Part shown: positions 1-39,195 of the stretch, piece after piece | How the letters are laid out: the number at the start of each line of letters is the position of its first letter | Numbering within the stretch: the stretch's first letter is position 1 | Sequence record: MT740315.1 | Strand: one strand, 5' to 3' | DNA length: 39,195 nucleotides | Source: Escherichia phage JEP4 | Notes under the pieces: generated by a model | The model's database searches: none | The model's input: the letters and a program-made list of their open reading frames with translations, nothing else | Told to the model about the DNA's origin: nothing | Made by a program: the position numbers and the translations under genes

Positions 1-489
1 ATGGCAGCACCAAAGGGCAACCGATTTTGGGAGGCCCGCAGTAGTCATGGGCGAAACCCTAAATTCGAATCGCCTGAGGCGCTGTGGGCTGCTTGTTGTG
101 AATACTTCGAGTGGGTGGAAACTAACCCGCTATGGGAGATGAAGGCGTTCTCGTATCAGGGTGAAGTGATACAAGAGCCTATCGCCAAGATGCGAGCGAT
201 GACCATCACCGGACTCACTCTGTTCATTGATGTGACGCTTGAAACATGGCGCACATATCGCCTGCGAGAAGATTTATCTGAAGTCGTTACGCGAGCAGAG
301 CAGGTCATCTACGACCAGAAATTCTCTGGCGCAGCCGCTGACCTTCTCAACGCTAATATCATCGCCCGTGATTTGGGCCTCAAAGAGCAGTCGCAAGTTG
401 AAGACGTGACACCTGATAAGGGAGATCGCGATAAGCGACGCTCTCGTATCAAGGAGCTATTCAACCGTGGAACTGGACGCGATTCTTGA
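1..489 (+). CDS. Terminase small subunit (P22 gp3-like)
   Basis: 162-aa ORF directly upstream of and overlapping the large terminase ORF; size and position match P22-family TerS. Confidence 0.8.
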
Positions 490-1963
490 TAACCTGAGCG
501 ACGAAGAGCAAATCGAATTGCTCGAGCTACTCGAAGAAGAAGAAAACTACCGGAACACACACCTGCTATATGAATTTACGCCATACAGCAAACAGCGTGA
601 GTTCATCGACGCCGGGCATGACTATCCAGAGCGATGTTTTATGGCTGGTAACCAGCTTGGTAAGTCATTTACTGGTGCTGCTGAAGTCGCGTTTCACCTT
701 ACCGGGCGTTATCCGGGCACAAAAGGCTATCCTGCTGATGGTAAATATGGCGGTGAGTGGAAAGGTAAGCGTTTCTATGAGCCTGTTGTCTTCTGGATTG
801 GCGGCGAGACAAACGAGACGGTAACCAAAACGACTCAACGCATCCTGTGCGGTCGTATCGAAGAGAATGACGAGCCAGGCTACGGTTCCATACCGAAAGA
901 AGACATCATTAGCTGGAAGAAGTCTCCTTTCTTTCCGAACCTTGTTGATCACCTTCTGGTTAAGCATCACACGGCTGATGGCGTTGAAGATGGCATTTCA
1001 ATCTGCTACTTCAAACCATACTCGCAAGGCCGTGCTCGCTGGCAGGGTGACACAATCCACGGCGTGTGGTTTGACGAAGAGCCACCATACAGCATTTATG
1101 GCGAAGGTCTTACCCGTACCAACAAATACGGGCAATTCTCAATTCTGACGTTTACCCCGCTGATGGGGATGTCTGACGTTGTTACCAAGTTCCTGAAGAA
1201 TCCCAGCAAGTCGCAGAAAGTGGTCAACATGACCATCTATGACGCTGAGCACTATACCGACGAGCAGAAAGAGCAAATCATCGCATCCTATCCTGAGCAT
1301 GAGAGAGAGGCGCGTACTCGCGGTATTCCTACGATGGGTAGTGGTCGAATCTTCCAGATACCGGAAGAGACGATTAAGTGTCAGCCGTTCGAGTGTCCTG
1401 ATCACTTCTACGTCATCAATGCAATGGACTTCGGATGGGATCACCCACAGGCACATATCCAGCTTTGGTGGGATAAAGACGAGGACGTGATTTATCTTTC
1501 TCGCGTCTGGAAGGCCAAACAGAAGAAGGCGACAGAGGCATGGAGTGCTGTTAAAGCATGGAGCAAAAACACCCCTACGGCTTGGCCTCATGACGGGCAT
1601 CAGCACGAAAAGGGAGGCGGCGCTCAGCTCAAGGAACAATACGCCGACGCTGGGTTCGACATGTTGCCAGATCATGCAACATGGCCTGATGGAGGTAATG
1701 CGGTCGAACCCGGGATAGCAGAGATACGCGACATGATGCTCGACGGTCGTTTCAAGGTATTTAACACCTGCGAGCCATTCTTTGAAGAGTTTCGCCTGTA
1801 TCACCGCGATGAGAACGGGAAGATCGTCAAGCTAAATGACGACATCCTTTCTGCTGTTCGCTATGGCTACATGATGAGGCGTTTTGCAATACAGATGCGA
1901 GACATCAAAGATCCTAAAGAGATTGATTACTCAAGCTACAACATACCTTGCGGAGTTGGATGA
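467..1963 (+). CDS. Terminase large subunit (P22 gp2-like)
   Basis: 498 aa; overlaps TerS end and portal start; size and synteny typical of P22-type TerL. Confidence 0.85.
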
Positions 1964-4164
1964 TGGCTGATGATAGAAAGATGACTGACTGGCATCGCAA
2001 GGTGCTGTGCAACTTTGATAATGCCTGGTCAGCAACGCAGGATATGCGAGAGCAGATTATTGAGGCTCAACGTTTCGTCCGGGTGTCCGGCGCACAGTGG
2101 GAAGGCAGCACAAACGCTGGTTACTCATTTGATGAAGGCAGGTTTGAGCATTATCCGCGCTTTGAACTGAATAAGATTGCCCGTGAATGTGATCGCATCA
2201 TTGGCGAGTATCGACAGAATCGCATCAGCGTTAAATTCAGGCCGAAGGATGACAAGGCATCGGAAGCGTTAGCCGAAAAGATGAACGGCAAATTCCGCGC
2301 TGACTATCAGGAAACATCCGGTGGCGAAGCGTGTGATAACGCATTTGATGATGCTGTAACGGGCGGATTCGGTTGTTTCCGCATGTGTGCCGATTACGAA
2401 GATGAAATGGACCCAAGTAACGAGCAGCGACGCATCAGCCTTCTTCCTGTTTACGACCCAGCGACATGCGTTTTCTTCGATCAGGACAGCAAGCAATATG
2501 ACCGCTCTGATGCTATGTGGGCTATGGAAATGTTCTCCATGACGCCTAAAGCGTTCGAGGCTGAATACCCTGATTCCATCGCGGCAAGCCTTTCTCGTGA
2601 TGACACTGGCACTCAATATGACTGGTCAACGCCAGATGCCATCTATGTTGGTCGCTACTACGAAGTTCGCATAGAGAAGGTGAAGCTCACGGCATGGCGC
2701 AACCCTGTTAGCGGAGAAACGGCAATTTATGATGAAGAGCAAATCAAAGATATTGTCGACGAGCTGACCGATGGTGCATTCGAACTGATTGGCGAGCGAA
2801 CGGTGAAGAAGCGCCGCGTTTATTGCGGTCTTCTGTCTGGCGCTGAATGGCTGGAAGAACCGAAGCGTATTCCGGGCGAACATATTCCTCTCATCCCGGT
2901 ATATGGGCGTCGATCATTTGTTGATAATCAGGAGCGAATCGAAGGTCACGCAGCAAAAGCGATGGATGCACAGCGTCTTGAGAACCTGATGGTTTCCATG
3001 ATTGCAGATAACGCTACTCAGGCTGGCGGTGATGGCATTCCTGTAGTTGATGTTGACATGATTCCTGGTCCTCTCGCCACTCATTGGGCGGAGCGCAACA
3101 AAAAGCGCCCGGCGTTCCTGCCGATGGTCAGTCTGAAAAACAAAAACGGAGATATTACTGCGCAGGCTCAGGTCAGCAGTTATACACCTCCGACACAAAT
3201 GCCTCCTGCTCTTGCCGGGCTATTGCAGTACACCGGAACGGCTATTCAGCAAATTACAGGTGCGTCGCAGCTTGAGAATATGCCGAGCAACGTCGCTACC
3301 GATACCGTTGATAGCATCTTTAACCGGATGGACACGCAGTCCTATATCTACATGGACAACATGGCTAAATCCATGCGCCGCGCTGGCGTCGTGTGGCTTT
3401 CTATGGCGCGTGAAGTCTATGGCAGCGATACGCCAATGCGCATCGTTAATGAGGACGGCAGCGATGACGTGGCGCTGATGACTGGTGAAGTGGTTGACCG
3501 TCAGACAGGGCAGGTTATCGCGCTTAACGACCTTTCGCAGGGTAACTATGAAGTGACTGTCGATGTCGGTCAGTCGTTCGCTACTCGCCGTGATGCAACG
3601 GTTAAGTCGTTACTTTCCATGCTGGCACTTATCCCACCAGGAACGCCGAAGCACGACCTTGTATCGTCGATGATTCTCGACAATATGGACGGCGAAGGGA
3701 TGGACGACCTGAAAGAATACAACCGCAATCAGTTGCTTCTGTCTGGAGTTATCAAGCCGAGAACGCCTGAAGAACAGCAGATGGTTGAACAGGCGAAACA
3801 ACAACAGGCCAGTCAGCCAGATCCGGCTATGGTTGCAGCGCAAGGTCAGCTTCTTGCTGGTCAGGCTGAATTGCAGAAAGCGCAGAACGAACAGGCAGCC
3901 ATTCAGGTTAAAGCATTCCAGGCACAGACTGATGCTCAGGTTGCAGCGGCAAATGTTGTGAAAATCCTCGCATCTGCCGATAGCCAGCAGAAATCTGATA
4001 TCCGCGAGGCTCTGAAACTGCTCGGACAGTTCCAGCAACAGCAAGGAGATAATGCCCGTGCTGATGCAGAGCTTGTCCTGAAAAGTCAGGCACAGGGCCA
4101 TGCGCAGCGCATGGACATCAGCAGCATCCTGCAAAAATCAACTCAGCAACAACCACAGCAGTAA
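1960..4164 (+). CDS. Portal protein (P22 gp1-like)
   Basis: About 735 aa; C-terminal Q/A-rich helical barrel region (PEEQQMVEQAKQQQASQPDPAMVAAQGQLLAGQAELQKAQNEQ) as in P22 portal; ATGA overlap with TerL stop; ORF-track start 1948 is probably an upstream extension. Confidence 0.9.
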   Translation: MMADDRKMTDWHRKVLCNFDNAWSATQDMREQIIEAQRFVRVSGAQWEGSTNAGYSFDEGRFEHYPRFELNKIARECDRIIGEYRQNRISVKFRPKDDKASEALAEKMNGKFRADYQETSGGEACDNAFDDAVTGGFGCFRMCADYEDEMDPSNEQRRISLLPVYDPATCVFFDQDSKQYDRSDAMWAMEMFSMTPKAFEAEYPDSIAASLSRDDTGTQYDWSTPDAIYVGRYYEVRIEKVKLTAWRNPVSGETAIYDEEQIKDIVDELTDGAFELIGERTVKKRRVYCGLLSGAEWLEEPKRIPGEHIPLIPVYGRRSFVDNQERIEGHAAKAMDAQRLENLMVSMIADNATQAGGDGIPVVDVDMIPGPLATHWAERNKKRPAFLPMVSLKNKNGDITAQAQVSSYTPPTQMPPALAGLLQYTGTAIQQITGASQLENMPSNVATDTVDSIFNRMDTQSYIYMDNMAKSMRRAGVVWLSMAREVYGSDTPMRIVNEDGSDDVALMTGEVVDRQTGQVIALNDLSQGNYEVTVDVGQSFATRRDATVKSLLSMLALIPPGTPKHDLVSSMILDNMDGEGMDDLKEYNRNQLLLSGVIKPRTPEEQQMVEQAKQQQASQPDPAMVAAQGQLLAGQAELQKAQNEQAAIQVKAFQAQTDAQVAAANVVKILASADSQQKSDIREALKLLGQFQQQQGDNARADAELVLKSQAQGHAQRMDISSILQKSTQQQPQQ

Positions 4165-4254
4165 TTAACCCATAACGTGCAATGGCTGTCTTTATGAGGC
4201 CTGGCACCCTATTGCCTTCCGATGGGCTGAACATCGAGTAAACAGGGGTAACAA

Positions 4255-5148
4255 ATGGACCAGATGGCAGAAAACACACCAGAAGTTGAAATCGAAACCG
4301 ACGCGTCAGAGCAGATTCCTGATGATGTCGAACTGGCTGAAGAAGTCGAAACAGAAGATGGCAGTGAGTCCTCTGGCAATGATGCAGAGGAAGCTACTGA
4401 AACTGATGACGACGAATCAGAACAGGAATTCTACTTTGGTGACGAAAAGCTGGATTCGCCAACCAGCGAAGATAGCGCAGAGCATGGACTGGTAAAACAC
4501 CTGCGCAAGACGATTAAAGAGAAAGACCGCGAGCTGAAAGAGCTGATGCGTCAGTCTCAGAAACCCGTCGAGCAGCAGCCGGTAATCACTCAACCACCGC
4601 GAATGCCAAAACTGGATGATGAGGACATCGGTTTCGATGAAGAAATCTATCAGCAACGCATGGCTAAGTGGGCAGAGGATAACGGAAAGTACCAGCAACA
4701 GGAGATGGCTCGCAAGCAGAAGGAGCAGGAGCTTCAGGCTACCTATCAAGAGCGATTATCCAAATATCAGCAACGTGTTAAGGCTCTCAAGGTTCCTGGC
4801 TATCAGGAAGCAGAACAGGCCGTACTCGAGGAAATCCCCATCGAGACACAAAACGCGATCCTGTTTGAGTCAGAGAAGCCGGAAATCGTTGTTCTGGCGC
4901 TCGGTCGCAACGCTGAACTGCGCAAGCAACTGGCAGAAGCTACCAACCCCGTAGCAATTGGTCGTCTGCTGGAACGTATCGAATCGAAGGCCAGAATCAT
5001 GCCAAAAGCAAAAACCACGGCAGCCACAACCCCGACAGTTAAGGGGAGCAACGGCGCAGTAATCAACAACCTCGACAAATTGAAAGCCAAGGCGCTGGAA
5101 ACTGGTGACTGGACGCCGTATTTCGCCGCTAAAAAGGCAAAAAAATAA
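4255..5148 (+). CDS. Scaffolding protein (P22 gp8-like)
   Basis: 297 aa, highly acidic N-terminus, coiled-coil-like charged repeats, located between portal and coat. Confidence 0.7.
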   Translation: MDQMAENTPEVEIETDASEQIPDDVELAEEVETEDGSESSGNDAEEATETDDDESEQEFYFGDEKLDSPTSEDSAEHGLVKHLRKTIKEKDRELKELMRQSQKPVEQQPVITQPPRMPKLDDEDIGFDEEIYQQRMAKWAEDNGKYQQQEMARKQKEQELQATYQERLSKYQQRVKALKVPGYQEAEQAVLEEIPIETQNAILFESEKPEIVVLALGRNAELRKQLAEATNPVAIGRLLERIESKARIMPKAKTTAATTPTVKGSNGAVINNLDKLKAKALETGDWTPYFAAKKAKK

Positions 5149-5166
5149 CCTATCGGAGCATTAAGC

Positions 5167-6420
5167 ATGGCTAACCAATTAGCAAAAGACCTTGAAATCA
5201 TGTTCGAAAACTACGTTGAAGGCTTTGAGGCCGCCTGCGTAGTTTCCCGTAACGCTAAAAAATTCCGTCCCGGTGATACAGCAATGCAGCGAGCAGGTGA
5301 TGTTCTGTATCGTCCGCAGCATTACCACATGAACATTGAGGAAGGCCTAGACCTCAGCGGCAAAACGCCAACAGCACTGGTTCAGCGCCTTGTTCCTTCT
5401 GTGTTCAAGGAGCCGAAAAACATTCTGTACACTCTGGATGCGCGTGAAATGCGTGACCCGGAACATAAAACTGAAGCTGGTCGCGCCGCAGGTATGCGCC
5501 TTGCTGCACAGATTGACTCTGACCTGATTTCCATGGTCACGCAGCGTGCTACTAACGTGATCACAATGGCTGACTCAACCACTGGTTCACAGGGCCGTGA
5601 TTTGTGGAACTGTGCGGCAGGTATTGATGCCACCATGACGTCGATTGGTGTACCACAGGGTATCAACCGCCGCTCTTTCTGGAACCCCTTCAACTACAAA
5701 GACCTTGCTGGCGAGCTTGGCCACCGTGCCTATGCTCAGGGCGCAACCCTGACAGCATACGAAAAAGCGCAGATCCCTCCGGTTGCGTCCTTCGATAGCT
5801 ACAAGACGGATATTTCTGGTCGTGTTCCGAAGGGTACAGCAACTTCCCTGACGCTGGCGGCTGAACCTGCGCACAAGGTTGAAGCGAAAGATGCCAACGA
5901 TATGCCAGTGGATAACCGACAGGGGACTATTACGGTATCTGCATCTGGGTTGCAGGTTGGCGATGCGTTCACCATTGCTGGCGTGAATTCTGTACACCAG
6001 ATCACCAAAGACACCACCGGGCAGCCGCAGGTATTCCGCGTTCTGGCAGTAAGCGGAACGACAGTAACTATCTCCCCGAAAATTCTGCCGCCTGACAACT
6101 CGGATGTCGCCAGCCGTCCATATGCAAACGTTGATGCTAATGCGGCAAGTAGCGCAGCAATCACCATTCTCAACAAAAATGCCGCACCGGCTAACCTGTT
6201 CTGGGCTGATGGTTCTGTTGAACTGATGTACGGCAAACTGGCGTTCCCAACTGGTCAGGGTCCACAGGTAATGACAGCAACCACCGAGCAGGGCGCTACG
6301 CTGATCATGTCTTACGCCTTCGACCACATCAAAGGCGTAACCACTGCTCGTTTCACCACTCTGTACGGTTGCTCTGTACTTGTTCCTGAATATACGGGCA
6401 TCGTTATTGCCGGGCAGTAA
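5167..6420 (+). CDS. Major capsid (coat) protein
   Basis: 417 aa ORF immediately after scaffold, followed by a strong terminator; size and position of P22-family coat; differs from my recollection of P22 gp5 itself. Confidence 0.85.
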   Translation: MANQLAKDLEIMFENYVEGFEAACVVSRNAKKFRPGDTAMQRAGDVLYRPQHYHMNIEEGLDLSGKTPTALVQRLVPSVFKEPKNILYTLDAREMRDPEHKTEAGRAAGMRLAAQIDSDLISMVTQRATNVITMADSTTGSQGRDLWNCAAGIDATMTSIGVPQGINRRSFWNPFNYKDLAGELGHRAYAQGATLTAYEKAQIPPVASFDSYKTDISGRVPKGTATSLTLAAEPAHKVEAKDANDMPVDNRQGTITVSASGLQVGDAFTIAGVNSVHQITKDTTGQPQVFRVLAVSGTTVTISPKILPPDNSDVASRPYANVDANAASSAAITILNKNAAPANLFWADGSVELMYGKLAFPTGQGPQVMTATTEQGATLIMSYAFDHIKGVTTARFTTLYGCSVLVPEYTGIVIAGQ

Positions 6421-6427
6421 TTTTGGT

Positions 6428-6450
6428 GGGGCTTCGGCCCCATTTTTATT
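6428..6450 (+). terminator. Rho-independent terminator after coat gene
   Basis: GGGGC-ttcg-GCCCC hairpin followed by ATTTTTATT. Confidence 0.7.
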
Positions 6451-6461
6451 GGGAGAAGACA

Positions 6462-6650
6462 ATGGCACGAACAATGCTCTATAAGCCTGGCAACATGATC
6501 ACCTGTGGTCAGTTTGCTGTCGATTACATCATTGTTGATGACGAAGAAGTTAAATCTCACCTGAAAAAAGGTTGGGTAAAAACTCCTGAAGAAACCGCAA
6601 CGAAGCAAAAAGTGGCTAAGGCGGAAGAAGATGGCGAAAACGAAGGGTGA
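6462..6650 (+). CDS. Hypothetical small protein (62 aa) between coat and head-completion gene
   Basis: ATG at 6462 preceded by GGGAGAAG Shine-Dalgarno; ORF-track start 6423 lies inside the terminator hairpin. Confidence 0.5.
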   Translation: MARTMLYKPGNMITCGQFAVDYIIVDDEEVKSHLKKGWVKTPEETATKQKVAKAEEDGENEG

Positions 6651-7092
6651 TCTCGTTCTAAAGGCTTTACGAAAAGCCGGGCTGTATTCCAATGCCACGT
6701 TGACAGATGCCGACCCTCAGGCAATTGAAGATGCCATTAATGACCTCGAAGACATGATGGCAGCATGGCAGGCGAAAGGTATCGAGCTTGGATATCAGTT
6801 TGCTGATACAGAAAACGGCATCATGCCGTTACCTGACGATGATTCAGGTATCCCTGCATGGGCAAATGATGGCGTCGCTTTGAAACTCGCTGTGCAAGTG
6901 TGCATGGATAACGTCATTCAGCCGTCGGATGCTCTCCTTACCGCTGCTGACAGCGCATATCAGACAATCTGCATCGCTTTAACCAAAATACCACCACTTG
7001 AGCGGCGAAATGACATGCCTCGCGGTAGTGGTAACAAAAGCGCGTTTACGTGGAATCGGTTTTACATCGAGAAAGATGAACCGAGTACGTGA
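6631..7092 (+). CDS. Head completion / portal-binding protein (P22 gp4-like)
   Basis: 153 aa; assigned by conserved P22 gene order 5-4-10-26-14-7-20-16. Confidence 0.6.
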   Translation: MAKTKGDLVLKALRKAGLYSNATLTDADPQAIEDAINDLEDMMAAWQAKGIELGYQFADTENGIMPLPDDDSGIPAWANDGVALKLAVQVCMDNVIQPSDALLTAADSAYQTICIALTKIPPLERRNDMPRGSGNKSAFTWNRFYIEKDEPST

Positions 7093-7101
7093 GGTGAATA
7101 A

Positions 7102-8520
7102 ATGCCGATTCAGCAACTTCCGCTTATGAAAGGTGTCGGCAAAGACTTTCGAAACGCCGACTATATCGACTATCTGCCAGTGAATATGCTGGCTACACCC
7201 AAAGAAATACTCAACAGCAGCGGATATCTTCGCTCATTCCCGGGCATTGCCAAACGTTCTGATGTGAACGGCGTATCGCGCGGAGTCGAGTACAACATGG
7301 CGCAGAATGCTGTCTATCGTGTGTGTGGCGGCAAGCTCTACAAAGGCGAAAGCGAAGTCGGTGATGTTGCCGGAAGTGGTCGCGTATCAATGGCACACGG
7401 TAGGACATCACAGGCAGTAGGTGTTAATGGTCAACTGGTCGAGTATCGCTATGATGGCACGGTTAAAACCGTCTCAAACTGGCCTGCAGACAGCGGATTT
7501 ACGCAGTATGAGTTAGGTTCAGTCCGCGACATTACACGCTTACGTGGGCGTTATGCGTGGTCAAAAGACGGTACTGATTCATGGTTTATCACTGACCTTG
7601 AAGACGAATCACATCCTGACCGATACAGCGCACAATACCGCGCAGAATCACAGCCTGACGGCATCATCGGCATAGGTACATGGCGAGACTTCATCGTCTG
7701 CTTTGGTTCATCGACAATTGAATATTTCTCCCTGACTGGTGCAACCACCGTTGGTGCCGCTTTGTATGTCGCACAGCCATCGCTGATGGTGCAGAAAGGT
7801 ATTGCCGGGACTTACTGCAAAACGCCATTCGCTGATTCTTATGCGTTCATCAGCAATCCGGCAACAGGTGCGCCGTCTGTATACATCATCGGCTCCGGTC
7901 AGGTGTCACCAATCGCCAGCGCGAGCATTGAGAAAATTCTCCGCTCCTACACTGCTGATGAACTGGCTGATGGTGTGATGGAGTCTCTGCGATTTGATGC
8001 GCATGAGCTGCTGATTATCCACCTTCCGCGCCATGTTCTGGTGTACGACGCATCTTCAAGCGCCAATGGTCCGCAATGGTGTGTACTGAAAACAGGCCTG
8101 TATGACGATGTGTACCGCGCTATCGACTTCATTTACGAAGGCAATCAGATAACGTGCGGCGATAAGCTGGAGTCCGTGACCGGGAAATTGCAATTCGATA
8201 TCAGCAGCCAGTACGACAAGCAACAGGAACACCTGCTGTTTACTCCGTTGTTCAAAGCGGATAACGCCAGAGTTTTCGACCTTGAAGTTGAATCGTCAAC
8301 TGGAGTTGCGCAGTATGCTGACCGCCTTTTTCTCTCTGCAACCACTGACGGCATCAATTACGGGCGTGAGCAGATGATTGAGCAGAATGAACCGTTCGTT
8401 TACGACAAACGCGTTTTGTGGAAGCGGGTCGGACGCATCAGGAAAAATGTCGGCTTCAAATTGCGTGTTATCACTAAGTCACCTGTCACTCTGTCTGGCT
8501 GCCAGATAAGGATTGAGTAA
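7102..8520 (+). CDS. Tail hub protein (P22 gp10-like)
   Basis: 472 aa, same length as P22 gp10; synteny. Confidence 0.65.
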
Positions 8521-9473
8521 TGGCTGATTCGAATCTCAATGAGCCAGTAATCATCCAGGCTACGCGGCTCGATACATCAGTTCTTCCACGCAATATCTTC
8601 TCGCAGTCGTATCTGCTTTACGTTATCGCACAGGGCACTGATGTTGGTAACGTGGCGAATAAGGCCAACGAAGCAGGGAAGGGGGCTTATGATGCACAGG
8701 TGAAGAATGATGAGCAGGATGTCACCCTTGCAGACCATGAATCCAGAATTGAAGCTGCTGAAGCAACTCTCATCAATCATGAACATAGAATTGCAGCAGC
8801 GGAAAGCACTCTTGCAGATCATGAAACAAGGATTACGGCTGCTGAAACAGAGCTGGCTGATCACGAGACGCGAATTGCTGCCAATGAATCTGAGTTAGCA
8901 AACCATGATGCGCGCATAACTCAGAATACAACCGATATCGACGCACTTGATACCAGGCTCACAACGGCAGAAGGAAGTATTTCGACGCTACAAAGCACAG
9001 TTGGTGATCACTCAACAAGAATATCTGCGCTTGAGTATGCCACCACGCGCAAGAAATCAGAGGTTGTTTACTCAGGAGTATCTGTAACCATCCCGACAGC
9101 GCCGACCAACCTTGTTAGTCTGCTGAAAACGCTCACGCCGTCATCCGGCACATTGGCACCATTCTTCGACACCGTTAACAACAAGATGGTTGTGTTCAAC
9201 GAGAACAAAACCCTGTTCTTCAAACTGTCGATCGTCGGGACGTGGCCCAGCGGAACCGCAAACAGGTCAATGCAGCTAACCTTTTCCGGTTCTGTTCCTG
9301 ACACACTGGTAAGCAGTCGTAACTCGGCGACAACAACCGATAACATCCTGTTAGCTACGTTCTTCAGCGTGGATAAAGATGGCTTTCTTGCCTCAAATGG
9401 CAGTACGTTAACCATCCAGTCAAATGGTGCGGCGTTTACTGCCACAACCATCAAGATAATCGCGGAGCAGTGA
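8520..9473 (+). CDS. Tail needle protein (gp26-like) with C-terminal knob extension
   Basis: 317 aa; long heptad coiled coil with repeated ADHETRI motifs; extra C-terminal domain beyond P22 gp26 length; TAATG overlap with upstream gene. Confidence 0.8.
8724..8933 (+). repeat. Five imperfect tandem 42-bp (14-codon) repeats inside tail needle gene
   Basis: Protein repeats [14 protein letters not shown] / [14 protein letters not shown] / [14 protein letters not shown] / [14 protein letters not shown] / [14 protein letters not shown]. Confidence 0.7.
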
Positions 9474-9928
9474 TGATTCAGTTCAAACCAACGCGAAACA
9501 TCGACCTGATCGAAGCAGTAGGAAATCACCCTGACATTATCGCTGGTAGCAACAACGGTGATGGATACGACTACAAGCCTGAATGCCGTTACTTTGAGGT
9601 TAACGTGCACGGTCAGTTTGGCGGCATTGTTTACTATCAGGAGATTCAGCCGCTGACCTTTGATTGCCACGCCATGTACCTGCCAGAGATTCGCGGATTC
9701 AGCAAGGAAATAGGGCTGGCGTTCTGGCGATACATTTTGACCAACACCACCGTTCAGTGCGTCACATCGTTCGCTGCGCGCAAATTCCGCCACGGGCAGA
9801 TGTACTGCGCAATGATTGGCCTTAATCGTGTAGGAACCATCAAGAAATACTTCAAAGGCGTGGATGACGTAACTTTTTACAGCGCCACACGCGAAGAACT
9901 AATCGACTTCCTGAATCACGGGAGATAG
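9470..9928 (+). CDS. gp14-like head/ejection-associated protein
   Basis: 152 aa; assigned only by position between needle and ejection genes. Confidence 0.5.
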
Positions 9929-9930
9929 CC

Positions 9931-10626
9931 ATGTTATATGCATTTAAGCTGGGCAGAAAACTGCGCGGCGAGGAACCTTATTGCCCTGAAAAAGGCGGGA
10001 AAGGTGGCAGTTCTGATAAAAGCGCAAAGTATGCCGCAGAAGCCCAGAAGTATGCCGCAGACCTGCAAAATCAGCAGTTCAACACCATCATGAACAACCT
10101 GAAGCCGTTTACTCCTCTGGCTGATAAGTATGTCGGCAGCCTCGAAAACTTATCGTCTCTGGAAGGGCAAGGTCAGGCACTTAACCAGTATTACAACTCT
10201 CAGCAGTACAAAGATCTTGCTGGTCAGGCTCGCTATCAGAGTCTGGCGGCAGCGGAAGCAACAGGTGGATTGGGTTCCACTGCAACCGGTAATCAGTTAG
10301 CAACAATCGCACCAACGCTTGGTCAGCAATGGCTATCTGGTCAGATGAACAACTACCAGAATCTGGCAAATATTGGTCTTGGCGCTCTTCAGGGGCAGGC
10401 AAACGCCGGGCAAACATATGCCAACAACATGAGCCAGATTTCACAGCAAAGCGCGGCACTGGCGGCGGCAAACGCTAATAGACCTTCCGGCCTTCAATCT
10501 GCAATAGGCGGGGCTGCCTCTGGAGCAATTGCTGGAGCACAGCTTGGCAGCATTGTTCCCGGTATTGGTACTGGTATTGGTGCCGCTGTTGGCGGCGGTC
10601 TTGGTCTTCTTGGTTCACTGTTTTAA
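9931..10626 (+). CDS. Ejection (internal virion) protein, gp7-like
   Basis: 231 aa; Gly/Ala-rich hydrophobic C-terminus; synteny with P22 gp7 (229 aa). Confidence 0.6.
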   Translation: MLYAFKLGRKLRGEEPYCPEKGGKGGSSDKSAKYAAEAQKYAADLQNQQFNTIMNNLKPFTPLADKYVGSLENLSSLEGQGQALNQYYNSQQYKDLAGQARYQSLAAAEATGGLGSTATGNQLATIAPTLGQQWLSGQMNNYQNLANIGLGALQGQANAGQTYANNMSQISQQSAALAAANANRPSGLQSAIGGAASGAIAGAQLGSIVPGIGTGIGAAVGGGLGLLGSLF

Positions 10627-10636
10627 GGGTTAATCA

Positions 10637-12001
10637 ATGGCTACGTGGCAACAGGGTATTAATTCTGGTGGTTTTCTGGCTGGCATTGGTGCGCAAAATG
10701 AGAATGCACCAAAAGCAAGCGACATTAACGCAACGCTTGGTCTGATCCGCGAAAACAATGAATTGGCTCGCTCAGGTGCAAATAACGTTGGTCTGACCGC
10801 GTTACGTGGTCTGGCTGGAGTTGCTGATATTTATAAGCAGGAACAGCAACAGAAAGCGATTAATGCGTTCAATAAGGTTCACGCTGATGCATGGGCTTCT
10901 GGTGATCCATCGGGACTATTTAAGTTTGCCAAGGAAAATCCAGCGTTTGTTGCGCAGGCACAACAGGCGTTTTCCGGTCTTAATGAGCAGCAACGCAACG
11001 ATATGGGCGATTTAGCCATGAGGGCTAACGTCGCTCTTTCTCAGGGACCAGAAGCCTACAGTAAATTCATTACTGATAACAAGGACAGGTTAAATCGCGT
11101 GGGGGCGAATGCTGACTGGATGATTCAGACAGGTATTCAGAATCCAGAGCAGCTATCACACATGCTGACTACTATGTCTCTCGGTGCACTTGGGCCAGAA
11201 AAGGCGTTTGCTGTTCAGGACAAGATAGCTGGTCGTGAGATTGACCGAGGCAGACTGGCAGAGACAATCCGCAGCAATAAGGCTGGAGAGGCGCTAACAG
11301 CACGCGGTCAGAATATCACGATGCGCGGTCAGGATTTATCGATGCAGAGAGCATCAATGAAAGGGTCGGTTGGGAATAATGAGCGTACAGTTCAGTTAGC
11401 AGATGGCAGAACTGTAACGGTAGGCGGGAAGCTTCACGGCGCTGGGGCTAATGCGTTCTACGAAGGTATCGACAACGAGGGGAATATGGTTCGCGTTCCT
11501 GCTGGCTCTATTGCCGCTCCGGCTACATCGGCAGCAAGCGCGCAGAATTACGCAATGAAGAAAGATCTTGATGCAATTTCTGGTGCATCAATTGACGATC
11601 TTGGCTTCATGACTGGCATTACAGGCTCTTCAGGTTCTCCTGCTCTTGGTGCAGATATTCGTAGCCGTGCATCTGGTGGTGATCAGAGGAAACTATACAA
11701 CGCTGCACAGCGAATCCAAGGAAAGATGCAGAATCAGGGCATTGCAGCAGCCAGAGACATGGGGGCATCCGGTATCAACACCGTTGCAGAAGCAAAGATG
11801 TATTTTCAAGGTATGCCACAGGTTGATTTCTCAAGCCCTGAAGCACTGCAACAATCAATGCGCGACATTCAGCAATATACCGACAATTACAACCAACAAT
11901 ATAACGTTAATGTTGGTAAATCTCAGCGGCAGCAATCTCAACCTACACAGGTATCACAGCCAGCAGCCGGCAGTAACTTTTCTTCACTATGGGGTGATTA
12001 A
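10637..12001 (+). CDS. Ejection protein, gp20-like
   Basis: 454 aa; synteny. Confidence 0.6.
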
Positions 12002-13866
12002 TGGCTAAAGCATGGAAAGATGTTATCGCCTCTCCACAGTATCAGGCGTTAACTGAAGAACAGAAAGCACAGGCTCAAGCGCAATATTTTGATGAGGTTG
12101 TTGCCCCTAAGGCTGGTGACAAATGGGCTGAAGCAAGAGATCAGTTTTATGCAGCATACCCTCCACCTCAGCAGCAGAAAGAAGAACCATCATTGATGCA
12201 ACAAGCTGGCGATTGGCTCACTGGTGGTCAAAGTGCAGGGCAAATTGCAGAGCAGGCTGGTCGCGGTCTGGTAAACATACCATTTGACGTATTGCAGGGT
12301 GGCGCAAGTCTGATTAATGCAATCAGTCAGGGGCTTGGTGGGCCAAAAGTATTGGATGATGTTTATCGTCCAGTAGACAGACCGACAGACCCCTACGCGC
12401 AAGCTGGAGAAACAATTGGCGGGTATTTAGTTCCAGGAGTTGGAACGGCAGGAAGCATGGCTATTGGATCACTGGCAGAGGCCGCAAACCAGAAAGGTGA
12501 TTTCGCGCAAAATGCAGCCATAAATGCCGGAGTTAACCTTGCCGCTCAGGGGGTTCTTTCCGCAGCAGCAAAGGGAATAGGGCGTGGAATTACTGCTGTT
12601 CGTGGCGAAATATCACCAGCAGATCAGCAATTGCTCAAGCGTGCCGCTGCGGCAGATGTACCAGTTATGACATCGGATGTAGTTCCTCCAAAAACAAAAC
12701 TTGGCAATCAACTGCAGGGTTACTCAGAAGGAGTCATAGCTGGGACTGGACCAATGAGAGCCGCACAGCAGGATGCTAGAACCAAGCTTGTTAATCGCTT
12801 CACCGAAAAATACGGCGACTACGATCCATCTGTAGTCGTTGATAGTCTAAAGTCAGGCGTTGCAAGGGAAAAATCGTTAGCCAAGTCAAAACTAAACAAC
12901 CTGTCAGGAAGAATGGTTGGAAAGCCAGTTGATACAAGTGGCGCCATAAGAGCTATCGACGGAGCAGTAAACGAACTTGGGAAACTTAAAGGTGTTTCTG
13001 ACACCCAGACCATTTCTGCGCTTAATGATTATAAGAATGCCATTCAGGAGATAACAAATGGAGATGATGCCTTTGAGTTACTTGATAAGCTGAGAACTCA
13101 GTTCCGCATTGACGTAAAAGGCGATCGTACAGTTCTGCCATCAATGTCGCAAACAATGGTCGACAGGGTCTACAACTCGCTAACCAATAGCCTTAGTAAA
13201 TCTATAGCGAAAGGACTTAGCCCAAAAGATGCTTCAGCATGGAGAGCGGGAAAAGCTGATTATGCAAAAATGGCAACACATGCAACTCAAACGCGCCTTA
13301 AAAACGTTCTAAATAAAGGAGATTTAACTCCCGAGGCTGTAAATACCATTGTGTATGGACAATATGGGTCAGATATAGCTCGATTGTACGGGAAACTCGA
13401 TCAAAAAGGTAAAGACATGCTAAGGGCGGCATATATCAGCAAAATAGCTGACAAGGTAGGTGACAGCCCTCAGAAAATGATGACCGAGCTTGGCAAGCTG
13501 CAAAAACAAGCAAATGGTCAGGTGTTTAAAACTGTATTTGGTGGGAAGAACGGAAAAGAGATAGAGGGGATGTTATCTATTCTCGATGCTACCAAAAGAG
13601 CATCTGAGGCTAATGTTGTGACGAAGACTGGCATGACACTCGCGCCTTTGGTAAGGGTTATTGGTAACCTAAAAACCGGAGGCGCGCTATTGGCTGGGGA
13701 AACAGGGATTGGCCTTATGTCGAGGGTTTATGAAAGCCCTATGGCCAGGAATGCGCTCTTACGTCTGGCAAACACCAAAGCAGGAACGCCAGCCTATGAA
13801 AGAGCATTAAGTAACGCTGCAAATGCCATCAGACCGCTGCTTGCCACTGAGGCAACACAGCAGTGA
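12001..13866 (+). CDS. Ejection protein, gp16-like
   Basis: 621 aa; synteny; last gene of the virion block before the accessory island. Confidence 0.6.
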   Translation: MAKAWKDVIASPQYQALTEEQKAQAQAQYFDEVVAPKAGDKWAEARDQFYAAYPPPQQQKEEPSLMQQAGDWLTGGQSAGQIAEQAGRGLVNIPFDVLQGGASLINAISQGLGGPKVLDDVYRPVDRPTDPYAQAGETIGGYLVPGVGTAGSMAIGSLAEAANQKGDFAQNAAINAGVNLAAQGVLSAAAKGIGRGITAVRGEISPADQQLLKRAAAADVPVMTSDVVPPKTKLGNQLQGYSEGVIAGTGPMRAAQQDARTKLVNRFTEKYGDYDPSVVVDSLKSGVAREKSLAKSKLNNLSGRMVGKPVDTSGAIRAIDGAVNELGKLKGVSDTQTISALNDYKNAIQEITNGDDAFELLDKLRTQFRIDVKGDRTVLPSMSQTMVDRVYNSLTNSLSKSIAKGLSPKDASAWRAGKADYAKMATHATQTRLKNVLNKGDLTPEAVNTIVYGQYGSDIARLYGKLDQKGKDMLRAAYISKIADKVGDSPQKMMTELGKLQKQANGQVFKTVFGGKNGKEIEGMLSILDATKRASEANVVTKTGMTLAPLVRVIGNLKTGGALLAGETGIGLMSRVYESPMARNALLRLANTKAGTPAYERALSNAANAIRPLLATEATQQ

Positions 13867-13883
13867 CTAAATGCCATGGATGG

Positions 13884-14072
13884 TTATTTCCTTAGCACAT
13901 GAAACAATGTTTGCTTTAATTCCACCCATACAATTATGACCACTATAGACAGACAAAAGAAACTGAATGCATTGGCATCACGATCGAAACCTTCTCCGGC
14001 ACTAAATCCGTAAAAGGTCATAAAAAATATAAAAATTGCGCACTTTGCAACGTTTACAAATTTTTTCTTCAC
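13884..14072 (-). CDS. Small predicted 2-TM membrane protein (62 aa), GTG start
   Basis: GTG start preceded by AAGGAGGT Shine-Dalgarno at 5-nt spacing; two hydrophobic segments (VAKCAIFIFFMTFYGF and FSFFCLSIVVIIVWV); co-oriented downstream of the CI-like gene. Confidence 0.55.
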   Translation of the reverse strand: MKKKFVNVAKCAIFIFFMTFYGFSAGEGFDRDANAFSFFCLSIVVIIVWVELKQTLFHVLRK

Positions 14073-14132
14073 ACCAACCTCCTTAGTTTTGAGCAGGATA
14101 CCAGATGATAATGTGTCGCCTCCTAAAGGATA

Positions 14133-14774
14133 TCAAAGCAACGGGATTTCAAGGTAAACTGCGGTTGCCAAAATACTAACATCTTCATTTCTAACAAGAA
14201 TATTAGGATACATTGGGTTTAGGGATACTAGGTTTGTCTCTATTTCACCAATGTAAACCTGTTTGAAGCTCAATATTTGCTCTTTATCCAATGATGCTAT
14301 TACATAATCTTTGCTTTTAGCTTTTACTAGAGGGCTGAACGTGACAACCGATCCTCTGGGAAAGCTAATACCTGAACTTGTAGTCATAGCTTCACCTTCA
14401 ATAGTCAATGCAAATGCAGAGTCACCAACATTGTATATTGCAGGATGAAATCTAGACGATGAATGTTCACCTGTGTTTAGGTAATGCATAACTTCATCTA
14501 GTTTGAGAATTGGTATTTGCTTTACCAGAACGTCAGGCATGACGTTTTTTGTTCCCGGACCCTGACCTTCACCTAGAGCTAACCACTCAGCCGTAGTACC
14601 TAATGCGTTGGCTAATGCCTGCAATACCCGAAGCCGTGGTTTAGCCTCACCACCCTCGTATGCAGCTATTTGACGTTGAACAACACCAGCTAATTTTGAC
14701 AACTGCGCCTGCGTCATACCCCTGGACTGTCTTGCCAGAGATACTCTTGATGGGAATTGATCGTCAAAATTCAT
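14133..14774 (-). CDS. CI/LexA-like repressor: HTH_XRE N-domain plus degenerate S24 peptidase-like C-domain
   Basis: N-terminal HTH (GMTQAQLSKLAGVVQRQIAAYEGG); C-domain aligns to the c2 S24 domain in this window but has GEAM where c2 has GDSM, with Lys retained (SFKQ vs TFKK). Confidence 0.8.
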   Translation of the reverse strand: MNFDDQFPSRVSLARQSRGMTQAQLSKLAGVVQRQIAAYEGGEAKPRLRVLQALANALGTTAEWLALGEGQGPGTKNVMPDVLVKQIPILKLDEVMHYLNTGEHSSSRFHPAIYNVGDSAFALTIEGEAMTTSSGISFPRGSVVTFSPLVKAKSKDYVIASLDKEQILSFKQVYIGEIETNLVSLNPMYPNILVRNEDVSILATAVYLEIPLL

Positions 14775-14795
14775 TAGTTCACCATAAAAAATTCA

Positions 14796-14824
14796 TTGAC
14801 TCATACTGAGTGTGAGTGAATAAT
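14796..14824 (+). promoter_or_regulatory. Candidate sigma70 promoter for the Arc-like/antirepressor operon
   Basis: TTGACT, 17-nt spacer, AATAAT, about 50 nt upstream of Arc-like ATG. Confidence 0.35.
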
Positions 14825-14873
14825 CAAACTACAAAAAGTGAGATTATGAGTTTTTCAAAAACAGGAGTGCATA

Positions 14874-15047
14874 ATGACTGAAAAGATATCTTCCATCAAG
14901 CCGCGTCAGGTTCGTTTTACAGAAAAGGTTGATTCACATATCCGCGAATCAGCAAAAAGATGCCATAGGTCAATTCAGGCAGAGATAGCTTATCGAATGG
15001 AGTTATTAATGAAACTTGAGGCAAAGGGCGATGTTGTCATCCAATAA
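14874..15047 (+). CDS. Arc-like ribbon-helix-helix repressor (57 aa; below ORF-track cutoff)
   Basis: Read directly: MTEKISSIKPRQVRFTEKVDSHIRESAKRCHRSIQAEIAYRMELLMKLEAKGDVVIQ; AGGAG SD 6 nt upstream of ATG; beta-strand plus two helices pattern of Arc/Mnt RHH family; first gene of operon. Confidence 0.6.
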   Translation: MTEKISSIKPRQVRFTEKVDSHIRESAKRCHRSIQAEIAYRMELLMKLEAKGDVVIQ

Positions 15048-15120
15048 AAATAGTGAAGCCCGGCAGTGCGCGAACACAAACCGGGCCTCTATGTCAGTAA
15101 CCGTACTCAAGGAAACTAAC

Positions 15121-15759
15121 ATGAATATTGTAGCAAAATCAGATTATAACTTCCAAGGATTCACTTTTAACCCTGTAACAGAGGGCGGGTCTATCTGGTT
15201 TACCTCCACCGAACTAGCTAAGGCTCTCGGCTATAAAAAAACTGATGCCATCAGCCAAATTTATGCCCGTAATGCTGACGAATTTTCCGACTCAATGTCA
15301 TTGACCCTCAATATGAAGGTCAACGGAATAAACAATAGCTTACGTAACAAATCGGTCAGAGTTTACTCACTCCGAGGCGCTCACTTGGTGGCGATGTTTG
15401 CTTCTACGCCCAAGGCCAAAGAGTTCCGCCGCTGGGTGCTGGATATTTTGGATCGGCAGGCAGAATGCTCACCGATTGCAAAACAGTTCACTGACGAAGA
15501 GCTGGTTAATCTCTGCTACTTACAATTGTGGATGGAGAAGAGTCAACAAATGTGCAAACACATCTACCCAGGAATGAAGCAAATTGGTTCTGAGCTTTCA
15601 GGAAGGATTTACGATATTGCATATGAGACTCGCTACATGTCAGAAGAAACCAAGAAATCACTTCTTCGTGAAATGAAGAATCTTGATACCAACAATTTTG
15701 TCGTAAAGAACGCTCAGCCAATGCTGGCAAAACTTCGCGGCGAGGAATGGATTCATTGA
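15121..15759 (+). CDS. Antirepressor-family protein with Bro-N domain
   Basis: Begins MNIVAKSDYNFQGFTFNPVTEGGSIWFTSTELAKALGY (Bro-N-type); AAGGA SD; ORF-track start 15016 is an upstream extension overlapping the Arc-like gene. Confidence 0.75.
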   Translation: MNIVAKSDYNFQGFTFNPVTEGGSIWFTSTELAKALGYKKTDAISQIYARNADEFSDSMSLTLNMKVNGINNSLRNKSVRVYSLRGAHLVAMFASTPKAKEFRRWVLDILDRQAECSPIAKQFTDEELVNLCYLQLWMEKSQQMCKHIYPGMKQIGSELSGRIYDIAYETRYMSEETKKSLLREMKNLDTNNFVVKNAQPMLAKLRGEEWIH

Positions 15760-15846
15760 TTGGTGCGCCGGACTGCGCAAAAGAAAACCGCCAGTGTGCT
15801 GCTGGCGGCCTATGTCACACCCTTACTACCACATAAGGAATGCCTA

Positions 15847-16572
15847 ATGACTTTTAAGAATGTAGCAAACATCGGATCCGTTGTCACGGATAAAACCATT
15901 GACAGCCAAAGTCTTCTGATGATGGTTAATGAAGCTCGCAAGTTATGTGGAGAGCCATCAGTACGTAACAACAAATTCATCGAGAAAATTGAGGATGAAT
16001 TGGAAGGCGAGACCTACACAAAAAGTGTAGGTCGGAAAAACGGGGCTGACATTGATGTTATCTCCATGACTATCAAGCAGGCGCTTCGTGTTGCTGCTCG
16101 CGAATCTAAAGCAGTTCGCCGAACACTTGTAGACAAACTTGAAAGTATGCAGGAAGCGCACATTAAAAGCGGTAAATCAGCGAGTGGACTTGTTGAGTAT
16201 CGTCAAGCGCGAACATTGAAAATGACGGTTGAAGCTGTTACCAATCTGTTCGATCTGATGCCAAATCTTGCGCCGGAGGCAAAGCAGACAGCGGCAGCAA
16301 GTATAATCAACCCGCTCGTTGGTTTTAATGCAATACCTCTTCCGGCAATAGAAGAGCATTACTACTCAGCAGGGGAGGTTGCAGAGCAGCTTGGAGTAAC
16401 GGCCAACAAGATTGGTCGCATTGCTAACGCAAACAACCTCAAAACTGAGCAGTACGGGAAGTTCTTCCTGGATAAATCTGCGCATTCCAGCAAACAGGTG
16501 GAAGCGTTCCGCTACAATGAGGAAGGTGTTAAAGCACTACAACACCTTATTCATGGGAGTAATGTTGCATAA
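15847..16572 (+). CDS. Second antirepressor-like protein (Rha/ANT-like)
   Basis: 241 aa from ATG 15847 with AAGGAA SD; N-terminus resembles the Rha-type N-domain of the 33188 gene; domain call from recalled patterns only. Confidence 0.55.
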   Translation: MTFKNVANIGSVVTDKTIDSQSLLMMVNEARKLCGEPSVRNNKFIEKIEDELEGETYTKSVGRKNGADIDVISMTIKQALRVAARESKAVRRTLVDKLESMQEAHIKSGKSASGLVEYRQARTLKMTVEAVTNLFDLMPNLAPEAKQTAAASIINPLVGFNAIPLPAIEEHYYSAGEVAEQLGVTANKIGRIANANNLKTEQYGKFFLDKSAHSSKQVEAFRYNEEGVKALQHLIHGSNVA

Positions 16573-16793
16573 TGGCAAAGAAAAAATATGGCATTATGCC
16601 GCCAAGAATCAAAGGAAGAGCCAGGGTAAAAGGCGATGCTGGAAGGTATCACATTCTTGGAGTTCTGTGGCATGAGAGAGCTTTAATTTTAAGTAGGCCT
16701 CATGGGTACATTGAAAAGGTATCTATAGATAGAGTAGAGATTCTTCCCCTTACACCTGAAGAAGAAGAAACGTACGGACTTTTTGATAACTAA
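16572..16793 (+). CDS. Hypothetical protein (73 aa), last gene of antirepressor operon
   Basis: TAATG start/stop overlap with upstream gene; followed by terminator. Confidence 0.45.
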   Translation: MAKKKYGIMPPRIKGRARVKGDAGRYHILGVLWHERALILSRPHGYIEKVSIDRVEILPLTPEEEETYGLFDN

Positions 16794-16802
16794 CCAACTA
16801 AA

Positions 16803-16824
16803 CCCGCTTAATCGCGGGTTTTTT
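16803..16824 (+). terminator. Rho-independent terminator closing the antirepressor operon
   Basis: CCCGC-ttaatc-GCGGG followed by TTTTTT; hairpin overlaps the last codons of the convergent mnt homolog. Confidence 0.6.
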
Positions 16825-17065
16825 CTTTTCTAAGGATATCAGCCGCAACTTCTTTTACTCGTTCCGAGATTAATGAGTCCAGCCTCTCTTCTTCATCACG
16901 ATACCCGCTTACAGGTGATGGTTTGGAGAGTGATTCTTCCATCGTAGCCACAATTTCGGAATTGATAGACCTGTTATTCATTTTTGCACGCTGCTTAATC
17001 TTAGCGTGCAACTCGTGCGTAAGCCTCAAGTGGAACTGCGCCTCATCGTATTTGCTGTACATCAT
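16808..17065 (-). CDS. mnt: Mnt-like RHH repressor
   Basis: RHH core FHLRLTHELHAKIKQRAKMNNRSINSEIVATMEESL and tail SKPSPVSGYRDEEERL match recalled P22 Mnt (GRSMNSELLQIVQDALSKPSPVTGYRNDAERL); start at MMYSK with GGTGAGG SD; ORF-track 17146 start is an extension. Confidence 0.8.
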   Translation of the reverse strand: MMYSKYDEAQFHLRLTHELHAKIKQRAKMNNRSINSEIVATMEESLSKPSPVSGYRDEEERLDSLISERVKEVAADILRKEKTRD

Positions 17066-17481
17066 CAATGCCTCACCAAATGGGTGGAATGGCATCGTAA
17101 AACCTACTGTACAAATCAACAATCGTACCGTTTCGGTATGTAACAAATGCTCACCGTAGCCATGCTGCGGCGATTCCTTGTATCTGGAGCAAATTAAATG
17201 ACAGATATTATAAATAGGAATTGTTATTTAATAATGTTTGAAAATAAAAATCATGGACGATAGGAATAAAGGTATTACTTGTTTTTATTTTTGTAAGTGA
17301 CGCATTAAGCGCATAAATAATATGCCTGTTGATCAAGATTCTTGAGTATTGTAAAATAATCGTTTTGTTCATGTTGCATGGTTTTTAAATGAATAGAAGG
17401 TTATTTTTCAAAACAATTGCATCTTTGTCTGCAGTCATTCCGTTTTCTTCAATATCTAAATCTTCAAACAGGATGACTAAT

Positions 17482-19539
17482 ATGCCTGATATAACCCCAA
17501 ATGTTGTAATTGGGATGCCATCGCAACTCTTCACAATGGCTAGCTCTTTTAAAACCGTAGCAAATGGAAAAATTTATATCGGTAAGATTGACACAGATCC
17601 GGTAAATCCAGAAAACCAGATTCCAGTATATCTGGAACGAGAAGATGGTACTTATGTTCAGGTGCCACAGCCAATCGTTATCAATGCTGCTGGATACCCG
17701 GTATACAACGGACAGATTTCCAAATTCGTTACCGTGCAAGGCCATTCTATGGCTGTTTACGATGCATATGGTACGCAGCAGTTCTATTTTCCGAATGTGC
17801 TGAAATACGACCCGGATCAGTTAAGACAAGAGTTAGCAACAGAGGGTAATGAAATACTTGTTGACGACTCCCGTATTGCAGTTAAAAGTGTTCATGTAAA
17901 TTCAAAACTTAGAACACAGCACAATAAAAACGCAGAAATAATCACGCCAAATGATTTTATATCAAATTATGACATGATATCTGCAGCTATTAACTCTGGA
18001 GAGAGTGCCGCAGTATTTAATTCCAGGTATGCATTCACAATAACAGTTGGGGAATATGGTAATTTTAAATCTATTAGTGATGCTCTAAACTCAGCTGTTG
18101 CACTGCGTCCACTATGGAAAAATGGCATTGATTTTTGCATAATTAAAATTCTTTCCGGTTTTGTGCTCAATGAGCAAATAGAAATTTCAGCAGGATGTGA
18201 CTTATCATGGATTAAAATAATATCAGAAGACTCAGTGGTTTTCTCTGATACCAGTTTGTTTACTAAAACTGTTAGGACGTATTACGAATACAAATATTTA
18301 TTTTACATTTGCGATGCAGCAAAAAGTCCTGTATTTGCTATTCAGATTGAAGAAAATAGAGATGATAGCGATGTTTGTGCATTTATTGTAACTCAAAAAG
18401 CTGAACTTAATTTCTATCCGTATTCAGGTGCTCGAAAGTTCTACGTTGGAATTCATGGTAGTTTTGGTGCAAAAATTAGTGCATATCATACCGGATGTGC
18501 TCCTGATGAGGAAAGTGTTGCTGCATATATGCCAGAAGGGTATTACGTATGTGATTTTTCTTATAGCAGATACTCTTCCCTGCAACTGGTAAATAATGTC
18601 AAGGCATCAATGCCTGTAAGCAAGTTTGAACGGTGCACAGAGAGTACGGTTGCGTCAGTTAATTGTATTTATAATGTTAAAGCAGATTTTCAGGGGTCAA
18701 GTGCAAGCTATTGTTATATAGGATGGAATGTAAGAGATGGTTCAAATGTTAATATACGCGACCATAAAACTATACATTGCTCATATCGTGGATTAACCTG
18801 CATTCATACAGCATATGTTGATGCAAGACGACATGACGTTGAAGAAAGTGATGCAGAAACAAGTGGTAAAGTCCTTGAACCAAATATTGAAAAAGGTTTT
18901 TATGGATGTGCACTTGGTGTGCGTATTGATGGTGCGGGTTGTGTTGATGTTGCTGGTAATGATATGCGCAATTGTGGAACAGCCGTTAATGCAGACACTG
19001 GTGCTGTTATTTCAGGAAAAGCTGTAGATATCTCAGGGGCTGAGTTGGGATTTGATTGCCATGCAGGAGCATCTGTTAATTTTCCAAGGCTATGGGGTAC
19101 AGATATAAAAAAATTAATGCACCTCCAAGATGGTGTAAGGTTTAACTCTAATATTTGTCATGTATTTGGTGCAAATCCCACAAAAGATATTAGATGGATT
19201 GATGTAGAGAGATCTGAAGCTTCTTTTATGAATGCAACGCTGGATGCAGATTCAGGATTTATTGCTGACTGTGGTAGTAGGATAACCATTGAAGGAAGTA
19301 AAGTTAAAAACCAAACAATAAGAAGTTTTTTTGGATCACATGTGGCTATAAATAATACTGTTGCTGACAGAACTTATTCAGATATAGCCGATGTTCCGCA
19401 GTTGACTATTAGTGGAGGATCTTTTATTTCTGCTACAGGATATTCTAATTCTGACTCCAGCCCTCTTAGGTTGAGCACAACACGAAATACACTTGGAGTT
19501 GGAGGAGCCATATTTTCAACCAATGGGGAAGTTTCATGA
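17482..19539 (+). CDS. Tailspike protein: P22-family head-binding N-domain plus divergent receptor-binding domain
   Basis: N-terminus MPDITPNVVIGMPSQLFTMASSFKTVANGKIYIGKIDTDPVNPENQIPVY matches the P22 gp9 head-binding domain pattern; remainder is AT-rich and unrelated to my recollection of P22 gp9; ORF-track start 17389 is an extension. Confidence 0.85.
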   Translation: MPDITPNVVIGMPSQLFTMASSFKTVANGKIYIGKIDTDPVNPENQIPVYLEREDGTYVQVPQPIVINAAGYPVYNGQISKFVTVQGHSMAVYDAYGTQQFYFPNVLKYDPDQLRQELATEGNEILVDDSRIAVKSVHVNSKLRTQHNKNAEIITPNDFISNYDMISAAINSGESAAVFNSRYAFTITVGEYGNFKSISDALNSAVALRPLWKNGIDFCIIKILSGFVLNEQIEISAGCDLSWIKIISEDSVVFSDTSLFTKTVRTYYEYKYLFYICDAAKSPVFAIQIEENRDDSDVCAFIVTQKAELNFYPYSGARKFYVGIHGSFGAKISAYHTGCAPDEESVAAYMPEGYYVCDFSYSRYSSLQLVNNVKASMPVSKFERCTESTVASVNCIYNVKADFQGSSASYCYIGWNVRDGSNVNIRDHKTIHCSYRGLTCIHTAYVDARRHDVEESDAETSGKVLEPNIEKGFYGCALGVRIDGAGCVDVAGNDMRNCGTAVNADTGAVISGKAVDISGAELGFDCHAGASVNFPRLWGTDIKKLMHLQDGVRFNSNICHVFGANPTKDIRWIDVERSEASFMNATLDADSGFIADCGSRITIEGSKVKNQTIRSFFGSHVAINNTVADRTYSDIADVPQLTISGGSFISATGYSNSDSSPLRLSTTRNTLGVGGAIFSTNGEVS

Positions 19540-19835
19540 TTAAGAGCATTGATGTCACTCCATTTCTTCACTCGCTTTGCGCTTTTGCGGCTCAGGTACT
19601 GGTTGGTATTTTTACCGGAAACTGGGCTTACGGTGCGATAGCCGGTTGTACGTTCTTCATTGCGCGTGAACACACCCAGGCAGAATATCGCTGGATAGAA
19701 AAGTTTGGGAAAGGGAAACGTGTCAACATGCCGTGGTGGGGAGGTTTTGATCCACGCGTGTGGGATGTGGGAAGTTTGTTGGATTTTTCTTTCCCAATTA
19801 TCGGATGCTTATTGGTATGGATTCTTGCATCGTAG
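19536..19835 (+). CDS. Small membrane protein (99 aa) translationally coupled to tailspike; candidate lysogenic-conversion/superinfection-exclusion moron
   Basis: ATGA overlap with tailspike stop; hydrophobic segments AFAAQVLVGIFTGNWAYGAIAGCTFFIA and FSFPIIGCLLVWILAS; followed by terminator. Confidence 0.6.
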   Translation: MIKSIDVTPFLHSLCAFAAQVLVGIFTGNWAYGAIAGCTFFIAREHTQAEYRWIEKFGKGKRVNMPWWGGFDPRVWDVGSLLDFSFPIIGCLLVWILAS

Positions 19836-19923
19836 CGAACACATAATTACCTATGAGACAAAACTGAGACACACAAAGCTTTGCACTGGATTGCAAGGCT
19901 TTGTGCTCTTCGATAGTGGTTAA

Positions 19924-19943
19924 GGTGGATCACTCCACCTTTT
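19924..19943 (+). terminator. Rho-independent terminator after tailspike-moron unit
   Basis: GGTGGA-tcac-TCCACC followed by TTTT. Confidence 0.55.
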
Positions 19944-20034
19944 CATCAATCCAGTCCGCCCACCATTGCATCATTTCTCTGCGTTTATCGAGATACTGCG
20001 CGTGGTTGTAAATTCAGCAAACGACGTAATGTGT

Positions 20035-20079
20035 TTGACAAAAAATTAGCGCAAGAAGACAAAAAATCACCTTGCGCTA
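20035..20079 (-). terminator. tI/sib-like terminator hairpin downstream of int transcript
   Basis: Perfect 10-bp inverted repeat TTAGCGCAAG...CTTGCGCTAA followed on the minus strand by TTTTTTG; position beyond the attP P arm as in lambda. Confidence 0.6.
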
Positions 20080-20330
20080 ATGCCCTGTCTCAGGTCACTA
20101 ATACTATCTAAGTAGTTGATTTATAGTGACTGGATATGTTGTGTTTTGTCGCATTATGCAGTCTATTTTTTAGACTAAAGATAATGTAATGCATTGATAT
20201 TAATGGTTTTTAATGTTTCACGTTCAGCTTTTTTATACTAAGTAGGCATTATAAAAAAGCATTGCTTATCAATTTGTTGCAACGAACAGGTCACTATCAG
20301 TCAAAATAAAATCATTATTTGATTTCAATT
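20080..20330. other. attP: attP (lambda-type), core GCTTTTTTATACTAA at 20227-20241
   Basis: Lambda common core 15-mer present; P-arm arm-type site CAGGTCACTAATAC and P-prime arm CAGGTCACTATCAGTCAAAATAAAATCATTATTTG adjacent to int. Confidence 0.8.
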
Positions 20331-21385
20331 TTGTCCCACTCCCTGCCTCTGTCATCACGATACTGTGATGCCATGGTGTCCGACTTATGCCCGAGAAGAT
20401 GTTGAGCAAACTTATCGCTTATCTGCTTCTCATAGAGTCTTGCAGACAAACTGCGCAACTCGTGAAAGGTAGGCGGATCCCCTTCGAAGGAAAGACCTGA
20501 TGCTTTTCGTGCGCGCATAAAATACCTTGATACTGTGCCGGATGAAAGCGGTTCACGACGAGTAGATGCAATTATGGTTTCTCCGCCAAGAATCTCTTTG
20601 CATTTATCAAGTGTTTCCTTCATTGATATTCCGAGAGCATCAACATGCAATGTTGTAGGGATGGCAATTTTTACGCCTGTTTTGCTTTGCTCGACGTAAA
20701 GATATCCATCTACGATATCAGACCACTTCATTTCGCATAAATCACCAACTCGCTGCCCGGTAACAACAGCCAGTTCCATTGCAAGTCTTAACCAACATGG
20801 TGATGATTCTGCTGCTTGATAAATTTTCAGGTATTCGTCAGCCGTAAGTCTTGATCTCCTTACCTCTGATTTTGCTGCGCGAGTGGCAGCGACAGGGTTT
20901 GTTGTTATATGGCCTTCAGCTATTGCCTCTCGGAATGCATCGCTCAGTGTTGATCTGATTAACTTGGCTGACGCAGCCTTGCCCTCGTCTATGTATCCAT
21001 TGAGCATTGCCGCAATTTCTTTTGTGGTGATGTCTTCAAGTGGAGCATCAGGCAGACCCCTCCTTATTGCTTTAATTTTGCTCATGTAATTTATGAGTGT
21101 CTTCTGCTTGATTCCTCTGCTGGCGAGGATTTTTTCGTAGCGATCAAGCCATGAATGTAACGTAACAGAATTATCACTGTTGATTCTCGCTGTCAGAGGC
21201 TTGTGTTTGTGTCCTGAAAATAACTCAATGTTGGCCTGTATAGCTTCAGTGATTGCTATCCTCCTGTCTCGGCCTAATCCAAACTCTTTACCCGTCCTTG
21301 GGTCCCTGTAGCAGTAATATCCATTGTTTCTTATATAAAGGTTAGGGGGTAAATCCCGGCGCTCATGACTTCGCCTTCTTCCCAT
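20315..21385 (-). CDS. int: Integrase (tyrosine recombinase), lambda Int-type
   Basis: 356 aa beginning MGRRRSHERRDLPPNLYIRNNGYYCYRDPRTGKEFGLG, matching lambda Int essentially throughout as recalled. Confidence 0.95.
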   Translation of the reverse strand: MGRRRSHERRDLPPNLYIRNNGYYCYRDPRTGKEFGLGRDRRIAITEAIQANIELFSGHKHKPLTARINSDNSVTLHSWLDRYEKILASRGIKQKTLINYMSKIKAIRRGLPDAPLEDITTKEIAAMLNGYIDEGKAASAKLIRSTLSDAFREAIAEGHITTNPVAATRAAKSEVRRSRLTADEYLKIYQAAESSPCWLRLAMELAVVTGQRVGDLCEMKWSDIVDGYLYVEQSKTGVKIAIPTTLHVDALGISMKETLDKCKEILGGETIIASTRREPLSSGTVSRYFMRARKASGLSFEGDPPTFHELRSLSARLYEKQISDKFAQHLLGHKSDTMASQYRDDRGREWDKIEIK

Positions 21386-21581
21386 TTCTGATCCTCTTCA
21401 AAAGGCTACCTGTTACTGGTCGATTTAAGTCAACCTTTACCGCTGATTCGTGGAACAGATACTCTCTTCCATCCTTAACCGGAGGAGGGAATATCCTGCA
21501 TTCGCGCACCCATCGACGAACTGTTTCAAGGCTTCTTGGGCGTCGCTGGCGAGCGTTCCACTCCTGAAGTGTCAAGTACAT
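21363..21581 (-). CDS. xis: Excisionase, lambda Xis-type
   Basis: 72 aa MYLTLQEWNARQRRPRSLETVRRWVRECRIFPPPVKDGREYLF; 23-nt overlap with int as in lambda. Confidence 0.9.
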   Translation of the reverse strand: MYLTLQEWNARQRRPRSLETVRRWVRECRIFPPPVKDGREYLFHESAVKVDLNRPVTGSLLKRIRNGKKAKS

Positions 21582-21620
21582 CGCAAAGTCTCCGCAATTA
21601 CACGCAAGAAAAAACCGCCA

Positions 21621-21788
21621 TCAGGCGGCTTGGTGTTCTTTCAGTTCTTCAATTCGAATATTGGTTATGTCTGCATGTGCTATCTGCGCCCATATTATCC
21701 AGTGGTCATAGCAGTCGTTGATGTTCTCTGCTTCGATAACTCTGTTGAATGGCTCTCCATTCCATTCACCTGTGACTCTGAAGTGCAT
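21621..21788 (-). CDS. Small hypothetical protein (55 aa; below ORF-track cutoff)
   Basis: Read directly: MHFRVTGEWNGEPFNRVIEAENINDCYDHWIIWAQIAHADITNIRIEELKEHQAA; same position as the small ORF next to xis in lambda. Confidence 0.45.
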   Translation of the reverse strand: MHFRVTGEWNGEPFNRVIEAENINDCYDHWIIWAQIAHADITNIRIEELKEHQAA

Positions 21789-21946
21789 TTATCATCTACA
21801 TAAAACAAAACCCGCCGTAGCGAGTTCAGATAAAAGAAATCCCTGCGAGTGCGAGGAATGTTATTGTCTTTTCTTCGTGCATTTGTCGCACTTTCGGAAC
21901 CATCCAGATAGGCGCATCCGTCCGCGATTAACACATATAGGCCACA

Positions 21947-22228
21947 TCATTTTTCCTCTTTTGGTTTATGAATCTGAATGGTCATGCCGCTTTGAGTGGT
22001 GACTACAATGACAGAACTAGGCTGAAGGCTGTTAAGATTGAATGCTTCGTAAAACGAATCCAATGCCAGTGCTTTTTTATTCTTTCTGTTCCACCAACGC
22101 CATCCCTTGCTACAGGCCATGTTGACAATCCACTGCCCACTCCTGTAAGCCATATAAAACCAGATGAGCAAAACCTGAAGGAATGCTATCCAGTCAATAA
22201 TCGTATATTTCGCGAAGGAGTCCATCAT
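21947..22228 (-). CDS. Hypothetical membrane protein (93 aa), positional equivalent of lambda ea8.5
   Basis: Internal start MMDSFAKYTIIDWIAFLQVLLIWFYMAY with hydrophobic segment; 282 nt as lambda ea8.5; identity not verified. Confidence 0.45.
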   Translation of the reverse strand: MMDSFAKYTIIDWIAFLQVLLIWFYMAYRSGQWIVNMACSKGWRWWNRKNKKALALDSFYEAFNLNSLQPSSVIVVTTQSGMTIQIHKPKEEK

Positions 22229-23058
22229 TTCGCCTCCTGCGGCGGTTCTGGTAGCGGCATCCAGAACAAGGCGTTCCCTAACCACGATAAAGTGCCGTCG
22301 CTCAACTCCACGTATTCCCCTTGTACCTGTCCTGCCATATACTCGCCGTGCTTTGAATAAATTAAAATCCAATCATCTTGAGGGGGCATTCGCTCACTAC
22401 AGCTTATCCAACCATCCGGAGTTACCGGATAGTTGCCCGATAGTGCATTCTGCTCCAGTGATGCTTTTACAAACCACGCTGCCTGAACTATAACGCCATG
22501 AATCCAGCGCAAATCAGCATCGCGATCTTTCTTTTTCATCTTTTCGCCACTTAAGGCCTTGCTTATGTGGCTGCATACCAGGTCTTCATGTAATTCCTTC
22601 GCCTCCTCAATGGTGAAACCACCAGGCAGAAGAGCCGGAGTTACCGGAGAGCTGGTTGACGCTTCCGGGATTTTCCGAAAATTATTGGTTGACGAATCTT
22701 TATTTTCCCGAAAGTTTCCGGACTGAAGCATGGCTTCGCGGCAATCGTTCCAGCCTGTAGCGTATGCAGCCGCTTTGCTGCTGCCTTCAACTGGCGCATC
22801 CTGCCAATACATTTCTTCCGGCACTACCTGCACCTGAGGGGTGGCGTAGAGTGGAATTCCTCCCCCTCCACCAGAAAATTCATTGCGAGCGTTATACTCA
22901 CGACCATCTGCGTCATCACGCATCCACGCCACCGGTTCTGCTTCCAGCGATGCCAGGGCGATTTCATAAGCCCGGCGTTCAATATTGTCTCGAACGTCCA
23001 GGCTGCTGATACGCTCTTTGATTTCTTTAATCAGTTCTTTGTCGGTTAAAGTGGTCAT
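22225..23058 (-). CDS. Hypothetical protein with C-terminal DUF551-like domain
   Basis: 277 aa; C-terminal WISCSERMPPQDDWILIY motif typical of DUF551 in lambdoid early-left regions (recalled). Confidence 0.55.
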   Translation of the reverse strand: MTTLTDKELIKEIKERISSLDVRDNIERRAYEIALASLEAEPVAWMRDDADGREYNARNEFSGGGGGIPLYATPQVQVVPEEMYWQDAPVEGSSKAAAYATGWNDCREAMLQSGNFRENKDSSTNNFRKIPEASTSSPVTPALLPGGFTIEEAKELHEDLVCSHISKALSGEKMKKKDRDADLRWIHGVIVQAAWFVKASLEQNALSGNYPVTPDGWISCSERMPPQDDWILIYSKHGEYMAGQVQGEYVELSDGTLSWLGNALFWMPLPEPPQEAK

Positions 23059-23068
23059 AAATTATGCC

Positions 23069-23305
23069 TCAGTTGTATCCGATTGGATTAACCGCAACAA
23101 TAACGCCATCCGCGAACAAATCTTTAATGAGGTGTTCGCTCGGCTCGCCTTTTTCGTACTCTTCAATAAGGTAAGTGTCTCCATCCTCATTGATATAAAC
23201 TGGAAGAATGGAACCGTTGATGAAGTAGGTTCCGTTGTTATCGAGGATTTTTGCCTCGGCGATTTGTTTTTTGGTAAAACGATCTTCTTTTTTCAAAGTT
23301 GCCAT
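23069..23305 (-). CDS. Hypothetical protein (78 aa)
   Basis: ORF in leftward early operon, tightly packed with neighbours. Confidence 0.45.
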   Translation of the reverse strand: MATLKKEDRFTKKQIAEAKILDNNGTYFINGSILPVYINEDGDTYLIEEYEKGEPSEHLIKDLFADGVIVAVNPIGYN

Positions 23306-23306
23306 A

Positions 23307-24014
23307 TCACTCTCCTTTGATGCGAATGCCAGCGGCGCGGATTGCAGCGATGACTTCAGAAACTTTGTATGCCATTACCGTTTGGTAATCATCGTGAAAA
23401 TCTGTTCGATGAAGCATGCTGCTACGTTCCGGGAGCGATATTTCCCGAGCATCCAGTTCCTTAACGCGTTCCTCCAGTTCGTAGACCCTGCATTGTTCTC
23501 TATCATCAATCAGATATAACCCAAGACATTCGCTTTCTACCCAACCGCCAAAATCATGATCGTAACGCTCACATGAAAACTCACCGTCACCGTCCTTTGT
23601 TGGAATTGTGTAACTATCTAATGGGCCACCATATGTCGGCACATTCCCCAATGTTGGATGCTCAATCCACATGAAAAATGCACGTCCGGTTATTGGGCAA
23701 ATATCTGGCCGCCATTGGTTACGAACAGCCTTGGTTTCGGATAATTCTTCAGCGTGTTGTTTTACTTCCTCAAGCTCAACTCTCAGCTTCCCTACCGTTA
23801 GCGCAATATCCTCGTTCTCCTGGTCGCGGCGTTTGATGTATTGCTGGTTCCTTTCCCGTTCATCCAGCAATGCCCGCGCGATATCTGGCGAAAAGTGCTT
23901 CATAAAATCGTTAAGCGCATTAATTCGCTGATCGAAAGGCATTACAGGTGCTTCACCAGCAATTTTTGTTTTTTCAGCGATTTCACGAAGCTTTTGATAA
24001 TCAATCTTGCTCAC
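23307..24014 (-). CDS. Ead/Ea22-like protein
   Basis: 235 aa; N-terminus [16 protein letters not shown] resembles the Ead/Ea22 family signature as recalled; coiled-coil middle. Confidence 0.5.
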   Translation of the reverse strand: MSKIDYQKLREIAEKTKIAGEAPVMPFDQRINALNDFMKHFSPDIARALLDERERNQQYIKRRDQENEDIALTVGKLRVELEEVKQHAEELSETKAVRNQWRPDICPITGRAFFMWIEHPTLGNVPTYGGPLDSYTIPTKDGDGEFSCERYDHDFGGWVESECLGLYLIDDREQCRVYELEERVKELDAREISLPERSSMLHRTDFHDDYQTVMAYKVSEVIAAIRAAGIRIKGE

Positions 24015-24466
24015 TGGTTGCCTCCTTTGCGAAGCTCAGCGGCGAAGGCTACTGCGTGATCATGATGTTCAAGTGTGTATGCACACTCCGCAAACATCTC
24101 CACCCCCTGCGCCCGTACTTCAGCCAGAAAAGCATCGGTGGCTGGGGTTTTGATTTCGTTAAGCGCATCACTGAATCCACCACGCTCCATACCTAGCTCT
24201 GCTTCGTAATCGGCATCGAATGCAGCGTCTTTGCAGAACTTCTTCATCCCCGCACTCTCCGCTGCCAGCGCCGCGCACTTGGCCTCAAGGTTATCAATCG
24301 TGATTCCAGCAGAACGACACTCCCGCAACGCCGTTTCTAGTTTTGATTCAAGTTCACCGAACTTACGGACAAGATATTCAGCGTTTGTTTCGTTAACCTT
24401 TAAATCACTTGGGATGCATTTACCTTTCAGAAATCCATCCATCTCAATTAGTGTCATTTGTTTCAT
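24011..24466 (-). CDS. Hypothetical protein (about 151 aa)
   Basis: ORF with ATGA-type overlap to upstream gene if started at [12 protein letters not shown]. Confidence 0.45.
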
Positions 24467-24645
24467 TTCTTCCCACTCCGCCACATCGCATTCAGATATT
24501 TGTTTTGATTCACTGATGGAAAAGAATTTCTCTTAAGCAATTCCTCTCTCGATGGCATTGGCTTTACGCGTTGGCGAATAATCATTTCTGCTGGAAGAAT
24601 GCCGGGATTGTATGCAAGTCCTCTCATGGTAAATTCCTCAGTCAT
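24463..24645 (-). CDS. Hypothetical small protein (about 60 aa)
   Basis: Short ORF filling the gap between neighbours in the same operon; weak support. Confidence 0.3.
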
Positions 24646-24934
24646 TACTGATAGCGCCATAGCGTGATCGGTAATTACGCAGGCGCGGGTCGATATATTC
24701 AGGGAATTTGTCTATTGTCGCTTTTCGCAACGGTCTCATTGCTGTTTCGTTTGTTCGGTCCTTCTCCTGTTTTAGCGCGAGTTGTATATCGCGTCGGTAC
24801 ATCCGTTCTGCTTTTGTTTCTGGTGTCAGAGCAAGAAACGCGTCGAAATTGTTTTTGATATTTTCCAGCACCTCCGCCTTGGAGCTACCGGAGCAATTGC
24901 GCGGGTCATCCGCACCATACAGAGGCGCTGGCAT
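24638..24934 (-). CDS. Hypothetical protein (98 aa), downstream of recombination genes
   Basis: [36 protein letters not shown]...; sits where anti-RecBCD (abc) genes follow the recombinase in P22; function not established. Confidence 0.5.
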
Positions 24935-24957
24935 AATGGGAGCCTTATTTTCAATAA

Positions 24958-25545
24958 TCAGAAAGGAGGGTAATCGTTCTGGCTGTAACCATAATCATCT
25001 GCATGATTCTGGCTTACGTTTTTAGAGCGATTGTCTTTATCTTTGAGGCTGGCAACCATGTTGGCGATAGTTTCTGGTTGCTTGCCTTCCGCCTTTTCTT
25101 TAAGGGTTTGACCTGTTTGTGCAATAAACGGGATGCGTATTTCCATCTGGTAGCTGTCTGCGCCAGTCTTTTTGTTTGTGGTTAATACTTTCTGGAGCAC
25201 TAACCCGATTTTCTTTCCATGAAACTCAGGAGCAACAAATTTACTGGCGGAAACCATATGTTGCGTTAATTGTCCAATCCCGGCACACCCCATCATGGCG
25301 TGAACGACATTTGCGCCAAATTTGTTTTCCGTTCCGTCATTTTTCTGAACACAGACGCTAAGATATTGGATTTTACGTCCGTCGTCAGATTCGCCAGAAA
25401 ACTCAATAAATTTGGCTCCTTTTTCTGATTGCTTTAGTTCTGCTTCAGTAATGGTAATGATATGAGCACCAGTTTCGTTAATAAAACCACCTTGCCCTGC
25501 GGTCAGTGCTGCTTCTTCGTTATAAGTAAAAATCACGTTGCTCAT
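24958..25545 (-). CDS. Putative single-strand DNA-binding protein (atypical)
   Basis: 195 aa; C-terminal acidic/aromatic tail DDYGYSQNDYPPF resembling the SSB DDDIPF tail; adjacent to Sak4-like ATPase. Confidence 0.45.
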   Translation of the reverse strand: MSNVIFTYNEEAALTAGQGGFINETGAHIITITEAELKQSEKGAKFIEFSGESDDGRKIQYLSVCVQKNDGTENKFGANVVHAMMGCAGIGQLTQHMVSASKFVAPEFHGKKIGLVLQKVLTTNKKTGADSYQMEIRIPFIAQTGQTLKEKAEGKQPETIANMVASLKDKDNRSKNVSQNHADDYGYSQNDYPPF

Positions 25546-26222
25546 GCGGCGTTTTCCTTAATTTGATGAACATTATTGATGCCGTAGTAATCACAAACAG
25601 TGGCATCGACGAAAGAGAGATCGTTATCAATCTCATTAGAATCAAACATTCCCATTGGGGATTTAACAGTGTCTGCACCGTTGTTTTTCGTGGTGAAAAA
25701 GAACTGGTCATCGCGGGTAAGGGTGCGAAGAACTATAGTAAACATGCCTTCGACAGTGATTTTCTCGTCCAGCATTTTGCCGATAGTCTTCATTTTCACA
25801 CGCCCCATAGGGGTTTCTTCGGTGTGCGCAAGAAAATAGACTCTCAGGTCATCAGGTGCATCCTGTGCAGCCTTAATCACCTCCCATGCGTGGCGGCCTA
25901 TCTCAGTGAATTTATCAAACGATTTTTCTTCTGAGCGGCGCATAAACTCATTGCTCATCACATACTGGAAGTCATCAACAATAACGATTCTTTTCCCGTA
26001 TTCGTGAGCACGCTTAATTACGGCAACTATTACGTCCCATTTGTCAGTGGTAACTACGGTTCCTTTTTTTGCTCTGGCATCCCATGCCAGCCAGTCTTTT
26101 GATTTAAATGGAAGCGGCTTGCCTATTGGTTTTATAAGTATTGCTTCCTCTGGATTGATATTTCTCATGCTGGTTGATTTTCCGGTGCCAGATTCACCGA
26201 GTATTAATGTCGCAGTTCCCAT
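25542..26222 (-). CDS. Sak4-like RecA-fold ATPase (recombination)
   Basis: Walker A GESGTGKST near N-terminus, Walker B IVIVDDF; about 226 aa, size and location typical of phage Sak4. Confidence 0.7.
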   Translation of the reverse strand: MGTATLILGESGTGKSTSMRNINPEEAILIKPIGKPLPFKSKDWLAWDARAKKGTVVTTDKWDVIVAVIKRAHEYGKRIVIVDDFQYVMSNEFMRRSEEKSFDKFTEIGRHAWEVIKAAQDAPDDLRVYFLAHTEETPMGRVKMKTIGKMLDEKITVEGMFTIVLRTLTRDDQFFFTTKNNGADTVKSPMGMFDSNEIDNDLSFVDATVCDYYGINNVHQIKENAA

Positions 26223-26230
26223 AATTTGCC

Positions 26231-26419
26231 TCAGAATGGTAATTCGGATGGGGAGGAAAGAAACTCACGCTCATTCATGCGCTCTCTTTGTGCCTGCCAT
26301 AAGCAAAGTTGTTTCTTTGATTTATCTCCCGCTTTACGCCAGTAACGAGCCTCAGCAATGTGATATTCTCTTTTTAATCGACTTAATTCTGGAGTTTTCG
26401 CCAGTTCTACCGGAATCAT
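26231..26419 (-). CDS. Hypothetical protein (about 62 aa)
   Basis: Start MIPVELAKT preceded by GGAGG SD embedded in kil 3-prime end. Confidence 0.4.
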   Translation of the reverse strand: MIPVELAKTPELSRLKREYHIAEARYWRKAGDKSKKQLCLWQAQRERMNEREFLSSPSELPF

Positions 26420-26529
26420 TTTGACCTCCATTTTCTGTAGGCTTCGATGGCCTCACGAAACATCTTTTCATCGCCAATAAAAGTGGCGATAGTGAATTTA
26501 GTCTGGATAGCCATAAGTGTTTTATCCAT
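26416..26529 (-). CDS. kil: Kil-like host cell-division inhibitor (37 aa)
   Basis: MDKTLMAIQTKFTIATFIGDEKMFREAIEAYRKW matches recalled lambda Kil N-terminus; start overlaps cIII stop. Confidence 0.6.
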   Translation of the reverse strand: MDKTLMAIQTKFTIATFIGDEKMFREAIEAYRKWRSK

Positions 26530-26662
26530 TTTTGGGAACTCCTGGCTGATTAAGTACGTCGATGAGTCGTTTCCATCCGTCACGTAATTTACGGGTGATT
26601 CGTTCAAGTAAAGATTCGGAAGGGCAGCCAGCAACAGGCCACCCTGCAATGGCATATTGCAT
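26522..26662 (-). CDS. cIII: CIII-like protease inhibitor (46 aa)
   Basis: MQYAIAGWPVAGCPSESLLERITRKLRDGWKRLIDVLNQPGVPKNG matches lambda CIII; ORF-track 26722 start is an extension. Confidence 0.75.
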   Translation of the reverse strand: MQYAIAGWPVAGCPSESLLERITRKLRDGWKRLIDVLNQPGVPKNG

Positions 26663-26722
26663 GGTGTGCTCCTTATTTATACATAACGAAAACGCCTCGA
26701 GTGAAGCGTTATTGGTATGCAT

Positions 26723-26748
26723 ATAAAAAAGCCCTCACATCGGAGGGC
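26723..26748 (-). terminator. Rho-independent terminator in leftward operon (tL-like), upstream of cIII
   Basis: On minus strand GCCCTC-cgatgt-GAGGGC followed by TTTTTTATAT. Confidence 0.6.
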
Positions 26749-26884
26749 AAAGAAGATTTCCAATAATCAGAACAAGTCGGCTCCTGTTTAGTTACGAGCG
26801 ACATTGCTCCGTGTATTCACTCGTTGGAATGAATGCACAGTGCAGTGTTTATTCTGTTGTTTATGCTAAAAATAAAGGCCACCA

Positions 26885-27136
26885 TCAGGCAGCCTTGTTG
26901 TAAATGTTGCAGGTATCAAGTAAGTAATTAGATGGAGCGCCATAAATTATGAATTCATCGTTTGTCGGGTCCATCTCCATCTCTTGGCCTATTGCCATTC
27001 TTGCGTCAGTGTCGTCAGCGGCGAAGCATAAAACAGCCCACGCACCCATTGTTTTAAAAAGAACTGCAATTGGCTGTGGTTTTACTGAATTTGCGTTAGC
27101 GCGAAAATCACAAATCGCACTTTCATGAAACTCCAT
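26885..27136 (-). CDS. Hypothetical protein (83 aa)
   Basis: ORF in the ral/ea10 position of the PL operon; C-terminal NKAA weakly recalls Ral but is not sufficient. Confidence 0.45.
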   Translation of the reverse strand: MEFHESAICDFRANANSVKPQPIAVLFKTMGAWAVLCFAADDTDARMAIGQEMEMDPTNDEFIIYGAPSNYLLDTCNIYNKAA

Positions 27137-27198
27137 ATCTCACCTCAAATAAGTGGTTTGCTGCCAAAACAATGAACCATCCGGAAATTCCAGATAGT

Positions 27199-27426
27199 TC
27201 ATAATTCACTCTTCAATACTTCCAACTTACTAATCGCCGATAGATATCCGCGCTGATAGGGCATCATCATTCCTTCGAGCTTGCCACTTCTTAACTCCTT
27301 CCTGAGCAATTGTATTGCTTGATCAATAACCTCTGCCTTAGCGTCCTTTATGGCTTGCTTGCGGGGCTTTGCTTTCTGCTTTGGCAGATTTCTCAAGCAT
27401 GATGGAATGTATGTCTGATTCATCAC
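27199..27426 (-). CDS. Hypothetical basic protein (75 aa)
   Basis: ORF immediately downstream of the N-like gene. Confidence 0.45.
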   Translation of the reverse strand: MMNQTYIPSCLRNLPKQKAKPRKQAIKDAKAEVIDQAIQLLRKELRSGKLEGMMMPYQRGYLSAISKLEVLKSEL

Positions 27427-27699
27427 TTACCTCGCTGTCAGTTGTTTTGATTTCCGGTAGCCTGCCGCGTAAATGGCTACGTTTGGCAGGCAAATACTTC
27501 CACTGCATTCATCTGCCTTCTTGCAGCGAAGGCTTCCGAGTGATGCTGCTTTATCTGCCCTGACGCAACCAGAGAGCTTTAGCGCAATTTTTCGTGCCAA
27601 TCGCTGTTCTTGCATTGCCTGTTCACGTTGAGCCTGTCTGCGTGCTCTGCGGCGATTTCTGGCGTTATCGTCAGCCAGATATGTAATGACTACTGTCAT
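27427..27699 (-). CDS. N-like transcription antiterminator with arginine-rich motif
   Basis: N-terminal ARM NARNRRRARRQAQREQ; GGAGG SD; first gene leftward of PL; nut sites with matching boxB on both arms. Confidence 0.6.
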   Translation of the reverse strand: MTVVITYLADDNARNRRRARRQAQREQAMQEQRLARKIALKLSGCVRADKAASLGSLRCKKADECSGSICLPNVAIYAAGYRKSKQLTAR

Positions 27700-27788
27700 G
27701 TTGACCTCCGATGATTGACTTTGGCGGTGACGCGCCGGGTGCTTATCTTCCGGTTGCCGTCGTGCAGCTGCACTTCACGCCACCCCAA

Positions 27789-27832
27789 AGCCAACTACTC
27801 TTTGGTTCCCGCATTTCGGCGGGACAATCCCA
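27789..27832 (-). promoter_or_regulatory. nutL (boxA-like AGCTCTTTAAC plus boxB hairpin)
   Basis: On minus strand GCTCTTTAAC followed by TCCCGC-CGAAAT-GCGGGA hairpin; identical boxB downstream of cro. Confidence 0.5.
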
Positions 27833-27893
27833 TCAATGTTAAAGAGCTTGCCAACCTGTTCCGTTTGGCTACCAGCGTCCTGCTGATGGCTTA

Positions 27894-27922
27894 AATTTAA
27901 GATCTCTTTAATTAATGGTCAA
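27894..27922 (-). promoter_or_regulatory. PL promoter with overlapping c2-type operator
   Basis: Minus strand TTGACC, 16-17 nt, TTAAAT/TAAATT; palindromic operator-like ATTTAAGATCTCTTTAAT overlapping. Confidence 0.4.
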
Positions 27923-27998
27923 GAGTATTTTTGAAGAAAACTTAAATTTTCTTTCGTAACTTAAGTTTGGCTTTGATTTTTAAAGGAAATAAAAAAAA

Positions 27999-28013
27999 GG
28001 GGCGAATGCCCCC
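27999..28013 (-). terminator. Hairpin with T-run immediately after c2 stop
   Basis: GGGGC-gaat-GCCCC flanked by A8 on plus strand, giving a T-run on the minus strand. Confidence 0.45.
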
Positions 28014-28664
28014 TTATGGAAGGTTTGCTAGTTTTGCATCGACAACTACGCCGATGATTTTGCAGTTTCCGTTGATCTCGATCATCGGATATTGTGGGTT
28101 AAGTGGTTTTAGAAACTTCCTGCCTGCATCAATAACTAACTTCTTGAAAGTTGCCTCGTTTTCTCCTTCTAGCTTTGCAACTACCAGTTTCCCGTTACGC
28201 GGCTCTACTTCAGGATCGACGAGTATTATCATTCCTTCAGGGATACTGAGACCGGCCGGAGCCGTCATTGAGTCTCCCTTCACGTCCAACCAAAACGAAT
28301 CTTCTGAACAGTCTACGGTTGTATCGTACCAGTTATCTATTGCACGCTTATGATATGGTTCTACAGCTTCCATCCAGCATCCTGCGCTCACCCAGCTAAT
28401 CAGAGGGTATGACCCTCTTGGATCATGCCTACTGTGATAGGCAATGTTTGAAAGACTTTCCTCTCCTTTCATCAGATAGTCAGGGGAACACTTCAACGCA
28501 TTAGCCAGGGCGAGAAGATTCTCTCCATTTGGCTCTGTCTCAGAGCGTTCCCACTGAGATATGGCAACATTAGACACGCCGACCATCTTTCCAAGTGCGG
28601 CCTGCCTGATCTTGAGTTCTTTTCTCCGAGCGCGAATGCGCTCTCCCATCAATTGAGTTTTCAT
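28014..28664 (-). CDS. c2: Prophage repressor, P22 C2-type (HTH plus S24 peptidase)
   Basis: MKTQLMGERIRARRKELKIRQAALGKMVGVSNVAISQWERSETEPNGENLLAL matches P22 c2 as recalled; intact catalytic GDSM and FKK; Ala-Gly in linker. Confidence 0.95.
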   Translation of the reverse strand: MKTQLMGERIRARRKELKIRQAALGKMVGVSNVAISQWERSETEPNGENLLALANALKCSPDYLMKGEESLSNIAYHSRHDPRGSYPLISWVSAGCWMEAVEPYHKRAIDNWYDTTVDCSEDSFWLDVKGDSMTAPAGLSIPEGMIILVDPEVEPRNGKLVVAKLEGENEATFKKLVIDAGRKFLKPLNPQYPMIEINGNCKIIGVVVDAKLANLP

Positions 28665-28686
28665 AGTTAAGACATCTTAAATAAAC

Positions 28687-28714
28687 TTGACTTAAGATTC
28701 CTTTAGTGGATAAT
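28687..28714 (+). promoter_or_regulatory. PR promoter with OR operators
   Basis: TTGACT, 16 nt, GATAAT; flanked by operator-like repeats ATTTAAGTGTTCTTTAATT and AGTTAAGACATCTTAAAT. Confidence 0.55.
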
Positions 28715-28744
28715 TTAAGTGTTCTTTAATTTCGGAGCGAGTCT

Positions 28745-28930
28745 ATGTACAAGAAAGATGTTATCGACCACTTCGGAACCCAGCGTGCTGTAGCTAAAGC
28801 GTTAGGCATTAGCGACGCAGCAGTCTCTCAGTGGAAGGAAGTCATCCCAGAGAAAGACGCCTATCGACTGGAAGTCGTTACAGCTGGCGCCCTGAAGTAT
28901 CAAGAAAGCGCTTACCGCAAAGCGGCATAA
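28745..28930 (+). CDS. cro: Cro, P22-type
   Basis: 61 aa MYKKDVIDHFGTQRAVAKALGISDAAVSQWKEVIPEKDAYRLE matches P22 Cro as recalled. Confidence 0.9.
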   Translation: MYKKDVIDHFGTQRAVAKALGISDAAVSQWKEVIPEKDAYRLEVVTAGALKYQESAYRKAA

Positions 28931-28937
28931 GCAAATT

Positions 28938-28980
28938 GCTCTTTAACAGTCATGGTCCTCATTCCCGCCGAAATGCGGGA
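28938..28980 (+). promoter_or_regulatory. nutR (boxA-like TGCTCTTTAACA plus boxB hairpin)
   Basis: GCTCTTTAAC followed by TTCCCGC-CGAAAT-GCGGGAA; same boxB as nutL. Confidence 0.55.
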
Positions 28981-29038
28981 ATACAACGCGCATAAGTTGA
29001 TGCGCATAACTTCTTATTTGTTAAGGAAATACTTACAT

Positions 29039-29335
29039 ATGGTTCGTGCAAACAAACGCAACGAGGCTCTAAGAATCGAGAGTGCGTTGCTTAACAAAAT
29101 CGCAATGCTTGGAACTGAGAAGACAGCGGAAGCTGTGGGAGTTGATAAGTCGCAGATCAGCAGGTGGAAGAGGGACTGGATTCCAAAGTTCTCAATGCTG
29201 CTTGCTGTTCTTGAATGGGGTGTCGTTGACGACGACATGGCTCGATTGGCACGACAAGTTGCTTCGATTCTCACCAATAAAAAACGCCCGGTGTGCAAGA
29301 CCGAGCGTTCTGATCAAATACAAATGGAATTTTAA
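29039..29335 (+). CDS. c1: C1 (lambda CII-like) lysogeny activator
   Basis: MVRANKRNEALRIESALLNKIAMLGTEKTAEAVGVDKSQISRWKRDWIPKFSMLLAVLEWGVV matches P22 c1 as recalled; ORF-track start 28952 would place nutR inside the gene. Confidence 0.8.
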   Translation: MVRANKRNEALRIESALLNKIAMLGTEKTAEAVGVDKSQISRWKRDWIPKFSMLLAVLEWGVVDDDMARLARQVASILTNKKRPVCKTERSDQIQMEF

Positions 29336-29357
29336 CAACATCCAACGAGGTAATTAT

Positions 29358-29630
29358 ATGCGAAACAAAGGCTTTAATCCACCTGATACACACAAAGAAG
29401 CTAAGCGTTTGCGCTTCCTTCGTTCCATTGATGAAAGAACTCAAATCTCTTTTGTGAAAGTTGCCAGAACTGAGCTTCTGAAGGCTGAGGCGAGGGCGTT
29501 GCTCCCGTCTCTACCAAAAGAGGAGGGATATACGTTCATTCCAAACGCATTTCTGGAAAAGCTTCTCAAAGAAGACATATCCGTAAGTCAGTTTAACGAT
29601 GTTCTTAAGGTCTTTCGTCAAGGCAGGTAG
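29358..29630 (+). CDS. Hypothetical protein (90 aa) between c1 and replication initiator
   Basis: ATG 29358 with GAGG SD; MRNKGFNPPDTHKEAKRLRFLRSIDERTQISF. Confidence 0.5.
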   Translation: MRNKGFNPPDTHKEAKRLRFLRSIDERTQISFVKVARTELLKAEARALLPSLPKEEGYTFIPNAFLEKLLKEDISVSQFNDVLKVFRQGR

Positions 29631-29632
29631 TT

Positions 29633-30580
29633 ATGAGCAATACAGCAAAAATCTACGATTTCAGCGCCGCACACGAGCGCAGGAGCAACAGGATGGAGAA
29701 CCAGAAAACTGGTTACATTCCGTTGTACCGGAGCATTCTGAAACAGTCATGGGCGAAAGATGTTTATCTTCGCACCCTGTGGGAAAACCTTCTCCTGAAT
29801 GCCGCCAGAAAGCCATACAAAGCGAATTTCAAAGGTCATGAATGGCATCTGCAACCCGGTCAACTGGTTGTGACAGCAGCTGATTTAGGTCTTCAGTTAT
29901 GCGACAGGCATGGCAAGCCAGCAAGCCGCGATCAGGTTGAGCGGATGCTTCAGGTTTTTGTGAAAGAGGGGATGATCTCCATTGATGGAGAGAAGCAAAA
30001 AGGTCGTGTGATCACCATCACAAATTACCATGAATATGCTCAAAAAATGGACAATTCACCCGCACATGAATCCGCACAAACAACCGCACATGATGCCGCA
30101 CATGATGAAGCCAGTAATGGCGCGGCTTTCAGCGTACATGCCACACATGAAAGCGCACATGAAGCCGCACAAACAACCGCACATCATGAACAAGAAGGTA
30201 TTAACAAGAATATAAATAATACCCCCCTACCCCCCAATGGGGGAGGCGATGGGCAGGTTAAACCTGAACGTCGAAAGGCAGAACGCATCGACTACGAATC
30301 CTTCCTGAACGCCTACAACACCGAAGTCGGTGACAGACTTCCACATGCTGTTGCGGTCAACGAGAAACGCAAACGCCGCCTGAAGAAAATCATCCCGCAA
30401 CTGAAAACGCCAAACGTGGACGGTTTCAGAGCGTATGTCAGGGCGTTTGTGCATCAGGCCAAGCCGTTTTACTTCGGAGACAACGACACGGGCTGGACGG
30501 CAGATTTTGATTACCTGCTGAGGGAAGACTCGTTAACGGGAGTTCGGGAAGGGAAGTTTGCAGACAGGGGGATTGCATGA
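29633..30580 (+). CDS. Replication initiator, lambda O-like (P22 gene 18 position)
   Basis: 315 aa; gene contains the iteron array and AT-rich tract; repetitive AH-rich linker; followed by helicase. Confidence 0.8.
30058..30225. repeat. Origin of replication: iteron array (CCGCACATGATG-type repeats) plus AT-rich tract inside the initiator gene
   Basis: Tandem CCGCACATGATG x2; 24-mer CCGCACAAACAACCGCACAT(G/C)ATG present twice about 94 bp apart; followed by AACAAGAAGGTATTAACAAGAATATAAATAATA. Confidence 0.65.
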
Positions 30581-31953
30581 GACAGGATATCGAAGCGAGC
30601 GTTATCGGTGGCCTGCTGATTGGTGGATTAACACCAACCGCCAGCGACGTTCTGGCAACGCTGGAGCCGGAAGCGTTTTCAATTCCGCTCTACCGGAAAG
30701 CCTTCGAGGTTATCCGCAAGCAGGCGCGAAACAGAAACCTAATCGACGCGCTGATGGTTGCCGAGGCGTGCGGAGAGGAGCATTTCACGTCAATCCTGAT
30801 GACCAGCAAGAACTGCCCGAGTGCCGCAAACCTGAAGGGATATGCCGGAATGGTCGCGGATAACTATCACCGTCGTCTGGTGCTGGAAATCATGGATGAA
30901 ATGCGTGAACCAATTCAGAGCGGAACTATCGACGCATCGAGTCAGGCGATGGATGAACTTGTAAAGCGTCTTTCAGCCATCAGAAAGCCCCGTGACGAGG
31001 TAAAACCTGTACGGTTAGGGGAAATCATTACTGACTACACTGACACGCTTGACAGGCGTCTGAGGAACGGAGAAGAGTCAGATACCCTGAAGACCGGAAT
31101 CGAAGAACTTGACGCCATCACCGGAGGGATGAACGCAGAAGACCTGGTGATAATCGCTGCTCGTCCTGGTATGGGGAAAACCGAACTGGCTCTGAAGATT
31201 GCCGAAGGCGTTGCAAGCCGCGTTATTCCTGGTTCTGACGTCCGGCGCGGGGTATTGATTTTCTCGATGGAAATGAGCGCATTGCAGATTGCAGAGCGAA
31301 GCATTGCCAACGCCGGGAGGATGTCGGTTAGCGTACTGCGAAATCCTGCATCGATGGATGACGAGGGCTGGGCACGTGTTGCTAACGGCATGAGTCAGCT
31401 TGCAGATTTGGATGTATGGGTAGTCGATGCTTCGCGGTTATCGGTCGAAGAAATACGCTCAATCGCAGAACGGCATAAGCAGGAAAATCCAAACCTGTCA
31501 CTCATCATGGTGGATTATCTTGGCCTGATTGAGAAGCCGAAAGCAGATCGCAACGACCTCGCAATTGCTCACATCTCCGGAAGCCTGAAGGCGATGGCGA
31601 AAGACCTGAAAACACCGGTTATCTCCCTGAGTCAGCTTTCGCGCGATGTTGAGAAGCGACCAAACAAACGCCCGACAAACGCAGATTTGCGTGATTCAGG
31701 AAGCATTGAACAGGACGCAGACTCAATCATCATGCTCTATCGGGAAGCGGTATATGACGAGAACAGTAGCGCCGCGCCATTTGCTGAAATCATCGTGACG
31801 AAAAACCGTTTTGGCTCACTTGGTACGGTTTACCAGCGGTTCTGCAACGGACACTTTGTTGCATGTGACCAGGATGAAGCCAGACAGATTTGCACAGCAT
31901 CAAATGCACCTGCTGCGCGTGGCAGACGATATGCACAAGGGGCGGACGTATGA
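30577..31953 (+). CDS. Replicative DNA helicase, DnaB-like (P22 gene 12 position)
   Basis: 458 aa; Walker [13 protein letters not shown], Walker B-like IMVDYLGL, typical DnaB C-terminal domain motifs. Confidence 0.9.
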
Positions 31954-31978
31954 CCATCTACATCACTGAGCTAATAAC

Positions 31979-32010
31979 AGGCCTGCTGGTAATCGCAGGC
32001 CTTTTTATTT
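31979..32010 (+). terminator. Rho-independent terminator between helicase and nin region (tR2-like)
   Basis: AGGCCTGC-tggtaatc-GCAGGCCT followed by TTTTTATTT. Confidence 0.65.
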
Positions 32011-32026
32011 GGGGGAGAGGGAAGTC

Positions 32027-32467
32027 ATGAAAAAACTAACCTTTGAAATTCGATCTCCAGCACATCAGCAAAACGCTATTCACGCAGTACAGCAAATCCT
32101 TCCAGACCCAACCAAACCAATCGTAGTAACCATTCAGGAACGCAACCGCAGCTTAGACCAAAACCGAAAGCTTTGGGCTTGCTTAGGTGACGTCTCTCGT
32201 CAGGTTGAATGGCATGGTCGCTGGCTGGATGCAGAAAGCTGGAAGTGTGTGTTTACCGCAGCATTAAAGCAGCAGGATGTTGTTCCTAACCTTGCCGGGA
32301 ATGGCTTTGTGGTAATAGGCCAGTCAACCAGCAGGATGCGTGTAAGCGAATTTGCGGAGCTATTAGAGCTTATACAGGCATTCGGTACAGAGCGTGGCGT
32401 TAAGTGGTCAGACGAAGCGCGACTGGCTCTCGAATGGAAAGCGCGATGGGGAGACAGGGCGGCATGA
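32027..32467 (+). CDS. ninB: NinB (Orf recombination mediator)
   Basis: [55 protein letters not shown] matches lambda NinB as recalled; GGAGAGGGAAG SD. Confidence 0.9.
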
Positions 32468-32640
32468 GACGACAGCGACGAAGTATCACCGACATCATCT
32501 GCGAAAACTGCAAATACCTTCCAACGAAACGCTCCAGAAATAAACGCAAGCCAATCCCAAAAGAATCTGACGTAAAAACCTTCAACTACACGGCTCACCT
32601 GTGGGATATCCGGTGGCTAAGACATCGTGCGAGGAAATGA
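32464..32640 (+). CDS. ninD: NinD
   Basis: [58 protein letters not shown], lambda NinD-like; overlaps ninB stop. Confidence 0.8.
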
Positions 32641-33026
32641 CAATGGATTATTCACAGTTAAGTGATTTTGAAATTAACGTGGCGGTATTCGAAGCCATTC
32701 ATAACGGATCACCGGATTACAAAGAAGGTGAGAATGGCGATATGGTGTTTGTCTCATTTGAGGGAGACATTGTAAACGGAGACGCAGTTGAAGTAGAAGT
32801 TGAGCGCGGTTCCTTTAACCCATGCGCAAACCCAGCAGACGCATGGCCGATTATCACTGAAAACAACATCAGCATAATTTTAGACAATCCCTCAATGCCG
32901 TGCGCTACAGACAACGCAAGGGACTTGTTTGATGATGCCGGACCGAATGTTGGTGTCGCATATGACAATCCACTCCGTGCCGCCATGATTGTCTTTCTCA
33001 TGATGCAGGACGCCAATAATGCTTAG
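32637..33026 (+). CDS. Hypothetical nin-region protein (about 129 aa)
   Basis: ORF in the ninE slot but about twice the length of lambda NinE; ATGA overlap with ninD. Confidence 0.55.
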
Positions 33027-33195
33027 CCCATCCCAATCCCTTCAATACCAGAAAGAAAGCGTCGAGCGGGCTTTAACGTGCGCTAACTGCGGTCAGAAGC
33101 TGCATGTGCTGGAAGTTCACGTGTGTGAGCACTGCTGTGCAGAACTGATGAGCGATCCGAATAGCTCAATGTACGAGGAAGAAGACGATGAATGA
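33019..33195 (+). CDS. ninF: NinF (58 aa; below ORF-track cutoff)
   Basis: Read directly: [58 protein letters not shown], matching lambda NinF as recalled. Confidence 0.8.
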   Translation: MLSPSQSLQYQKESVERALTCANCGQKLHVLEVHVCEHCCAELMSDPNSSMYEEEDDE

Positions 33196-33913
33196 GTTAA
33201 TAAATGGCAACGCCATCAAAATGACAAGCATTGAAATCGCTGAGTTGGTAGAAAGCCGCCATAGCAATGTAAAAGTATCCATAGATAGATTGGTGAAACG
33301 TGGCGTTATCAAGCCTCCTGCATTGCAGCACACTAACATAATCAATGATTTAGGTGTTATTACCGGGAAGCGTTATTTCTACGTCTTCGAAGGCGAACAA
33401 GGTAAGCGCGACAGCATTATTGTCGTCGCTCAGTTGTCGCCGGAATTCACCGCTCGTCTTGTTGACCGTTGGCGAGAGCTTGAAGAAGCTGCGGTTAATA
33501 TCCCCAAAACGCTACCAGAAGCGTTGCGCCTTGCTGCTGATCTTGCTGAGCAGAAAATGCAACTGGAAAACCAGCTCGCAATTGCCGCACCTAAAGTTGA
33601 GTTTGCCGATCGCGTTGGCGAGGCCAGCGGAATTTTGATTGGAAACTTTGCAAAGGTTGTTGGAATTGGTCCAAACAAACTGTTTGCGTGGATGCGCGAT
33701 CACAAAATCCTTATTGCTTCAGGTTCCCGGCGCAATGTGCCAATGCAGGAATATATGGATCGCGGCTATTTCACAGTGAAAGAAACAGCGGTCAACACAA
33801 ATCACGGAATACAGATATCGTTCACCACAAAAATCACCGGGCGTGGTCAACAGTGGCTGACCAGAAAGCTGCTCGATAACGGAATGCTGAAAGTAACAGG
33901 GGAGGCTGCTTAA
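33188..33913 (+). CDS. Rha/ANT-type antirepressor-like regulatory protein (Roi-like) in nin region
   Basis: N-terminal Rha-like segment MTSIEIAELVESRHSNVKVSIDRLVKRG; C-terminal ANT-like segment; domain names from recalled family patterns. Confidence 0.7.
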   Translation: MNELINGNAIKMTSIEIAELVESRHSNVKVSIDRLVKRGVIKPPALQHTNIINDLGVITGKRYFYVFEGEQGKRDSIIVVAQLSPEFTARLVDRWRELEEAAVNIPKTLPEALRLAADLAEQKMQLENQLAIAAPKVEFADRVGEASGILIGNFAKVVGIGPNKLFAWMRDHKILIASGSRRNVPMQEYMDRGYFTVKETAVNTNHGIQISFTTKITGRGQQWLTRKLLDNGMLKVTGEAA

Positions 33914-34203
33914 TGGCTAACCTACGCAAAGAAGCGCGCGGCAGAGAATGCCAGGTTCGTATTTACGGCATATGCAATGGTAATCCTGAAACTACAGTTC
34001 TGGCACATTACCGGATGGCTGGAATTTGCGGAACGGGAATGAAGCCTGACGACCTGATCGGTGCATGGGCTTGTAGCGCGTGTCACGATGAAATCGACCG
34101 ACGCACCCATAACCTCGACAACAAAGACGCCAGACTTTACCACCTCGAAGGCGTGATCAGGACGCAGGCGATACTGCTGAAGGAGGGGAAGATTAAGTCA
34201 TGA
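33913..34203 (+). CDS. Cys-rich DUF1364/YbcO-like protein
   Basis: 96 aa with CQVRIYGIC...CGTG...CSACH cysteine pattern; common neighbour of rusA in lambdoid nin regions. Confidence 0.55.
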   Translation: MANLRKEARGRECQVRIYGICNGNPETTVLAHYRMAGICGTGMKPDDLIGAWACSACHDEIDRRTHNLDNKDARLYHLEGVIRTQAILLKEGKIKS

Positions 34204-34595
34204 AAACCTACCGAATAAAATTGCCGTGGCCTCCTTCAAACAACCGATATTGGCGACACTCAAGAGGGATCCACTACATCAGCGACTGGGGGAAGAGATA
34301 CCAAGAAGAAGTAATCGAATTAATCCAGCAACAACAGCTAGACATCAAAATCACACCTCGCATCAGAATAACCATCCACGCAGCACCTCCCGATAACCGC
34401 AAACGAGATTTGGACAATCTGCCAAAAGCCGTTTTTGACGCACTCACCAGTGCGGGCTTCTGGCTGGATGACGGTCAGATAGACGATATGCGCGTCATTC
34501 GCTATCAGGCGATTAAAGGCGGAATGCTTTTGTTGGTTGTGACTGAAACATGCGGCAGTTTGCCAATGATTACAGAGCTACTGGAGGCCGCATGA
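34200..34595 (+). CDS. rusA: RusA Holliday-junction resolvase
   Basis: MKTYRIKLPWPPSNNRYWRH...RKRDLDNLPKAVFDALTSAGFWLDDGQIDDMRV matches RusA motifs (PWPPS(N)NRY, DLDN, FWLDD). Confidence 0.85.
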   Translation: MKTYRIKLPWPPSNNRYWRHSRGIHYISDWGKRYQEEVIELIQQQQLDIKITPRIRITIHAAPPDNRKRDLDNLPKAVFDALTSAGFWLDDGQIDDMRVIRYQAIKGGMLLLVVTETCGSLPMITELLEAA

Positions 34596-34798
34596 CGTTC
34601 TCAGTAAAAAACATTCCAGACATGCTCGTTGAAGCATACGGAAACCAGACAGAAGTAGCACGCAGACTGAAATGTAGTCGCGGCACGGTCAGAAAATACG
34701 TTGATGATAAAGACGGGAAAATGCACGCCATCGTCAACGACGTTCTCATGGTTCATCGCGGATGGAGTGAAAGAGATGCGCTATTACGAAAGAATTGA
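34592..34798 (+). CDS. ninH: NinH
   Basis: [68 protein letters not shown], lambda NinH-like. Confidence 0.8.
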
Positions 34799-35447
34799 TG
34801 GCAGCAAATACCGGAATATTTGGGTAGTTGGCGATCTGCACGGATGCTACACGAACCTGATGAAAAAACTGGAGACGATAGGATTCGACATCAAAAAAGA
34901 CCTGCTTATCTCGGTTGGCGATTTGGTCGATCGCGGTACAGAGAACGTCGAATGCCTGGAATTAATCACATTCCCCTGGTTCAGAGCTGTACGTGGAAAC
35001 CATGAGCACATGATGATTGATGGCTTATCAGAGCGTGGAAACGTCAATCACTGGCTGCTTAATGGCGGTGTCTGGTTCTTTAATCTCGATTACGACAAAG
35101 AAATTCTGGCTAAAGCTCTTGCCCATAAAGCAGAAGAACTTCCGTTAATCATCGAACTGGTGAGCAAAGGTAAAAAATATGTCATCTGCCACGCCGATTA
35201 TCCTTGTGACGAATACGAATTTGGAAAGCCAGTTGATCATCAGCAGGTAATCTGGAACCGCGAACGAATCAGCAACTCACAAGACGGGATCGTGAAAGAA
35301 ATTAAAGGCGCGGACACGTTTATCTTTGGTCATACGCCAGCAGTGAAACCACTTAAATTTGCCAACCAAATGTATATCGATACCGGCGCAGTGTTCTGCG
35401 GAAACCTCACATTGATTCAGGTACAGGGAGAAGGCGCGTGGGCATAA
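34776..35447 (+). CDS. Ser/Thr protein phosphatase (lambda NinI/PPase-type)
   Basis: Metallophosphatase motifs GDLHGC, GDLVDRG, GNHE; matches lambda phosphatase as recalled. Confidence 0.9.
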
Positions 35448-35926
35448 GAGAACTAAACCTCACCAAAGAACAGCATGAGTGGCTGAATGGCTGGCTTGAA
35501 CTGTGGGGCGCATGGGTTTATTCAGGTCGTCTGGAAAAGCGCATGAGCAGCGTAATAGCGAAGTTCATGGAGAGCGTAGAGCCGGGAAGAGTTATGACAA
35601 GGCCAATGTGCAATGATGATGATGGAATGTTGATTTCTCAGGTCGTCGATTCCGTCATGTGCATTGACAAGAAAGCCTTTGGCATCCTCCTCAGCTACTA
35701 CGCCCACGGTTCTTCCAAGCACGCCATTGCATCTTACTATCATCGCGTCGCAAGACCTCGCAAGATGTTATGCCGGGGCGGCGGGCGCATTCAAAAACCA
35801 TCGCTCGCAACCTGTCGTCGGGAAGTTGACGAAATCCTCAATGCCTCGTTGTTTATGATTTACCCGGTTCTGGATAGTGCGTTTAAAAACCGGAAACGTG
35901 TAGAGAAAATTAAACATGTAGCGTAG
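35438..35926 (+). CDS. Late-gene antiterminator Q (non-lambda, phage-82/QuuD-like family)
   Basis: GTG start with GGGAGAAGG SD; WLELWGAWV and [10 protein letters not shown] resemble recalled QuuD (WGAW, RPQCCDDDAM); sits directly upstream of late promoter region and lysis genes. Confidence 0.65.
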
Positions 35927-36060
35927 AACGTGTTGACATCATTGAGCAAATGAGCAACACTATTCGCATAAGCTGCCGTTAGTGACTCTTAAGTTGCAAC
36001 GGTGGCTTTTTTTGTTTGCACAACAGGTAAGAGCATTGAACCCGCAGACCTCGCGGAATT
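35927..36060 (+). promoter_or_regulatory. Late promoter (PR-prime-like) and Q-utilisation region; exact -10/-35 not resolved
   Basis: TTGACA at 35933 directly after Q; weak hairpin with T7 run (TGGCTTTTTTTG) near 36000; position by analogy with lambdoid late control. Confidence 0.3.
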
Positions 36061-36298
36061 GGTGAAAGGTGCCGCGCAGTGCTCTTATCGTTGTGGTGAA
36101 TGCACAGGCTGATGTGTAAGGGCAAGAATCTTTCGCTGGATTCGGTATGGCCACGTAGCCAGCTGTAGGCAGTTGCAGCAAACCGGAGATCAGCACCGGT
36201 CGCCACAATCCAAACTGAGCCGTAGCCACTGGATGTCCTGAATTCATCAGTGATAGTTATGCTGCGGCCTTCTACACATGATCTTCGTGAAAGCGGGC

Positions 36299-36335
36299 GG
36301 CATGAGGTTGCGCTAACAACCTCATGCCGTTTTGC
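36299..36335 (+). terminator. Strong rho-independent terminator in Q-S intergenic region (tR-prime-like)
   Basis: 12-bp perfect stem GGCATGAGGTTG / CAACCTCATGCC with 6-nt loop, followed by GTTTTG. Confidence 0.6.
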
Positions 36336-36453
36336 CCGTGCATATCGGTCACGAACAAATCTGATTACTAAACACAGTAGCCTGGATTTGTTCTATCAGT
36401 AATCGACCTTATTCCTAATTAAATAGAGCAAATCCCCTTATTGTGGGTAAGAC

Positions 36454-36777
36454 ATGAAGATGACAGAAAAACATGACCTGTTAGCCGCCATTCTCGCGGC
36501 AAAGGAACAAGGCATCGGGGCAATCCTTGCGTTTGCAATGGCGTACCTTCGCGGCAGATATAATGGCGGTGCGTTTACAAAAACAGTAATCGACGCAACG
36601 ATGTGCGCCATTATCGCCTGGTTCATTCGTGACCTTCTCGACTTCGCCGGACTAAGTAGCAATCTCGCTTATATAACGAGCGTGTTCATCGGCTACATCG
36701 GTACTGACTCGATTGGTTCGCTTATCAAACGCTTCGCTGCTAAAAAAGCCGGAGTAGAAGATGGTGGAAATCAATAA
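36454..36777 (+). CDS. S: Holin, lambda S-type (dual start Met1/Met3)
   Basis: [67 protein letters not shown] matches lambda S as recalled. Confidence 0.95.
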
Positions 36778-37237
36778 TCAACGTAAGGCGTTCCTCGATA
36801 TGCTGGCGTGGTCAGAGGGAACTGATAACGGACATCAGAAAACCAGAAATCATGGTTATGACGTCATTGTTGGCGGAGAGCTATTTACTGATTACTCCGA
36901 TCACCCTCGCAAGCTTGTCACGCTAAACCTCAAACTCAAATCAACAGCAGCCGGTCGCTACCAGCTTCTTTCACGCTGGTGGGATGCCTACCGCAAGCAA
37001 CTTGGCCTGAAAGATTTTTCTCCAGAAAGCCAGGATGCTGTAGCGCTGCAGCAGATTAAAGAGCGTGGCGCTTTACCGATGATTGACCGCGGTGATATTC
37101 GTCAGGCAATTGACCGTTGCAGCAATATCTGGGCTTCACTGCCGGGCGCTGGTTATGGTCAGTTCGAGCATAAGGCTGACAGCCTGATTGCAAAATTCAA
37201 AGAAGCAGGCGGAACGGTCAGAGAGATTGAGGTATGA
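36761..37237 (+). CDS. R: Endolysin, lambda R-type lytic transglycosylase
   Basis: [24 protein letters not shown]...; matches lambda R as recalled. Confidence 0.95.
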
Positions 37238-37701
37238 GCAGAGTAACCGCGATTATCTCCGCTCTGATTATCTGCATCATCGTCTGCCTGTCATGGGCTG
37301 TTAATCATTACCGTGATAACGCCATCGCCTATAAAGAACAGCGCGATAACAAGGCCAGTGAACTGGAGAAGGCGAACGCCACCATTACTGACATGCAGCA
37401 GCGCCAGCGTGATGCTGATGCGCTCGATGCTAAATACACGAAGGAGTTAGCTGATGCGAAAGCTGAAAATGATGCTCTTCGGCGCAAGCTTGATAATGGT
37501 GGTCGGGTGTTCGTCAAAGGAAAATGCCCTATGCCATCCTCAGCCGAAACCTCCAGCGCCTCCGGCATGGGCAATGATGCCACCGTCGAACTCTCTCCAG
37601 TTGCTGGACGAAACGTTCTCGGTATCCGGGACGGAATCATCAGCGACCAAACAGCACTGAGAACGCTTCAGGAATACATCAGGACGCAATGCCTTCGATG
37701 A
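37234..37701 (+). CDS. Rz: Spanin inner-membrane subunit Rz (divergent C-terminal half)
   Basis: N-terminus [31 protein letters not shown] as lambda Rz; ATGA overlap with R; contains Rz1 in the +1 frame. Confidence 0.8.
37454..37660 (+). CDS. Rz1: Spanin outer-membrane lipoprotein Rz1 (embedded in Rz)
   Basis: [21 protein letters not shown] lipobox; proline-rich [16 protein letters not shown]. Confidence 0.75.
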
Positions 37702-37874
37702 TAGCGATAATTTTACTCATCATCCTTCACATCTGGCTCTGTAGACAGGGTGGTACTCACTTCTGGAGCGAATCCAGATTAAACATCTCATTGCTGATGC
37801 TTGAAGTTAAGCATCTGGCGCGCGGTAAGGGGCTGCGTTGAGATAAGAGCCAGTCATCACAAACACCTGGATTT

Positions 37875-37898
37875 AGCCTCGCATTCGCGGGGCTTTTT
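37875..37898 (+). terminator. Rho-independent terminator downstream of lysis cassette
   Basis: GCCTCGC-attc-GCGGGGC followed by TTTTTT. Confidence 0.6.
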
Positions 37899-38046
37899 TA
37901 CATCTGCAGTAAACCGCGCATCGCAGCGCGTAACAATCCCGAGTCTTTCAGAAAGCTGAGCCTGAGAACTGCCGTATATGGTGGCGACCATCTCGGGGCG
38001 GCTTTTCTGTGCGAACAGGCTCATCTTTCTAAAAGGTAAAGACGCT

Positions 38047-38565
38047 ATGAATCATCAATTGGCTAATCTCGATTTCCGGGACATGGTGGTTGTTTCTGGT
38101 GATCGCGTGATCACAACCTCCCGCAAGGTAGCAGCTTACTTCGACAAGCAGCATCACCACATCATTCAGAAAATCGAAAAGCTAGACTGTTCGGATGAAT
38201 TTCTAACCAGCAACTTTTCGCGGGTTACCTATGAACACAAGGGTAATCAGTATGTTGAATATGAAATTTCCAAAGACGGCGCGATGTACATCATCATGTC
38301 GTTTACCGGCAAAAAAGCTGCCGCCATCAAAGAGGCGTTTATCAAAGCATTTAATTGGATGCGTGACAGGCTGATGGAGATGGCTCACTCATACCAAAGA
38401 GAGCACAACGAGTTAATGCTGGAGTTCATGAAGGAAAAGGATGTTGCCAGTATGTCAGGACGCTTGCTGAACCGCTGGGGCAGGATCAAAAAACCGCAAC
38501 TCATAGCAAGAATCAAAAGGCTTGAGCAGCAGGCGCAAATATCGATCCCCGGACTGCCAAAGTGA
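38047..38565 (+). CDS. rha: Phage regulatory protein Rha
   Basis: Start MNHQLANLDFRDMVVVSGDRVITTSRKVAAYFDKQHHHIIQKIEKL (Rha N-domain pattern); position after lysis genes as in P22; ORF-track start 37978 is an extension. Confidence 0.7.
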   Translation: MNHQLANLDFRDMVVVSGDRVITTSRKVAAYFDKQHHHIIQKIEKLDCSDEFLTSNFSRVTYEHKGNQYVEYEISKDGAMYIIMSFTGKKAAAIKEAFIKAFNWMRDRLMEMAHSYQREHNELMLEFMKEKDVASMSGRLLNRWGRIKKPQLIARIKRLEQQAQISIPGLPK

Positions 38566-38917
38566 CCATTCCAAAGCCCATCTACGGGTGGGCTTGATAA
38601 TGAAACCGTGATTTACATCCCCACAATCCGGGTATGTAAAAGATAGTTCAGGCGAGAACAGATTTAACTAAATCTGTGCACCACCAGTTACGGCAGTACC
38701 ACGAAGCAACCCAAGCCAGTAAGTGGGGAAATAACACTGGCAGCCACTGAAAGATGAACCTCCAGCCTTATGGCAAAAAAGATTCTTTGTGGTGGCGGAC
38801 TGATGGAAAGACATCGGTTATTGCAGAGGCCATTCAATGAGTGGTCTCGACAATGGCTTATACCCTACACGGGATAACTTAACTGACATCCCTTTTAACG
38901 GATAAACGGAGCCAACA

Positions 38918-39160
38918 ATGGCAGAGATTATTCCCATGACTGAAGAACAGAAATTCCAGTTAGAGATTTATAAACTGGTCATGAACCAGAATGCAGCCGC
39001 AGAAGAAGCATTTCAATTCATTGGCACTGACGAACTGAAGCTTGAGCTATTCAAAATTCACTTCCAGTCAGGCGGCGCTAATTCAGATATCACGACCCGT
39101 ACTATCGAAGCGGTGCGTAAATCGAAGGAAGCGTTAGACCTGTTCACTACCGGAGCATGA
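38918..39160 (+). CDS. Hypothetical protein (80 aa) upstream of small terminase
   Basis: ORF with GGAG SD; last gene before the permutation point. Confidence 0.4.
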   Translation: MAEIIPMTEEQKFQLEIYKLVMNQNAAAEEAFQFIGTDELKLELFKIHFQSGGANSDITTRTIEAVRKSKEALDLFTTGA

Positions 39161-39195
39161 TGCTCAACCTGAAATAACAACTAAGTGAGATGAAT

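What the first reader, a model, noticed from the sequence alone, without database searches (positions are those of the whole stretch)
37234..37701. Rz spanin with lambda-like N-terminus but divergent C-terminal half, co-varying with embedded Rz1
S and R look lambda-identical, but Rz diverges from my recollection of lambda Rz after about residue 80. The embedded Rz1 (lipobox VVGC, Pro-rich) also differs. This fits the known co-evolution of the interacting Rz C-terminus with Rz1 and marks another mosaic junction inside the lysis cassette.
Basis: partly seen in the sequence, partly recalled or inferred. Interest (0 to 1): 0.2.

Follow-up and report, generated by a model that had tools for sequence, protein, structure and literature searches.

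The report
Known mosaic Rz/Rz1 spanin (HK620 type)
The phage's outer-membrane-breaking gene pair Rz/Rz1 is a recombinant with a lambda-like front and a PS119/HK620-type back, an arrangement already catalogued and found in about a third of complete E. coli genomes, so it is ordinary.

Summary
ORF 37234-37701 is a 155-aa Rz i-spanin. Rz1 (37454-37660, 68 aa) lies wholly inside it in the +1 frame and has a VVGC lipobox and a Pro-rich mature part.

Against lambda, DNA identity is 90.2% over Rz nt 1-245 and about 51% over the rest. A maximum-chi-square breakpoint falls at 37467-37479 (permutation p<=0.0005). Proteins diverge from Rz residue 84 and Rz1 residue 9.

The divergent block is not new. It is 96% identical in DNA to gp15/orf44 of Salmonella phages PS119 and ST104, and the whole composite gene matches HK620, APC_JM3.2 and Kapi1. 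A match covering at least 80% of the gene occurs in 1772 of 5426 complete E. coli genomes. Kongari et al. 2018 already place HK620 Rz in the lambda i-spanin family and its Rz1 in a separate HK620 o-spanin family.

The "co-variation" is mainly physical linkage, because one DNA block encodes both the Rz C-terminal domain and mature Rz1. The published contact pair (lambda Rz E150 / Rz1 R59) is polar/polar here (T151/T60), which fits the published covariance.

"S and R lambda-identical" is only approximate: 98.8% and 93.7% nt.

Verdict: a real mosaic junction, already known, low interest.

The parts
36454..36777 (+). Holin/antiholin S. It has the lambda-type dual start Met1-Lys2-Met3 and forms the first gene of the lysis cassette.
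   Evidence: PF05106 at 104 bits. 320/324 nt and 105/107 aa identical to lambda S.
36761..37237 (+). Endolysin R (lambda-type transglycosylase). Its stop overlaps the Rz start as ATGA.
   Evidence: 447/477 nt and 153/158 aa identical to lambda R. Annotated as endolysin in lambda and HK620.
37234..37701 (+). Rz i-spanin, 155 aa. It has an N-terminal transmembrane helix (about residues 4-24), a long helix to residue 87, a low-confidence linker at 88-120, C-terminal helices at 122-154, and Cys98 and Cys153.
   Evidence: PF03245 at 102.8 bits and phrog_13 at E=1.6e-74. AlphaFold2 single-sequence model: H3-87, H122-129, H139-154, mean pLDDT 75.
37234..37478 (+). Lambda-like 5' part of Rz, encoding the TMD and most of CC1.
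   Evidence: 90.2% nt identity to lambda and 99.2% to APC_JM3.2 in 37350-37478. A sub-junction near 37349 coincides with the Sf6 'bsq7 boundary sequence'.
37429..37478 (+). Conserved island just before the junction. It encodes Rz Y68-L82 (the mutation-sensitive distal CC1 in lambda) and also holds the Rz1 Shine-Dalgarno (AAGGAG, 37441-37446), start codon and first 8 codons. It is the likely crossover site.
   Evidence: The alignment of the window with lambda, HK620, APC_JM3.2, ST104 and PS119 shows this stretch nearly invariant in those types; only its 5' part (Rz Y68-A75 with the Rz1 ribosome-binding site and start codon) is also conserved in Sf6, which diverges from about Rz1 codon 3. Breakpoint 37467-37479. 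Lambda CC1 mutational data.
37479..37701 (+). PS119/ST104/HK620-type 3' block. It encodes the last residues of Rz CC1, then the linker, CC2 and C-terminal tail, and Rz1 from residue 9 onward.
   Evidence: About 51% nt identity to lambda but 96% to ST104, PS119 and HK620. 75 phage records match at 95-99%.
37454..37660 (+). Rz1 o-spanin, 68 aa, in the +1 frame and entirely inside Rz. It has the lipobox MVVGC19, Ser at +2 (no Asp inner-membrane retention signal), Cys27, and a Pro-rich segment at residues 29-44.
   Evidence: PF06085 at 75 bits and phrog_3198 at E=9e-27. 67/68 aa identical to ST104 orf44 and 65/68 to the HK620 embedded ORF. Among 68 distinct relatives the wobble-position excess shifts to the Rz1 frame within the overlap (chi2=15.0, p=5e-4).

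Best explanation
The window is a complete P22-like (Lederbergvirus) E. coli phage genome. Its lysis cassette is S-R-Rz/Rz1, and Rz/Rz1 is an ordinary embedded two-component spanin.

Inferred mechanism, taken from lambda:
- Rz is anchored in the inner membrane by its N-terminal TMD.
- Rz1 is a lipoprotein sent to the outer membrane.
- Their C-termini bind across the periplasm.
- After the holin and endolysin have acted, the complex fuses the two membranes to complete lysis.

The gene is a recombinant relative to lambda. Nucleotides 1-245 (TMD and CC1) are lambda-like. Nucleotides 246-468, which encode the rest of Rz and essentially all of Rz1, are the PS119/ST104/HK620 allele.

The crossover lies at 37467-37479. 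It sits at the 3' edge of a roughly 50-nt island that is conserved in most allele types. That island codes for the functionally critical distal CC1 of Rz and also contains the Rz1 ribosome-binding site and start codon. It is therefore a natural site for homologous or homeologous recombination (inferred).

Both interacting C-terminal partners are encoded by the same DNA block, so they are always inherited together as a matched pair.

Shown here: gene structure, family membership, breakpoint, source allele, and distribution.
Inferred: the lysis function, the recombination mechanism, and pair specificity.
For: Gene anatomy and family matches.

Abrupt identity change against lambda (90.2% to about 51%), with megablast ending at 37478.

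Maximum chi-square of 90.4, p<=0.0005, break at 37467-37479.

The 3' block is 96% identical to ST104 and PS119. Their preceding Rz segment (37350-37478) is only 72.9% identical, and they carry unrelated holin and endolysin genes (gp13, gp19).

Of 80 IMG/VR loci with an Rz at least 88% identical, 50 sit behind a PS119-gp19-type endolysin and 30 behind a lambda-type R. The spanin pair therefore assorts as its own module.

The composite gene is full-length in HK620, APC_JM3.2, Kapi1 and others. A match covering at least 80% of it occurs in 1772 of 5426 complete E. coli genomes.

The codon-phase shift of polymorphism in the overlap shows selection on the Rz1 frame.

Literature:
- HK620 i-spanin is in the lambda family and its o-spanin in a separate HK620 family (PMC6139136).
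- Lambda Rz domain map, and E150/R59 covariance with charge-swap suppression (PMC5295617).
- Here the aligned residues are T151 and T60.
Against:
- The direction of the exchange is unresolved: either this lineage or lambda could be the recombinant.
- The crossover mechanism is inferred only from the position of the conserved island.
- The AlphaFold2 model was made without an alignment and is of low confidence after residue 88.
- The codon-phase test counts variants in related sequences, so they are not independent events.
Confidence: 0.92

Rival explanations
1. There was no recombination. The 3' half of Rz simply evolves much faster than the 5' half, because in lambda the linker region that overlaps Rz1 tolerates mutation. 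On this view the difference from lambda is vertical divergence.
For: In lambda, Rz residues 94-134 are mutationally silent (PMC5295617). The two C-terminal halves are still homologous (35% aa identity, E=2e-11).
Against: The identity step occurs within about 12 nt. The same 3' block is 96% identical in Salmonella phages whose adjacent 5' Rz segment is only 73% identical and whose holin and endolysin are unrelated. Divergence also covers CC2 and the C-terminal tail, which are not mutationally silent.
Confidence: 0.03
2. The junction is real, but lambda is the recombinant. On this view the arrangement in the window (also seen in HK620, APC_JM3.2 and many prophages) is the older combination, and lambda acquired its own C-terminal/Rz1 block.
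For: The lambda-type 3' block also occurs with other partners: the lambda o-spanin family has 28 members.
Against: Nothing here polarises the event. This is a variant of the best explanation rather than a true alternative, because both imply the same junction and the same modular structure.
Confidence: 0.4
3. The junction is an assembly chimera, or the embedded ORF is a chance open frame rather than a gene.
For: None specific. Short ORFs in alternative frames are common (one search lists many).
Against: - The same composite is found in independently sequenced phages and in about a third of complete E. coli genomes.
- The embedded ORF matches Pfam Rz1 at 75 bits against a cutoff of 27.9.
- It has a Shine-Dalgarno sequence and a lipobox.
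- It shows a wobble-position polymorphism signature in its own frame.
Confidence: 0.01

Closest known systems
Coliphage HK620 Rz and its unannotated embedded Rz1 (NC_002730; Kongari et al. 2018 'HK620' o-spanin family), together with close relatives APC_JM3.2, Kapi1 and vB_EcoP-611R6
   Same: It has the same composite, with a lambda-like 5' part and a PS119-type 3' part. It has the same 468-nt gene and the same Rz1 position (nt 221). The S-R-Rz region is 95-97% identical in DNA. Rz1 is 65/68 aa identical. Both are P22-like podophage genomes.
   Different: - There are a few substitutions, for example Rz1 lipobox VVGC here versus VAGC in HK620.
- The segment 37350-37478 is closer to APC_JM3.2 (99.2%) than to HK620 (92.2%).
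- Downstream, a Rha-family gene here replaces the KilA-N gene of HK620.
Salmonella phages PS119 and ST104: gp15 (Rz) with orf44 (Rz1)
   Same: The 3' block 37479-37701 is 96% identical in DNA. Rz1 is 67/68 aa identical to ST104 orf44.
   Different: The CC1-coding segment 37350-37478 is only 72.9% identical. The upstream holin (gp13, 67 aa) and endolysin (gp19) belong to different families from lambda S and R.
Phage lambda Rz/Rz1 (the experimentally characterised embedded two-component spanin)
   Same: - Same architecture, gene order, ATGA overlap with R, and Rz1 start position.
- Same TMD (20 of 21 residues).
- CC1 residues 63-83 are identical.
- Both periplasmic Cys of Rz and the single periplasmic Cys of Rz1 are conserved.
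- Same Pfam families.

   Different: - From Rz residue 84 the proteins are 35% identical, and Rz1 is about 46% identical.
- Rz1 is 8 residues longer.
- The contact pair E150/R59 is T151/T60 here.
- Kongari et al. put the two o-spanins in different families.
Shigella phage Sf6 gp63/gp64 (HK97-type o-spanin) and its annotated intragenic 'bsq7 boundary sequence'
   Same: It has the same first 116 nt of Rz (93%) and the same last 36 nt, including the tail EYIRTQCLR. It is followed by the same 'gene 65' small ORF overlapping the Rz stop.
   Different: The central part of Rz and all of Rz1 are different alleles (52-55% nt; Rz1 35% aa). Sf6 Rz1 has no periplasmic Cys.

Membership tests
Embedded two-component spanin (lambda Rz/Rz1 class) | The i-spanin has a single N-terminal transmembrane helix (type II) and matches the Rz family profile. 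| tested here: met
   Residues 4-24 are hydrophobic and differ from the lambda TMD only by V12I. PF03245 scores 102.8 bits against a cutoff of 25.4. phrog_13 gives E=1.6e-74.
Embedded two-component spanin (lambda Rz/Rz1 class) | The periplasmic part of the i-spanin consists of two helical (coiled-coil) segments separated by a flexible linker. | tested here: met
   The AlphaFold2 single-sequence model shows a helix at 3-87 (pLDDT >90 to about residue 70), a low-confidence stretch at 88-120, and helices at 122-129 and 139-154. This mirrors lambda's CC1 27-87, L2 89-120 and CC2 121-150. It is a prediction only, and coiled-coil propensity was not computed.
Embedded two-component spanin (lambda Rz/Rz1 class) | The o-spanin is a small lipoprotein with a signal peptide, a lipobox Cys, no inner-membrane retention residue, and a Pro-rich mature part. 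| tested here: met
   The lipobox is M-V-V-G-C19 followed by Ser-Ser. 8 of the 50 mature residues are Pro. PF06085 scores 75 bits against a cutoff of 27.9.
Embedded two-component spanin (lambda Rz/Rz1 class) | The o-spanin gene lies entirely within the i-spanin gene in the +1 frame, directly downstream of the endolysin gene. | tested here: met
   Rz1 (37454-37660) lies inside Rz (37234-37701), starting at Rz nt 221 as in lambda. The R stop and Rz start overlap as ATGA.
Embedded two-component spanin (lambda Rz/Rz1 class) | Periplasmic cysteines are available for the intermolecular disulfides of the homodimers. | tested here: met
   Rz has C98 and C153 (lambda C99 and C152). Rz1 has C27 (lambda C29). 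Disulfide formation itself cannot be tested here.
Embedded two-component spanin (lambda Rz/Rz1 class) | The pair is required for outer-membrane disruption at lysis, giving a lysis defect in the presence of divalent cations when mutated. | not testable with these tools
   This needs genetics: complementation of lambda Rz-am and Rz1-am lysogens.
HK620 o-spanin family (Kongari et al. 2018) | Sequence clusters with the Rz1 equivalents of HK620, ST104, SE1, mEp460, SPN9CC and Oslo. | tested here: met
   65/68 aa identical to HK620 and 67/68 to ST104 orf44. The 3' block matches ST104, SE1, mEp460, SPN9CC and Oslo at 96-98% nt. Family list taken from PMC6139136.
Lambda o-spanin family (Kongari et al. 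2018) | Sequence clusters with lambda Rz1 under that paper's BLASTclust criterion. | tested here: not met
   Identity to lambda Rz1 is only 46-47%. The paper places HK620-type o-spanins in a separate family. The clustering was not re-run. Both proteins still match the same Pfam Rz1 model.
Lambda i-spanin family (Kongari et al. 2018, 83 members) | Full-length alignable similarity to lambda Rz. | tested here: met
   tblastn aligns residues 21-153 to lambda Rz at 56% identity, E=1e-35. HK620, ST104 and Oslo are listed as members.

The most novel reading that the evidence does not exclude
The roughly 50-nt island at 37429-37478 is constrained twice over. It encodes the mutation-sensitive distal CC1 of Rz, and it contains the ribosome-binding site, start codon and first codons of Rz1. 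Under this reading it acts as a preferred crossover point. Whole 'Rz C-terminus plus Rz1' cassettes would be shuffled there among lambdoid and P22-like phages. The resulting allele classes (lambda, HK620/PS119, Sf6/HK97) would be pair-specific, meaning Rz from one class would not work with Rz1 from another. If so, natural chimeras like this one would map the specificity determinants of the spanin interface to residues after Rz 83.
Probability: 0.35. Interest if true: 0.25.

Novelty: already known. Interest (0 to 1): 0.08.

Why it matters
It matters little beyond correct annotation. It confirms that the window carries a complete and probably functional lysis cassette. It also gives one more clean example of intragenic mosaicism in lambdoid phages, in which the embedded gene arrangement forces the two interacting spanin domains to travel together. 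Natural chimeras of this kind could help choose constructs for mapping Rz-Rz1 pair specificity. However, the allele, its family assignment and the covariance of the interface residues have all been published.

Tried and rejected
- **Gradual divergence instead of recombination.** Rejected, because ST104 and PS119 share the 3' block at 96% but the adjacent 5' segment at only 73%.
- **Chance ORF for Rz1.** Rejected on the Pfam and PHROG matches and on the codon-phase shift of polymorphism.
- **A window-specific new allele.** Rejected. The best phage match is 96.6% over S-R-Rz, the best E. coli prophage match is 97.9% over Rz, and 80 IMG/VR loci have 88-97% aa identity.
- **Non-coding features at the locus.** None were found. 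The window has no tRNA genes. Its only Rfam hit is the cIII thermoregulator far away at 26617-26675. The promoter and terminator scan of 35900-38700 gave nothing above shuffle expectation inside Rz.
- **A paper on co-transfer of interdependent genes in lambdoid phages (PMC9836094).** It does not discuss spanins.
- **One literature search failed** because a term was too short.
- **Not used,** because the question did not warrant the cost: the 5.8-billion-protein search, the representative-protein search, and the fold searches.

Full report
**What is at the coordinates**

The ORF 37234-37701 (+) runs from ATG to TGA and encodes 155 aa. Its ATG overlaps the stop of the preceding 158-aa ORF as ATGA. 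Three lines of evidence identify it as an Rz i-spanin:
- It matches Pfam PF03245 (bacteriophage Rz lysis protein) at 102.8 bits, against a gathering score of 25.4.
- It matches phrog_13 'Rz-like spanin' at E=1.6e-74.
- A single-sequence AlphaFold2 model (mean pLDDT 75) gives one long helix at residues 3-87, a low-confidence stretch at 88-120, and helices at 122-129 and 139-154.

The model has the same plan as the published lambda map: TMD 1-24, CC1 27-87, L2 89-120, CC2 121-150 (PMC5295617).

A 68-aa ORF at 37454-37660 lies entirely inside Rz in the +1 frame. AAGGAG sits 7 nt upstream of its ATG. It has a signal peptide ending in the lipobox M-V-V-G-C19, Ser at +2, a second Cys at position 27, and 8 Pro among its 50 mature residues. 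It matches Pfam PF06085 (lipoprotein Rz1 precursor) at 75 bits against a cutoff of 27.9, and phrog_3198.

Upstream are a lambda-type holin S (36454-36777, PF05106) and the endolysin R (36761-37237).

**Comparison with lambda**

I fetched the lambda, HK620, APC_JM3.2, Sf6, ST104 and PS119 loci and aligned them.

| Region | DNA identity to lambda | Protein identity to lambda |
|---|---|---|
| S | 320/324 (98.8%) | 105/107 |
| R | 447/477 (93.7%) | 153/158 |
| Rz nt 1-245 | 221/245 (90.2%) | 70 of the first 82 residues |
| Rz nt 246-468 | about 51% | 35% (BLASTP E=2e-11) |
| Rz1 | not computed | 46-47% |

Megablast to lambda ends at window position 37478. A maximum-chi-square test with lambda and ST104 as the two putative parents puts the break between 37467 and 37479. 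To the left, 27 of 33 informative sites are lambda-like. To the right, 2 of 97 are. The statistic is chi2 = 90.4, with p<=0.0005 from 2000 permutations.

Nucleotide divergence starts in Rz codon 82. Amino-acid divergence starts at Rz residue 84 and Rz1 residue 9. Its 'S and R look lambda-identical' is only approximately right.

**Where the divergent half comes from**

The block 37479-37701 is 96% identical in DNA to gene 15 of Salmonella phages PS119 and ST104. The window's Rz1 is 67/68 aa identical to ST104 orf44. Seventy-five phage records carry this block at 95-99% identity.

In ST104 and PS119 the adjacent CC1-coding segment (37350-37478) is only 72.9% identical to the window. Their upstream holin (gp13) and endolysin (gp19) belong to different families. 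This excludes simple rate heterogeneity and shows a genuine exchange.

The full composite, with a lambda-like 5' part and a PS119-like 3' part, is the HK620 allele. HK620, APC_JM3.2, Kapi1 and others match the whole S-R-Rz stretch at 95-97%. The 2001 HK620 record already notes 'similar to Rz protein of bacteriophage PS119'.

The allele is also common:
- A megablast match covering at least 80% of the gene is present in 1772 of 5426 complete E. coli genomes.
The best 80 have Rz proteins 88-97% identical to the window's.
- Of those 80 loci, 50 lie behind a PS119-gp19-type endolysin and 30 behind a lambda-type R.

The Rz/Rz1 pair therefore assorts independently of the rest of the lysis cassette.

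**Finer mosaic structure**

Rz is a patchwork of at least three segments.
- The first 116 nt (TMD and juxtamembrane part) are 91-93% identical in all six comparison phages.
- Sf6-type genes diverge at about 37349, where the Sf6 record annotates an intragenic 'bsq7 boundary sequence'.
- The last 36 nt, and the downstream small ORF, are again shared with the Sf6, Sf101 and g341c types.

Just 5' of the lambda/HK620 junction lies a roughly 50-nt island (37429-37478). It is nearly invariant in the lambda, HK620, APC_JM3.2, ST104 and PS119 types. In Sf6 only its 5' part is conserved: Rz Y68-A75 with the Rz1 ribosome-binding site and start codon. The island encodes Rz Y68-L82, which lies in the distal CC1 where 62% of lambda missense lysis-defective mutations cluster. 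It also contains the Rz1 Shine-Dalgarno, start codon and first eight codons.

I infer that this doubly constrained island supplies the homology for crossovers. That inference is not tested here.

**Is Rz1 a real gene here?**

Besides the profile matches, I examined 68 distinct Rz sequences: the window, the 80 IMG/VR loci, HK620, APC_JM3.2, ST104 and PS119.
- In the Rz-only 5' region, variants fall at Rz codon positions 1/2/3 as 26/31/64, which is the usual wobble excess.
- In the stretch overlapping mature Rz1 they fall 24/8/14. The excess moves to Rz position 1, which is Rz1 position 3 (chi2 = 15.0, p = 5e-4).

This indicates purifying selection on the Rz1 frame. It agrees with the lambda result that Rz codons overlapping mature Rz1 are mutationally silent. 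One caveat applies: the sequences are related, so the variants are not independent events.

**The 'co-variation' claim**

The exchanged 223 nt encode both the Rz C-terminal part and Rz1 from residue 9 onward. The two partners therefore cannot be separated by a crossover, and the co-variation is first of all physical linkage.

Real interface covariance is nevertheless published. Cahill et al. showed that Rz E150 and Rz1 R59 covary among lambdoid spanins, and that Rz1 R59E suppresses Rz E150R. The aligned positions compare as follows:

| Phage | Rz position | Rz1 position |
|---|---|---|
| lambda | E150 | R59 |
| window | T151 | T60 |
| Sf6 | T (same Rz tail as the window) | V |

This is the charged-to-uncharged change on both sides that the paper describes. 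The window is consistent with the known pattern and adds nothing new to it.

**Comparison with what is known, and novelty**

Kongari et al. 2018 list HK620, ST104, SE1, mEp460, SPN9CC and Oslo in the 83-member lambda i-spanin family. They place the o-spanins of these phages in a separate 14-member HK620 family, and they comment explicitly on this discordance between i- and o-spanin families.

All sequence-testable defining features of an embedded two-component spanin are met. Function cannot be tested here. The finding is a correct reading of a real junction, but the allele, its classification, intragenic boundaries in this gene, and the interface covariance are all already described.

Two things remain undecided: which lineage is the recombinant, and whether the allele classes are functionally pair-specific.

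**Context**

The window begins with the small and large terminase genes. It matches P22-like coliphages (phiv205-1, E212, CUS-3, Gally, Kapi1, HK620) in patches of 93-97% identity, and no single record covers more than 66% of either piece queried. It is a typical mosaic Lederbergvirus genome.

Noticed in passing
window 37689-37841 (+): A 50-aa ORF with a hydrophobic N-terminus ([18 protein letters not shown]...) overlaps the Rz stop by 13 nt, exactly as Sf6 'gene 65' does. It matches phrog_11822 (unknown function) at E=3.7e-36. It is present downstream of Rz in 70 of 80 IMG/VR relatives, whatever the endolysin type. It may be an uncharacterised small membrane protein travelling with the lysis cassette.
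   Followed up: partly
window 37875-37894 (+): A terminator-like G+C-rich hairpin followed by TTTTTT lies just after the gene-65-like ORF, between the lysis genes and the Rha-family gene. It is a consensus match only.
   Followed up: no
window 38047-38565 (+): This ORF encodes a Rha-family regulatory protein with a C-terminal ORF11CD3 domain (PF09669 and PF10549). HK620 and ST104 carry a KilA-N domain protein at the same place. This is another module swap immediately downstream of the lysis cassette.
   Followed up: partly
window 37349 and 37666-37701: Two further intragenic junctions lie in Rz. Sf6-, epsilon34- and HK544-type genes share only nt 1-116, ending where Sf6 annotates 'bsq7; boundary sequence'. 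Sf6-, Sf101- and g341c-type genes also share the last 36 nt.
   Followed up: partly
window 36443-37432: Identity to lambda across S-R-Rz is patchy rather than uniform:
- 36443-36922: about 98%
- 36923-37102: about 88%
- 37103-37312: about 98%
- 37313-37432: about 82%

This suggests several older exchange or conversion tracts.
   Followed up: no
window 36761-37237 (R): The endolysin carries R25H, P57L and K89E. None of these is present in lambda, HK620 or APC_JM3.2 R. Their significance is unknown.
   Followed up: no
window 26617-26675 (-): The Rfam family Lambda_thermo (cIII thermoregulator RNA element) matches at 88.5 bits, E=1.8e-20. It is the only Rfam match at gathering threshold in the window.
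   Followed up: no
window 35438-36454: The Q-like gene here is a 162-aa ORF rather than the 207-aa lambda Q. The sequence upstream of S (36293-36453) is nevertheless about 97% identical to lambda and APC_JM3.2, and differs from HK620. There are no tRNA genes between Q and S, although Sf6 has two there.
   Followed up: no

Follow-up and report, generated by a model that had tools for sequence, protein, structure and literature searches.

The window considered here, a stretch of 39,195 nt representing the whole sequence analysed, is the circularly written genome of the P22-like Escherichia phage JEP4 (MT740315.1). Towards its end, the genes follow the order rha, a 352-nt spacer, an 80-aa ORF and the small terminase gene, the last of which begins at window position 1. 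The ORF list places rha at 38047-38565 (+ strand; Pfam Phage_pRha, 1e-23, and ORF11CD3, 8e-24), an accessory gene of the late region, and the small terminase gene gp3 at 1-489 (+ strand; Pfam GP3_package, 6e-33). The initial annotation had placed the 80-aa ORF (38918-39160, + strand) just ahead of the small terminase, and this is indeed the case: since the window is a circular permutation, the ORF lies directly 5' of gp3, which starts 35 nt past its stop codon across the junction. The same gene order is found in the related phage APC_JM3.2, and a Q homologue is located at 35438-35926 of the window. Three further features of that annotation were recovered at nucleotide level, namely a hairpin after rha (formed by AAGCCCA at 38574-38580 and TGGGCTT at 38589-38595, with CATT/AATG as an extension of the paired region), some 350 bp free of a long ORF (38566-38917, where no ORF exceeds 35 aa on the + strand or 48-49 aa on the - strand) and a Shine-Dalgarno sequence for the 80-aa ORF (GGAG at 38908-38911, six nt 5' of the ATG).

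The 80-aa gene had been described as both unassigned and poorly characterised. The latter description stands, as the gene belongs to a real and conserved, yet uncharacterised, family; the former is too strong, because the gene is a member of Pfam DUF2560, PHROG 571 (phrog_571) and the family of P22 orf80, and is therefore not strictly unassigned. Its product matches PF10834 with 147.7 bits (gathering cutoff 25; E 1.1e-43), residues 5-76 covering the full profile (positions 1-72 of 72), and in length and position it resembles its relatives HK620 hkbM, Sf6 gp67 and P22 orf80, with no feature that sets it apart from the family. Homologues form 93 clusters, in which all organisms named are Enterobacterales, and the ORF is conserved in related phages. 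In P22-like phages, it always has the lysis/accessory genes on one side and the terminase genes on the other, as in HK620, Sf6, APC_JM3.2, P22 and metagenomic relatives, as well as in prophages of Serratia, Shimwellia, Citrobacter and Pantoea, and HK97 retains a truncated DUF2560 start. Nucleotide diversity (pi) in the gene is 0.095 at codon position 3 versus 0.022 at positions 1+2, a fourfold difference, and by this measure the gene is evidently under purifying selection. The AF2 model of the protein comprises four helices (pLDDT 77.6). A PDB sequence search returned no relative of known structure or function, a Foldseek search of the AlphaFold model against the PDB returned no match, and the literature on DUF2560 function was uninformative. 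As judged by these comparisons, the 80-aa gene is an ordinary member of an uncharacterised family.

The spacer had been called structured, a description borne out by its predicted RNA fold (38566-38917), which reaches -113.8 kcal/mol versus -87.5 ± 4.7 kcal/mol for shuffled sequences (z = -5.56), a stability that none of 100 shuffles attained. Conservation of the spacer is likewise evident: matches with 80-99% identity occur in 205 phage records, among them HK97-type siphoviruses that carry a different terminase, and of 5426 complete E. coli genomes, 2293 contain part of the element. Of the parts defined below, the core has a diversity of 0.030, hairpin D of 0.022 and the tail of 0.014, versus 0.095 at the third positions of DUF2560, values to which mosaic exchange and recent spread could contribute and which suggest a constraint about that of non-synonymous sites. 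In most of the records among the matches listed, the spacer element is unannotated. Natural variants of the spacer lose its start codons, and indels in an A-run leave 5, 6 or 7 A; judged from this variation, the spacer is non-coding. With Rfam at gathering thresholds, the whole window yielded only the lambda cIII thermoregulator, located outside the spacer, and a search of the spacer itself at E up to 10 produced noise and a weak match to Proteo-phage-1 only, while a tRNA/tmRNA scan of the whole window found none. The spacer contains two copies of a covarying, gene-trailing stem-loop together with a conserved core, and it is situated at a known insertion slot for morons.

The two copies of this 40-nt stem-loop (CATTACA-stem-GATAATG) occupy 38565-38604 (hairpin A) and 38817-38857 (hairpin D), both on the + strand; they are the only copies in the window and lie in one and the same genome slot. 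Their consensus consists of a lower stem CATTA/TAATG, a 2x2 CA/GA internal loop and a covarying upper stem of 9-10 bp. Hairpin A, which adjoins the rha stop codon and has the form CATTxCA, a 9-10 bp stem-loop and GATAATG, pairs 38567-38570 with 38599-38602 in its lower stem and 38574-38582 with 38587-38595 in its upper stem. On its own, it folds at -18.4 kcal/mol (z -4.4) on the + strand versus -12.8 kcal/mol (z -1.8) on the - strand, and CM R1 scores it at 54.7 bits versus 13 bits, respectively. Hairpin D has a 7-bp lower stem, the CA/GA internal loop, a 10-bp upper stem and an AAU loop, with corresponding values of -21.4 kcal/mol (z -5.5) versus -10.2 kcal/mol (z -2.6) and of 59.5 versus 18.2 bits.

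Both alignments of the family support these pairings, although their pairing statistics are somewhat inflated by the way in which they were built: 93.1% of cells are paired in an alignment of 23 hand-picked sequences assembled by eye (A4), and 94.2% in one of 72 distinct sequences fitted to the model (A6). Double changes occur at 12 of 17 pairs in the former and compensatory double changes at 14 of 17 in the latter. In neither case were any of 500 shuffles as good, and sliding the partners reduced pairing to 30-50% and to at most 53%, respectively; the covariation score of A6 is 0.477, compared with 0.212 for shuffles and at most 0.117 for slid partners. The compensatory changes span phages of Escherichia, Salmonella, Citrobacter, Pantoea, Serratia and Shimwellia, and many contigs that lack the core. 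On this comparative evidence, the hairpin is considered a real structure, conserved with compensatory changes. It is specific to the sense strand of late transcription: all 218 copies found by regular expression are oriented with the late operon, and at one pair, 56 of the 72 sequences retain a U.G wobble.

The position of the hairpin is equally regular. Among 22 contexts with an upstream ORF, 14 have the hairpin start within 2 nt of the stop codon, and the upstream ORFs of the 22 contexts end in 19 different C-terminal peptides, which we grouped into about a dozen unrelated genes. In coreless phages, the hairpin is found 3' of an Rz1-like LysC gene and 5' of Terminase_2-type small terminases or of ORFs that are likely terminases. 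It lies at the boundary between lysis/accessory and packaging genes in phages with different terminases. The sequences following hairpins A and D, GAUAAUGAAACC and GACAAUGGCUUA, contain no U-tract, and the two hairpins, including the rha-proximal one, were rejected as intrinsic terminators for this reason. The AUG within the hairpin was also considered as a conserved start codon and discarded: the mini-ORFs downstream of it differ (MKP and MAYTLHGIT, each followed by a stop codon, and P22 orf25), and an AUG is missing from the Shimwellia copy.

Between and beyond the two hairpins lie three other segments. Module B (38605-38687, + strand) is a lineage-specific insert, as revealed by alignments, which carries two further hairpins formed by inverted repeats at 38612-38640 and 38658-38677 (fold z -2.4 and -3.6); it occurs in 32 of 126 distinct contexts, e.g. 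in HK620, Sf6 and APC_JM3.2, and is absent from HK97, L and P22. It is followed by a 128-nt core (TTACGGCAG...GGAAAGACATC; 38688-38815, + strand) that is near-invariant and has sharp junctions across the 126 distinct contexts. The core is a discrete mosaic unit, and in relatives the accessory genes join immediately after 38815. It was ruled out as a structured RNA by fold z values of -1.2 on the + strand and -0.8 on the - strand and by zero covariation (RNAalifold covariation term 0; 0 of 24 pairs compensatory). Inspection of the core by eye revealed no IHF sites and, as regards Chi, only 7-of-8 Chi-like strings that lack conservation in relatives. At the 3' end of the core, a small hairpin (ACUGAUG-GAAAGA-CAUCGGU; 38798-38819, + strand; -10.3 kcal/mol, z -5.6) extends over the moron junction into the foot of hairpin D, and its variants are limited to one-sided changes from G-C to G-U. 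The conserved tail (GCTTATACCC...GGATAAACGGAGCCAACA; 38858-38917, + strand) carries the GGAG of the 80-aa gene and has the lowest diversity of the region. In JLK-2012 and Ayreon, the tail is joined directly to a hairpin, and the join in JLK-2012 implies that module B, the core and the second hairpin behave as one cassette.

Comparison of relatives identified at least five classes of downstream junction, all of which start exactly after ...GACATC, and at least five upstream classes. The inserts at the core-end junction include Sf6 gene 66, pid (P22/BTP1) and three others, and examples of the cargo seen in the slot are pid, genes of the Sf6 gp66 type, which phage Huey carries under an anti-CRISPR annotation, and, in a Serratia relative, an Acb2/Tad1-hairpin gene. 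No gene is present between the core and hairpin D in the JEP4 window, which accordingly represents an empty site and not a moron. Cenens et al. (2013; PMC3573128) describe pid as a moron at a site that lacks an insert in PS34, and in their paper and that of Wolput et al. (2022; PMC8835761) the slot is already known as a place of moron insertion, with flanks common to several phages; the passages searched in these papers do not describe the conserved core or the hairpin family. The orf25-pid-orf80 locus of P22 is the same slot: core and hairpin D are shared (92.6% identity over 38690-38876) and stand between rha and orf80. P22 carries pid, whereas JEP4 is PS34-like in having neither pid nor another insert; conversely, JEP4 possesses hairpin A and module B, and P22 has neither.

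The reading that we favor, at a probability of roughly 0.55, is that of a DUF2560 late gene preceded by a conserved untranslated slot with cistron-end stem-loops. Its conservation, non-coding status, covarying structure, strand bias, position and modular exchange are all observed features. The 80-aa ORF is a real late-operon gene for a small, predicted four-helix protein, and the spacer is a conserved part of the late transcript that remains untranslated and also serves as a docking slot for accessory genes, here in its empty, PS34-like form. The stem-loops fold on the sense strand, normally starting a few nt from the stop codon of the preceding gene, and would act in the late mRNA as cistron-end processing or 3'-stabilising structures, setting the lysis/accessory message apart from the packaging/head message. 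In the DNA, the conserved hairpin flanks, the 128-nt core and the tail would provide short homologies by which accessory cassettes are swapped between phages. Both the role in RNA processing or stability and that in recombination are what we infer from the observed features. The weak point of this reading is the role of the core, as it has no predicted structure, covariation or motif.

Known systems offer parallels for the proposed stem-loops. The RNase III sites of T7 and REP-type 3' stabilisers are likewise sense-strand, intercistronic stem-loops in a long phage transcript, with an upper stem, an internal loop, a lower stem and no U-tract. The JEP4 hairpins differ from these elements in being confined to one genome slot and in showing no sequence similarity, and from RNase III sites in their shorter helix (17 bp, i.e. 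7 + 10 bp with a 2x2 internal loop); classical RNase III substrates, with about two helical turns of double-stranded RNA, have a helix longer than 17 bp. At the DNA level, the boundary or linker sequences that the modular-evolution model assigns to lambdoid phages are similarly short conserved sequences at the junctions of exchangeable modules. In Sf6, bsq7 is annotated in the neighbouring Rz gene and no bsq in this spacer, and neither a literature search on "boundary sequences" nor the epsilon34 genome paper yielded anything about the spacer. In contrast to a pure homology linker, which needs neither, the JEP4 elements carry covariation-supported structure and strand bias.

The suggestion made in the initial annotation, that the spacer could harbor a regulatory element of the late operon, leads to an alternative in which the spacer exerts transcriptional control over DUF2560 and the terminase, as an internal promoter, a terminator or an antitermination/leader RNA, with the core as a reduced Proteo-phage-1 RNA (RF03044). 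Besides the strong conservation of the core, its likeness to this family argues for such a role. A Proteo-phage-1-like block within the core (38710-38745, + strand) keeps the 5' CCCAAGCCAG and 3' GAAAUAACACUGGCAGCC blocks of the consensus in the same order, the latter at 38728-38745 corresponding to the RF03044 block gaAAaAACaCCGGCAGCC, and some relatives have an exact ...ACACCGGCAGCC. In the window, nhmmer matches at this block only (E 0.048), the top match of the extended CM R2 is at 38677-38807 (11.2 bits, E about 0.13), and the GGUGGCG-GAC block and the GGAAAGAC-loop hairpin downstream in the core recur in extended true elements. When the shared 16-mer was masked, the downstream part gave a mean of 20.4 versus 15.1 ± 1.3 for shuffles (0 of 200 as good). 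A reciprocal nhmmer comparison between the core and Proteo-phage-1 is biased by how the loci were fetched. True Proteo-phage-1 RNAs occupy a late-leader position in the Pseudomonas phages phiAH14a and Solano, with a terminator at their end, and our analysis shows that the leader RNA, with its terminator, is larger than the Rfam model, which represents just its 5' third.

Against this stand the low Rfam score of the core, 16.8 bits (E 1.2-5.3) versus a gathering threshold of 42 and 52-88 bits for true members, and the loss of both family hairpins, for which the CM alignment places 6 + 6 nt against 28 + 26 model positions. The part upstream of the shared block is no more similar than shuffled sequence (95 of 200 as good), and the maximum alignment score of the downstream part was reached by 13 of 200 shuffles. 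Furthermore, the true members are terminated RNAs of ~170-240 nt in a late-leader position in Pseudomonas-type phages, whereas the core is located mid-operon. The sequence likeness is thus no more than suggestive of homology. Consensus scans of 38566-39195 for sigma-70 promoters and for terminators found no promoter-like or terminator-like site, the only site of the terminator scan being at 37875-37894, upstream of rha. The BTP1 prophage transcriptome table, which covers lysogens, lists no ncRNA between rha and pid, and the passages retrieved from a phage sRNA review mention none in this slot. The distance to the spacer is already within the reach of Q-type antitermination set up at PR', and JEP4 encodes the Q homologue mentioned above. 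We therefore regard transcriptional control by the spacer as unlikely, and the overall interpretation of the initial annotation as partly supported. A more far-reaching version is similarly doubtful, namely that the lysis-to-packaging junction in lambdoid phages of enterobacteria carries a dedicated cis-RNA system in which the stem-loop is a specific processing or protein-binding signal that defines exchangeable cassettes of accessory genes, and the core a still functional, miniaturised relative of the Proteo-phage-1 late-leader RNA. If true, this miniaturised core would act in cis to secure expression of whatever follows, be it morons or DUF2560 and the terminase.

A second alternative, to which we assign an equally low likelihood, is that the spacer is debris of repeated gain and loss of morons, made up of recombination scars and the decayed ends of genes, its conservation reflecting recent horizontal spread and crossover homology with no RNA function. 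The highly mosaic architecture with its sharp junctions, the truncated DUF2560 start in HK97 and a core devoid of structure or motif would all fit, as would identities of 92-98%, which are typical of shared lambdoid modules. Arguments against debris are the compensatory changes in hairpins across the phages of six genera and many coreless contigs, their strand specificity with G.U pairs kept, and a spacer diversity 3-7 times below that of adjacent third codon positions.

Far less probable is that the hairpins are DNA sites, i.e. single-stranded folds or palindromes, for a cassette recombinase or nuclease in the manner of integron attC. Units of a gene plus a trailing hairpin do exist, some phages have two same-strand hairpins flanking inserts, and the hairpins are imperfect with conserved outer sequences. 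However, no dedicated recombinase was found at the slot in 12 annotated records and 3 gene-called contigs, the post-core junctions at GACATC fall outside the hairpins, and orientation follows transcription in all copies. An attC system involves an integrase and R''/R' core sites, neither of which is present in the JEP4 slot, and the outer CATTACA/GATAATG is unlike the R''/R' sites. It is just as improbable that the spacer hides a gene for a small protein or an independently transcribed sRNA: there are ORFs of 28 and 35 codons on the + strand and of 48-49 codons on the - strand, SF6-type phages fuse the 35-codon ORF in frame to DUF2560 (annotated as a 118-aa protein) and P22 annotates orf25 from the ATG of hairpin D, but start-codon changes (ATG to ATA, TTATGG to TTAAGG or TGATGG) and the A-run indels break every candidate frame, the ORFs have no Pfam or PHROG match, the counterpart of orf25 is only 9 codons long in JEP4, and the spacer has neither a promoter consensus nor an ncRNA listed in the BTP1 data.

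The DUF2560 family and the moron slot were known already; what is new is the covarying hairpin family, which has no match in Rfam and was not found in the literature searched. P22-like and HK97-like phages carry their accessory cargo in the slot between the lysis and terminase genes, and part of the spacer element is very common, occurring in ~40% of complete E. coli genomes. A covarying RNA hairpin marks the ends of cassettes in this slot, and a fixed junction point follows the conserved core. Together, the hairpin and the junction are concrete landmarks by which prophages can be searched for new accessory or anti-defence genes, and they may be useful in choosing payload insertion sites in P22-type vectors. 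They also help to study the division of one 20-kb late transcript between lysis and structural genes.

The interval between rha and the 80-aa ORF at the end of this genome is a conserved, non-coding and modular spacer. This P22-like (Lederbergvirus-type) genome is written as a circle: gp3, the small terminase gene, occupies positions 1-489 (Pfam GP3_package, 6e-33), so that the end of the window joins the start of gp3. Here Rz, the last lysis gene, is followed by an Sf6 gene 65-type gene of 50 aa (phrog_11822), a hairpin resembling a terminator, with a T-run (37875-37894), rha (38047-38565; Phage_pRha and ORF11CD3), the 352-nt spacer (38566-38917) and the 80-aa ORF (38918-39160), with GGAG six nt 5' of its ATG. 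The initial annotation had described a hairpin AAGCCCA...TGGGCTT after rha, a structured spacer of about 350 bp and an 80-aa ORF with a reasonable Shine-Dalgarno sequence just before the small terminase. The hairpin was located at 38574-38595 and the spacer folds much better than its shuffles (z = -5.56), which confirms this observation; the ORF lies as described, gp3 being reached across the circular join. Just 5' of the rha start, a 20-nt inverted repeat (37945-37964 and 38016-38035, 90% complementary, 51 nt between the arms) could sequester the rha start region. The sole Rfam gathering-level match within the window is a full-length lambda cIII thermoregulator RNA (RF01804, 88.5 bits) at 26617-26675 on the minus strand.

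BLAST pieces and alignments delimit the modules of the spacer as hairpin A (38565-38604), module B (38605-38687; two more hairpins, found in roughly one context in four), a core of 128 nt (38688-38815), hairpin D (38817-38857) and a tail (38858-38917) with the ribosome-binding site. The spacer is matched at 80-99% identity by 205 phage records, from P22-like phages and from HK97, mEp234/235, HK140 and HK446, the latter with unrelated terminases; in HK97 it sits 5' of the HNH gene gp74. Among 5426 complete E. coli genomes, 2293 carry part of it, for the most part with no feature annotated there in the records listed.

Hairpins A and D are paralogues, sharing a lower stem (CATTA/TAATG; ATTG/CAAT in hairpin D), a 2x2 internal loop (CA/GA), an upper stem of 9-10 bp and a loop of 3-6 nt. 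This architecture is kept, with changed stems, in copies from Citrobacter, Pantoea, Serratia and Shimwellia prophages and from phages Ayreon and JLK-2012. In an alignment of 23 sequences, 93.1% of cells are paired and both sides have changed in 12 of 17 pairs; none of 500 shuffles reached the observed value on four of five measures (1/500 on the fifth), and with slid partners pairing falls to 30-50%. The covariance model built from this alignment, R1, finds exactly two strong matches in the 39-kb window, both in the spacer and on the plus strand, at 59.5 and 54.7 bits (18 and 13 bits on the reverse strand). A degenerate pattern scan added 86 viral contigs with 35 distinct hairpin sequences, none followed by the core within 700 nt downstream. 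When 72 distinct sequences were aligned to R1, a fit which somewhat favours the statistics, 94.2% pairing was obtained, with compensatory changes in 14 of 17 pairs and a covariation score of 0.477 (shuffles 0.212, slid controls at most 0.117).

The hairpin is a sense-strand structure found behind genes, where the lysis/accessory block meets the packaging genes. A U.G wobble occupies one pair in 56 of the 72 sequences. Folding energies of the plus-strand RNAs are -18.4 and -21.4 kcal/mol (z -4.4 and -5.5), those of the complementary strand -12.8 and -10.2 kcal/mol. A regular-expression search of 1.25 Mb of related loci located 218 copies, every one oriented as the late operon and almost all between -250 and +700 nt of the core. 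An ORF of 40 or more codons precedes the hairpin in 22 contexts, and in 14 of them the hairpin starts no more than 2 nt from the stop codon; the upstream ORFs have 19 different C-terminal peptides, which we grouped as about a dozen unrelated genes. In core-less contigs, an Rz1-like LysC gene precedes the hairpin, and a Terminase_2-type small terminase or a terminase-sized ORF follows. Furthermore, two same-strand CATTACA...GATAATG copies lie 80-1700 nt apart in several unrelated viral contigs (L306, L291, L298, L283, L258, L322 and L314); hairpin-flanked cassettes thus seem to exist beyond the P22/HK97 group. No counterpart of the hairpin was found in Rfam.

The core is near-invariant, with sharp junctions on either side in 126 distinct contexts. 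Its fold in isolation is unremarkable (z -1.2 and -0.8), and RNAalifold detected no compensatory changes in it. The sole database lead is a weak Rfam match to Proteo-phage-1 (16.8 bits, gathering 42), whose true members score 52-88 bits. The 5' CCCAAGCCAG and 3' GAAAUAACACUGGCAGCC of the consensus agree with the core, whereas both family hairpins are missing; the core also has, in the order of the extended elements, a GGUGGCG-GAC block and a GGAAAGAC-loop hairpin. True Proteo-phage-1 RNAs (L255 about 4001-4245 in phiAH14a; L256 about 3501-3671 in Solano; L145-L205) outrun the 82-nt Rfam model, covarying over about 170-240 nt and ending in an intrinsic terminator, behind which tRNA genes are often found; the Rfam family appears to cover just the 5' part of a larger leader RNA. 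In the Pseudomonas phages phiAH14a and Solano these RNAs follow the nin/late-regulator region and precede the first late genes, the position of lambda PR'-6S RNA-tR'. An nhmmer profile of 46 true elements gives a single window match, at 38726-38751 (E 0.048), and the top window match of a covariance model of the lengthened elements falls on the core (11.2 bits, E about 0.13; next 7.6 bits). With the shared 16-mer masked, the upstream part has no similarity beyond shuffles; the downstream mean exceeds them (0/200), the maximum less clearly (13/200). In statistical terms the link is suggestive at most; we take it as a lead, not as family membership. No promoter consensus occurs in the core, and the hairpin lacks a U-tract and was not called as a terminator by the scan; that the spacer is a transcriptional control element seems improbable to us.

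The sequence following the core identifies a fixed junction where cargo genes are found. Scanning viral contigs with a core 18-mer yielded 120 further loci, in which at least five classes of sequence come right after ...GGAAAGACATC (38815): hairpin D as in the window (86 loci), a gene of the Sf6 gene 66 type (Pfam Phage_gp49_66; 21 loci) and three other small-gene inserts. In four of the insert-bearing loci that were studied closely (Sf6, L009, L080 and L028), the insert ends in its own terminator and/or a second-type hairpin copy, followed by the common tail. In L080, an int-alpA RNA motif (RF02996, 42 bits, gathering 35.8) lies directly 3' of the core at 6828-6890, before an 80-aa insert gene without family match. 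In P22 and BTP1, pid lies between hairpin D and orf80 on the opposite strand; it was described as a moron at a site empty in PS34 and differently filled in other phages (Cenens et al. 2013, PMC3573128). In JEP4 the slot is of the empty form. Stx-type phage JLK-2012 has hairpin A fused straight to the tail, so module B, core and hairpin D act as one inserted unit. The slot, between the lysis/accessory genes and the 80-aa gene, holds an Acb2/Tad1-hairpin family gene in a Serratia prophage (L015 1871-2152) and, in phage Huey (L021 1427-1807), an Sf6 gp66-type gene (Phage_gp49_66) annotated as anti-CRISPR; it may be a hot spot for anti-defence cargo.

Such mosaicism could also leave neutral recombination scars, a reading we consider doubtful. 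Across 47 colinear relatives, the core has a diversity of 0.030, hairpin D of 0.022 and the tail of 0.014; these values match non-synonymous sites and are lower than those at adjacent third codon positions by a factor of 3-7. A site-specific DNA recombination site is very unlikely.

A hidden small gene or sRNA is given hardly any credence: no small spacer ORF is kept among natural variants (ATG to ATA; TTATGG to TTAAGG or TGATGG; an A-run of 5 to 7) or matches Pfam or PHROG, and between rha and pid no ncRNA is entered in the expression table supplementing the BTP1 prophage transcriptome, which makes an independently expressed sRNA in lysogens unlikely. In SF6- and L-type phages, a tail deletion puts a spurious 35-codon spacer ORF (window 38770-38877) in frame with the 80-aa gene, giving a 118-aa annotation (P0003, Salmonella phage SF6); other records have 105-129-aa versions through unrelated N- or C-terminal extensions.

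The 80-aa ORF itself is a genuine gene, conserved and uncharacterised, and nothing sets it apart within its known family. Its product is a full-length match to Pfam DUF2560 (147.7 bits, cutoff 25) and belongs to PHROG 571, with counterparts in HK620 hkbM, Sf6 gp67 and P22 orf80. A search of 5.8 billion proteins gave 93 homologue clusters, many of the entries being truncated or chimeric; the organisms named are all Enterobacterales (Escherichia, Salmonella, Shimwellia, Serratia); remoter relatives (41-45% identity) occur in Citrobacter and Pantoea. The conservation that the initial annotation had left to a homology search is thereby established, and its remark on poor characterisation holds: no function emerged from Foldseek against the PDB, from a PDB sequence search or from the literature. 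The AlphaFold model has four helices (pLDDT 77.6). In the 47 relatives, third codon positions have a diversity of 0.095 and positions 1+2 one of 0.022, the pattern expected of a gene that is translated and under purifying selection. All loci inspected have the gene 3' of lysis/accessory genes and 5' of the terminase genes, sometimes with one or two extra small genes intervening. The small gene next after it in HK620, Sf6 and P22 (hkbN/gp68/orf59c) is absent from the window, where 39161-39195 holds just a 6-codon mini-ORF overlapping the DUF2560 stop codon, then gp3. HK97 (L004 about 1893-1980) has the spacer and only the first ~27 DUF2560 codons directly 5' of the HNH endonuclease gene gp74, a truncated remnant at a mosaic joint.

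The DUF2560 family is already known, as is the slot, which is the P22 pid/orf25-orf80 moron site; neither the hairpin family nor the discrete core and its fixed junction appears in Rfam or the searched literature. In the reading we favour, the hairpins of the long late transcript would serve at cistron ends, for processing or for 3' stabilisation, so that the lysis/accessory part and the packaging/head part of a single operon could decay or be translated independently, while hairpin flanks, core and tail would provide short homologies for cassette exchange. In these putative roles the hairpins resemble intercistronic processing or stabiliser stem-loops and 'boundary sequences'. The element is very widespread, and is a useful landmark for accessory and anti-defence cargo.
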